DNA of 63,853 bases, counting the filler, from Reticulomyxa filosa (Eukaryota > Protista > Foraminifera): NCBI GenBank assembly GCA_000512085.1. It is 18 parts of 18 records of this genome, joined end to end, with 100 filler letters (N's around TTAATTAATTAA, not from the genome) between each part and the next. Parts side by side here need not be neighbours in the genome. Positions count along the whole stretch, not along the records: positions 48,353 to 56,695 come from ASPP01027279.1; 17 more parts are not named here. The stretch is one strand, 5' to 3'. The position numbers and the translations under genes are program-made. Below, piece after piece: positions 1-63,853 of this stretch (within the stretch, counting starts at the first letter, position 1; the number at the start of each line of letters is the position of its first letter). The notes under the pieces were generated by a model. It searched no databases, was not told the DNA's origin, and was given only the letters and a program-made list of their open reading frames with translations.

Positions 1-31
1 GGTAAATATTTTTATTTTATTATTTTTTTTA

Positions 32-3000
32 TCAATTGTTGAATTTTCTTAGAATCTTGTGGAATACTTTCATTTCGTAAAAATAATAACAAATGATACA
101 ACAATCGTATAATATAAATGTTAAAGGTTTCAACGTGCTTGGCTCTGTTTTTTTAGGGGATGAATAATATCTCTTCAATACAAACCAATCATCTTTCGTA
201 TCTATTGTATCCTTCCATTGACTTGACTTTTTGGATATTGTTTTAATTATAGTTCCTCCACACCATTTATTTGACATTTCACTTGTTTCAAAATGTCCTC
301 TGATCCATCAATTAATAGTGCATGATTGTTTGAACAATAGTGCACTTTTAAAGACCCATTTGATATTGTTTCAATTCAGCTGATATAGGCAAAAATGACT
401 CGGAATCAACCAATAGCAATTGAAATGGATTCTGTTTCATAAATGGAAGAATGGACACGAAATGGAAACTTAATCTTGTCACAATCACGTCAAGTGTATC
501 TCTCATGGAAAGCGTCAGACTGTCCTTCGAAGAAGCCCAATTAGTGATAGTTTGTAAAAGCTTCTTGGACTCATTATGCACTTCAGTGGATAGGAAAAAA
601 TCTACAACAGTATAATTCAGTACCCAATTTTGATATGCTTTCACCAAAATTATATGGAAAATAAAAATATTTAAAAATAAACTACAAAAAAAAAAAAAAA
701 ACTTTAGCTTTGAGATTGATCATCCAAGTAGTGTTCACATGAATTAATTAAAGGAAACAGCTGTGCAATTATTTGGTGATAAATATTGTGAGAGCAACTG
801 TTGAGCGGAATGGAAGATTTTCCACTTATGATACGCTGTATATTGTTCATGCGAGTATTACTTCCATACACTCCAATGAAAGGATTGAAAGAATTATTGC
901 GCAACGTCCTTGCACGCAACAAACGGAATACATTGCTTGTCTTTAATTTCTCAAATAGAGGAGACGTCATACCAATATATGATTGTGTGAATATGATTTC
1001 AATCCAATGAATCCCCTTCCACATATAAATTTGTTTCAAAAACCACACATGCAAAGCATGTTTGTACTGTCCATGACAACTGCTGAAATCTGACAATACT
1101 TTACTTATTTCTACTAATGAATTAAATACATTCTTGTTTTCTTCAAGTTGTGACAGATCAATATCCTCATTAATCATGCCGCGAATAAGTCTCGTAACTT
1201 CCACCTTCACTTTTGAAATTTTTACAACGCAGCCAAGAGCAGAGGTATTATTTTTATCACATAACTTCTTCCAGTATTTTCTATCCTCATTTATTTTATT
1301 CTTCAAAAGCATCAATTCCAAACAACGATTCAACCGTGCTGCCTCATCCGAATACAAAGCAAGATTATTATTTAAATATTCATGTGATACCATTTCCTTC
1401 AAAATTTGCATTTTGGGAATTAATTTATTTCCAATTTTGGAATACAACTTTCGCAAAATTGAGATATATACCTTACGTTTATCTGCATTCTTTTCAATTC
1501 TTTCCACACGTTTGATTGCGATGAGTAAATTTTGAATAAAATCAGAATATTTTTGTTTGGAAGCATTTTGATGAGTGGAATAGCCTTGAAGAATGTGATC
1601 AATTGAGGTTTCATTTTCCAAAAAACCATGTTCAATCAAATGTTTTTCTTCATTTATAAATTTACTTGTTCCTAAATGCATGATCCCAAGATTTTGGAGT
1701 TCAATTTTTCGAGCACTTGCCAATAACATATTCACAAGATTTGTATTGTCATTTCGTAGGCGTTTAAATAAAAAATTGAAAAGGATTGAAATCGAAGCAG
1801 GAAAAAATAGTATATCCCCACGTATAGTATACATTTTCTTCAATGAAATCGACTCCCAAAGAGATAGAGTCATTTGCACCAACCATTGTCCAGGTTGGTT
1901 TTCAGGGACATCATCTTTCACATGTGCAAGCCTGGAACAGATAGAGATCAAATATGCATAATGGAAAATGATGTAACGATAATGATGTGTGATCACTTCA
2001 ATCGTGGCAATAGTCAATTTGCCACACAATAACAATGCCATAGACACAATCACATTTCGTAGAACGGTTTGTTGATTTGCCGTGTGCAAATACCATGAAA
2101 ATTCAAATCGAACCAAATCCATTGCATATCCATGAGTTACTTTCAGAGAATAATCTACTTCCCAATTTTTTAAATTGTCATTTCCAATTGGTATTTGTTC
2201 CAACATTGCCGCATGTGAAATTGGATCATTTTGTAGTGCTTTGGAATATTTCGAGAGTTGTCGTTGACACCACGAATGAATAGAATAACTAAATGGAAAA
2301 GAACATTGCAAATAATTTTGAATTGAATACAGTTGAGGATTAATTACAGCCAACAACAAGTGATTGGTATCGATGTTCACTGGTCTCATTTTGATCAGTC
2401 CTTCATTTCGCAATGCCCTTTCAAATAATTGTTGATACGTTTCGTTTTTCTTTTCGTGCCTCTTTTTGCTTTCGATGTATTTCTTTGGATTATTGTTTAT
2501 ATATTGTATATATTATAGTGAAATAAACAAAAATAAAATAAATGACAAAACTGCAAAACCGCCATTTTGATAAATGGCAAATAATACATTGACAAAAGTC
2601 AAAGTTAACAAAGTATTAATAATATTCTGATGTCTTTCGAAAAAAGATCCTTTCATCTTTTTCCTTCCACTTTCCTCTAACTTACACAAAATATCTTCAA
2701 CTGATCGCTGTTGTGCAGCTTTCGACAAGAGATTTTTTACTCGATTTGTAAGAATCGTTTCACACTCTCTGAACTTATCATTCTCGAACAATGATACCAA
2801 TAACTTTTTTTCTTTCAAAAAATCCATAGAATGTGGAAAGTGTAATCTTCCAAAGGCTTTGCATGCGCATTCGAATAAATTCTACAAAAAAGTATGTGTG
2901 TTAATCACTATTTAAAAACAAACATGTAAAAGTATTTACCCTCTTGAGCTTTCTGCCATCTACACTTGCCACTGGTTTTTTCAAATCTTTCTGCAATGAT

Positions 3001-3802
3001 ATTGTATCCGTTAATAATAAATAATCAACATAAATGATCTTCCATTTCCTATTTTTTTTTTAAAAGAGAGAGTTCATTTTTATTTTGACAAAAAGGATTG
3101 TTTTTTAACTGTCGAAATAGCAAAGGAAATGGTAATGTCTTGTTGGTATGGATAAGTAAAATAATCAATTTATGTTTTGCATTATTTTGTGAATTATTAT
3201 AACATAGATAATGCTCAATTTGAAGAATATGTATGATTTGTTCCACTTGATATTTACGTTTGAGTGTGTAACGACATTGCAAGATTAAAATATCATCCAA
3301 AACCTCACTATTAAAGAAATCCTTTACTTTTTTTTCAAATTGATCAACTTTTTTGAATGATGAGATATTTTTTGTACAATGGGCCCATTCCATTGGGATG
3401 TTGCGCTCCATGTCATTCGTTATTACCATTGCCATTTGGTCTTTGCAGTTTTTTCGCTGATTCTGCACAATTGTCCCCTTTTTTATTGCGTCAATTTTTT
3501 AAAAAAAGTTTTGTTGGAAAGGACAATTTTTACTTAACCAATGAATAAAACTGCATATTCTCATTACTCTGCATTTTCACCATTTCCTCTGGTCGACACA
3601 ATGGACGAAATAAATCAAGTAATTCCAATTTCAATTCCTTGTCGTCAAATGTAATGTCATTTAAATTCTTATTTGATATTTGCACTTGTTCCTTTTTTTC
3701 ATCATCTTTGATATCATCTGTTTGCATTGCTTTTTGTGCAGCCAAATAAAGTAATGCCGAGAAAATAGTATCTTCACAATATCCACAAAATAAATCCGAT
3801 AA
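32..3802 (-). CDS. RNF213/mysterin-like giant AAA+/E3 protein, internal fragment (post-AAA region to RZ-finger region), multi-exon, frameshifted near the contig end
   Basis: Collinear motifs resemble RNF213: FCGYCEDTIFSALL (cf. FIGYHSDACASVVL), LRPLCRPEEMV (cf. LLNCATPDAVV), ISSFKKVDQFEKKVKDFF..ILILQC..IILLIH..WKIIYVD, FPFSYSIHSW, SFLP, C-x3-H...C..C, and PLTF(Y)IIRLLYHLLLFL (cf. PVVFLLIRLLTHLALLL). The ORFs at 3530-3745, 3049-3468, 2513-2827, 704-2413, 348-647 and 32-277 are the exons or exon pieces. Confidence 0.75.
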
Positions 3803-4510
3803 NNNNNNNNNNNNNNNNNNNNNNNNNNNNNNNNNNNNNNNNNNNNTTAATTAATTAANNNNNNNNNNNNNNNNNNNNNNNNNNNNNNNNNNNNNNNNNN
3901 NNAAAAAAAAAAAAACATTTTCCTCAATTGTTGTTGGGTACGGTTTGTTTTTTTTTTCGTCGCTTTCTAATTTCAAAAAAAAAATCAAGAAAATAAATAA
4001 TATCCAAACTAACGATCGTCGTAAAAAAAAATAGTTCACCTTTTTTTTTTTTTTTGTCATCGAATATGGCTCGCATCTTAATGCATGTTTTCTGTTATAT
4101 TGTTGTTGTATTGTTAAAATGGTTGGAGTGGTGACATAATTCCTTGCCAAAGAAAAAGCCCCTTCGGCTAGTATTTGGCATTTTTTTTTCCCCTTGCCAT
4201 AAATGACATTAATCTTCAACTATTTAATATAAAATTAGAGATAATTATAAAAAGTGCCCACATGATCCCCTCCAAAGCAGTTTCAACCAGAACCACATAT
4301 AAATACGTAATTTTTTTTGTGAAGACGGAATTCCTTTTTGTTTCACCAGGCTGTTAGCTCATTTTCAACGAGACTAAGATTTAGGGAGGGGGGGGGAAAA
4401 AAAAATTAATAGAGTCAGTAAATGCAAAAGGGTAAAACTTTTTTTTCTTCTCTATCCAAAAATCTTTTTTTTGCTAGGGCCTGAAGTTTTAATTGATAAG
4501 ACATTTATGA

Positions 4511-6096
4511 TCAAACAAAAACTGCAGATTGATGATGTCCTGCAGCCACATTGTGGATAGGAAACACCTTAGGGGACAAACAATCAATCAAATAAGGACT
4601 GGGCAATTTGACCTTCTTTTTTTTTGCCAATTGTCTATATTGATTGGCCCCAAAAGCATAGACGACATATTTTGTATCTTCGCTGTGTCCTTCCATCAAC
4701 ACCAACGTGTGTTCTTTCCCGCAAGCCACTTGCAAAGGAGTAAAGCAAAGTTCAGTGTTTTCCGTTTCGCTGAATTCCTTCACTTGGCGCAGCAACGACA
4801 CGGCATGCGGTTCAACAGCATTGGTAAAGTTTGAGTGTCCCAACTGGCCTTTCAAACCGGAGCCCCACGTGATGACACGTCGTCCTTGTTTCAGTCGCAC
4901 ATCACTGGGTTTTGACGAGCCGCTACGGTTTAAGTTCGGCAATGTGATTGGCTCGACAACTACAGCGGAGTGATAATCGCCACAGGCCACAGACAGCACA
5001 CGATAGTGATCAAAATAAGGGCCCAGCACCACCCGTGGCACATGTTCATCGTGTGGTGGGACCTGCAATTGTTAGTAGGTATACATTTGTACAAACAATC
5101 ATCAAAAAAAAAAAAAAAAAAAGTTTAGAATCATTACCATATATGTATACGTATGCATATATAAAACAGAATACAATATACAACAACAACAACAATAATT
5201 GGGGGGAAAAAAAAAAAAAAAAAAAAAATGAAACTTCATGCAAATCAATTCCAAATTTTTGTTATCCTCGGGAATCTTTTGAAACGCGTCCACTGTGACT
5301 TGGAACCCTCGTTTGCCCAAGTCAGTCCAATGCGCATCAAGTTCAAGACATCGTCGTTTGGTCCAGCCAAGCCCCAGCTGCATAAAGTTGTCTGCTCCAC
5401 ATGTGAAAAGCCTTCCCGTTTCCGTGACAAATAGAGAATGATTGACTCCTAATTGCAGTGTTGTTGTACATATCACACATATACATATACATATACATAT
5501 GTATATGTATATACGTATAATATAAAAGTAGTTAAAAAAAAAAAAAGGGAGGGGATGACATTCGAACCAGCGGCGACATCGACGACTTTTGAATCAAAAT
5601 AAACAGGTGAAATGACTTGAAAGTGGTCGACATACAAAGGCTTTTTGAGGAACGAGTTGGAACCCGTTAGTGTGCGCATGAACGACACCACACTCGCCAT
5701 GTTGGTTTTGTCCTTGAACAAACACATGTCCCTTTTCGGAGATGGCGAAAATGCGGTGGTCATTTGCGCGTACTTTGACAATGGGATCATCCTTTTTCCA
5801 GCATGCATGTTCCTTCCGCAAGGTTGTCTTGGTCAGTCTGCTATCGCTCTTTTTGAACACAGCAACAGTGGCGGTGCTGTGTTTCGACGGACTTACTCTT
5901 TCCGTTGTCAATTGTTCCTTTGTATTGGCCGGCAACTTGGTAGTGTACCACGCAGATTCTCTGTTGGGAGACGACAGCTCATCTTCTGCTGCAGTCTTGT
6001 GCTGCTCTTCTTCTTCTTCTTCTTCTTCTTCTCCTTCGAGCTTCGCATGGTATTTGTCATACTTGACTTTGTCGTAAATGCATTGATACAATTTTG
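4511..6096 (-). CDS. RCC1-repeat (RCC1/BLIP-II beta-propeller) protein, 5'-partial, multi-exon; C-terminal part resembles fungal mitochondrial FMP25-type proteins
   Basis: Repeated RCC1 motifs: GHVFVQGQNQHGECG, LGVNHSLFVTETGRLFTCGADNFMQLG, VACGDYHS, ITWGSGLKGQLG, VACGKEHTL, YAFGANQYRQL, VAAGHHQS. Confidence 0.9.
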
Positions 6097-6379
6097 NNNN
6101 NNNNNNNNNNNNNNNNNNNNNNNNNNNNNNNNNNNNNNNNTTAATTAATTAANNNNNNNNNNNNNNNNNNNNNNNNNNNNNNNNNNNNNNNNNNNNTTGA
6201 ATTGAGAAATAAGCTCACAATAGCTTCCATCCAACTAGTCACACTATTATACCAATTAGCAGCAAAAAAGATTTTTATAATTTCATCCCAACGAACTGTA
6301 CTCTTAATTGAATAAAAGGTATAGTGGCATTCTTAAATAATAATTTAAGGATACCTTTCAGAGACTAAAAAATCAATAA

Positions 6380-7871
6380 ACACATGTGTAAACAGTTCTT
6401 CAATCCTATCACACGTTTGTTCATCGGTCATGCTTTCCTACCACCCAACAACAACAAACACTTTTTTTTTTTTAAATACTAAAAAAAAGAGGGAGTGCAT
6501 TATCATACATTATCACATATACATATACACATATATATGTATATACGATACCCAAACTAGTGGCTCTGGAACATCCAACACTTCGTAATCGGGATGATTG
6601 GCAAGCCATTGTCGCAAGTAATAAAGTGCCTAGTCAGTATTTAGGTTATTGGTAAAAGATACACCTAATGCCAACAATATGTCCAATTCATGACACTTTT
6701 TTTTTTTCCCAAAAAAAAAAAAGTGTTTGAGACATCAGTTGACAAGCAAATAATAACAAATATATATATGTACATATATAATGATAAGCGATAATAGCAA
6801 CAGGGTCATTTTCATTGTCTTGATGACATTTTCCCAAGTATTTCCACGCGGAGGCGTACGAAAGGTCGATGGAGGCAACCGCTTCAAAGGCCAGAATGGC
6901 TTGCGGCAACTGTCCCTTTTTAATTAGCTTTTTGGCATAATGCATCAGCTTTGTGGTTTCTTCCATTTCCTTTTCCTTATGTGTTTTGGTCTCTTTCCAC
7001 TTGTTTAGTCCACTTTGCAGCTGTGACAAATACTCATTGTCTTTGCTGAACTCGTACTGCGCGCTCGTCGTCGATGGGTCATGGTCCTTCACTTCGTCTT
7101 CTTGCTCGTCTTTTTGTATCGCTTCATCATTTTCCTCTTCATTGTCTTTGTCTTTGTCTTGGTGATCTTTCTCGTCTGACTTGCTTTTCACTTTCGTTGT
7201 TTCTTCTTTTATTTGACCCTTTTTTTTTTATTAAAAAAAAAAGGGGAGGATTTTTATTTTTTAAAAAAAAATAAAAAAAAATGCTAAACATTGATATTTG
7301 GTAAAGTAGTTGTCATCGGATTCGAAGTTGCGTAAAGAGGCTGTGTGCGCATGTAGGACATCGATGGGACTTGTATCGTTTGTGGCATGCCAACACCCAT
7401 TGCCATGCTACTCATACCCACGTCTATACCTATACCCATACCCATACCCATGCTTGTGTTCATATTAGGAATGGACGTAATGGTTGCATGATACGCACTT
7501 CTCGCGTTCGATGTCGGTCGATTGACCTCTGCCATCTTGGCCTCAAACTCTTGCTGCATTTCTTGCAGATGCAAGCCCATTTGTGATATTTGCTGCTTGA
7601 TCAATTGCAAATCTTGCTTCAATGAATCTGATGCTGTCGCTGTGGTGTGCGCCTCAAACTCGTTCATCAAGTCCATTGACACTGGACATGTTGATACATA
7701 CTGCGACTCTGCTGGCAATGATGCAACACCCCCTTGTGTCATCCCTCCTAATTTATACACGTTGACGTCTGCTAACACATTCATTGCCCCTGAGATCACC
7801 GTAGCCGAGAATGCTGATAAGGCCGTTGGATCACCGCATTGTGCGCTCATTGCACGAAAACCATCCATCAT
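6380..7871 (-). pseudogene. PEX5: Peroxisomal PTS1 receptor PEX5, probably damaged (in-frame TAG at 6630-6632, apparent short deletion, TPRs incomplete)
   Basis: N-terminal AQCGDPTAL matches the conserved ubiquitinated-Cys motif. YEFSKDNEY precedes the TPR region. TPRs read GQLPQAILAFEAV..YASAWKYLGKCHQDNENDPVAIIAY and DILLALGVSFTNNLNTD*ALYYLRQWL. Confidence 0.8.
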
Positions 7872-8494
7872 CTTTCGGTAGTATGTTTATCTATCCCTTT
7901 GGGATACAAAACTGAATTTTTGAAAGATCCTTTGAATTTTATTCGCAACAGCGTAAGAATCTTGCCAAAGCAAAAACATAAAGCTGGTGAACCTCTCGTA
8001 TTTTTTTTTTCGTTCAATCTATTTGCGTCACTCAACTGTCTAAAGNNNNNNNNNNNNNNNNNNNNNNNNNNNNNNNNNNNNNNNNNNNNTTAATTAATTA
8101 ANNNNNNNNNNNNNNNNNNNNNNNNNNNNNNNNNNNNNNNNNNNNATTGGAATTGGAATTGGGACTGAAATTGAAATTGAAATTAGGGTTGGGAAGGGTA
8201 TTGAAATTGGACGTGGAGAACAGTTGGGCAACTCCCATATACGAGGGCTCGACCAACTTGGGTTTCCATTCGTCGTTTTTGTCAAACCACTCCCCGTCGT
8301 TGCGTGCTGCATGTTTACTGTTCGATGAATAAAATTGCGAGGGAAACAATTCGCCAACACCACCATACGACACCCTTCGTCCAAAGCCATTGGAACTCAG
8401 CGATGCTTCATTCAAATAGGTTGCGGGTTGCCGCAATTGGGATAACTGTAATTATATATTATATTAAGTATTAAAAAAAAAAAAAAAAAAAATT

Positions 8495-9040
8495 TTACAT
8501 TATACATATATTATATGTATACTTGAGTAAGCACAGGTTGCAAACGCTGAATGGATCCAGTTTGACTTTGATTTTCAATGGTTTGAAGCTCATCAACAAC
8601 GATGTGGAAGATTTCAATGACGCGGTCCCAGTCCCTTTGGCATTGAGCAATGTCGTCACGAAACTTGTGATTTTCACGCTTCAGTTCCGTTTCGCGTAGC
8701 TTGCCGTGTTCCAGTTGCTTCTCCAAGTTTTCGATTTTCTCGTCTTTGAACTTGAGCTTTTCATACATTGCCTCGTTTTCCTCATGCAATTTTGCAATTT
8801 GATCGAGGAAGTTCTTTTGGCATTATCACACATATAAAAATAACAACATATATGTATGTATATATGTTTATAATTTTTGTTTGAAATCTTTTCAATACTC
8901 AAAAAAAAAAAAGTAAGACAAAACAGCTTCTTGCAAGGACAATTTCGCAGCCATTTGAGCTTCAAAATCGGGAGGAAATTTTTGGTGAGAGTTGGCAGTA
9001 TTGCGAAAATCGTCATTATTGTTATTGCTATTAACGGCAC

Positions 9041-9074
<34 letters not shown>

Positions 9075-10441
9075 GACATTATTATTGTTATTATTATTGT
9101 TATTGCTGTTGTTGGAATTGAATTTATCGTCATTGACAGGCAGTTGAGCCGTGTTGGTGCCAGCCAAATTGTCTCCATTGGCCTGGTTGCTTTGCAACAT
9201 TGGCCTCATGTCCGATTCGGTCGAAGATTTGTCATCGTCGCCGACAGGGTGATACGTGTTTTCCCCTCCAAACAATTTGCCGACATTGCCGACCGATATA
9301 TTTTTCGTGTGTTGCACGTCCTTCTTTTCGTTGTTGTTTTCTTCATCGCTGCTCAATGCAGCATCGGTCTTCTTCTCTTTTGTAGCTTCGCTATTGACCC
9401 TCTCCTCGATCGATTTCTCCAGTTCTCGAAATGGATCTTGTATGTTATCTTCTTTCGGTTCTGGCCTGTCTTCCACTATTGTCATTTTGTGTTTTATGAC
9501 ATGAGCATGTGCACGTTTTTTGTTTTTGTTTTTTTTTTTTTTTATGTGCTTTTTTTTTTTGGGGGAAAAAAAAAAAAAAGGGAACAAGTTTTTTCGGAAA
9601 AAAAAAAAAAAAGAAAAGGTACCAGTTCCACTTTCAATACGTTCCTCAGGGACTTGCTATGGTCACATAGAATACATATGTCAAGAGATATATATATATA
9701 TATGTGTATATATGTATATATGTATATATGACAACATGCGGAGAGCGACCTTTGGTGTGAGAGGTTTAACAGATGAAAAAAGTTGGTCGAATTGATCGGT
9801 GCCGGAGATTGCATCGACGACATTATTGTCTCCATTGTCATTAACGGGGACTGGTTGCTCATAGGTGTTGTTACGATCATTAGTGTTGTCATTGTCATTG
9901 TCATTGTTATTGTCATTGTTATTGTTATTGTTATTAGTATTGGTGGTGTTGTTGTCGTTATTGTTATTGTCATTGTTATAGCTGTACTGTCCTAGCCCAG
10001 CGCCATCCTCTTCGTCGCTTTCATTGATTCGAGGCATTTCACTCACCTCCACCGAAGGCCTTTTCTTCTTTTCGTCATCTTCGTCGACTTGCAAGTCATC
10101 TATTACCTGGTCTCCTACTTCACTATTCATTTCTGATCTCTGTCATTCAATTCAATTCAATTTTATTTCATTTCATTTCATTTCCAAGTTGTATTTGTCA
10201 TTCAACCAAACAACAACAAACAACAAAAGCAATGTGTTTTGTCCCTGTTACACGTTTACAATAATGGCAACTCAACAGTGATCGGATGGATATGCCTGTA
10301 GTTTTCCATCGCTTCTGTCACTTGCCAATTGAACTTTTTCAAAAAGTCGAGCGCTTCTTGAGGTTGAGCGTCTGTCTCCTCCAAAAAGGTTTTCAACGTT
10401 GCTTGTTGAGCCTCATCAAAATCGCTAAACTTTATATCCAT
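8495..10441 (-). CDS. Multi-exon protein with an N-terminal UBA-like domain (p47/FAF/DCN1 type), Asn-rich low-complexity middle and a coiled coil; continues toward the contig end at 8146
   Basis: QQATLKTFLEETDAQPQEALDFLKKFNWQVTEAMENY fits the UBA-like pattern F..vT....A..fL...nW.l..A...y. Later exons are the ORFs at 9681-10130, 8892-9587 and 8511-8789 (heptad-rich). Confidence 0.6.
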
Positions 10442-10957
10442 CTTTTTTTTTTTTTTTTGAAAGTTAAATCATATTTGTGGCTTTTTTTTTTTTTTGGGAC
10501 TAAAAAGAAAAAAAAAAACTCTTTGCCTCTCCATCTCTCTCTTTCTCTCTTCTCCTCTGAGCAAAGAGACAAAAAGGGAAAGAATTAAACGTTTCCTCCA
10601 ACGACGCATTGAGCGCAGCATTGACTCGATCGTCTGTTGTCATACGACGATGTTTCTATTTGTATACAAAGGGAGAGACATATATAATAAACATATTATA
10701 TATGTATGTATATAATATATACATATATATACATATATATATATATATATGATTATGTTTATTACCAAAGCAAATATACACAACAAAATAAAAAATGCAA
10801 ATAAAAAAAAAAAAANNNNNNNNNNNNNNNNNNNNNNNNNNNNNNNNNNNNNNNNNNNNTTAATTAATTAANNNNNNNNNNNNNNNNNNNNNNNNNNNNN
10901 NNNNNNNNNNNNNNNAAAACAACAGAAGATATCATAAATACTTGATTATTAATTTAA

Positions 10958-12036
10958 TTATTGATATTTGTGATTACCATGGCAATTACAAATGAACAAA
11001 TAATAAAACATACCTTTGGATTTATTCTCCTCATCGCTAGAAAAAGAAGAAGAGGAAGAATATGAATAATATTCATTTTCTTCACTATTCTTATTAATTA
11101 TCACATTCTTTATCAATGCCTCAAGTGCAGGCAAAGGCTTTCCTTTTTCTTCCCAGACATGTTCATTCTTGTGTCCCCATTTCGAACGAATTACTCGCTC
11201 TATTCGTGTCTTGACCGCATCCCAATGCGTAAACAGGAAGCACAAATCTAATTGATACGATTGATACAAGTCTTTACATTTCTCAAATATTTGACCCATT
11301 GTCAGAGGCAGTTTTTTATTTTTCAAATTATAAAAACATTGTTCAACAAGCTTCTTTGCTATTTCTTCAGATCTGTCAACCTTAAAGTCTTTATCTCTTG
11401 CAGCAAGATTTGCCAAAAATAAAACATCATCAGCATTTACTTTACTTTTCATTGTCTTTTCTTTTGCTTTTGTTTTGTTTTCATTGTATTGTTATTTGTG
11501 ATACCATCACTCTTTAAAAAGACTTCAAACAAAAGAAAAAAGAGCAAACTTGAAGAGCTCAAAATAAATTCGATAAATTGAGTTATTTTTCCATTGTTAA
11601 TAATTTCCAATGAACCTTCACACGCATCAAATAGATCTCTCCAATGCTTGAATTTCCTTTCCATATTTCCTGTAGCATAAGCATACATCACATTAGCACT
11701 CTCCCCGCTCCCTTTTTTTTATTTCATTTTCGTACCCTCTTTTTTTCGTTTTTAACGTATGACGATGTTATCCAAAATAACAATTCCCTTCGAACCGACA
11801 TTTGCCTTATATTGATCGATAGATTTTGAATCAAACTGATTTACATGATAAGGCCATTTAATCACCATTAAGTTTTTTTCCTTTCCGCTTTCAATTATTA
11901 ATTTAAAAAATTCTTGAATGATATCAAATGCAAGAATTGGAGCATTGTTTTGTTGACGTGTCATTTTCAATTTCTCAAATAAATGAGCACAAATAATTTC
12001 CAAAGAGTTATTTGAAAGGTGGTGTTTGCCTTTCAT
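10958..12036 (-). CDS. Hypothetical protein fragment (several exons or frameshifted pieces)
   Basis: Three consecutive same-strand ORFs with globular composition; no family recognised. Confidence 0.4.
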
Positions 12037-12247
12037 TGCGACATATTGCCATGANNNNNNNNNNNNNNNNNNNNNNNNNNNNNNNNNNNNNNNNNNNNTT
12101 AATTAATTAANNNNNNNNNNNNNNNNNNNNNNNNNNNNNNNNNNNNNNNNNNNNAATTTTTTACTGAATTGGTGTTTCTCATCAAATGCCTAAAAAAAAA
12201 GGTATACGTAAAAAAAAAAAAAAGAAAATTCTTTTTTTTTCGTTCCA

Positions 12248-12586
12248 TTAAAAAAAAATATAAAAAAATGAACTTTGACAGCATCGACAGCAACTCGGGC
12301 TGTGGTGACGACTTTTTCTTGGCTCGTCTATGCCTTGACATTTGTCCTTTGCGAACTCGGTAAAATTGGTTGTTTTTTCGACTAGGTTCAAGTTCTGCTC
12401 GTCCCATTCCTTTGTTCGCACGCACGTGTCTGCAAGTTTCCATGCCACCTCTTTAGTCAGACCCAACGACTGATCGTTCAAACTTCTTTGGCGAGCCACA
12501 TCCGAAGGGGCCCCTTCTTCACCAAACTCTTGACGGTCACCTGCTACAATGGTGTCTTTCATACAAACTGCGTTAGCTTCGGCCAT
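12248..12586 (-). CDS. First exon of a hypothetical protein (3'-partial)
   Basis: ATG-initiated ORF in GC-richer sequence that runs into an intron-like poly-T tract. Confidence 0.45.
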   Translation of the reverse strand: MAEANAVCMKDTIVAGDRQEFGEEGAPSDVARQRSLNDQSLGLTKEVAWKLADTCVRTKEWDEQNLNLVEKTTNFTEFAKDKCQGIDEPRKSRHHSPSCCRCCQSSFFYIFF

Positions 12587-12964
12587 TATTTTTCAAAGTT
12601 ATACTTTTATTTGCTTTTTTTTTTGCTTAAAGAAAGTAAAATGTAACTAAGACAGAAAAGGGGGCTTATCGCAAAAAAATTTACAAGTGTTTAGTTCTCA
12701 AAATTTTTTCTATTGTTAATGCAAACAACGAGTTACTAAAAATGCTTTGTTACTGTTGAGACAAAACTATTTGAAAAAAATAAAAAATACAGATCAGTTG
12801 GAATAAAACATTTTTCCCCGAGCATTGGTAATAAAACGCTCAAGTAGTAAAGATAGAAAATAAAAACAATTCAAGTTATTTCGTATTATTATTGAATTTT
12901 TTCTTCAACTAAGAAAGGACTTTGATCTCTCAGAACTCGGTTTGTGTAAAAGTTTCAAAATGCA

Positions 12965-15900
12965 TCATAGACGGAAAACGATTACTATGTTTGTTTTTTT
13001 TTCAAAGTTCAGTGGTTTGGGTTGTATCGGTTCATTAGTTTGTCTTTGCGTTCTACCGTTCGAAGCTTCATTTTTCTTTTTTTGCAATGGAGTATCCCTT
13101 GCATCAGCCAGCACTTTTAGCTGATGTTTAGTTTCGTTCTCCCAAGCGTTGAACTCGTCTGCCAACACCTAGACACAGTCCAAAAGAAATTTTTAAAAAA
13201 CTTTCTGTTTTTAAAAACTTAAAAAATTTAAACTTGGATTGTTTCTGATAAACGATTGCTCTCCAATTCTGCCTTACCAAGTTCTGGTAAGACAGATTTT
13301 TCCTTTCGGATTCGATGCTTTTCGTCAATCATGTGCATCTCGAGCCTTTTCTTTCGTTCCAATAAGTTTTCTTATATTTGAATTTAGAAAAAATTGTGCA
13401 AAGTAAAACATACAAAAAATATTGTTTTATATTTGATATTTTTTATTTTTGAAAAGCAAGAGAGCGCGTACCAATTGTATCACGAATATTAGTTGCATGA
13501 GTTTCGTGATTTTGGAAGACTACCTTTGGGATTGGTTTTAATCCTAGTCTTTTGTAAATTTCTTTGTCATGTTGAAATTTATCCAATTCAATTATACTTT
13601 TGACTTGCTTGTCCATCCGAACAATGTGTTTTTCATATTCTTTTGTGATGTTGTCTTCCTTTTGTTTCATTTGCTATTTTAAAAAAAATTAATAATTTAA
13701 ATTATTTTCAACTTTAAAAAATAGTAATAACATTATTTATATTTAGTTTTAAGGGCTTGTTTTGCAAAGTAATTTGAATTTTAGAAAAAGTTAAAAAAAA
13801 TTTTTATGCAAAGAGATATATAACGAACTTCCTGTTGTTTTTTCAACAGCGCGATTTTTTCATTTAATTTTTGTAGCTGTATGACGTGCGTTTTTAATTG
13901 CTCTGCCAATTGTCTACTTTTTTGTTGTCGTATTTTTTTGAATTCACAGATTTTGCCAAGATGTTGCTCTGCCGAACAGTAGTCAGCTTCGTGTTTCCCA
14001 GTTTTTTTTTTGAACTCTCTGGGGGTCGGCAAAAAACCATTGTTTGTTTCAAACACAATTTTTGGACGAGTTTCCTCTTGGTCACTGTCACTTGTAGCAA
14101 AATTTTCTTTGGTGAGCAAATTGTCTGTGACTGTGATAATTGCGTCTTGATTCTCTCTTTTGGAGCGACTATGGCTGTGAGCATGATGACTATGTTTGTG
14201 TTTTTTCTTAGGTTCATAGTGGTGAGAAATGTCGTTGGAATGATGCTCACTGTCAAGTGAATCCAGCTCCAATAACTTGGAGACACAGTTTGAAGTAAAA
14301 GAAATTTTTTTTGAGTCTGGCGGCGAGTCGGGGGTTTTGGGTTTATATATTTTGTTTTGAGATTGTGAGTTGGAATTTTTCTGGGCGTATAATTGCGTTT
14401 TAATATCTACTAACTCTTTTTCAAATAATTCACATTTGGATCTGGATTGTAAGATAAAAATTACATGATAAATTTGTATCATTTGTAAAACATATAAATT
14501 TTAAAAATGTATAACTTCCAAAAATTGACTTCTGTACTCTTTTTATTGCTTTGATCGACATGAATGGAATGTTGTTGTTTTACTTTTATCACTTTTTCAT
14601 CGACAATTTTTTGTTTTTCAACAAATTGCTGCACTTTTTCATTAAGTGTGGACAACAGAGCGCCCATATTTTCAAAAAGTATCTCACTTTGTGACCTTAT
14701 CTGTTGCTTGAATAGCTCTTGTTGGTCCATCGACTCTTCACACTTTGATCTGTGTGAACATATTTTTTATAGAGATGCTATTAAGATAATGATAAGATAA
14801 AAAAATACTTTATACAAACCTCCAATATCGAATTTCACCGTCATTTGAGTTTTGCTTTTTTGTAAACAAATCTTTTAAAATTGCAAACTTTTCAATTAAT
14901 TGCAGTTGTTTTATTGACAGCGACTCAAATTTGTTTTCAATTGAAATTTGCTTTTTGCCTATATCTTCTAGTGAACTATAATCAAGAAGAATTTTCTGGA
15001 GAGTTATTGTTTGCGTTTCTACTTTGTTTCTGTTTGTTTATTTCCAAATATGTTTTTCTTTTAAAGGGTAGCTTTGACATAAAAATTTTTTTTGGATGAA
15101 AAAGGAATACCGTAATAATTGAACATGTTGAAGCTGTGTCTCTTTTTGGCTATAAAAATATGTCTTGGCCTTTCCAAGTAATTTCAACATATTATTGCCA
15201 CTAGCCGAAAGCAGGCCAATCTTGTTGTTTATTTGTTTATTTGCAATTTCAATACTTTCCAAGAAAGTAGAATTTTGAAGGATTTGGTGCAATTTAGCGG
15301 CTTGTGTTTCTATATTTTTTCTATTGTTCAAAAACATTTCTTTTTTTGTATTTGTTCCTGCACATAAAAACAAAAAATATTCTTCTGCTGCCCCACTCCA
15401 TTTCATTGTTGGCTAACAAATATTTTCGGTGGAAAAAAAAAAAGCAACAAGAAATTTTGGAGCCAGTAAAAAAAAAAACATACTGCAATTCGTTAATTTT
15501 TTGGGACTTATCATGTCTTTTTTGAATAAGATAAGATTTCAGCGCATCAATATTCTGAGACAATCGAAGACATCTGATAGAAAGGGCATCCATTTGATTG
15601 TTAACTTCTGGCCAAACCATTGAAGTGGAGTATGTTGATATAAATTGAGTCAGAGTCTCTTGCACTTGTTTGTTTTTTGCTTGCGTTTTATTTCTATACA
15701 ATGTGAATGACCGTTGTATTATCACATTGTCATTATTATTTGCATTATTTTGTGTTAGTGTGTGTGCGGTTTAAAAAAAATGGAGTGGCTCTATATTTCA
15801 GACGAACTCGAAACTTTTGGTTAAAAAGATTCAGAGCGAGTTTGTTGGAAATGTGCTGATGATACTGCAACGTTTTTTTAATGGACAAGTGTTGCTGTTG

Positions 15901-16353
15901 TTGCAACACTTGGAGCTTTTGAACAATGACGCGATACGTGTCTAGTATCGCATGTAATTTGGAAAGACACAAGTTGATAGGGATGGAGTCAATGGGAATA
16001 GGAAGTTTGGAGTCACTTTCTCGATTAGATTCCTCAGCTACAACGGATTGACATCCATCGGTAGACGCTTTGTATACGCTTTCTGAGGACTCCACTTGAG
16101 ATAGACATTGACGGAACAAAGACAGCTGGTCATTGCATTGCAGCAAATCATTTTTCACGTCCACAGCACTACTCCATTGAGTAGATTCCATCACTTCTTG
16201 ACAATATTCGTCCACCAGACTGGCTCCGTTTTCGTCGTTCCAAAACACAAATAATACCTTTAAATTCATCCAATCTTTCGTGCAGTCTTCAATCCAACTC
16301 TTCACGTCAGCTGCGAGCTCTTCGCGAGGTGACACGCACATGCACTCTTGCAC
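12965..16353 (-). CDS. Large coiled-coil hypothetical protein, multi-exon, 5'-partial
   Basis: Series of minus-strand ORFs (15745-16353, 15321-15725, 15038-15406, 14479-14730, 13781-14482, 13443-13670, 12965-13168) rich in Q/K/E/L heptads and separated by AT-rich introns. Confidence 0.6.
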
Positions 16354-16565
16354 ATCTATATTGAAAGAAAAATAGAGTCAGTGCAAGGTTATTACAATGA
16401 AATAATATATATATATACATATACATATATATATNNNNNNNNNNNNNNNNNNNNNNNNNNNNNNNNNNNNNNNNNNNNTTAATTAATTAANNNNNNNNNN
16501 NNNNNNNNNNNNNNNNNNNNNNNNNNNNNNNNNNATATATATATATATATATATATATTGTACAA

Positions 16566-17369
16566 TCAATATAAAATACTATGCATATTGAAAAAGAGGG
16601 CACTACACATACACATATACCATTCGGGGTATGTCCAATGATAGCGGATAATATAAATGAAATACAAATCCAGAAAGTTCCACAGAGGGTAAGACAAAAA
16701 ATGTGTCAGGTTTGTAATCAGAATGGCAGAGAAAATACGATGCACGATGAAACAAGCAATGGCGGAGTAATATATGATTGAGATATTCGTTTGGAATGAC
16801 TTGTCATCCGACGAGGAGTCCCTATCCTCTTTGTTGCTGCTTGTGCTGTAATAATTTAACACGTTCAAAAATGTCACGTGCAAGGACTCGCTGACTATTG
16901 CCAACAGTATGCTTGTCATCATGTTCTTATTCTCTTTCACGAAATATCTCACGCTTTCAAACGCACTACGCGTTTTGCTTTGCGCTATGTTCTCTGTGTT
17001 CCCATTGGTGCTGTCTTCCGACACTATGCTTTGGTTCACTGCCAATGTATTTGCTCCTGCAAAATCCACCATTTCCACGGATATCGTGTTCAATGAGGTC
17101 GTCTTTTCCATTTTGCTCGAGTCCAGTTTTTCCGATAGTTGCAGGTTATTGTTCTTCGCTGGCCTTGCTGTCGATCGCGGGTGTGACACTACACGCACCC
17201 AAGACGCCCCTCTGGTCGAGTTCTCAATCGAACGTTTACCCACTATGCAGCATAGTGACAATGCCAAGAAAAATAGATACAATACCAAATACACAAAAAA
17301 GGCAATAAAAAACATTTTTTTAATAGTTTGGAAATCACTTTTATATAAAATGTTCCCTAGTTCAAACAA
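16566..17369 (-). CDS. Hypothetical membrane protein (3'-partial)
   Basis: Ser/Thr/Asn-rich N-terminal region followed by several hydrophobic segments (SILLAIVSE.., IIYYSAIACFIVHRIFSAILI, LWNFLDLYFIYII). Confidence 0.55.
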   Translation of the reverse strand: MFELGNILYKSDFQTIKKMFFIAFFVYLVLYLFFLALSLCCIVGKRSIENSTRGASWVRVVSHPRSTARPAKNNNLQLSEKLDSSKMEKTTSLNTISVEMVDFAGANTLAVNQSIVSEDSTNGNTENIAQSKTRSAFESVRYFVKENKNMMTSILLAIVSESLHVTFLNVLNYYSTSSNKEDRDSSSDDKSFQTNISIIYYSAIACFIVHRIFSAILITNLTHFLSYPLWNFLDLYFIYIIRYHWTYPEWYMCMCSALFFNMHSILY

Positions 17370-17942
17370 ACGTAAACCGTAAACTTTAGGCTTTTTAAAC
17401 AGTACAAACTATTTCTCATAGCGACACTACTTTAAAATAGCACATCTAATTTTTTAATCTAAACACTAACTTACATTTGTTTTAGTTTCATAAAAGTTAG
17501 TTTAAAACAATTTATCTATCCACAAATACAATTTTGTTTCATTCTTGATTAGGTAAAATACTTCTTTTTCTATACTTTACTTTTGAAAATTGTTTAATTC
17601 GAGTAAATATTAAAGTTAACAATGCCAATTTTACAGATTAACATTAATGAATTCATGCAATCTTACACTCGATATAATCAAATTTGTCTACAGCAGCTTG
17701 ACAAATACGAAAATGCATTTTTTGAAACAGGCCTCGCAAGTGTTTTGGTGAAGTGAGCAACATCCTAATAAACACTTATTCAAGTGAATCAATTTGATTG
17801 TTGATCATTTATCTTTTGTTCACAGTTGCAAAAAACAAAAAACTCCCAATATATTGGAGGGGGGACACAAGGCAAAAAATGAACTAAAAAAGTGCAAATG
17901 ATTTCTAAGTCAGTCATAGAAAATTTGTGTGTTATATCTAAC

Positions 17943-19068
17943 CTAAAAATATTCCCATTTATCTTCTTGTTGCCATCTTTTGTCTTGGTCGTAATTCCTA
18001 TGTTTAAAGTGTTGCTTAATCTAACAATCACGTACTACCGGAAAGGAGTTGTTTTTTTTTTTCCTAACTTCAAAATATCATCATAGTGTTTTGCATTGCT
18101 ATGTCATATGAACTGTTGCCATGTTTAAGCTGGCATTTGGAACTAAAGCACTCTCCTTTTTTCCAATACGTACAAGTAGTGGAGGGTGATGTCCACTCTT
18201 TTCTGTGTTTCGTTGAAGCACCTTTGGCGTTGTCACCGTCACTATAATTATTTGAATTGCTAGAATTATTCCAATTTCGTTTGAAACATTTTTTTCATCA
18301 AAATGACTATTAGCACCGGCACCGCGATGGTGCTCAGTGTCACGATTGTGATTAAGATTCGTGTTTGTATTGTACTTTCTTCTGTTCGTATTGCCGTGTT
18401 GATGAGGGCTATATTTTTGTTTTTTGTGATAAATATCTCTGCTCCCACTGCGACTACGGCTTTGATAATGGCCACGGCCTTGACTATGGTTTCGATTTCG
18501 GCTTCCATTTCGATCGCGGCTGCGACTGCGACTGCGACCGCGGCTGTGACTACGGCCGCGACCACGGCCATAACTGCGGCTTCGGCTGTGACTATGTCTA
18601 TATTTATTATTATTTGGATATCTGTTTCTGTTGTCATCCGAGTTGATCGACATTCGCACAAAATTCTTTTGTAAGTTTTCATTTCTGCGCATCGGGTGGT
18701 TGTTTCTGCCAAGTCGACGGGGGTTGTTCGAAAAAGGGACCGCTGATCGGTTCAAATGTGGAAACGGACCGCCGGAATGATGCGGCAAGTTGGAATTGAG
18801 AGATGCATTTGGATTGCCATGAGGTTCAAAGAGAGAAGGAATTGGGATTGGAGCACGAGAGACATTGGAGTGTTCAGAGTTTGGAAAATGACGAGGAGCG
18901 TCCCCAGGCGCAATGATAGAGAACACGATAGGTGGTGGTTCAGCCTGTGAGCCCATGCTAGGAGCAGGTTCTGGAAATCGTCTTTGCTGTTCATTGGAAA
19001 TGCAAAAGTGGTTCTCGAAAATGTGTGCACACAGAAGATATATACACATGTATACAGAGGTATATGTA

Positions 19069-19103
<35 letters not shown>

Positions 19104-21107
19104 CCTCTGTATGTGGAATAACCCCTCTTTGCAAGTTATTAGGCATGTCACGTATACTTTTGTTCGGTACAGGATTGAGAGATGCGGTGCGAAACATATC
19201 AGCATCTTGAATTGGAAAGTTGATGACATTGGCACGCGGCACGTTTAAGAGATGAGAAGGAGGGGAAAGAGAATGAGGACGAGATATAGCAACAGAAGCA
19301 GTGGGAGTGGCAGGATGGAAGACACTCCCAACAGTATTGACCATACCACCACCACCGCCTTTATGTCGCGATTCATCTTTGCTAAAAGGTATTCGTTGGG
19401 CGTGGTTGAGCAGCGTTTGTTGAATATGCCGCAGCAGCATTTTGTTCCCTTCGGCAATCTCTTCGTCTTCGTCCACAGCAAACCATAGCTCGCCATTGCT
19501 GATTTTGGTGACAAAGTGCGGGATTTCTTGCAGACACTTGCACTCATTGGCATTTGGAAAAATCTTCAAAGATTCCAGAATTTTCGGGTCGATACTGTGA
19601 CGACATAAATGTTCGTATACGTCTTTCAAGCCCACCCATTTTTGTCCGTTGGCTGCGCTCGACTTTAAAAAACTTTGTGCGAAAAACTTGACAATGTTTT
19701 CCCACGTTTGCAAATCATTGCCATTGGCTTGCGAGTCAGCCACAGTGTCGACCGCGTATAGCAAGCTGTGCTGCTCCGTCTCTCGCATCGTCTCGCTCGA
19801 GCTCTCACTGCCAACCTGCGGTCCATTGTCTGTTGGCGTCTTATTGTCAATGTCGGCGACAATATCAAAGTCAGTGATGCTCGGATACCCCGTTGTTATC
19901 TCTGTGTCGTTCCATGATATTTTTCTGTCGTCCTCTCTCATTTGATCTGATTCTTTACTATTATTATTATTATTATTATCATTATTATTATCATTATTAT
20001 TATTATTATTGTTGGGTCGACGCAATGCTCGTCGTTGCGTTCCACCACTACAATTATTACTACTTGTTGTCATGCTTTTATTGTCCAACTCTTTTTCTGG
20101 CGTGCTTGGTGGTGCTGTTTCTTGCACTTGTGCTTGACTTTGATCTTGAGTGTAGACTTTGGTTGGGGACGGAGGAGTGGATGCTTTTTGAGGCACTTGA
20201 TGATCTTGCACTTGCTCTTTTTGCGTGGCGCTGTCTTCTGCAGACCACAAATTGTCAAGATATCTCACGCGTATGGAGCATATCTTTTCCACGTCAATTT
20301 TGTTACTCAAGTAAGGAGGGACTTGGTTGTCTTTGAGACCGTATCTGGTAATGTAATGATTACTCAACTCGGACGGATCGATTAGTGTCATAGCTTTTGT
20401 CTACGTAGGTGAAGTACACACACACACATATACACATACGAATAGTATGTGTGTGTAAAAAAAACGAGGGAAAAAGAAGAGAAAACAGATGTTAACAATG
20501 GCAATGTTGGGCGGATTCAAAAAATGAAACAAGGTGGTGTCCAAGGCCTTCAGGGCATGGACGGATTGGTAAATCCAAGTCCAATGGACAATCTTGACGT
20601 GAGGGAATCTGGACTGACAAATACCGACTTGCTGCGTCATGCCCACGCGACATACCAAATGGGTGACCTTGTCGTTCAAATGGTCCACACAGGTCCCGCC
20701 GTGAGTCTTGATCAGTCGCCACATTTCGTCGTCTTCGTAGTGCTTCAACGAATTGGACATGAGACCACTGAATGTCACGACGCAGTTTTCGAACACCATT
20801 TCCTTCATTTTCTCGTAAATGACGCTGCAGTCGTTGAACTTCAAAATATTGCAGCTGATCAAGTAGTCGCTCAGCGATTTCTTCGAATTGTTTTGAAACT
20901 GGGTGGAGGAGTAATAGTATATTCGATGAACAGCTTGTAGCAAATTCCCAATGTTTAGTAGTATATTGCAATCGTTTTTTTGCAACAAATGGGGCAGACC
21001 CCATTTCTCTTCTTCCAAGGGATCTTTCGAAACATTGTTTGTACCATGTTTATAAAATGGACTTTGTTCTTGTTGTTGTTGTTGTTGGTGATGATGATGA
21101 TGATGAT

Positions 21108-21140
<33 letters not shown>

Positions 21141-22666
21141 TATTATTATTATTATTATTTTCACCACCATCATCATCATCATTATCATCATTATCATTAT
21201 CTCTGTCATCGTCCTCCTCGATTTCAGGCGGGAAAAACTCAAACTTGGGAACTTGAATTACATGCTTTGGTGTCATCCACATTTTGGGCATATCATCTAC
21301 AATGAGTATCATCGACTCTTCACACTGCACGATCAGGTTGCTCAAGCGCTTCAATTTGTTCTCGCTGGTGTTGCACATCTCCTCGTGCGTTTCGCGCGTT
21401 ATCATGCACTGCTTGAATATCTCTTCCGTTGGGTCGATCACCTTTAACACTTCGTGCGCGTAAGCCCTTATGCCCATTGTATAGATCGCAAGCTTAAAGT
21501 GCTTGCGCATTACATTCAAAAAAGTTCTCAAATGTGGTCTTTCTTTTATCCAATATCGTTGCTTTTATTTTTTATTTATTTATTTTTTTTTAAAAAAAGT
21601 GTGAATGGAGTCCTTGCACAGCAATGTGCAAGTGCACGTATACGTATACGTATACATACATACATACGTACAATATACTACATATGTATAGGAGAAAAAA
21701 AAATTGATTGATTGAGAGAGAAGTTGGCACACATACACACACAATCATACCAGCTGAGGTTTTCCATCTTTATTTGGCTGAGTGAAAATGATTTGATGGA
21801 TGGAATCTTTGAAAGGTGACACGGGATGTGTGTGCGAAGACATAAGTTCAGCAGCTCTGGGATTGCGAGTGGCATGAACAAGAGTGTGGTCCAAGTCCAA
21901 CACCAGAACAAGTTTTTCCATGTTATGTAACTGTTGTGTTCTCAGTTCCAATTTTTCTTTGTTTGTCAACACAAGATCGTTTTGAAGGTTATTATTATAA
22001 TAATAATTATAATTATTATAATTATTATTATTGTTATTATTACTTGGGACAATGTTAAACAATGAAGTCATTATTTTCAATTGGGTTGTGTTCAAATAAA
22101 AAGGTGGTGGTGACATATTCCTTTTTTCAAACGCCCTTCGCTCTTGCAGTTGGCTTGCCAACTCATTTTTTACTTGTTCAAAAGTGTATCCCAATTTTTT
22201 GCTGCTTTTTTCTTTTCTGATTTTGCTTTTCTTTTTCATTTCTACATCGTTTTCAAAAAAAAATAAATAAATAAATAAATCAAAAAAAAAAAACCAAATC
22301 AAACCAAAAGAAAACTTTGGGTGACAAGTCACAAAACGCTTGTTTTTGTTGTATTGTTTGGTATTTGGAAAACAATGTGTATTTCGGATTTATCACGTGA
22401 TGTTTCCAACCTGGCATGTTGTTGGTAAGTATGTAAGCAATGACTGTGCCTTGGGGAAGGTATGAAAAAGGAGTTGGCATTGCCGACAAGTGCTGAATAA
22501 TCCCGCCCATTGGCGCTAACAAACCGCATTTTCGGGCATCCTTTGTTTCTATAATCCCTATGCGTTGTCCTTTTTCTACCTTATCATTTTCTTTAATTTC
22601 CCATTTTGTCAATTTGCCCACACTAGGTAGTGCAACTTTGATGCGATCCATTTGGTTTGTTTTCAT
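17943..22666 (-). CDS. FCP1: RNA polymerase II CTD phosphatase FCP1/CTDP1 (CPL3/4-like), multi-exon, with a long C-terminal extension
   Basis: N-terminal lipoyl-like domain (GKLTKWEIKENDKVEKGQRIG). HAD motif KLVLVLDLDHTLVHA. FCPH motifs RPHLRTFL, IYTMGIRAYA and ILIVDD. BRCT domain VFENCVVTFSG..THLVC..KIVHWTWIYQS. RS-rich tail. The 3' end coordinate assumes an inferred last exon. Confidence 0.92.
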
Positions 22667-23613
22667 GCCTTACCATTCGCATTTTTTGTTTTTTGTTTTG
22701 TGTGTGTATTTGTGTTTGTGTTTATCTTTTTTTTTTTTTTTTTTGTATGTGAGTTTTAGCCTTTGTAGACTGGTTTTGTTTTTTTTTGCTCGTGGTTCAG
22801 TATTGTGCGAAGATGCGCGTATGAAAGAAAGGGGGAAAAGGAAAGAAAATCATATCGACATTTGGCCTTTTATTGCTTCAAGTACAATCTGCTTTTACAA
22901 GTGGATTGTTGGAAATAAGAAAGTTTCGTAAGTTACTCAACAACTAACAGCTTGTTCCTCACACTTCTACACAAGTTGTTGTTTCAGTTATAGACACAAA
23001 AGCATGCGAAATATGCAAAATAATGGATTTTTTGGGTTCACCCGTCAGCAATTTTTTTTTTCTAAAGAACAAAAGAAAAAGTTCAAACATTTTTTAAAAT
23101 TTTGTTTCAAGGTATCTTTGACTTAATACTTTTTAAAATTTATGAGTACAATAGATCTTATGTAATTATTCAGCTGGCGGTCACATTGAAAGTCTGGTGA
23201 TGAGTCAATTAGAAAAAATGTGATCATCTATGAAATGCGAATTAAAACGAAACAATCTTGCATGAAAAAGATAAAACAATGAAAAAGATGGACAGCAAGA
23301 AATGAATTAAAGACATCAACAACAGCCTCACATTAGAAAAAAGAATTTGATCACAACAGTGAATAGCTGCTCCTGTTTACAAAAAAGCAAAAAAACAGGG
23401 AATTGGGCACAATTATGTCAAACAACCAAACAACGGTTTGAAGTTTGAAATTAAAAGAAAAACGAAATTAAGTTATTTCAGGCCAATGGCAACGTTGTAG
23501 TGCCTTCACATTATTTATTAGCGTATCTTCAGAACATATCAATTTTTTATTTTTATTTTTTTTCCTCATAGGAAATTATTGGAATGTGTTGAGTTTTATT
23601 TGAGTAGCAATAA

Positions 23614-26600
23614 TCAAAATGTTGAGCGGTCTGTCTGGACACTGGAAAAAATGGAGTTTTTGTTATCCTTACTGTCAATTGTTTGTGCGGTTGACGGCAG
23701 ACGTCTCTTTTTGGAGGGCATTTGGCTTTCTTGCGATGTGAGCAATGACTTTTCTTCAAAGGCAATGCCATCTTGCGAAGTTAGGATTGTTCCAAACTCA
23801 AATTCTAATTTGTCGTTGGAGAGTGTCCTTCGTTTCGTCTCGTCATGATGAAGTGAACGTAAAGACGGAGATAAGGAAGCATTGTTATCATCCGACTCGC
23901 TGTCTGTGGTTTTCATGCCCGCATAAGAGCGTTTCAACTTTTTGTTGTCATGGGTAGACGTGTTCGTTGCCAGTCCGCCAAAAGATATTTTGAAGGGTCC
24001 ACCACCTCCTTCTTCTTCTTCTTCTTCTTTTTCTTCTTTCGAAGATAGGTTTTCCTTTGACGACAGGAGGTCTTGTTCTGTTTTCAAAGATCCAAATGTA
24101 TTGAAGCGAAAGGCGGAATTACTTTTAGCATCTTTGTGCTGTGAAATAATGTATATGCAGTTGTTACTATTGTTTTTTTTTTTTAAAAAATGTTGTTTGA
24201 GTTTTTTTTTTATTAAAAAAATCCCTCTTTTTCTTCTTCGTCATGAATAAAGCTTTCATTAGTTTGAAGCATTACCTTGCGAGCCGAGCTAAGCAGATCT
24301 GGCTCCGTTTCTTTGGTCCGTTTGGGGAGCAGCAATACTTTTTGATTGTTGGCTGTCTTTGTATGAGTTGCTGTCGTATTCGATTTTGTGAAGCCTCTTC
24401 CAGAGGCAAGTGCGACTGTTGCGTGCGGAGGTACATCGTTGGAAGATGGGTGAATGGAATCGACAGCCGATTTAATCGACGGCACGGAACATGGCACTTT
24501 GTCTTCATTCGTTTTGTGAATGAAGTCCAAGGTCATTCGCACGCTCAAATCCTTCACTATCTCAATGGTGCTGCTCAGCGATGAAGTGGAGCACGAGTCG
24601 TTATCGTCATCGCTCAGTTTGTTGGTGCGTTCATTTTCCATGTGGGCCTGGGCATTGTTGTTATCGTCATCGTTATCATTGGTGACTGAATCGGGTGGTT
24701 GATCTTGATCTTTTGCAGTGGCGATGGCAGCTTCACTCGTATTGACTTTATCCAATTCCTCAAATGAAGACAAGGGTTCCCCCGTGGCATTGTTTCTTTC
24801 TATCAACATACATAATTATACATAGACATAAATAGATAAATATGCACATATATACATTATATATGCAAATATGGTAAATCCGTCACAAAGAAAAAAGAAC
24901 TGGTGTGATTAGATTTATTGGCATTATCGTCCTCTTCGTCGATGCCAAAGTATCGATCCTCATCGTCTTCCACTCTCCAGGCATTGGTGAGCAGAGATGG
25001 AGATGTTTCGTGTATGGACGGGGACAAGACCATGGTTTCGTCGGTGGTAACGCTGATGGACTTTCCATCCAAAATCTTGATATACTTTTCATACAAGCGT
25101 TTGAAGACGGAAACATAGGTGATTTCTTGACTATATTTTGCCAACACAGATTTGATTTTAACACCGTTGCTATTGCTATTGCTATTGCTATTAGTATTGG
25201 TATTGGTATTGGTGTTGGTGTTGCTGTTGTGATGACTAGATGATTCGCAGGTGCCTTCGTTGCTACTTGTGGTGTGTGATTCTTTGGACTCGGAACTTGG
25301 CTGCGACGACACAACTGTGTCTTGTGACACGATTTCAGTTTCCACATATGACAAGTGACTCTTTTTTTGCACGCCGCCTTCGTTTTCTTTTTGTCTGTTG
25401 AGCGGCAATGCTTGTTCATTTGCACCCGTGTTTGTGTTTGTGTTTGTATTTGTGTTGACAGAAAGAGGCATGGACTCGTTGGAGTGAACTGTGTTATCCG
25501 TCAGGGGACAGGGAGAACACCCATGGTCTTCAATGCGAAGCTGTCCCAAGTACTGAATCACTGACGTCAAGTTCAGCTCGTTGATTTTTTCAAACAACGA
25601 CAACACCGTGCAATTCAACAAGTTGTTTGTTTGCAAGCCATTTTGTTCAAAAATCCGAAAGATGTTATCAAACAGCTCCTCTTCGATGAACCGTTTGTTC
25701 CAGAAATTGTCTTTCAAGTCTTTCGACAGACAGTCACGTAAAAAGCGGATTGAGTCCATTACAAGCACCTTTTCACTTAAAGGGAGATAAGAGGGGAGAG
25801 GGGGGGGAGGGGAAGGAAAAAAAAAATGTATTTAATTATTATTATTACAACTTTTTTATTTTTTATTTTTTTTAAGAAGGAAACAAACTGCAATCGTATC
25901 ATTGGATAGCGTTGACAAATTTCGAAATCGAGAATCGGTAAATCCACCAATCCATACACAATTCGCATAACGTGGTACCGCTCTTCCACTCGCTTCATTT
26001 CTTCGCGATAATGTGTGATGCATTGTATCAACACTTGCACAATAAACTTTTGCTGCAGTCTCAAGCACTCCAACGCTTGGAAGTCTTCTTCGCTTTCCAG
26101 CTCTCCACTTTGTAATTCGTTTTCGTTATCTTTGTCGTTGTCATGGTGCGAGGGCAAATGCTGCTCGTTTTGACTCCATTCCACAGTGGAAGCACATTGT
26201 CCGTCATTGAGATCGATGTTCGCCATGACGATGTCGTTGTCACTTTGGCTGTGAGCGATGGCGGTGTGCTGCGCGGAAGCCGAGTAACGCCGGTGGGATT
26301 GATACGGGTTGTGCGACTTGAGTGGCTCAAGCAATGTCGGCAGGCATTCGCTGAAGAAGTAGTCGACCAGTTTGGCTTGGCTCAGCGAGATGCCGTGGAC
26401 ACGTTCGATCAACATCAGTGGGAAGAACATTCCCATTATCAGTCGAAGTACATTTTGCATTTGGTCCAATAAGGCGCTGTCGGTCTAGCCATATAAACGA
26501 ATCACACACAATACATCATATAATAATAAAACAATAACAATAATAATAAATATATATGTATATATATATATGTACACATATTTTATTATTATTGTTATTA

Positions 26601-27192
26601 CTATCAGTTTGTAATGTTTGCTGATAGATTTGCGCAAAGTGTTGTATTACTTATGTAATTAAACTTGAGCTTTGACAGAAATGCCACGACAAAGTTGTTG
26701 CAAAAGATTAGGCTTGTTCGCGGCAATTTGTTTGACAATGTATGCTCGTATGTCTTCGGCCAGGTTGATGGGCGTAGATACCAAGTGGTACAAGGTTTCG
26801 ACGACGACCAACCACACATGAGAGTACTCATTTGCCGGCGAGATTTGCTCATGTTCAATGCAAGAGGACAGACATTCCAGCAGCTGGTGGTCGAGCAAAT
26901 TTCGATAAATGCTAATGCGATTGGCGTCGGGTAAAAACTTGACTCGCGTCATCAGCTCTTGCAAAAAGCGGAACAATATCGCATCTGGAGCTCGAAATAG
27001 CTCTTTTCGATTCAATTGACGTCGATTGAATTCTTTTTGCCATTCGGTCATTTCGACTGATTCCGTCGTTTGGTCCGTTATTTCAGTGCCGGTACGAGTT
27101 ATCAATAGCGTCCCGTGTTGGCCAAGCACCTTTTCATCGGCATCGCTATCCTGTTTTATTTTATTTTGTTTGTTGATTTAAAAAAAGGGGGG
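23614..27192 (-). CDS. PPP4R3: Protein phosphatase 4 regulatory subunit 3 (SMEK/Psy2), 5'-partial, multi-exon
   Basis: FRFLQELMTRVKFLPDANRISIYRNL; SIRFLRDCL..KDNFWNKRFIEEELFDNIFRIFEQNG..NLLNCTVLSLFEKI (cf. NGxRYNLLNSAxLELFEFI); ITYVSVFKRLYEKY; EDDEDRYF. Confidence 0.85.
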
Positions 27193-27604
27193 NNNNNNNN
27201 NNNNNNNNNNNNNNNNNNNNNNNNNNNNNNNNNNNNTTAATTAATTAANNNNNNNNNNNNNNNNNNNNNNNNNNNNNNNNNNNNNNNNNNNNTGTGTGAC
27301 CAAAAACGAAGGAGTTGTTATTGCAAAAACATTAGAACAAAAATGTATAAATAAAATAAATTAATAGTTATGGTGTCCTGCTACACGAAGTCCTGCAATG
27401 TTATTTTTTGTGAATCATGTTATTAGTCGATGCTAGACCGACAATGTATTATTTTTTGATAAAAAAAAGCAACTGTATTAATAAAAAAAAAAAGCATTGG
27501 AAACAAAAAAAAATACATTGAAATAAAAAAAAAATAGATGGTTATTTGTCATTATGCTCCGTGCGACTATATTGGTATGGCTCTTCCTGTGACTCATTCT
27601 CACG

Positions 27605-27808
27605 GCTCGTTCCCTCTGCGGCTCGTTCACTCTGCCTCTCGTCCCCTTTGCCGCTCGATCCCTTGCGCTCGATCCCTCTGCCGCTCGATCCCTCTGCCGC
27701 TCGTTCCCTCTGCTGCTCGTCTTCACTGCGGCTCTTCACTGCGACTCGTCGTCCCTGCTGCTCGTCGTTCCTGCTGCTCGTCGTTCCTGCTCGTCGTCGT
27801 CGTCGTTC
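27605..27808. repeat. GC-rich minisatellite, about 16-bp unit GCTCGWTCCCTCTGCC, degrading into shorter CTCGTCG/CTGCTG units
   Basis: Direct repeats visible, e.g. gatccctctgccgctc twice followed by gttccctctgctgctc. Confidence 0.85.
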
Positions 27809-27825
27809 ATGTGAGTATTTTTTGT

Positions 27826-27895
27826 GTGGTTCTTTTATGGGGGTGTTCCTGTGGCTCCTTTTATGGGTGTTCCTGTGGTTCTTTTTATGGGGGTA
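27826..27895. repeat. Short tandem repeat, about 24-bp unit ttttatggg(gg)tgttcctgtgg, roughly 2.5 copies
   Basis: Visible direct repeats. Confidence 0.75.
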
Positions 27896-29929
27896 TGTTC
27901 ATGCTGCTCTTTTTCGTACATTGTTTTTCCTATGGCTGGCTACATTTGGGTGATTGGATTTATATATATATATATATATATCCGCTCATCGTTTTTCCTG
28001 GTTTTTGTGGATATCTTTGTGTTGCTATCCCAATGGCTATCTTGTTTTTTTTGCAGTCCGCAGCGAATATGTGGGATTGGGTCACGATTATTATTCAAAT
28101 TCGCATTGGAAAAAAAAATGGACAATTGGGAACGAGACATTTGACTAAGTTGTCAATCAAAGTCATATGACCATCGTGTGACACTCCAGGTGAAAATGAT
28201 GGCAACGATAATAATACTAATCCCTCTCCGTGCATGCTATAACGTGTCGGCATTTACTACTGGCGAGCATTACCAATGATCATGCTTCCTTTCGTTCCCT
28301 TTGGCTCCACTATCAAAGATATAAGATAATGCTGAAGACAAATTCTTTGGGCTGAGTCTTATCATGTAATCATGCGACTTATCATTTATTTTTAGAATTA
28401 TGCATTCTTCAAAAAAATTTAAAGTTCAACTCCTTTCATTTGCTTTACGTTTGTCTGTTTTTGATATTGAAAAGAACGACATAATGCAAAATAATAATAA
28501 TAATAATACAGATATAGTATCAAATTATTTCCTCAATCTGAATTTTATCATTTGTAAAATAACTTATCACTATTCCGTGTGTTTAGCAGTAATTTGTTTT
28601 GTGACAAAATAAAGCTAAAGTAAGTTTATAATGAAAAATTGAGACAACCCAAAACAAACATTGATGAGTGTGCATTAAAGAGAAAATGACAACAACTTTA
28701 CGTTCTCAAAAGTTTGGTTGAGTCCTAAAATAAAATCAAAGCAATATTGCACTCTTTTTTAAAATATGAAGTCAAACAAAAAAAATGTCCGATTTTTTGT
28801 GAAACTTTCAAACAGCTGGCAAGTCAGAAAGCAAAGATTCAAAATTGAAAACACTGATTTAAACAAAGAAGAAGTTTCGCAACGTTAATAAATCATAGAC
28901 TATCGTTTCACCAATTGCCATCAAGAAATTTCTTTTAAATTTGATTTGAATTTTTGTGTATTAAATTTTTTAGAATATTTTCGAGGTGAGACAAATCTCA
29001 CGATACTGTCCATCAATCTATTGTTATGACCGGTTGGAACAATTTTATCTAATCGCTTATCTTCTAGTGCTTTTAGGTCATTCCACTTATGATCATTACT
29101 CCATTTATTCATGTGAAATATTCGCTCCTTCCTTTTGTAATTTCTCATTTCCGAAAATTTCTTCCTTTATTTTGCTTCTGCTTCAAAAAAAAGGGAAGTT
29201 TATATTCCAAATAAGAAACTAACAAGATTTTTCTTGTTTAGGTTGTATTTTTACTTTTTAGTTAGCAAAAGCCTAGGCATTCTTAGACAGACCCGTGTTA
29301 CATTCAAAAGGATTAAATTTGATGTAAACAGCCAACTGTTCTCTTTTTTACCACCATAGAAAAAAAAAATAAATAAATAAGATACATACAACACACACAT
29401 CCAAAAAAAAAAAATGATACAACACTCCATAAAAGAATTGGAGAGAATAAACGAAAAAATAAATAAGATAAAATGTGTATATTTGCATAGCATATGTTGG
29501 ATATGTGTGTACACATTATAGTGAAGGAAACAAATTAATTAAGGATGAGATAAATGAAGAACATCTTGAAAACGTTGAAGTAAAGAAAAGGAGGAATCTC
29601 CATGCATTAATAAATGAAGAGAATCGCTAAGTAATTCAGCTTTATTTAAAATTGAACCCTATAATATTGATAATAATATTATTATTATATATGTATATAC
29701 TTATATAAATATATCTATAAATACAAAACTTGTAAACCAGCTAAACGAGCANNNNNNNNNNNNNNNNNNNNNNNNNNNNNNNNNNNNNNNNNNNNTTAAT
29801 TAATTAANNNNNNNNNNNNNNNNNNNNNNNNNNNNNNNNNNNNNNNNNNNNAATGTATACGTTGTTTTGTTGTTTTGTTTTTTTTTTTTTTTTTTTTTTG
29901 ATTATTATTTATTATTTATTATTTATTAC

Positions 29930-30710
29930 CTAAAAGCGTAATGTGAAACGAGTCTCCAGGAGGACGGAAGAATACCCAAGAGACGGCGGAAAAAATCCCA
30001 AAGACATCCGTGCAAAGCAGACAAAGTTGAACACAAATGTAGGGCGATCGATGGAATACGAAAACATAAATGCCTTGCTTGATACCGAAGTCATACTAAA
30101 TAATATTGAAAATATGTTCAATGGAGTTGCACGCTGTCGAATTAATATTGCCACTAACTGCAGTATGCTTTCAGGAAATGCTTTTATATACGTATATGTA
30201 TACATATAATATATATATATTTTTAATACATTAAAAAAAAAAAAGACCTTCGATGAATGATTCAATGATAAATCCTCCTTGACTATTGATGCGCTCTTCA
30301 ATCCACCATTGCAGTTCGTCCATTCCTTCTGGACGTGTTCGTGAGTCTCGCGCTGGGTCTCGCAAATCAAAAAATGCCAGAAATTTCCGTATTCCACGTA
30401 TCTCATAACTTTCCAACCATAAAAAGATTGGGACGAGTTGAGCAAATGGAAAAACACACAAAAAGATCAACACTTGTCGTCTTGCGGATCGATTCTCTGC
30501 ATGTGATAGTACGAACAATCCTGAATAACATATCTGCGCCAAACATAGTATCACAAGTGATATCCAGAAAAATATCATCCGGTCTTGTAAATAAAATTCA
30601 CGGGTCACTAGTACGTCGGTGGTCACGTCGATAGCACTTACCACTGGAGCTGCAAAATCATAGAGAAAATTTGTCAATTTTGAACACCTGGTTGTTTCTT
30701 TTGTCTTCAT
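29930..30710 (-). CDS. XK-related multi-pass membrane protein (3'-partial, intron near 30180-30250)
   Basis: AIDVTTDVLVTREFY..FFWISLVIL opening helices; spliced ESFIE|AFPESILQLVAIL matches the XK ExxxEaxPqxxLQ motif; SILFSMTSV. Confidence 0.7.
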
Positions 30711-31114
30711 CGAAGGTATATATAGAGACCCCCAAACTTTATGCCAACAAAATTGAAAGGCTCCTCACAAACAAAAAAAACCTAATTCATGCAAATCTGT
30801 TATACTATTTTTTTTTGATGTTGTTCGTTTCCACGAGTTCATTTTGTCATTAAATGAAAAACTGACAAAGTTTCACGTACACTAGTATTGTGCAGAGCAA
30901 TGATGCATTTTTTTTTTTGGCTTGAAAAGTTCAGAAAGTTGCCCAAACAAAAATCTGCTTGTCCTCGTGAACAAACTTTCATAATTCATTTTAAACATGT
31001 CTAAACAACCAGTAAGTTGAAATCTATCTTAAAAGCTGATAATAAATTGTCTTTCTTGCTTCTTATTGTGTTTTCTTCTGTTGTTTTAAACAACAGGAAA
31101 CAAAGAAAAAAAAT

Positions 31115-31351
31115 TTGGATCCCTACGAAGAGGAAACAGTAGAAGATGATGACGAAGTTTCCAGTTCATTTTTAGGCGCGCCTTCGAAGCATGAGCATAC
31201 AGCAAGAGAGCCTAAGCCGCATGACAAAGATCAAAAAGGCAAAACAAAGGACAAAACTAACACAGATAAAGCTAATACAGACAAAACCAACACAGATAAA
31301 GCTAATACAGATAAGACCATCTCAATTTCAGGAAAAAGTGAAACAAAATAA
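31115..31351 (+). CDS. Small hydrophilic ORF or exon containing a duplicated 30-bp unit (TNTDKANTDK twice)
   Basis: Charged ORF; direct repeat at about 31255-31316. Confidence 0.3.
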   Translation: MDPYEEETVEDDDEVSSSFLGAPSKHEHTAREPKPHDKDQKGKTKDKTNTDKANTDKTNTDKANTDKTISISGKSETK

Positions 31352-32064
31352 CTATTTCCTATTTTTTGGATCATTTTGATTTTGTTGCCATTGGAATATT
31401 CAAGATGTAAATTACGTTGTGTGATATTATCAGTTTTCCGAATTGTATGTTTGACTGTTAATGGCATTGCGATTTTTGTTTCAAAGCCGTACTTTTGTTT
31501 GCAAAGGGATAACAATTTTTAAATAGTTTCTGTATCTCTTAAATTGTGGAGATTATTCAAGGAATAAGCGTAATTGCTTAAAATGTAGATCGTATTATTT
31601 TTTTTTTAGTGTTCCCCATGTGTACATGTTTTCTGCATATTTCTCAAAAAGTTTTATGGAATAAAAACTGCAGTAGTTTGTTTGTGCTTGCGATGTCACT
31701 TTTTCTTTTGTTAAAAAAATTCACAAGAAAGATAGTGACCAAGATAATAATAAAAGATCTACATATGATATATGTACAAATTTGTTTTGTCTTAGAAATA
31801 TGTCATTGAGTGAGAGAAGTGGGATTTGCATTGATACTTTGGTGAATGATAATGTCTAAAAAATTAATAAGATAGCATAAACTTCTATTAATAATTTTAA
31901 AAAGTATTTTTGTTTGTGGTATCATTGTATGAATTAGTATAATTATATATTTTTTGACTTTTGTTTGAATAAGTTTAATGCTCGGAGTAAGTTTTAAAAA
32001 TAAAACGATGCTGTAGAGCTCAATAGCACGGACAAAAAGACAAATGTGCTTTTCAAGAAAAAAA

Positions 32065-33172
32065 TTACGTGCTGACGAGTCTGCCCAATATAACTTCTGA
32101 CTGTCTCTTACAACAACCAAAACAAAAATGATAGATCTTTTCTCCAAAAGTGAAGCTACTTGTCATCAAAATGCCATTGAGCACACAATCAACGGACATA
32201 GGGAAAGCGGTCCGTGTGGCCCAAACAGCGATTAAAGACAGAAAAGAGAAGACGATACCGACCAAAGCAATGAGACCATATTTTCGAACATGCATAAGAA
32301 TTTGCATCGTTTCTTTCGAAATTTGATGAGCCGAAGAATTTCTATTAACGTGCGTAAGATCGAGTTCTTCGTTTCTATGTACCGAACGTGCGGTGCTAAT
32401 CATTCTTGTGACATACATATATCCAATGCTGACACTCAATATAATCAAACTAGATATTCCAATTGCACTGCTTATGTTAAAAGGCGCTAAGGGAAGACGG
32501 CACGTCCAATAAACCTTTTCTCCATTCATTTTAGTGACCGAAGCAGACAATACATTGAAATCAGAGCTTTTGAAGTACTGTACACACCCAGAGTCGAATA
32601 CCATCCAACAACTTAACCCCAGAATAAGCAAAACTACTAATAGCATTTGTGAATAAAGCCACCAAAGGCAGTATTTATTAATTCCAGTTAATGAGTTTTG
32701 AAACACTATTACTGAGATTTTTCAAAAAATAAACAAAAATTACGAGTACGTATATTCCTTTGTGCAACCATATTCAATTAAAAAAAAAAAAAATATATAT
32801 ATATATATAGCATAAACATGACAAACCTAATCTTTGTAACCAAAAAAACAATCTACCAGTATATATCGAAAGCAGTGTCATGGTAACAATAGAAAACAGC
32901 ACTTGACAAGACAAATAATGTTCGATCCACCAATTCTGTCCTGTACCAATGAACAATAGCGATTCTACGCAGAGTGTTACCCACAACACGATGTGATAAA
33001 ATATGCAGATGGATTGAAGACTTAAATATCGATTTTCTGGCTTCCACAAATTATAAACAGTGTACGAACAAAAAACTGATTCGAACGCTAGTAACAAACA
33101 CGCACTAACTACGTAGGCTCCAATAGGACGAGATGGAGCTTGCAACTCACTGCAAAATCGAGGCATAAACAA
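32065..33172 (-). CDS. Two-exon multi-pass (about 7TM, GPCR-like) membrane protein
   Basis: About seven hydrophobic segments across ORFs 32774-33172 and 32065-32706, with a long loop before the last two helices; splice in LQRL|..VFQNS. Confidence 0.6.
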
Positions 33173-33810
33173 AAAATTTTAAAAGTATACCAAGCTTTGC
33201 CTGTACGTCAGAAATGTGAGCCCTTTCAACAGGAAAACATGTTTTGTCTTTGTTGAAAACGTTGAATTTGTAAATTACCCACAGCGTAGAAGCGCCATGT
33301 GTAATTGTTCGGTTTATTTGCAAAGAAAAAAGCTATGCAAACAGTCTTACTTGCACTGCGGAAAAAACAACAATAGCTAAACAAATATAATTACGTTGAA
33401 GTAAGCACTAGCATTGTTGTTATTTGACTACGCAATCCATCAAAACTTTTTTTGTTTAATTTTTGGGTATTTGATTATATTGTTTGTGAGCACATATGTG
33501 AAGATAACTAACTGCATTTGATTATTAATTAAAGAAAAGAAAAACTAAAGCAAGACTAGCAAAAAAAAACCTTTTAAAAAAGTGGGGGCTTTTTATCAGA
33601 ACGGGTAAATTCGTTTAAGAAAAAAAAAAAATCCAAGTTATTACCGATAAGTTCTTCAGGTGATTTAGTTCCATCCCATTTTCAACAAGAGTTGCGTTTC
33701 AATTTTTTTGGGCTGCTTCAACGTTGAAAGTACGTGTTTCACGATTTTCTTCTTCGTTGTCCAAGAAAAAAATGTAAAAAAAAAATGTTTGTTACAACTG
33801 TAAAGGCTCA

Positions 33811-34001
33811 AATGCTCGGACTAAACCCATACGCAAGTGCGTCTTTATATGTTGGAGATTTAAGTCCTGAAGTAACTGAGTCGAAGTTGTTTGAAGTATT
33901 TAACACAGCCGGGCCTGTTGCTTCAGTCCGAGTGTGCAGAGACAGTTCATCAAAAACTTCGTTGGGCTATGCTTATGTAAACTTTCATTCTGTCAGCTCT
34001 G
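33811..34001 (+). CDS. PABPC: Polyadenylate-binding protein, first exon (RRM1), truncated by the contig end
   Basis: [48 protein letters not shown] is the hallmark PABP RRM1; GT donor at about 34002. Confidence 0.92.
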
Positions 34002-34310
34002 GTGAGGAAAAAAAAAAAAAAAAAAGAGGGAAGAAAAGGCGTTGTATACGTACGTACACTCCTTTAAAAAAAAAAAAATTCCAAACACTTTCTATCTTTC
34101 CAATAAAAGAGAAATTCAAACAAGCACCACATACACACATACAAAAAAAAAAACTTGTTGTTTATCGTCCATTGGATCTATGAAGATTATTTTATTATCT
34201 TGAGGGGGGGNNNNNNNNNNNNNNNNNNNNNNNNNNNNNNNNNNNNNNNNNNNNTTAATTAATTAANNNNNNNNNNNNNNNNNNNNNNNNNNNNNNNNNN
34301 NNNNNNNNNN

Positions 34311-35252
34311 TATAATATGCTTCGGATTGTTTTGTTCCGCCGTTTTAATTTGTTGTTGTTGTTGTTGTTGTTGCTGTTGTGAACGTGATGGATCTGAAGG
34401 CAATTTCATACTGACGGCATCATGTTTTAGTAATTCACCTGACTTCCTCTCCTTTGATGGTCGTGAGCCCGTGGCATTTGCATTTACATTTGTATTTGTA
34501 TTTGCGTTCTTTGCATTTGCATTTACATTTGCGTTCTTCGCGTCTGCACTCTTTGAATTTGTGTTCTTTGTGTGAATACTCTTTGAATTGACGTCCTTTG
34601 CATTTATTTCTTTTGTATTTATTTCTTTTGCATTGATCTTTTTTTCGTTCCCGTTCTTTGCACTTGCATTCCTTGTATTTAAGTTTTTTGCGACAGTGTC
34701 CTTCGTATTTGCGCTCTTTGGATTTGTGTGTGTGATTTGAACGTGATGATACACGTACGTGTCATCACGTTTGCTTTTCTTCGTTTTTTTTTTTTTTGTG
34801 CGTGGGTTTGTGCTTTTTCTTTTGAATGGTTGCGCTTTGTTGCTTTTCGTGTTTATGTTTGACATAAAGAGGCGACGTTTCCGACAATGAATTCAGCAAT
34901 GACGACGACGATTCTCTGCGGAAGACAAGACGACAGAGCAGAATTGGAAGAGGCGCATGAGGATCGACGGGATGAAACTGAGTGAGAAAAGGGTGAGTGT
35001 GTCCATGCATCTCCTTCTCCTCTTCCTCTCCCTCCTTCCTTCTTCTTCTTCTTCTTCTTCTTCTTCGTCTGTTTCATGATCGTTGTTTCTGTGAGGATTG
35101 GCCCCACTTTCAAATGAATGCAATGATTTCGAAACACCCTGGCGTTTGCGCGTCTTATCATGTCCGCGCTCTTCTTTGCTTTTTTTTAGACGATTTTTTG
35201 TTTTCTTTTTTGGCAATGTCGGAATCGCTTCTGAGGCACTTGTTTGTGGCAT
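34311..35252 (-). CDS. Low-complexity hypothetical protein fragment with K-x-x-N-[TAS] pentapeptide repeats
   Basis: KEINTKEINAKDVNSKSIHTKNTNSKSADAKNAN; poly-E and poly-Q tracts; probable introns or frameshifts. Confidence 0.45.
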
Positions 35253-35488
35253 TTCATGCGAATGTAAACTTGATGGTTGGCGCTATATATAATGTATATA
35301 CATACATGCATATATANNNNNNNNNNNNNNNNNNNNNNNNNNNNNNNNNNNNNNNNNNNNTTAATTAATTAANNNNNNNNNNNNNNNNNNNNNNNNNNNN
35401 NNNNNNNNNNNNNNNNTTCAATAACATAAAACTTAAATCCGATTGTTTTTTTTAAAAAAAAGGGACATATTGCTTTTTTAAAAAAGTT

Positions 35489-36613
35489 ATGTTTATGTGG
35501 AAAACAAATAGTACAAACTATCATCATCGAAAGCCAGTAAACAATAACAAATTGTTTAACTACAAAAACAGTGGCATTGATGGCAAAAACGGTTGCAAAA
35601 ACTGTTGCAAAAACGGTAACAAAAACTGTATCAAAAACAGTATCAAAAACAGTAGCAAAAACAGTGACAAAAACAATGATAAAGACAGTAACATTGTTAC
35701 GAACAACAAAAATACAGGTCCGAACACGAATACAAAAACGAATATGATAAATCCGAACACAAAGACTCAAAATAAAATGAAAATAAATAAAAATAAAAAC
35801 AATGTCACGAATAACATACGCATTTACATGACCACAAATATCCACAAATATGAAGAAATTAATATGGTTAGAAGCATTGATATGGCCACAAATATCCACA
35901 ATGCCAAAGAAAGTGATATGATCAAAGGTATTGATACGATCACCAATATTCGCAAGGCCAAAGAAATTGATATGATCAAAAGCATTGACATTAGTACAAA
36001 TATTTGCAAGGCCAAAGAAGTTAATATTATCAAAGGCATTTATACTAGTACAAATATTTATAAGACAACAGAAATGGATGTGATCAAAGGCATTGATATA
36101 GCCACAAATATTCACAAATCTGAAGAAATTAATATGATTAGAAGCATTGACATGGCCACAAATACCCACAAGGCCAAAGAAATGGATATGATAAAAGACA
36201 TTGACATGACCACAAGTATCGATAATGTCAAAGAAATAGATATGATCAAAGGCATTGACAAGACAACAATAATTGACATGAACGAAAATGCAACTAATAT
36301 ACAAAGAAAAAAACGCAAATTAAGAGAAGTGCATGACATCAAACAAGATTTAGAATTAATATCAAAACGTAGGCCAAAAATACGTATTAATGATAATGCA
36401 GCTTATATGATAAATCAATATTTTAAAGTACCCACAAGGGTATGTATATATATATACATATATTTGGAAGAACTCCCAGTTGAGGAACTGCGTCTAGTTG
36501 AGGATCTGCGTCTAGCGATGAGCTGCGTCTAGATGAGGAACTATTTATAGACCTCAATCTGTTTCTAGCCATCATGCTGCTTCTAGTCATCATGCTGCTT
36601 CTTCTATATGTAT

Positions 36614-36646
<33 letters not shown>

Positions 36647-36861
36647 ATACTTACTTTTTTGTAAAGTTTTTTAAATATAATAAATAAGAGATTAAAAGTA
36701 TGAGCCGACATTGGGCTGATGACGCAAATGATATTATTAATAAATTATCAAATGAACTTAATAAAAAAGAGAATGAGATATTAATATTAAATAATGAATA
36801 CGCTGAACAAAATCAAAAATTAATCAATATAAAAAATGTGTTTAATTTAAAAAATTTGTGA
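35489..36861 (+). CDS. Hypothetical tandem-repeat protein (about seven 20-aa repeats plus tetrapeptide repeats); probable intron 36440-36698 and a short coiled-coil second exon
   Basis: 347-aa ORF with repeats MATNIHKAKEMDMIKGIDI; GTATGT donor after KVPTR; exon-like sequence resumes at about 36699. Confidence 0.55.
35585..35675 (+). repeat. 12-bp tandem repeat AAAAAC(A/G/T)GT(A/T/G)NC, about 7 copies
   Basis: aaaaacggttgc aaaaactgttgc aaaaacggtaac aaaaactgtatc aaaaacagtatc aaaaacagtagc aaaaacagtgac. Confidence 0.85.
35826..36262 (+). repeat. 60-bp tandem repeat, about 7 degenerate copies
   Basis: Each 60-base line repeats the pattern acaaatat.cacaa..ccaaagaaat.gatatgatcaaaggcattga. Confidence 0.9.
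36468..36605. repeat. Two adjacent 18-bp minisatellites (gaggaactgcgtctagtt about 4 copies; ttctagycatcatgctgc 2 copies)
   Basis: Visible direct repeats embedded between (TA)n tracts. Confidence 0.8.
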
Positions 36862-38015
36862 TAAAATTGTTGTTATTGCTGATAAAATGATATTGCATAT
36901 TTACAAAGTCTATTTAGTTTTATTTAAATTCATGTGAAGAGCTTACAACATTTGAACCTCAAATATACCATCATGTTAATAAACTATGACGTAGTTTAAC
37001 TTTTTTTAAAAAAAACAAAAATTATGATTTTATTACGATAAGCTACAGTATTTATTTTATCACACAACACAGAATATTTTCAATTTATAAAGAAGTTTTT
37101 GAAACATTATTTGTTGTAATATTATTCTCAAGATATATATACTTACATGTTTTTTTGTTTACAATAGAATACTTTAAATCAAAAGTGTGTGCATAAACTT
37201 CAAAAAGTATATACTGTTTTATAAACCTATACGCTTTTTCGTTTCAATATTAACTTCATTATCATGTTTGCACAACTTCAAGAAAGGTTCTCCAAGATAG
37301 ATAAAGAGATCATTTCTGAGACAATGAAATGGTTTAACGAAAATGTTAAAGAGACAGAGGATATCCAAATATGGCTAACAGAGAACACGTAGCAATACAT
37401 TTCTGTATGGAAGGAAACCAGATATTGATCTTTCAAATATCTTTGCCTTATTTCAAAGAAGAACAAAAGAAATTATCATTGTTGGATGAAATCAAAAAAT
37501 AGCAAGTAAGTTCACTATATTGAAGGTTTTGGATTTGCAACAAATTTCTTAGAATGTTTGTTATCGCAAAAATTATTGTACACCAAACAAAAAATACACA
37601 AACACAGTTACAGTTGTATTGTTGGCCAAACTTTTGTAACACATGTTATCACGTATTTATTTGCAGTGGTCACATTACAACGATTTAAATGCAAACGAAA
37701 TGTCATCGAATGTATGGAGGTAACTTAATGAGTGTAAATTTTGTTGATATCTTGTTTTGAGTTAAATCCTTTGTTGTATTTACCTTAACAGAATTGCACA
37801 TGATTATATTCTAATAGATATAAAATTAAGACAAACATTTCGTTTTGATCTAATGATGAAATATATTAACGAATTACAACAAATAGTTCATCAATATAAG
37901 GTATTAATTATATATTTATTTATTTATTTATAATTTTAATATAATAAATGATTAAAAAATATAAAAGGACGAAAATTTTAAATTAAAACAAGAAAAACAA
38001 ATTAATGAAAATAAT

Positions 38016-38207
38016 TTGTCAAGACAAAGTATTAATAATTTAGATCTTAAATTAAATAAGATATTTATTGGGCATAAATCTATTGTGTGGAGTATCGATT
38101 ATTCAATATTTGGTGATGATCAATTTATTTGTTCTGGATATTTGAAAAATACCAAAATAAAGGAAATTGGGCAAGCAAATAATTATTATTCAACTACAAT
38201 TAGATAA
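38016..38207 (+). pseudogene. WD40-repeat gene remnant
   Basis: KIFIGHKSIVWSIDYSIFGDDQFICSG is a single truncated WD40 blade with no continuation. Confidence 0.7.
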
Positions 38208-39059
38208 TAACAAGTTAATTTTTTCTTTTCTCAAGAAATCGTATACAATTTAAATTCGCGGATATTTTTTTGCTATTTATCCAAAAAGTGGGGATCTTTC
38301 GATTGCCGTTTACGTATTATATTTTTAAAGCAAACCAAAGTTTAGAATTGATGATGTTTACAATGTGTTATCAAAATTTAGGAAATTAAATTCAATATAC
38401 ATTCATTCTTGAATAAAAATTATAATTACTTCAAGTTTTACTAACATAATATGGAAATTCCGATCTGAAGTTTTTGGATAAAATCATCAATTACAGAAAA
38501 ATAAATGGACTGAACACTCACAAATTCATTCCACTTTTCGAATTTTTCAGATACGGTTTACATATTTTCAATCATTAATCTTTTGCTACTGTGTATCAAT
38601 TCACTACAACAACAAGTTTTGCTTTGTGTTTTATTTACTACATGTTCTGATTTTGGTAAAGAGATAGTTTTTGTTTTTATCTATATCACGAAAGTGCACC
38701 CACTTCAAAAAGCTCGTGTATACGTTTTAGAAAAGCATGCAATTGCAGCATCAAAGAAGACAAGATGAAATGCTTTGAAGTTGATATTTTTTAATAAAAG
38801 GTAAAGAAAATAACCATATTTTTTAACATACAAAAAAAAGACAATGACTGGTAATGCTCATCATTTCGCTACGTTGTCCATAGTAATAAATTCAATGATG
38901 TATCATAGAGATGTTAACAATGTTGCTATATTTGGTATATTTCCTGTTTTTTTTTAAAATATGACAAGACAATATGTTCATATGACTGTATGAAACAAAG
39001 GTTATGTATCCAATTGTATTTCAATAGGAAATGTGAAATGCAATGGAGGTATGCAAGAC

Positions 39060-42000
39060 AGCAACTACAATGATGCAAATGAAAAAGATGAAAAATATGC
39101 CAAAGAGATAAAAACATTGATCCGATTATTTGGAAAATCAATCAAAAAAGAAGAATTGCAAAAGAAAATAGCATACTATAATGGAATGTTAAATTGGTGA
39201 CTAAAGACATTGTTCAACAATTTGTTGAAAAAGCGGTATTGAAATAGTTTTTAAAAAGTCAATAAATCTTTTCTTTCTATCTCCATATTTATCTACAAAA
39301 ATATAGAATAAATTAGAGGAACGCAAAACCAAAAGTCAATTGGAGAATATAGAACAGGTAATAATAAATTTATTTTATTTATTTGTTTCAGGTTATTAAA
39401 TTTATTTTTATTTGTTTTTTTGTTTGTTTGAATAATGAAATGGATAGAAACAAGAACAAGGAAATGCAGTGAATGAAATTAATGGAAATAATAAAAGCAT
39501 ACAAAAGGAAATGGAAAAGACAGAAATCGAAGAAACAAAACCAGTAATTAATTTGAAAGGATATTGCAACAACGAAATATGTTTGGCATCAAAAGTCAAA
39601 TTACCAGTATGTATGAATATTAGGTTTAATAACATCACCTTTGGATCGGACAAGACATTATTTAATTGTCTTGATTGTAGACAATTAACAATTACACCAA
39701 TTATCAAAGCAATACTCTACAATTCTGAATATTCAATTTGTGCAAGTGGTGATTCAATGCCTGTAAAATATAATAATTATCAATGTCCATATTCAATCAA
39801 ATCTGGATTTTCTTATGAATTAAAAGCAAACGAAATAAGACAATATACAAAGAGTATTGAAGATTTGAGAGAATTAGGAATTTGGTAATAGAATTACAGA
39901 AATATGAGCTCACAGTTGTAAAACCACCCAATTTGGAAGGGAATGAAAGGTTATTGTAAAATATTCAAGCAGATTATGGTGATTTTAATCAAGCATTTGA
40001 TATCGGAAGACCTATCATTTTATGTGAAAATTCTACTAAATTATAAATAGCAGTTGCAGTGATGAAAAAGGCGGAACAAGTAATTTGATTGTATCTGAAG
40101 ATAAAAATTTCTTTCATTGATTCCATAATACTAAATTGTATGTTCCAAAACACGATGTATATATCGAAATGCAAGCAACATTGAAGAAGTTTACAACATT
40201 GAAAGGATACATTCTGATCAAAAATCCAAAATTAAATCATTTATTCTATAAACGCATTCGAGCATGGAAACAAGCAAAGTTACAAGCACTTGAAATATAT
40301 ATATATATATTCCATTGCAAGCAAATAATTATTCATGCACCGATGATGATCAATATATAGTTAATTTGCTGATAGAAGAAAAGGAAGAAACAAAAAATGA
40401 ACAACAACGAGTAATAGCATTATAAGGAAAATCAGTATAGATTAAGGTAAAAGTATATTTGGAAGAGGCATTGTGTAAAAAATATGTAACATCTATTCAT
40501 GTTTATATTTCATTACCAAAATGTTATATACATGTATATCATTTCTCAAGCACTACAAATGAAACAAATCATGAATATTACTTGTGAAAATATTTCATTT
40601 ATATTTAATGAAATATTTGACAAATATAATAATAATGGAAGATATTTTTGTGATTGATTTAATTTAAATGAATGGAATGCAAAAATAATATTAACATGTC
40701 GAAGTCATGTATTAATGATGAAGATATTAAAAATGTTTTAATTGGTTCAAAAAATATACCAGCATCAATGGTATATTTAAAAGGTCAAATGAATGGATAT
40801 ATTGACAAATTTGTAAAAATGAATGATAATTTGGATTGGACAGCACATAATATGAAGCAGCATTAAATAATTATCCAAATTTAATAAAATGATGGAAAAA
40901 TCATTAACAGCATTACCATCATTAATGAAACAACATTTAATTGGAACTAGAATATCAAAAGCACAATTATATGAAACATTAAATGGACAATGGATTGATA
41001 TTCATGTGAAAGATATTTCAAGCAAATTATCAGAATTAAGAATTCAAGGAAATCAAATTGCAACAGAAAGCAATTATATGAAAATATTTGCAGTGAAGCG
41101 GAAACTAAACATATGGGAAAGTGATAGTATTGTGAAGTATGTATTAAGAAGAGTTGGTGATAATAATATCAATTTGTACATAAACCATGTCAAGAATATT
41201 ATGATGTACAAAAAATTATATTTGATATTCTTTCATGAAATCCGATATTCTTACTGTCGATTATCAACAATTTCAACAACAATTTGAAAAACATGTTCAA
41301 AAATTATCTGTTAATCGCAAATTATTAAATGAAGAATTGGGAGTTATTCAATTTATTGCAGATAGAAAACCAAGATTATTTCGAATTAATATATTGACAT
41401 TATGATATTTAAAATAAAAATTATGAAAACAAAAATATATGTTTTTATATATTATGGTTGTAGGGAAAAAAAAATTTCACATAATTATATTATAATAGAT
41501 AAATGGAGAAATAAAAGACTGAATTAATGCATTAGAGGATATTTGGCATTTTATGTGATAACGTATATTAATTGCTGATATCAAATCAATGATCTAACAA
41601 TAATAAAAGTAATAATATTAGTACAATTGTGATAATTGATATAATATTTATTCTAGATCATATGGTACAACTATCGTATTTGATATAATATTTATTCTGG
41701 ATCATATGATACAATTATCGTAGGAAGAATACTCACAAAGTCTATGTGGATGAATAAACAACAAGATGGTTGAAAAAAACATTAATTCTCATCAATAACT
41801 TGTGAATTTGATGTCTTATTTAGAATTTTGGTGTCTCCCTGGTGAATACTAAATATATTTTTGAACAAAAAATGGAGTTAGAAATCTTTGGAAAAGATAT
41901 TCATTGATTGGGAGCTATTGAAAGAATATTGGAAGTGATTGTACATATTGTTGTTCAAATGGATCTCAAAGTTATTAATATATCATTTGGAATATTGTTT

Positions 42001-42100
42001 TTTATTTATTCCATAATTACTATTGATTCAATGCAATCAAATAAAGTAAGACTTAATAAAAATAACATTTAATGCATTGTTTATAATTTGAAAGTGAATC
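39060..42100 (+). pseudogene. Decayed NACHT/STAND-type NTPase gene of a lineage-expanded family
   Basis: Fragmented same-strand ORFs with many stops and frameshifts. Cys-rich N-terminal module (INLKGYCNNEICLASK..FNCLDC), YVPKH..YIEM, a broken Walker A remnant near 40410-40460 (VIAL*GKS), post-NACHT helical LTALPSLMK..ISKAQLYE..QWIDIH. Confidence 0.55.
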
Positions 42101-42419
42101 AATTGTATTTTGTGTATGCGAATTAAATTTGTTAAAAAATTCAAAGATTTTGTGCATTTGAAACAGTTATATACAGTGGTGTCAACAAATTATATGACTG
42201 TGGATGATCTTTCTGAACGGTTACAAGAATTCAGTCAGTTTTGCAGTGATTGAATTTGGAGTCATTTCTGGAAGCACGTCAAAACTATTACAATGAACAA
42301 AATACGTTCCAAAAATTGCAAGAACTAATGAAATATTTGGCAGATATGAAGGACAGTTGTAAAGTAATGGAAATAAAAAAACAGAAAGAACTAACAAACC
42401 GTAAATAAAATCAACAAAT

Positions 42420-42980
42420 AACAAAATAACACGAAACAATCAACAAAAAACTCAAATGGTTTACTATAAAACAACAAAATGAACTGAACGAACAAAAGAG
42501 CATAAATCAAAACAAAAAAACCCTAAAAAACTTTCAAGAAAACAAAGCTCTCTAAATTAAAATGAATACAAGTACACGAAATCAAGAAAAAGAAAAAGAA
42601 ATAATTAGGATTAGCAAATGGATAAACGAGAATAAACAACAATACTGGATATCACAAAGAAGGATACAAATGGGAATCAAAGATCAAGATGGAAATATAG
42701 ATTATGAAGCACTAACATGGATAGAAACCGCAAAAAAACAAGTCCAAGAATTTAAACTAAAAATTCAAAAATTAAAGGGATAATATAAACCAGTAGACCC
42801 ACTAACAAAAGAAATCAAAGGAATATTGGAAGACAAAACATATACTAACAATAACCCAAGAGATGACTGGAGAAACTATAATAGATATAATAAATACCAA
42901 AGTTCAACAACAGCATCAAATAATGCAATCATCTTACACGTAAATATTGAAAATTGCTATGAGCACAATATTTGTCTAAA
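42420..42980 (+). mobile_element. Possible decayed non-LTR retrotransposon fragment
   Basis: Strongly A-rich strand with stop-interrupted ORF pieces ending in NNAIILHVNI, which resembles the first strand of an APE/EEP endonuclease; truncated by the contig end. Confidence 0.3.
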
Positions 42981-43437
42981 NNNNNNNNNNNNNNNNNNNN
43001 NNNNNNNNNNNNNNNNNNNNNNNNTTAATTAATTAANNNNNNNNNNNNNNNNNNNNNNNNNNNNNNNNNNNNNNNNNNNNAATAAAAAAAAAAAATGGAA
43101 GGCAAATTGTCTACTAATGAGCAATAGCAACAACAGCGACAATAATAATAAAAAAATTAACTAAACACAGCACAAAAACGTCGTCGTACAATATCAAGTG
43201 ACAATTCGCAAGCGAAGACAGAAAAGTCTCCCTCGTCAATGTCATCGTTATCACGTCCTTTTGTGGGCATGATAGGTGAGTTTAATGAAGTGCAACACAA
43301 AGTAGCAAGAGAAACAACATTGAGGAGTGAGGTTTGAGGAGAAAGACAAAAAAAAAAAAAAAAAAAAAAAGTGTGTTTCATGTGCGACAGCAGGGTCAAT
43401 CCAAATTGTATAACAAAACTTTAACTACTGTGTTTAT

Positions 43438-44581
43438 ATGTACACGTATGTAGGTGGACATGCTCATCACAACGCAAACACAAATGTGAATGTAAATGTA
43501 AACGTGGGGACATTGTCAAGCAGCGCCAACGACAACGAAGCAGTGGATGCACACGCGAACATGAACGCGACTGCTGTCGGCCCAAACAAGCGCAAGCGCT
43601 CTCGCGAGCAGTTTGAGGCGGCATCGATCCCAACTCAACAAACCACGACGCCGGTGTCGACCGTGGTCACAGTGGCCACGACGATCTTCCCCAGTGCCAG
43701 CAGCAATGAAGAAAGTACAGAACACGCCCGAGGCAATCATCACGCGAACAATGAAGCTGAAGCAGAAGAAGAAGAAGAAGAAGAAGAAGGAGATGAAGAA
43801 CAAGATGCTGAAGAAGAGGAAGAAGAAGAAGACGAAGAAGAAGAAGAAGAAGAAGAAGAAGAGGAAGAGGAAGAAGAAAGAGAAGAGCAACATAATGATA
43901 ATAGTAATACTACTTCTACTACTACTACTACTACTACTAACAATAATAGTAATACTAATACTAATAATAACAATGAGGGAGAAGAGGAAGAGGATGGCGA
44001 TGATGATAACGAAGATGACAATGACAACGACGATGATGATAGCTCGAGTGAGAAAAGACACGACAACGACGATGATTGGATTCACGTGAATGCATACAAA
44101 GAGTCAAAGGCCCGTGGCACGTTGGATCCGATCATTGACGACTTGGATGCACAAATTAGAGAAGTTCAAAATGGTTAACATAGAGGGGGAGGCAAGGGAT
44201 AACATAAACAATCGAAAGTCTCTTCATTGCAACACTCAATCAACAACAACATAAAAAATAAACAATAAACAATAATAAATAAAATAAAAAAAAAAAGGGA
44301 CTCATCCTCGTTTACTGGAAATCTACAAAGAGATTGACAAAGAAATGGAAGAGTCACTGGCAAAATTGCAAGCGGAGGAAAAAAAAGTGATTGAAGATCG
44401 TAAGGGCCATTTCGAATGCTACAAACAGTCACTCCTTAACACTTTAAGCAATGACATCGAATTCAAAAAAAAAGAAATGGAAGACACCTTTCGTCAAAGG
44501 ATCGAGCAAATGTCTGCACAAATGAGAGGGCAACAAGCACATGCCACATACGTGCAAGAAAAGGACTACAGTAATAATAGC

Positions 44582-44613
<32 letters not shown>

Positions 44614-45471
44614 AAGTAAATGTAAGAATGACAATTATATCAATCATGGAATAATGGAATCAATGCCAATGCCAATACCAATACCTATAAAAGTCGAAGA
44701 AAAAGACGACAACTTGCGAAAAATACTGTTTGAAATACCAACTGAAAACATGAAAACGGATGATCATGTGATAAAAATGGAAAATCCTCAAATCGCTTGT
44801 CTTCAAATGTCCGATTGCAAACTACTTCCAATTGCGGAATCGACTCATTCTTGCACGCACAATGACAGTATCGATACCTCGACTTGGAATCCATACTCGA
44901 AAAAGCAGTTGACACCCAAATCAAATTTGCCTCCAAATTCCACTTTTCATGACCAATTACTACAAAGTTGAGACTGACTCTAATTTTTTTTTTTTACACA
45001 CTCTGTATCCAGCAACAAAAACATGGAACATGCTATCTTTTTTTATAATCAACAAAAGAGCGATGGGACGAACTTGGCAAGATCAGCTTACCGTCCAATG
45101 AAATTGAACAAGATCTCCAAGAAATGATAGCCACAGCACACAAAATTACAATGAATCGGAAGGGTAATCTATCGACTCGAGCGATGCTCAGCAAATGGCC
45201 TGTCAGTGTTGTCACTTATGACAGCAAAGACAATTGTGTTAACATTGATGGCAAACTCTATCGCCCTGGTTATATCATCAATGTCAGGATTAGAAAAGGT
45301 GCTGGCATGTGCGGCTACGTGCATTCCATTACTTGCGATGGTATGTGGCTATGCATTAAACCTACTCATTTCGGTCAAAGTCATATTCCAAGTCGAAATG
45401 AATTAGAGTTTACCTTTGTATCTTATGAAGATATCAGGGAAGGGTTTTACAAATTGCGATTGGGAAATTAA
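43438..45471 (+). CDS. Sds3/BRMS1-like Sin3-HDAC complex subunit with an acidic low-complexity N-terminus, multi-exon
   Basis: DDLDAQIREVQN|GTHPRLLEIYKEI followed by a coiled coil (Sds3 GtHPey motif); LPSNEIEQDLQEM (L..xEIxeDL); C-terminal DGKLYRPG..V..GYVHSIT..DIREGFYKL. Confidence 0.7.
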
Positions 45472-45877
45472 TTTTTTCTTGTTAACAAGGTCTTTTTTTC
45501 CTCTTTCTTGCTTCTAATACCTTTCCGTCCTATGATAAGAAATAAACTCGTACTCAAAACCTTATTGTTAAACAAACGTTACTTGCACAACAAATTTTTA
45601 AAACTTTGAAGACCACGTTCAATACAACATAAATATTTGATCTTGGGCTTTGTTTACATTATTCCAACATATTGATTCAAAAGTTAATGGAATAATCAAA
45701 TCTCTTCGATAGCAATGTTGTTCTTTTATACATAATTTTATTGAGATTATTATAAGACAAGATCACACGTGCACGTTGAATAAAAAATTTTATTTAAAAA
45801 GGAAAATTAATATTCAAAGACGAATTGGCCAGTAAATATCTGGCTTTCGAATGTCGCCATGTTATGAAGCAATGCAA

Positions 45878-46985
45878 TTATAGCGCGATCGCACAATGAA
45901 CAGAATAAAGTACACTAAAAAAAGATACTAGAAAAAAAAATACCACAAGGATGGAAAAAAACAAAGAAAGAAAAAAATATCTCAAAAAACATTCAATGCG
46001 CCAAGGTTTGTAGTGTATGCAATTACCATGCCAATACCAACTGCACTCATTAATGCACACAGCCACAATCCGAACACTATTTCAAACTTCAGCCCGTACA
46101 GCTTTTTTTTTTTGCGAGGAAGGGAAGGGTAAAAATTAAAAAATTTTAATACTTGCAACTTTGTCAAAGGATAGTAGGGACAAACAAAAGTTTACAAACT
46201 GTTGGTTTTAGTTTAAAATGGAAATTTGGATTTCGACATTTGATAATTTCTTTCACTTCATCACACTAATTCATCCAACACACGATATCAAAAGTGATCA
46301 ATGATTATCATTATACGTATGTCCTTATCCACAAAAAATACGCATATACACACAATAATATATAAATATGCAGACACACCAATTGCCGGAGTTTATAACA
46401 TTTTTGAATAAGAAATATAATACATCCATTGGACAGCGTGAAACAGCCGACCGTTAAAAAAAAGCAAGGTAAATTTTGAGGGCTTTTTTGCGTGAGTTGG
46501 ATAAAGTGCAATTGAATAACAAAGAAAAACGTGGATAGAGCGGCCCAGATGAAAACAAAGAGGAGCGCAATTTCGGTATTGGAAAACACTAAGCTCTGTT
46601 TTCGAAACAAGTACTCGCACATGTGCCACAGGCATACCTCATTCCACTCCATATTCATGTTCAAATGCACACAAACACGCGAATGGCCATGTTTGAGCAA
46701 GGAGTGGAGGAAGTGATAGTTGGACACCAATGGCGAGATCCTTTTCAAACACAACGTGAAGATGATGCCGACAAACACCCACAAATGAACTAACACGAAC
46801 AATGCATCGATGCAAATGGTGAGTTCGCGTTTGTTCTGAGAAAATTCCGATCTTTGCCAAACCAATAGCGGCACTAGCCAGAAACAAAACAATATCAAAT
46901 ACACGCCTCCAAACCAAACTTGTTGTTTCCAATCGAGCTGTTCCATGTCAATTAGCCATTCGTTGCAAGTCAAATATTCGACCAT
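45878..46985 (-). CDS. Hypothetical multi-pass membrane protein, multi-exon
   Basis: Several hydrophobic helices in ORFs 46311-46985 and 45982-46167. Confidence 0.5.
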
Positions 46986-47201
46986 TTTCGAACTTTTCCT
47001 TTTTTTTTTTTTTTTTTTTTTTAAAAAAAAGTTTTTATGTGTGAAATCTCATCACATCTGTAATAAAAAAAAAAAAAAAAAAAAACTTGAAAACATGAAT
47101 TNNNNNNNNNNNNNNNNNNNNNNNNNNNNNNNNNNNNNNNNNNNNTTAATTAATTAANNNNNNNNNNNNNNNNNNNNNNNNNNNNNNNNNNNNNNNNNNN
47201 N

Positions 47202-47362
47202 AGTTGTACGAGAAGAACGATGAACGCGAACAGGAAATCGTTGACGAACACGCACCTTCATTAGGCGGTGCGTTGAAGGCCGCTGCTGGCGGCGCGGCGG
47301 TTGGCGGCGCATTTGGCTTCGTGGGCAGTGCAGCGAACAAGTACTTCAAGGAAGGTAACCCC
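47202..47362 (+). CDS. Bacterial ORF fragment with a Gly/Ala-rich hydrophobic helix, ending at or interrupted by the IS
   Basis: SLGGALKAAAGGAAVGGAFGFVGSAANKYF in GC-rich sequence, reading straight into the IS left end. Confidence 0.4.
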
Positions 47363-47427
47363 CCGCGTCAGAATAGTTGTCGGTTCCATTTCCCAAGCGG
47401 ATGATCCGCATCGGAACGACAGACAAA

Positions 47428-47943
47428 ATGCAGAGAATGAGAAGAACGCCTGAATTCAAAGAGCAGGCATTGAGCAAGGCCAGGCAGCGCGGCGAGCGCA
47501 CGCTGGACGAAGTGGCCGAGGAGCTGAACATGCCGATAGGCACGCTCAAGGGCTGGCTCAAGACAGAGAGCAAACGCGGCGCCGAGATGGGGATGCCGAG
47601 CAAGCTGCCCGAGAGCCTGCCTGCGCGTCAGTGGAGCGGCGCGGAGCGCTTGCTAGCCCTGCACGAGAGTCATGGCCTCAGCGGCGAAGCCCTGCACGCC
47701 TGGTGCCGAGAGAAGGGGCTGTACGAACACCAGCTCAACGCCTGGCGCGAAGCCTTCTGCAACAGCCCGGAGCCTGAGTCTGCCCAGGAGCGGCGTCAGT
47801 CGAAAGCCGAGCTCAAGGCGCTGCAAAGCAAGCACGAGGTGCTGCAACGCGAGCTGCGCAGAAAGGAGCGCGCGCTGGCTGAAGCGGCGGCGCTGCTGGT
47901 GCTGCAAAAAAAGTTCCAAGCGCTGTTGGGGGACGAGGATTGA
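47428..47943 (+). CDS. IS3-family transposase OrfA
   Basis: N-terminal HTH (TPEFKEQAL..TLDEVAEELNMPIGTLKGW), WCREKGLY.HQL..W, C-terminal zipper ELRRKERALAEAAALLVLQKK. Confidence 0.9.
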   Translation: MQRMRRTPEFKEQALSKARQRGERTLDEVAEELNMPIGTLKGWLKTESKRGAEMGMPSKLPESLPARQWSGAERLLALHESHGLSGEALHAWCREKGLYEHQLNAWREAFCNSPEPESAQERRQSKAELKALQSKHEVLQRELRRKERALAEAAALLVLQKKFQALLGDED

Positions 47944-48252
47944 TGACCGATCCTCAGCAGCGCGAAACTCTGATGGGCTTGATTGACGAAGCCTGTGCCG
48001 CTGGCGCGAGGCTGGAGGCGGCATGTGCACAGATCGGTCTGACCGGGCGGACTGTGCAGCGCTGGCGGCATCCAGCAGGGCGGTGCGGGGATCGTCGTGT
48101 GAAGGGGCTGCACAAGCGAGCGGAGCCCGGCAACAAGCTCAGCGAAGCTGAACGCAAGGCCGCCATGGCAGTGCTCAATGGCGAGGAGTTCAAGAACCTG
48201 CCGCCCAGCCAGATCGTGCCCCGTCTGGCCGATCAGGGGCGCTACATCGCCA
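47943..48252 (+). CDS. IS3-family transposase OrfB, N-terminal part
   Basis: LIDEACAAGARLEAACAQIGLTGRTVQRW..PGNKLSEAER..LPPSQIVPRLADQGRYIA; TGATG overlap with orfA. Confidence 0.88.
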
Positions 48253-48505
48253 NNNNNNNNNNNNNNNNNNNNNNNNNNNNNNNNNNNNNNNNNNNNTTAA
48301 TTAATTAANNNNNNNNNNNNNNNNNNNNNNNNNNNNNNNNNNNNNNNNNNNNAAAAAAAACAGTGTTGATGAAATATATTTTAAAAAATGTTAATACTGT
48401 ATTTTGGAAGGAATACTGTTTGGGTTTGGCAAGAAGACCCCGTAACTTTTTCTTTTTTTTTTTACGGTAAAAATTCTTTAATTGGGTTGATTAGAGGTTG
48501 AAATT

Positions 48506-50035
48506 ATGTTGAATTTATTACTGTTTGCTTTCTGTATTGGTTTGTCTGTTGCAGCAGAGTTTTGGGGAGGGTATGGTGCCTGGACGCTGGTGATTTCGTT
48601 GACAACATTGGGACTATGGTTGACAGCAGCCAAAAGGCATGACAATATAGTAACAATTGAGCCATTTCAGCCTTATTTCGGGCATTTGAATGAGTTTAGA
48701 AGATTCTACAGTGGTTCGATGTATGACGACTGTGCCAAATGGTTGGCAAAGTATGAAAAGCATCGAGTGATCGCATTTTCGCTGCCATTGCGAACGTATG
48801 TGTCCATTTTAGACCCAGCTTACATTGAGCTCATATGGACGGCAGAATTTGAATCAGCAGAGAAGTCTGATTTTTTCAACGAAAAGTACGAGCCGTTGTT
48901 CGGGAATGGAATTTTCAACGCAGATGGAAAGATTTGGAGAAAGCACCGAAAAATCGCATCTCAAATATTTACGATGCGCAGTTTGAAGGGCCACATGTTT
49001 GAGTGTTTTATTAACACAACGAAGGATTTTATGGAAAAGATAAGCGAGATGACCAACAAAGGAAATAAGGCGATTGACATTAGTGACATGTTTGGACGCT
49101 TGACATTGGAAGCATTTACATTTATGGCCTTTGGTGCAGAAGTCCCGTGCATTCGAAAGGCGCCCGAAGTGCTCGAATTTCCGAAGGCATTTGATGCGGC
49201 ATTTGTTATATGCAGTCGCCGTTGGCTGAACCCGCTGTTCAAATTGGAATCGTGGCTAAATATTGGCAAGGAAAAAGAATTGAAACAACACGTGAAAGTA
49301 GTGAATAAATTTGTATCTGATGTCATTGCACAGAGAAAAGACATGAAATATCGTGACGAGCTGGCCAAGCGATACGACCTCATTTCCTCGTTTTTGCAAG
49401 ACAAGGAACATCAAATGACTGAGAAAGAATTACGTGATATTACTATCAATTTCATCACTGCTGGCAGGGACACCACAGCCAGTTTGCTGACGTGGACTTG
49501 CTACGAACTCGCAATGCATCCTGATATCTGCGACAAAGTTCGAAAAGAGGTCGTCTCTTTGTGCGGCGATGACGCTGACGATTTTATGTCCTTTGACCAG
49601 GTCACCAAAATGACCTATTTGGAAGCGGTTCTTTTTGAGACACTGCGCTTACATCCTTCCGTACCTGTCTTATTGCGCTTTGCAACCAGGGATATTCACC
49701 TACCCGGCGGTGAAATCATTCGAAAAGGTGAAGGTGTTGTTATCAATGCCTACGCTTTGGCACGCTTGGACAAATTTTGGAAAGATCCTCTCAAGTTTGA
49801 TCCTACCCGCTTTTTGGACCAAACGTACTCCCCTGCCCAGTATCCCTATTTCAACTTGCCTCCTCGCTTGTGCTTGGGCAAACACGTGGCTATCATGGAA
49901 ACCAAAATTGCTATCGCCAAGCTTGCGATGAAATACAACTTCAAGTTGAAAGAGGGGCAATCCTTTGTGCCTACTTTCAGTGCAACTATGCAATTAAAAG
50001 AAGGAATGAAAATGCACTTTATTCCAAGAACATAA
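48506..50035 (+). CDS. Cytochrome P450, intronless, resembling CYP86/94/704-type fatty-acid hydroxylases
   Basis: N-terminal membrane anchor; GIFNADGKIWRKHRK; I-helix FITAGRDTT; K-helix ETLRLHP; FDPTRF; heme loop FNLPPRLCLG. Confidence 0.96.
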   Translation: MLNLLLFAFCIGLSVAAEFWGGYGAWTLVISLTTLGLWLTAAKRHDNIVTIEPFQPYFGHLNEFRRFYSGSMYDDCAKWLAKYEKHRVIAFSLPLRTYVSILDPAYIELIWTAEFESAEKSDFFNEKYEPLFGNGIFNADGKIWRKHRKIASQIFTMRSLKGHMFECFINTTKDFMEKISEMTNKGNKAIDISDMFGRLTLEAFTFMAFGAEVPCIRKAPEVLEFPKAFDAAFVICSRRWLNPLFKLESWLNIGKEKELKQHVKVVNKFVSDVIAQRKDMKYRDELAKRYDLISSFLQDKEHQMTEKELRDITINFITAGRDTTASLLTWTCYELAMHPDICDKVRKEVVSLCGDDADDFMSFDQVTKMTYLEAVLFETLRLHPSVPVLLRFATRDIHLPGGEIIRKGEGVVINAYALARLDKFWKDPLKFDPTRFLDQTYSPAQYPYFNLPPRLCLGKHVAIMETKIAIAKLAMKYNFKLKEGQSFVPTFSATMQLKEGMKMHFIPRT

Positions 50036-50575
50036 ATATTGTTGGTGTTTTATTTTGTTTTTACTTTTAGTACAAATAAGTTTTGACATAATTTTTCGAA
50101 TTTTCTTTTTTCCCCCGAATTAGTTTCTGAAGTAAATATGTAAATTTACTTTTTCTCATCTTGTGCATTAGTAATCTTAATCTTCCTGTCCTTACTTAAA
50201 ACACGTCGCATGAATACCAATTCTAAGTAATATTATCACCTAGTGAAATGAAAAAATTTTATGATTAAAAAATGAAATTGAAAGTTTGCCACAAAAGAAA
50301 AATACTTGACATTGTTCGCCCCTGGAGCAAAAAATATATAAGAAAGCTTTCTTCAGTGTTAATTCAAACTAAAATTAAAAATTTTTTGATATCGCCATAG
50401 AGCAAATGAAAAGCTTATCCAGAACGAAAAGTATGTCGGCAAAATTCTGTAAACTGAATATAATGTGTTGAAGAAGTTCATAAAATCATATTGCTATAAA
50501 ATTGAATAATTTATACAAACATCAACTTTTTGAGTTTTATTATATATTTATTATTTATCATTATTCACGTTTTCT

Positions 50576-50646
50576 TGCCAATGAGGAGTACTTCTATTGG
50601 AAGGGCGTTATTAAATGAAACGCCAACAATAGAAAAATCCGAGGTA
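50576..50646 (+). ncRNA. Candidate structured ncRNA, unit 1 (box C/D-like or three-way junction)
   Basis: TGCC/GGTA terminal stem, ATGAGGA...CCGA box-like ends, hairpins CTTCT-att-GGAAG and GGCGTT...AACGCC shared with unit 2. Confidence 0.3.
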
Positions 50647-50662
50647 TTTTCTTGAAAACTTC

Positions 50663-50740
50663 TGCATATGATTAGGGACTTCCATCGGGAAGGGCGTTGA
50701 TCTCTAGGTTCAATGAAACGCCAGCTTCAGCCCTGAGGCA
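50663..50740 (+). ncRNA. Candidate structured ncRNA, unit 2 (box C/D-like or three-way junction)
   Basis: TGC/GCA terminal stem, ATGATTA...CTGA ends, hairpins CTTCC-atcg-GGAAG and GGCGTT...AACGCC. Confidence 0.35.
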
Positions 50741-51130
50741 TTTGGAATTTTAAAAAATTCCCCCAATTTTCTATTTATTTGATTTGTTTTTTTCTTCTCA
50801 TGCATTAAAAACCAATCTATAAAATGTTTATACCATAGTAATGCTTCACAGAATTTAAGTTTGCAGCTTGAGTCTTTTTTTTTCTAATATTTATTAAAAC
50901 AAAACTATTATAAGATATGAACAGTGTTCAAAACTTGAGACTTGTGCAGTGAGTTTTAATTCAAAGGAAAACATCAAAAGCTTTGTTGATCTTTTGCTGG
51001 CAAAGACTAGAAGCTTAATGCCTTGAGATAATAATTTTCATGGTTTGATAAGAAAGAACTTTGATAATTAAACATACACGCAAAATAATCAAAATTTAAG
51101 GAAACAATACAAGAACTTAGTGGCTGTTGA

Positions 51131-51925
51131 TTGTCTGCAAAGATGTGCAGCAACACCAACAAAACTGGAACAAGTACGGAAAATGTCCTAAAAAATCTAA
51201 AAACTGCTGAGAAGACAAAGCTGGTGACATTGATGTCAAGTTGTGATCATGAGGGTTTTGTACAATATTTACGATCAGGATTGGGTTTGAATTTGTCACC
51301 GAGAGATCAGCAAATAATATGGGACGCATTGTCTCAAAAGTTTGCAAGCATTCCAAGTCCAAGTTTTTTTTGTTGCAATATTCGTTTTTTTCGTTCCCAC
51401 CAGAAAATTCTAGTGAATTTTTTTTGCGCGAAGTACCGTAATGTTTGAAAGCGTAGAAAAAAAAAAAAATAATAACAAATAGATCAAAGCGGGGCCGCAT
51501 CTGGTGAGGTTGGTTGTAAGAACTCGTTGGAGTTAATTCCAGAAGAACGTGAAATGACGGTTTTTCAATCCACGGCTCGAAACACTGACGACAATATTGA
51601 TGAGACTAAAAAAGAAAAAACCAGCAATGAAAAAAGATGGTACAGTCGATTGGTAAGTCGGAAACGAGGAGAACAAGCAATAGATGAGAAGCAGGAACAA
51701 TCAAGGAAAGCAAATGATCCCTTGTCAAGCCCTCCACCAACGAGGACAAGAGGTGTTGCACGCAATTCTATCGCTTGCGAAAAAAGTGAAACCTATGTCA
51801 TTCCTTTGAAACCTCCCGCTAATGAACTGTTGATTGTGGTTGTTAACACTGGTAACAACTGCAAAGAGTACAAACATCAATGTAAACGCGAGCATGATGA
51901 AGACGATGTACTCATTTGGGTGTGA
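51131..51925 (+). CDS. Hypothetical protein, probably spliced
   Basis: Two same-strand ORFs (51131-51448 and 51527-51925) separated by a poly-T/poly-A intron-like stretch. Confidence 0.4.
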
Positions 51926-52558
51926 TTTATCTTTTACTTTGTTAACGGTTTTTTTTTTCTCGTTATTATTATAATTTGCGTTTGCGTATGTGCGTATTTT
52001 CTTATGTACTTCTGACAAGACATATCCCACTCTATTTTTTGATGTACCTTCAATTTAAATGGTTCATTTTTTTTGTTTTTTTTTTTTATTTTTTTTCTGT
52101 TGTCTTTCTTTGTTTGTCTAAGCACGTACAATTTTGGGTGCAATAAGAAATATCATTTCTTTTTGCCTTAAAATTGTTTTTTTGGTCTGGTATACTTTCC
52201 GTAGATAATATATTATGGCCTTAAATCATGACAATTTTTTTCCAAAGTTTCGTTTATTGCGTTTTTATTGTTTGTTACTGGCTTTTTTTTTTGCACACCC
52301 TTTTCAATCGTTTTTGGTGCAATCACCACGATATCTCACTTTCCGATCTTCAAAGAACCACTTTTACCAAGATCCGGATAAGAAATTGCGTGCTGGAAAC
52401 AAAGCACTTTTCGGCGATTATGCTTTTTAAAACAGGCCTTGAAATGAGTTTTGTAATTTAACCAAGACAGATAGTACTGCGTATTTCGGAAACAATTTTA
52501 AGAAAGAACGACGTAGGACACAAAAAGGGTTTGACACTTGGTCCACCAAGATTAAGAC

Positions 52559-53228
52559 ATGGCCCTAGAAAAAAACTCACAGTGCAAAAACTCGAATATA
52601 ACAACAAAGATAAGTGAGAATTTTCCTTTGGTCATGTAACGATAAAAAGTCCACATATCTTTGCAGTAACCAAGTTGTCGTACGCCAGTGTAAACTTGAA
52701 ACCTGTATTGCCTGGTATGTGATTCTTTCGGTCAAGTTTAAAGGTCGAAAAACCACGGAGACGAAGGTAACAGGGGAAAAAATGAAGGTCATGTACTGGT
52801 GATCACGCAGCGAAAAGTTGAACGAATGAAAGATTTAACACCAGAAGAGCTGTCTGATATGTGGCTGCTAGCACAGCAAGTCTCAGTAATCCTAGAGCAA
52901 CAATACAATGCATCTTCTGCCACATTCGCAATTCAAGATGGTATCGATGCAGGGCAAACTATCAAGCAAGTGCATATCCATATTATTCCTAGACATAAAA
53001 ATGATTTTGAATCGAATGACCAAATATATACTGAGGTATGTTTTTTTGTTGTTTGATACTGTTTTGCAAAATGCTCCTTTGGTTGGAAATTCACAGCTAG
53101 AAAAAGACAGCAAACACGGCAAGAAATTGGATTTAGATGATAAAACACGAAAAGTTCAATCTTTTGAAGAAATGGCAAAAGAATCACAAACTTACAGAGA
53201 AGCGTTAGAAAAATATCTCAAAGATTAA
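52559..53228 (+). CDS. FHIT: Bis(5'-adenosyl)-triphosphatase (FHIT-branch HIT hydrolase), 3 exons; start uncertain
   Basis: FGHVTIKSPHIFAVTKLSYASVNLKPVLPG|HVLVITQRKVERMKDLTPEELSDMW..FAIQDGIDAGQTIKQVHIHIIPRHKNDFESNDQIYTE|LE..EEMAKES..YR. Introns at about 52715-52788 and 53036-53097. Joining to the ATG at 52559 needs a one-base homopolymer correction near 52627. Confidence 0.93.
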
Positions 53229-53570
53229 TTTTTTCATATTAGCTTTGGTTCTTTTTCTTTTTGCAAAAAATTCAACATTTGTGTTAAACATCCAAATGCT
53301 TTTTTATCTGCAAATCTTCTTATTCTCATATTACTACCAATGATATCCATTTATCAAAAGATGAGGTTGATGCTTCCAAACTCAAGTTACAAATAGAAGA
53401 ATAATTACAACATGAGATAAACAATCAACTTTATATGAAGTTGATTGACAGCAATCTATTTTTGTTTTTTATGTAGTTTTTGCGTTGAAAAATTTTGTAC
53501 AAGTACAGTAACTAGAAAGACCACAAAAACTCCTTTTCAATTAACTTTATCCAGAGACAAGAAAAGAGTA

Positions 53571-56500
53571 ATGGCTGAAATTCAAAAAAATGCAAAAGAT
53601 AATCACAAGCGTGTGTCATCATGTACGTTAATCTGATTTAAGTGTTTGTCATGTATGTTTGCACGCTTTGGAAAGAAATGAGACGGAACATTATTGTATA
53701 CAGCTGGTCTGGAAGGGCTGAAGATACTGACGGATATCATAAGCCAACATTTGAGGCGAATGAAGGAACAAGATTCGTTAGTGGAAGCAGCTATCGATAA
53801 CGTATCTGACAAAGAGAATCAAACGATGTTAAGAAAAGCCAAACAAAAAGCTTTGGAAGAAGAAAAACAGTTATTGAGTTCATTGCAGTTATTGGAATTG
53901 GGTGATTTTCTGCGAAACTCAGTTGAGTTTTTTTTGCAATTTATCTTTTCTCTCATTACGGCCTTGTGGAATTACGTGTAACACATATCTTTTTTTTTTT
54001 GAACAAAAAGGTATTAATTCAGAGAATGTATGACGAGTTATATGTACCTCATAAAAGTGAGCAGAAAAAGGCAAGAACTACTTATGCACCAGAAATGGAA
54101 GAATATGAAAGCAAGCCAGTGCCTTTGACTGAAGTTTTTTTAAGAAAATTACATCTCTTCTTTTGATACATCTTGGGAAGGGATACGTGTACATGTATAT
54201 ACATTGCATATATGTACATAAAAGGGGTCAAATATTGTATCGCTTTTATTTGGAGCACAACATTTGTATCTCCCTGCTTTTGAAAAGTTCATTTCTCAAG
54301 TGTTGTCCCAATTCAAGAAACAAGAGATAAAATTAGTCAATCATTCCAAAGTGTCATGCAAGAATATTGAACGAACTTTTTTACAAGGTTTGTTTTTTTT
54401 TTTTATGTATTATAAGCGTTACAAATGATACGTATATATAATTGACATTTTTTAGAGACTATTTTTCGAAACTTACTTTTACGAATGAAATACATAAATA
54501 CATCACAAATGACAAATAATGAACAATTGCAATGTTACAGACGTATTACGTATATATCGGGGATCACAAGAAACTGACCGATTTGTTGCGATGCTTGTTT
54601 GTGTTTGATAACTTTGGCGATTTGTATCGAGCATTTGCGATAATAAAAGACATGACAAATGAGAATAAGGCAATGAAAGGTGGAATATTACGCGTGGAAG
54701 ATCGGTTCAATAGCGAAGAAGTCCCCTTCGGATATCGAGACTTGACAGTGAACGTGAATTGCCCGGGGACCAATTTGGTCTGCGAAGTGCAATTCCATCA
54801 TCGACTCTTTTACAAGTATCATAAGCACTCACATAACATATACAAGCGTGCCAGATTGTTTGAAGCTGGCGGTCGAAACAAGGCCTACGACTACATTGTG
54901 AAATACATTGAACCAAAGATTAGCCAAGATGAGCATTACGTCGCATGCACGAGCCTTGATACGAACACAAACGCGAAAACGGATGATGCCACTGACATTG
55001 ATGTTGATATGGACATTGAAACCGACAATGGCACTACCAATGACAATGACACTACCAATGACAATGACAGCGAAAAAGAGGAGGAAGAAGGAGCAGCCAA
55101 CGCCGTCACCAAAGGCAAAAGCGAAACGCACAAAGCCACGTGTCAAGACCTGCTCAAAAAGTGGCTTCCTGATCGAACTCAAAAGTCGTCGGACGGTATT
55201 ATCCAAATTGACGTTGACGGCACACCAAAGTCATATTTGCAAATCCTAGGTTAATATATTTTTTTTAAAAAAAATAAATTAGATGAATAAATTATTTCTC
55301 CTACGCGTATACACCATACATATATGCACATATACATATAATATGTGTATATACTCTTGACACAGAGGGAGATGGATTTGACCTCGTGGAAAGCTGGGAG
55401 GACTTGACTGAAGACGACTTGAAAGAAATGGGATTCAAGACCGGACATTTGAGGGCATTTTTGAAACAGAAGAAAGAGTACTTTGAAAATATCAACCAAA
55501 AAAAACAGGCTAAACAACAAGCCATGGAAAAGACCAAAAGAGAGCGACATGAGAGATTGGAAAGGGACTGGATGAAGAGAGAAGAAGGACGACGACACAA
55601 TGAGATATTGGGAAAAGAAAAAGAAGAAAAAGAAAAAGCAAATGAATTGGAATTGAATAGATTACGATTGGAAAATGAGAAATTGAAAGCACAAGCAAGC
55701 AAGAAAGACACAGAGGAGGAACACAAGTGTGTGGACGCACGAAAGGGCAGTAATGAGGTTGTGGTCCAACCCTTGGACGACTTGCATATCTATGGACAAC
55801 TGGACGACGAAAAATACTTGTTGATTGAAGACACGGTGAAATGTCTGACCACGGTCGAGTCGATTGTAATCTCGTGCCAATGGAAGGATCAAGGCTGGGG
55901 AAACCAAAAGTCAAGGATTTATTTGCGCATCATCGACCCCAGTGGACGTCCAAAACAAGACGTGGATATTTTTGGCATTGCGTCTCATCACTGGCAAAAT
56001 GTGACCAAGACTTATGACGGAAACACAGAGATCATAAAGGCTATTGCCAAAGGGGATAGTCTTCAATTTGCGCGTTATGTCGGAAGTGGTGGAGGACACG
56101 AAGTTTTGTTTTTTTTTTATGTATCAAGTTTTTATAACTATGTATTGTGTGTGTGTTTATGGAATGGGGCACACGTAGCTATTTGTGAATGGATTCAAAG
56201 CAGTGATCAACTTCAGTTACAATCTTCCTTATATATATGTATATATATGTATATCTATCATCTCAACCAATGCAAGTCAACAACCCCTCCTTTTCAATCA
56301 AATCTTTGTGTGTGGCTGCATGCTTTATGGACAAAGATGTGACCGGACAAGAAGTGGTGGAAGTGAATGCAGAAGATATGCATTTATATGGAGAGCTCAA
56401 CGATAAGAAACAGTTGCTGGTTGAAGACACAGTGCGATGTAATGCAGCGGTCGAATCAGTAACGATCTCTTGCCAATGGAAAGATCAAGGATGGGGAAAC

Positions 56501-56695
56501 TGCAAGTCACGCATCTTTTTGCGTATCAACGAAGCAGATGGAACACGAAAGCAAGATGTTGATTTGTTTGGAATTGCGTCACATAATTGGGAAAAAGTCA
56601 GCAAAACCTTTGATGCTGACAACGAGGTCGTCAAAGGCATTCCTAAAGGTGGCTCTCTTCAATTTGTTCGTTATGTCGGCGATGGTGGTGGACAT
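53571..56695 (+). CDS. Multidomain protein: helical N-terminus, RelA/SpoT-like nucleotidyltransferase, SAM, coiled coil, at least two tandem 'DQGWG' domains; multi-exon, 3'-partial
   Basis: KNIERTF(YK)|TYY..LTDLLRCLFVF..ILRVEDRF..GYRDLTVNV..VCEVQFH..HNIYKRAR. SAM: DLLKKW..SYLQIL|EGDGFDLVESWEDLTEDDLKEMGFKTGHLRAFLK. Two repeats with CQWKDQGWGN.KSRI.LRI and FxRYVGxGGGH. GT-AG introns join these segments, with one extra T needed near 54380. Confidence 0.8.
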
Positions 56696-56835
56696 NNNNN
56701 NNNNNNNNNNNNNNNNNNNNNNNNNNNNNNNNNNNNNNNTTAATTAATTAANNNNNNNNNNNNNNNNNNNNNNNNNNNNNNNNNNNNNNNNNNNNGATAT
56801 TGCTTTTTTAATCCAATCAAATTTGTTTTGTACAG

Positions 56836-57920
56836 ACATTGCTATTGCTCGCGTTGGATGAGACCGTTTGGCACGTCAACACTGCTGTTCGAGGTCCCTC
56901 GTGTTATGCCCAAATTGCTGTTTGCAATACGGGAGTGGTTTTGTCCAAAGACATCCCCTTCGAGACTGTCCGCTTGTGCATTTTTTATGAGTGTCCTCAA
57001 TTCGAAGTTCTTTTTTTTTTTTTTTTTTTATTTGAATGAAATTGCACTATCTGCACTGAGAGAAAGAGAAAGGGAAAACAACAACACTCAGAAAATGAAA
57101 GATGACACAATGAAGCGGTATGTCCGACACTTCAAGCTACAATCCACGTGTCAACTGGCCTTTGTGACCAGCTTGCAACAAGATAGTCGTCTCATTTACA
57201 ACTTTTTGAGAGAGGAACATAGAGAAGTTTTATGCTACACTAAAACCGGTTTTAAACTGTTTGACCGAGTCTCGGGCTATCAACTACCCACAACTAAAGT
57301 TTGCTGTTGTTTTTTTTTTAAAAAAAAAAATCTATAATACAAAAATACATATTTATACATATATAAAATATAAATATTATGTAAAGCAATATATTCATCA
57401 ACAAAGACGAAAACAAGGAATTAACATTCGAAACAATTTAGTTAAGGTAAGATACAACAGAAAGCTTGCAATACTAAGCAAAGCACTTACAAGCCTTGGC
57501 TTATTTGACAAATGGATTCCTATTCTTTTGAAACATCACGTTGATGATGACTCTTTACCCTATTTGAAGGAAAGCCATTTCGACCAAATCCAAGGTCTTT
57601 CGGTTGGCGATAAAATCAAGTTTTTCAGTTGGCTGGCTCAGTATCAATATAACTATCATCAACAGTTGCAACAATGGTCGCGTTTGAATCAACTCGAAGT
57701 CAAAAAAGTCGCCAACAAACCCTCTGTTTCTGTTTCTCGAGGAGATAGCACTGGCTGTGTTGATTGCCGTGAACACACTGCTAATATGTTGGCCTCTCCT
57801 TGCAATCACCTTGCTTTGTGTGAGACTTGCGCAAAACTTAGAGAAAGAAGCAATGCTTGTGTTGTTTGCAATCAAAAATCTGTCACTTTCATCAAAATTT
57901 TTCGTTTCATGATCGTTTTT
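56836..57920 (+). CDS. SAM plus C-terminal RING (MDM2/IAP/LRSAM1-like C3HC4) E3 ligase-like protein, 5'-partial, multi-exon
   Basis: SAM: LSKALTSLGLFDKWIPILLKHHVDDDSLPYLKESHFDQIQGLSVGDKIKF. RING: CVDC..ANMLASPCNHLALCETC..CVVCNQK..FIKIF. Confidence 0.8.
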
Positions 57921-58151
57921 CTCTTGCATCTTTGCTCCTGTCTCTCTGTTTGTTTTATTTTTTTTTTTTTCAAAGCTTGTCTTGAAAACCAAAAAAAATT
58001 CTTGGAAGATTGTGATTATTTTTTTTCTAAAAAAAAAAAACGACCACTTTGAGCCCCAAAGATAGTGTACAAATGTGGAAGAAGTCTTTATATTTCTTTT
58101 TTTTGAAAAGACCCTTTTTGAATGTGTATGTGGGAAGCAAACTAACCAAAA

Positions 58152-58864
58152 ATGCCAAAGACTTGCAACACTCCGAAAACATCTGGACGTTCTCCAAAAA
58201 AGGAGACGAATTATTATTCGCAGAAATATCCCTCCTTTTACTCGCCCACGTATTACACAGCTGACAATAACGTGATAAATTCCCAAAGTGGTGCAGTAAA
58301 TTGGGACCATGGCAATGGTCCTCAAAAGATGGCGAATAACCAATCGACGATTACCACAGCAACGGATTTGCATAGGTTTGGGATTGTGACCATTTTGATG
58401 GTTATATTGGTTATAATTCTGGGTTCCTTTTACATACGTTTGTTTTCAAAATCATCGACTGAGATGAAAAGAATGGAAAAAAGCGACAAGAAAGGAGCCA
58501 ACTTGAGTCTAACAAATAATAATAACTCCAAAAAAAAAAAGGAAAAAAAAGTAGTGCACAAAATGGATAACAAAGCATCTCTCAATATTTCAACCAAAGA
58601 TAAAGATAAAGATAAAAATAAAAGCCAAAGTATCAAAGAGTTTTTGCAAAAAATATTGACATGGTCGACTTACGCTAAGAAAATAACCACAAAAAAAGAA
58701 AAAGCCAATCAAAATAAGAAATGTATCCAAGCTGTTGGGTATAACAATAACAATAACAATAACAATAACAAGAGCAATAATAATAATAACAAATCTGCAT
58801 CCACTTCAAATTTGCTTTCGTCAATGAAACAGGTATTTTTTCCAAAAAAAAAAAAATATAATAT
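58152..58864 (+). CDS. Single-pass membrane hypothetical protein (3'-partial)
   Basis: ATG-initiated ORF with one TM helix (FGIVTILMVILVIILGSFYI) and a Lys/Asn-rich tail. Confidence 0.6.
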
Positions 58865-60098
58865 NNNNNNNNNNNNNNNNNNNNNNNNNNNNNNNNNNNN
58901 NNNNNNNNTTAATTAATTAANNNNNNNNNNNNNNNNNNNNNNNNNNNNNNNNNNNNNNNNNNNNGCGCTTCATTTCATCGATAGATTTGGTTCATATTGT
59001 CATGTTATCACTGGTGGTGACTCGTGATATGGATTATGTAATTGTAATTTATTTTACAAATATTAGTTGATGAATTTGTGGGTCAATCCCAAGTTTGCTC
59101 CCAATTTATTTGTTTCTTGTCGATTTATTAGCATGGCTTCCAATTTTTCCAATATTATCTTCAAGTGAATATATCATTCTCTGAAAAAAGATTTCACAAT
59201 TGCATTTAGTAACGTCTATTCATGTTTGATGTTTAGTTGTTCATGGCAATACGATTTGAAGAGGAGGCAATTCAAGCAGTACTATTATCGGAAGAGCTCA
59301 TATAGCTAATAAACAGTGCCAATACCATCCACCATCAAAGATAAGACATTGAATGCCTTCTATTCAGCCAAAACATTGACAGCAATGGAATAAGTATTAC
59401 GCGCTGACTCTGCTCCGGACAGGTTTTTAATAATATCTAACGCTTTTACCGGGACACTTTGTTTGTTATTTCAAATCTATGTATACAATAACAATATATC
59501 AATTGGAGTTTATTGAAGAAAGAGGAAGGTAACTTCTTGTCTCAAATTCACTTCAATTGGTCTTTCCATTACACCAGAATCTCCTTTTGATAATGACATT
59601 TGAACACGTAGGATTGGCCTTGCATTGTTTCAGTATGACATTCTGGAGGTAGCATTCAATTAGTTAGCGTGCAAATGTAAATAGTATGGAACATAGCATA
59701 GAAGCGTGAATGTTCGATAAACGAATATCCATTTAAAATTTTGGTCGATGGCACTGGATGGTGTAATTGTTGTCATTGCTGGTCGTTGGCTTTTTTTGAG
59801 TCGATGTCACTTTCAGTTCCAGAGGCTATCGAAAGCATATTGTTGATGGAATTGCATGTACATCAGTAGAAGCCTCATGCAAACGATAAATAAATGTGCA
59901 TTCATCTGCACTTATATATTACAGGCATTGTTGTTAACGTAAAGTGCGGGTCAATGGTCCAATGTCATTTCTATAATGTTATACGTATGTCAGATTTGNN
60001 NNNNNNNNNNNNNNNNNNNNNNNNNNNNNNNNNNNNNNNNNNTTAATTAATTAANNNNNNNNNNNNNNNNNNNNNNNNNNNNNNNNNNNNNNNNNNNN

Positions 60099-61032
60099 TT
60101 CCAAAACAAAATCGAACAAGTTCGACAACAAAGCCAAATGCAAAAGAATGACGCCGGAGATGCTGATTGCAACTTTTTTTTGATTAAGATGTACAAAGGT
60201 ATACTTGTTTTGGATTGTTGTGCAAACAATAGATACAAAACAAAACAATATCGTTAAATAAATGTGGTTTGGCTTGTATATGTGTATGTATACGTTATGG
60301 TACTTTAACTGACAGGCAACTGCATAACACTTCCATCTCCTCCTTTAGGAACAGAGCGATTTTTTGAGACCTATGAAGTTTATTCAAATTGCACCAAGAA
60401 AAAAAATAGACATATATGTATATGTATGTACATATCAATATGTATGCATATTGATAAAAATATGGATACACAAAGGAGCTACGAAGAGTAATCGAAAAAG
60501 TAGAAAATGAAAACGACGAAAAAAGCAATGTGGACTTCCAAGGAACTCATCATAATGACGGTGGTGTGAATTTTTTGCAATTCATCAAGTTAGTAATGAG
60601 CAAGATTGTAGCAAAAGATTGGAATCATTTCGATGATCAGTTTACTTCGATTCGTGTCGAAGTTTATAAATACCTTCAAAGAAAATTCTAAAAAGACATA
60701 AAAAAAAAAAAAAAAAACACCATTATGCAACAAATTTTGTTTGTTTAATGAATGAAAATAGAGACTACGAGAGTCTTTGGATCAGGCGATTATCACAGGA
60801 ACATATGAAAAAGGGACAAAATCCTATGTGGATAGGGAAGACATGGAAAATTTGCAAGACTTAAAAACTAATGCACCTATTGTAGTGACTTACGATGACG
60901 TGCACGACGAAAAAGAAAATATCATTCGAATTTCTGGTAAAAAATTGTTGGTTGCTCGCAAAACAAGTTTTAACGAATTACAAAAAATGATACAAGTTAA
61001 ACTTTGTGTGCATATATATACTTACTCATTGC

Positions 61033-61068
<36 letters not shown>

Positions 61069-62093
61069 ATTTGTGCAAACTAACTAGGGAGAAATAAAAG
61101 AAGAAAATATCGGGAATTTGCAAGAGAGATTCATTTGTGCGTTAAAGCGCATTGACGATGAAGGATTAAATTTGCGCAATTGCGTGCATCAATTATGGTG
61201 TGAGTTTGACAGCTCCGTCTTGAAACGAAGCTACAATACGTACAAACTCGCTTCTCGTGTGTTTCAGTTATTTGTCCAATGCGTGTTTGACCGAAGAAAG
61301 GCAAGAGTGAAAGAATGGATCGACGTCAACACACGTGCACTGAAGAGCACCGAAAAAGTGGAGGGATTGCTTAGATCCATGGAACAGCAATTTGAACACG
61401 TTCAGCGCACGTGCGTGAACCCTTGTGATATGTCGTGCAAAGAATGCCATTTTAATTGTCTGTTACTCGGAGATCATAGCAAAGAGGAGCACAACTGCTT
61501 GCAGCTCGAGCACATTTGTAAAGAGAAGTGCGATTTCTGCATCAAAGACAATGTGCAAGTGGGGCATATATTCAATAGGGGGAGAGGAGAGGAGGGAAAA
61601 AAAAAGCAAACAAACAAACAAACAAACAAACAAACAAACATTAATCAAACATGCCATCACTATTATATGTGTATATATGATTTATAATAATAATAATGAA
61701 TAAAGAAAGGAATACCAGTTCCGGAGGATGCTTTGTGCCATATTGCGTCAGGACATGACTCCTACCACATTTGCAAACAACGACAGCATAAATGTGACGG
61801 AAAGTGTATTTGGGAACAAAAGAACAACTGTTCGAAAAATTGCAACAAGGAAGCCGGGGTATGTTTGCACTCGCTCTGTTGTTTTGTCTGACTAATTTTG
61901 TGTGTGTGTGTGTGTGTGTGTATGTTGTGTAATATCTTTACAAAGCACTCCGGAGATTGCCTGTGTAGTTCAAAGAAACATGAGTGCAGGTAAAAACATA
62001 TTTGCAAAAAAAAAAAATTTAACAAATTAATCCATTGCTTATATATATATCTGTTTACGTTTGCATGCGTATATACGTATATACGTATACACA
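60099..62093 (+). CDS. Fragment of a large protein with tandem Cys/His-rich (Zn-binding-like) repeats; resembles the post-GTPase region of very-large-GTPase/vWA-type proteins
   Basis: NFLQFIKLVMSKIVAKDWNHFD..IRV, a helical region, then CDMSCKECHFNCLLLGDH..HNC..HICKEKCDFC..CHIASGH..HIC..HKCDGKC..CSKNCNKEAGH..CLC..HEC. Confidence 0.55.
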
Positions 62094-62193
62094 NNNNNNN
62101 NNNNNNNNNNNNNNNNNNNNNNNNNNNNNNNNNNNNNTTAATTAATTAANNNNNNNNNNNNNNNNNNNNNNNNNNNNNNNNNNNNNNNNNNNN

Positions 62194-63204
62194 CAGGAAC
62201 AAGAACAGGAACAGGAACAAGAACAGGGACACATAGCTACAATAATCCTTTTCAAGGTCAGCAAGAAGGAGGCCTCATGCGTGATAAATCCTCCTCTTCG
62301 TCTCTCACGACGGCCAACAAGCATGGACTGCCATCGGACGACAGCCACGCCGAAATTGCAATGGCGAATGGCCCACCATCTGCGCAAGACGTTATTTGTG
62401 ATGCAAATGTGGTGAACAACACGGCCCTTTGGACCAATGTGCCGATCGTGCGTTCCATCTGTGGAAGTCAACAGTCTGCACTGCCATTGGCACGCTCGGA
62501 GGAAAGGACGGATGTGATCTCACTCGATCGAAACCACTCTCTGCCATCTTCCTTGAGCAATGCCGAGGAAGCCAATGTCTTTGCTGGCGATGATCGCCAT
62601 CACAATGGCAATGACAACATTGATGGAAATCACATGATGACAATGGTGATAGACAAGAATGACGCAACGACAGAACACGATCACGCCAATAACATCAATA
62701 GTGCTAATGGCGTTAGTAATGTCAGCAATGTCCATTATGTTACGATAGACACTGTCGACTTGGCACAGCTACGCAAAATGGCACTCCAATCCTTGCAGGC
62801 AAACCAGAAAAACAATGGCAGCAGCGCAGTCTCCATGATCGCTACTGATCATAATGTCGACGAACAACAGCAACTCGTAACAAATAACGCAAATGCAAAT
62901 GAAGATAAAGATGAAGATGAAGATGAAGATGAAGATGAAAATGAAGATGAGCATGGAAAAACCAATGAAATATTCACAACAATGGATAACTCCAAAGCCA
63001 CACAAGTTGCTATGGTCGACCGCAATGACACCCATGTCAATCCATTCGAGTCATCTTCGGCAGTCATGGAAGAGTGTGAACCACAACGCCAACAAAGTCA
63101 GGCTGATCATGACATAGATGTGGACGTGGATGTAGATATGTATTTGCCTGACAAAAGTAATGGCAATTCCAATAACAGTAATAAGCATAACAATAACAAT
63201 AACG

Positions 63205-63241
<37 letters not shown>

Positions 63242-63853
63242 TAATAATAATAATAATAATGGCAATGATACCAAGGTCACAAAGGCTTCAAAACACATTC
63301 AAAAAAAGCGGGGAAATATGACCACACAATTGCGTCCGTCGTCCTCCACCAAAACACCACTTTCTCGGACACATCTGGAGATTGTCCATTTGGCCTTTTT
63401 GTTGCAAAATGTGTTGGTTTGAAGCATTTTTTCTTTTTTTTTTTTTTTTAATTTTGTTTTTTATTTGTTTATGTCGTGTTTGCAAATTGTCATACTCATG
63501 TGCATTTGGCTTTTAATTATTACCATTGGATCTTTCTCATTCTATTTTTATATACGTATACATATGTACATATTTCTTTGTTGTTGGAATTTAAAAGCAA
63601 GCAATGGCAGTGAAGCGAAATGAGCTGTTTGAACTCCAATGGGAAGGATTCAAATTGCAACGCCAAATCATTTCAAAAGTGGATACGATAGGGTTGGGCC
63701 ATTACATTCGAGAAATTATGAAGCAAATCAGTCCCATGCTATACGTTCCAGACCGATTTTTCAACGACCCGCAAAATGCAGCTACAGAAACCGATGTGCA
63801 TCCCTCCGATTCTAATATCCCGGATGTCCTTATAGATACCTTATCATATCCAA
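62194..63853 (+). CDS. Hypothetical protein fragment with Asn/Asp/Glu low-complexity region followed by a globular exon
   Basis: 381-aa ORF, an intron at about 63411-63596, then an open exon (AMAVKRNELFELQWEGFKLQRQ...) to the window end. Confidence 0.6.

Follow-up and report, generated by a model that had tools for sequence, protein, structure and literature searches.

We report a spliced gene of foraminiferan type that, with slightly better than even confidence, encodes a RelA/SpoT-class synthetase, probably cytosolic and coupled to a sensor, in which a ligand would trigger pyrophosphate transfer; the copy described here is probably weakened. It lies in a 63,853-nt stretch of Reticulomyxa filosa DNA (the window, meaning the whole stretch analysed). 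Its family is likely one of sensor-coupled alarmone synthetases, with activity, product and gating as predicted properties.

Gene structure and predicted synthetase fold

The gene starts at 53571 and runs off the contig at 56695, and the spliced model has eight exons and seven introns. The predicted domain order is helical hairpin, RelA/SpoT synthetase (SYNTH) domain, acidic linker, SAM, coil and two 114-aa repeats. The features are listed below.

53571..53622, + strand: exon 1, with the start codon, a GT donor at 53623 and a frame that joins exon 2; the least certain exon
53704..53921, + strand: exon 2, N-terminal helical hairpin, 73% identical to residues 17-91 of the relative P0002
54011..54133, + strand: exon 3, third long helix, running into the synthetase domain (tblastn to P0002; GT-AG borders)
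54225..54387, + strand: exon 4, first part of the synthetase with the K-x3-R-x3-K motif (65-68% identity to the relatives P0001 and P0002); 163 nt, one base in excess
54377..54382, + strand: six consecutive T at which the frame moves by +1, through either an assembly error or a true lesion
54541..54909, + strand: exon 5, synthetase core with D-x-x-R, R-x-[K>E]-D-R-F, GYRD-x3-N, E-x-Q-x-H and H-x-x-Y (motif coordinates; RSH fold on P0002)
54595-54597, + strand: S204L departure (conserved-site comparison)
54697..54699, + strand: Glu codon replacing the near-invariant family Lys (K238, P0002 numbering; K in 76/77 rows of at least 100 bits)
54820-54822, + strand: K279H departure (conserved-site comparison)
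54910..55134, + strand: acidic linker of low complexity, with about 30 more residues than in relatives; the P0002 counterpart has pLDDT < 50
55135..55490, + strand: SAM domain, interrupted by intron 5 (55250-55365); profile and fold matches, borders approximate
55491..55735, + strand: charged coiled-coil stretch (sequence; P0002 model helix 414-492), borders approximate
55758..56215, + strand: repeat 1, predicted beta-sandwich with the W-K-D-Q-G-W-G motif; its last strand lies in exon 7 (56179-56215), after intron 6
56337..56695, + strand: exon 8, repeat 2; ends at the contig end, with a gap from 56696

All 14 splice sites were canonical (7/7 introns GT-AG). The introns measured 76-153 nt, and their GC content was 0.22-0.35, compared with 0.33-0.44 in the exons. 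A first-pass annotation had called the introns host-style and the gene no bacterial contaminant, and the seven GT-AG introns, AT-rich like the window, agree with a eukaryotic gene. Pfam matches to NESP55 and DUF4820 on the acidic linker were dismissed as low-complexity.

The N-terminus encoded by exon 1 is hydrophilic and free of any signal-peptide-like stretch, and the window model aligns with P0002 from residue 13. Neither a signal peptide nor a secretion-system domain, the hallmark of exported alarmone synthetases (EAS), was found in the window protein (maximum 19-aa hydropathy 0.36 near the N-terminus and 1.15 overall). Some 15-20 residues, the room available for a plastid transit peptide, precede the conserved hairpin. 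Helices 15-49 and 54-77 of the P0002 model match the hairpin predicted from exon 2, and the hairpin is present in 39 of the 40 family rows with room for it.

The fold evidence comes from a model of P0002, which is 56% identical to the window model, and not from the window's own protein. In a VIA structure comparison with 48,161 chains, ranks 1-10 were all RSH synthetases (Z 8.8-11.9), and unrelated rows began at 7.9. The best match was B. subtilis Rel (Z 11.9, rmsd 2.8, 136 aligned), and RelP (11.2), SaEAS (10.3), Tas1 (10.0) and CapRel (9.7) were also matched. Among the Foldseek matches listed for the same model, 26/26 were RSH entries (best E 4.6e-5). The RelA/SpoT fold named in the first-pass annotation is thus borne out by superposition of the modelled relative. 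Pfam did not give the same answer: RelA_SpoT (PF04607) had no match on exon 5 of the window gene, and of the 63 family hits scanned, 10 matched at E<=0.01 and one passed the gathering cut-off.

The active-site residues are highly conserved in the family. The catalytic Asp was found in 68/68 rows, the Glu in 75/76 and the Gln in 74/74; in K-x3-R-x3-K, the three residues were found in 59/60, 60/62 and 63/65 rows, respectively. The match of a 35-sequence family profile to Tas1 (E=0.0025) spans K-x3-R-x3-K and D-x-x-R, and its match to SaEAS (E=0.044) spans GY, E-x-Q-F-H and H-x-x-Y. These weak matches suggest that Tas1/Apk1 and SaEAS are the nearest solved relatives by sequence. RelP, RelQ and Rel were not found by the profile at E<=10.

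No HD hydrolase domain, which marks the long and plastid RSH enzymes, was detected by Pfam on the window pieces or P0002, in agreement with the earlier reading. The approximately 130 residues before SYNTH are modelled in P0002 as three long helices; the fold lists held no HD-domain row, which by itself excludes nothing.

Frameshift and altered residues in the window copy

The first-pass annotation had listed six motifs in RelA/SpoT order. Five of them stand in order in exon 5: D-x-x-R (54580-54591), LRVEDRF (54688-54708), GYRD (54730-54741), CEVQFH (54781-54798) and H-x-x-Y (54832-54843). The sixth, K-x3-R-x3-K, is out of frame in the DNA as given: its first K and R are present and the last K is not in frame. 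Since exon 4 is one base over and contains the six T at 54377-54382, the motif reads K-x3-R-x3-Q and a stop follows at codon 208. The earlier reading had passed silently over this frameshift and had also missed the loss of the near-invariant lysine. We tried 165 donor/acceptor pairs (GT/GC-AG) for a rescuing splice. Twelve of them opened the frame and none of the 12 kept K-x3-R-x3-K. Alternative splicing as a bypass was therefore rejected, as 0/165 pairs kept both motif and frame.

The E of LRVEDRF is K in 76/77 family rows and in two Photobacterium ORFs described below. From its spacing, the altered strand lysine likely equals K154 of SaEAS and K353 of Apk1. In total, the window copy departs from the family at 3/28 conserved sites; of 39 close relatives, 33 show no departure and the others at most two. 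Its terminal branch is 0.207, compared with 0.056-0.135 for P0001, P0002 and P0003. The catalytic acids are kept, namely the Asp at 54580 and the Glu in CEVQFH (compare D121 and E182 of SaEAS). D121, R124, E182 and Q184 are the named active-site residues of SaEAS (PMC12691689).

Given the frameshift inside the first motif, the lack of a rescuing splice, the excess of changed conserved sites over all 39 close relatives and the longer terminal branch, the window copy could be a recent pseudogene, in which the frameshift is real, the active site is decaying and the locus makes no full-length protein although the family is real. At least two more paralogs (P0003 and P0010) are annotated in R. filosa, so one copy is dispensable. 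We regard this reading as unlikely, though it deserves serious weight. The break falls in a homopolymer run, where assembly indels usually arise. Apart from this single shift, about 799 codons are free of in-frame stops and shifts, and all splice sites are canonical. The dN/dS between the window repeats is about 0.2, although this value reflects the history since duplication and not the present. The open codons and the repeat dN/dS suggest that the copy was long under selection. In our judgement, a homopolymer assembly error is the more probable origin of the frameshift.

The window copy may be weak or dead, and is probably weakened, as one would expect the Lys-to-Glu change to reduce activity. 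It may therefore be a weak enzyme, or a sensor acting through SAM contacts with intact paralogs.

SAM domain, repeats and family architectures

Pfam SAM_2 matched the window piece at only E=0.01. Stronger evidence came from the relatives. The family profile matched the Caskin-1 SAM at E=1.4e-8, and the P0002 model matched the EphA5 SAM with Z 8.8 (rmsd 1.5, 66 aligned), so a five-helix fold and a profile match are both at hand. Pfam SAM was above cut-off in P0005, L001 and P0012. The SAM domain proposed earlier to follow the synthetase can thus be taken as real. It shares one reading frame with the synthetase in P0002, L001 and 25 of the 34 family rows with room, and is missing after the core in the other nine. 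The claim of a single gene for synthetase, SAM and repeats was also upheld: the annotated P0003 holds the C-terminal half of the synthetase, SAM, coil and one repeat in a single protein. The P0003 annotation has a short insertion at the position of intron 5, as expected if it reads through this intron.

After the SAM, a charged coiled coil and at least two repeats of about 120 aa had been noted; the coil and two 114-aa repeats were found. The contig stops at 56695 within the gene, so two is the minimum number of repeats. The two are 63% identical over 114 aa (dN 0.265, dS 1.356). The repeat model, from which the last strand was left out, is all-beta with pLDDT 74. Its best fold match had Z 7.5 (rmsd 3.1, 99 aligned) and none reached Z >=8; a Foldseek search of the PDB gave no match at E<=0.001. 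Atlas structure matches had TM 0.62-0.74 and included CBM_4_9-bearing clusters, and a feature search linked the repeat loosely to F-box proteins. We predict, with middling support, that the repeats are CBM-like jelly rolls. They resemble the galactose-binding-like and CBM jelly rolls and the F-box-associated lectins (Fbs1/Fbs2) in their predicted beta-sandwich, and CBMs, tailspike modules and Fbs1/Fbs2 are frequent in the fold lists. They differ in that Z is at most 7.5, identity is 7-12% and no Pfam family applies, which leaves the W-K-D-Q-G-W-G domain without a named family. Given the middling fold match and the loose F-box link, the repeat need not bind sugar. No relatives of the repeat by sequence were found in the protein database (longer proteins only), viral contigs or phages, and among the 157 proteins searched only P0003 carried it.

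The family comprised 272 clusters at E<=1e-10. The named members are foraminiferans, the named relatives come from foraminiferan transcripts, and many members are present in ordinary transcriptomes; L004 was left out as its match lay outside long ORFs. The domains added to the core include galectin, AbfB, C-type-lectin-like, WW, UBA, ubiquitin, MATH, SPRY, C1/ZZ, TLDc, 14-3-3, kinesin+EF-hand and choline-transporter-like domains. In 24 rows with complete hairpin, core and SAM, an extension of at least 100 aa was N-terminal in 14, C-terminal in 6 and at both ends in none. P0008 has a hydrophobic leader at its N-terminus, together with a membrane-like stretch and WW.

No close relatives of the core were found in viral contigs or prokaryote genomes, the prokaryote search being pattern-based and detecting close relatives only. 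The best named bacterial match was a pair of Photobacterium synthetase-like ORFs, collinear with the core (45.6 and 54.9 bits). NCBIfam gave these ORFs no name, so the label 'RelV-like' was assigned from their motifs, their genus and the leaders at their N-termini.

Proposed function and known systems

In the reading that we prefer, the enzyme would move pyrophosphate from ATP to the 3'-OH of a nucleotide once a swappable module binds its ligand. The earlier label 'nucleotidyltransferase' names the fold correctly, but the expected chemistry is pyrophosphate transfer. The acceptor would most likely be GTP or GDP, giving (p)ppGpp. Vibrio VpEAS makes (p)ppGpp only, and SaEAS prefers guanylate acceptors (PMC12691689). 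The family's invariant Asn sits two residues further along the strand than N169 of SaEAS, which makes it an unsafe guide to the acceptor. The working unit would be the fixed core of hairpin, synthetase and SAM. The hairpin may restrain the enzyme or dimerise it, and multivalent binding by the added module would cluster the SAM domains and turn the enzyme on. In the window copy, this module would be the tandem CBM-like repeats, likely glycan-binding, on a coiled-coil stalk. The product would be a stress or defence signal.

More tentatively, and as a possibility well short of even, the family may form a foraminiferan cytoplasmic receptor-to-alarmone system. In it, hairpin-synthetase-SAM proteins would number in the dozens and differ in their sensors, among them ubiquitin binders, WW, SPRY, membrane receptors and lectins that recognise glycans of prey or pathogens. 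They would make (p)ppGpp or (p)ppApp as a second messenger, as cGAS-like receptors make cyclic nucleotides; blunted copies with intact sensor and SAM would be decoys or adaptors that adjust the response by co-assembling with active paralogs. The kinesin, ubiquitin and choline-transporter-like additions suit localisation better than sensing.

One close comparison is with Apk1/Tas1-like toxSAS and EAS enzymes (Tas1, PDB 6OX6; SaEAS, PDB 8VX3; VpEAS/RelV; PMC12691689). They share with the window family the SYNTH fold without HD (Z 10.0 and 10.3), the motif style (K-x3-R-x3-K, D-x-x-R, GY, E-x-Q-x-H, H-x-x-Y) and modular fusion to varied partners. The window family differs in being eukaryotic and spliced, with a fixed hairpin and SAM and without a signal peptide or secretion domain. 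A toxSAS toxin has a cognate immunity or hydrolase gene beside it. No immunity gene was seen on the stretch covered, where the upstream neighbour is a Fhit-like hydrolase and the downstream side ends with the contig. RelP/RelQ and the SYNTH of long Rel (PDB 6FGK, 6EWZ, 5DEC, 8ACU) are the top structural matches (Z 10.6-11.9), but identity is 9-19%, motif spacing differs, and HD, TGS and ACT are absent from the window family.

The background claim that eukaryotic RSH enzymes are plastid-associated and carry HD was incomplete. Synthetase-only RSHs without HD (divRel) are present in Dictyostelium, fungi (Aspergillus, Gibberella) and diatoms; outside plastids that study found scattered synthetases only, and none in animals (PMC3153485). 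In fungal NLRs, RelA_SpoT is a proposed direct effector domain (PMC4986451), a receptor-coupled arrangement with the same logic as proposed here. The window family belongs to another lineage and has a far wider range of added domains; no NACHT/NB-ARC lies between its effector and repeats, where SAM and coil take the place.

It is doubtful that the family members are regulated toxins instead of signal makers, acting in cell death or against prey by making (p)ppApp or by pyrophosphorylating tRNA, as do Tas1/Apk1 or CapRel. The sensor-SAM-enzyme layout resembles that of SARM1, Tas1 is the best sequence match among solved structures, XopAD-type effector models match 6/35 members weakly, and both the CapRel score of the P0002 model and the fungal NLR effectors suit this view. 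However, the Rel and RelP structure scores equal or exceed those of Tas1 and CapRel. Moreover, the Photobacterium ORFs, with their N-terminal leaders, appear to resemble the (p)ppGpp-making Vibrio enzymes, and the presence of many members in ordinary transcriptomes also argues against toxins.

We consider it distinctly unlikely that gating is absent and that the added domains do no more than bring a synthetase, constitutive or under metabolic regulation, to membranes, microtubules or ubiquitin-rich sites. The kinesin+EF-hand, ubiquitin-repeat, UBA and choline-transporter-like fusions point that way, but the several independent carbohydrate-binding folds (galectin, AbfB, C-type-lectin-like, CBM-like repeat) and the architecture of P0008 fit receptor use, and the conserved SAM and hairpin suggest regulated assembly.

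We found no paper on RelA/SpoT in Reticulomyxa or on ppGpp in foraminifera, and literature searches on residue roles returned nothing; synthetase-only eukaryotic RSHs are already in print, and the SAM-coupled foraminiferan family was not found in the literature. It has long been asked whether eukaryotes other than plants make alarmones with their own enzymes. A lineage-wide RSH expansion in which active sites are near-invariant, SAM is fixed and binding domains can be exchanged provides direct test subjects and, if gated, would be a new wiring of an old bacterial enzyme into eukaryotic sensing. The window locus has a frameshift in its assembled form, is truncated and has a conserved lysine replaced, so intact transcripts such as P0002, P0014 and L001 are better subjects.

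Contamination exists in the assembly, as one contig of the window (47202-48252) is a transposase contig with 63% GC. For the gene itself, a bacterial contaminant or a chance motif match has virtually no probability, being refuted by the AT-rich GT-AG introns and the named foraminiferan relatives, and the searches for close prokaryotic or viral relatives agree.

Gene model and predicted fold

The synthetase gene lies at the end of the contig at 48353-56695 and is cut by the contig end; the window comprises 18 short contigs separated by 100-base spacers, and the RING-finger gene beyond the gap after 56695 is unrelated to it. The exons were placed from GT-AG sites and tblastn of relatives.

53571-53622, +, exon 1 (least certain of the eight)
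53704-53921, +, exon 2
54011-54133, +, exon 3
54225-54387, +, exon 4 (163 nt)
54541-55249, +, exon 5
55366-56102, +, exon 6
56179-56215, +, exon 7
56337-56695, +, exon 8

The seven introns, of 76-153 nt, are AT-rich and all have GT-AG borders. With an X at its single break, the model is stop-free over about 799 residues and shares 56% identity with P0002, an unbroken relative, across model residues 13-534. The closest named proteins are two Reticulomyxa filosa hypothetical proteins, P0003 (71% over the core) and P0010, and these names point to a foraminiferan host of that type. In the annotated paralog P0003, residues are inserted at intron 5 and the sequence diverges at intron 6; reading into the same introns would produce this pattern, which supports both borders. 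The window locus is a real gene.

The Pfam check proposed in the first-pass annotation gave no RelA_SpoT match, as the synthetase domain was not detected in the window. It was weak in relatives (E 0.002 and 0.009), and among 63 scanned family matches it was found in 10 at E<=0.01, with 1 above the cut-off. Modelling P0002 with AlphaFold2 (14 sequences, pLDDT 81.6) settled the fold. Among the 26 Foldseek matches listed, all were RSH entries (best E 4.6e-5). A Foldseek-free search of 48,161 chains ranked ten RSH synthetases first, bearing out the proposed RelA/SpoT-like fold: Rel (Z 11.9, rmsd 2.8, 136 aligned), RelP (11.2), RelQ (10.6), SaEAS (10.3), Tas1 (10.0), CapRel (9.7) and SpoT (8.8) were among the chains matched. 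After the RSH rows came SAM domains matching P0002 residues 350-434 (EphA5 Z 8.8, rmsd 1.5, 66 aligned), and the SAM assignment held as well. Residues 15-130 form three long helices with generic helical matches only.

Several neighbouring features were recorded. A spliced Fhit-like gene (bis(5'-adenosyl)-triphosphatase; 52630-53228, +; best PDB match E 1.7e-23) ends 343 bases upstream on the same strand; this adjoining of a nucleotide-signal hydrolase and a nucleotide-signal synthetase, judged from one genomic locus, may be chance. A cytochrome P450 ORF without introns (48491-50035, +; Pfam p450 251 bits) shares the contig, and the genome around it is otherwise intron-rich. The contig at 47202-48252 has 63% GC and transposase HTH domains (Pfam HTH_Tnp_1, E 6.7e-9) in a window otherwise of 30-40% GC, and is likely a bacterial insertion-sequence contaminant.

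Frameshift and altered conserved sites in the window copy

In the assembled sequence the window copy carries a frameshift, and a conserved lysine is replaced. The first-pass annotation had read K-x3-R-x3-K in the first synthetase motif. The first K and the R stand, but the last K is out of frame: a six-T run at 54377-54382 lies within this motif in exon 4, and the DNA as given encodes K-x3-R-x3-Q, followed by a stop at codon 208. In relatives, the K, R and K are present in 59/60, 60/62 and 63/65 rows. Splicing round the frameshift was rejected, as only 12 of the 165 possible pairings of a GT or GC donor with an AG acceptor in this stretch gave an open frame, and the motif was deleted in each of the 12. 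One-base homopolymer errors are a common assembly fault. Such errors are not frequent here, because none of the other runs of at least five bases (15 in the exons of the synthetase gene, 6 in the intronless P450 of this contig) disrupts the reading frame.

The window copy also departs at three (S204L, K238E and K279H, P0002 numbering) of 28 positions that are each at least 90% conserved across the 56 family rows that cover the core. Among the 39 closest rows, 33 had no departure, three had one and three had two; more distant rows had up to nine. Position 238 is K in 76/77 rows of at least 100 bits and in 102/105 overall. Judged by its distance from the G-Y motif (12 residues versus 11 in SaEAS, from profile alignment), K238 is likely the equivalent of SaEAS K154 and Apk1 K353, named as ATP-binding in the available text of PMC12691689. 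In a midpoint-rooted FastTree tree of 75 rows, which excluded fragments that did not cover the core but retained P0003 as a partial row, the terminal branch of the window copy was 0.207, versus 0.056-0.135 for its three nearest relatives. A pseudogene would be a rival reading of this copy. However, the catalytic Asp and Glu are retained, there is no lesion other than the frameshift, and purifying selection acted while the two repeats were diverging (dN 0.265, dS 1.356).

A constant core with exchangeable domains

The RSH-SAM family is real. When 1.84 billion representatives were searched with a family profile, 1536 matched at E<=0.001, of which 272 reached 1e-10 and 94 reached 1e-30; the profile includes the SAM domain and flanks, so weak matches are mixed, and the best 150 of 1536 were inspected. 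Among 30 clusters looked up, 14 named foraminiferans (Elphidium, Nonionella, Bolivina, Reticulomyxa), 15 had no named organism and one, a distant row, named the cryptophyte Guillardia. With profiles built from the same row set, the hairpin was found in 39/40 rows with room and SAM in 25/34. Extensions of at least 100 residues occurred in 20 of 24 full-core rows, on a single side only (14 N-terminal, 6 C-terminal), and truncated transcripts may conceal some others. Pfam naming covered 63 of 144 new family matches and the earlier matches. The added domains so named were galectin, AbfB, C-type-lectin-like, TLDc, C1/ZZ, WW, UBA, ubiquitin, Hint, kinesin with EF-hands, choline-transporter-like, 14-3-3, SPRY, Kelch and MATH. 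In the transcript L001, three tandem unnamed domains of about 135 residues follow SAM (1870-3110), with no Pfam family.

A constant hairpin-synthetase-SAM core with one exchangeable module is a receptor-family layout. Binding by the module would cluster the SAM domains, clustering would release the synthetase, and the released enzyme would pyrophosphorylate a guanine nucleotide. At motif level, the family presumably resembles SARM1 and cGAS-like receptors. A rival reading is a merely localised enzyme.

Some relatives have unusual layouts. In one clade (P0042, P0047, P0050, P0051, P0053), a choline-transporter-like membrane protein carries the synthetase at its C-terminal end, possibly as a transporter-coupled alarmone synthetase. 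In P0008 a hydrophobic N-terminal leader is joined to an LNR-like region rich in cysteine, a stretch resembling a membrane segment, and the WW, synthetase and SAM domains; this protein looks like a single-pass receptor enzyme. In P0030 the core is preceded by ubiquitin domains and a Hint/intein-like domain; the latter could release the enzyme by self-cleavage.

A possible product and the repeat domain

The 35-member family profile matched Tas1 (E=0.0025) and SaEAS (E=0.044), with the other five of its seven rows being unrelated or coiled-coil matches; RelP and RelQ were absent at E<=10. The best named bacterial tblastn match was a Photobacterium locus (E 5e-5; record L005, 85-1917) with two tandem unannotated synthetase-like ORFs, both bearing N-terminal leaders and aligning collinearly with the family core. 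These results are consistent with RelV/VpEAS being the nearest kin of the family, a placement that no family model bore out. According to the available text of PMC12691689, (p)ppGpp is the sole alarmone made by VpEAS, SaEAS can produce both alarmones but prefers guanylate acceptors, and Apk1 produces (p)ppApp. From these data, (p)ppGpp is the product that we would guess first, though certainty is low; a regulated (p)ppApp or tRNA toxin is a rival.

As far as the available portions of the sources go, synthetase-only divRel proteins are described in Dictyostelium, Aspergillus, Gibberella and two diatoms (PMC3153485), RelA_SpoT is listed among the effector domains carried by fungal NLRs (PMC4986451), and RelA/SpoT-like toxin domains are described in bacterial polymorphic toxins (PMC3482391). 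A receptor-coupled eukaryotic HD-less RSH is therefore not new in kind. In contrast to the divRel and fungal NLR proteins as these texts present them, the window family is SAM-coupled and foraminiferan; no such RSH family was found in the accessible open-licence literature, whose supplements could list members.

The two repeat copies of the window gene share 63% identity over 114 residues, and P0003 has one copy. A model from 3 sequences (pLDDT 74, last strand missing) was all-beta. Its structure matches were of intermediate strength, most of them to jelly rolls (Z 7.5 for a tailspike module, 6.2-6.8 for CBMs and 6.1 for Fbs2), with no PDB match at E<=0.001; two phage tail matches had E 7-8e-4. 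The Atlas model of the P0003 repeat matched CBM_4_9-bearing clusters (TM 0.62-0.71) and an unnamed heterolobosean cluster (0.74). These models suggest a CBM-like fold; that it binds sugar is conjecture. A feature-based comparison likened the repeat to unnamed clusters from giant viruses (0.94), from fungi and from animals, the last of these F-box-linked. This W-K-D-Q-G-W-G repeat (55758-56695), which belongs to no named family, resembles clusters from giant viruses, from fungi and from cnidarian F-box proteins; it is an unnamed, putative eukaryotic jelly-roll domain that deserves definition.
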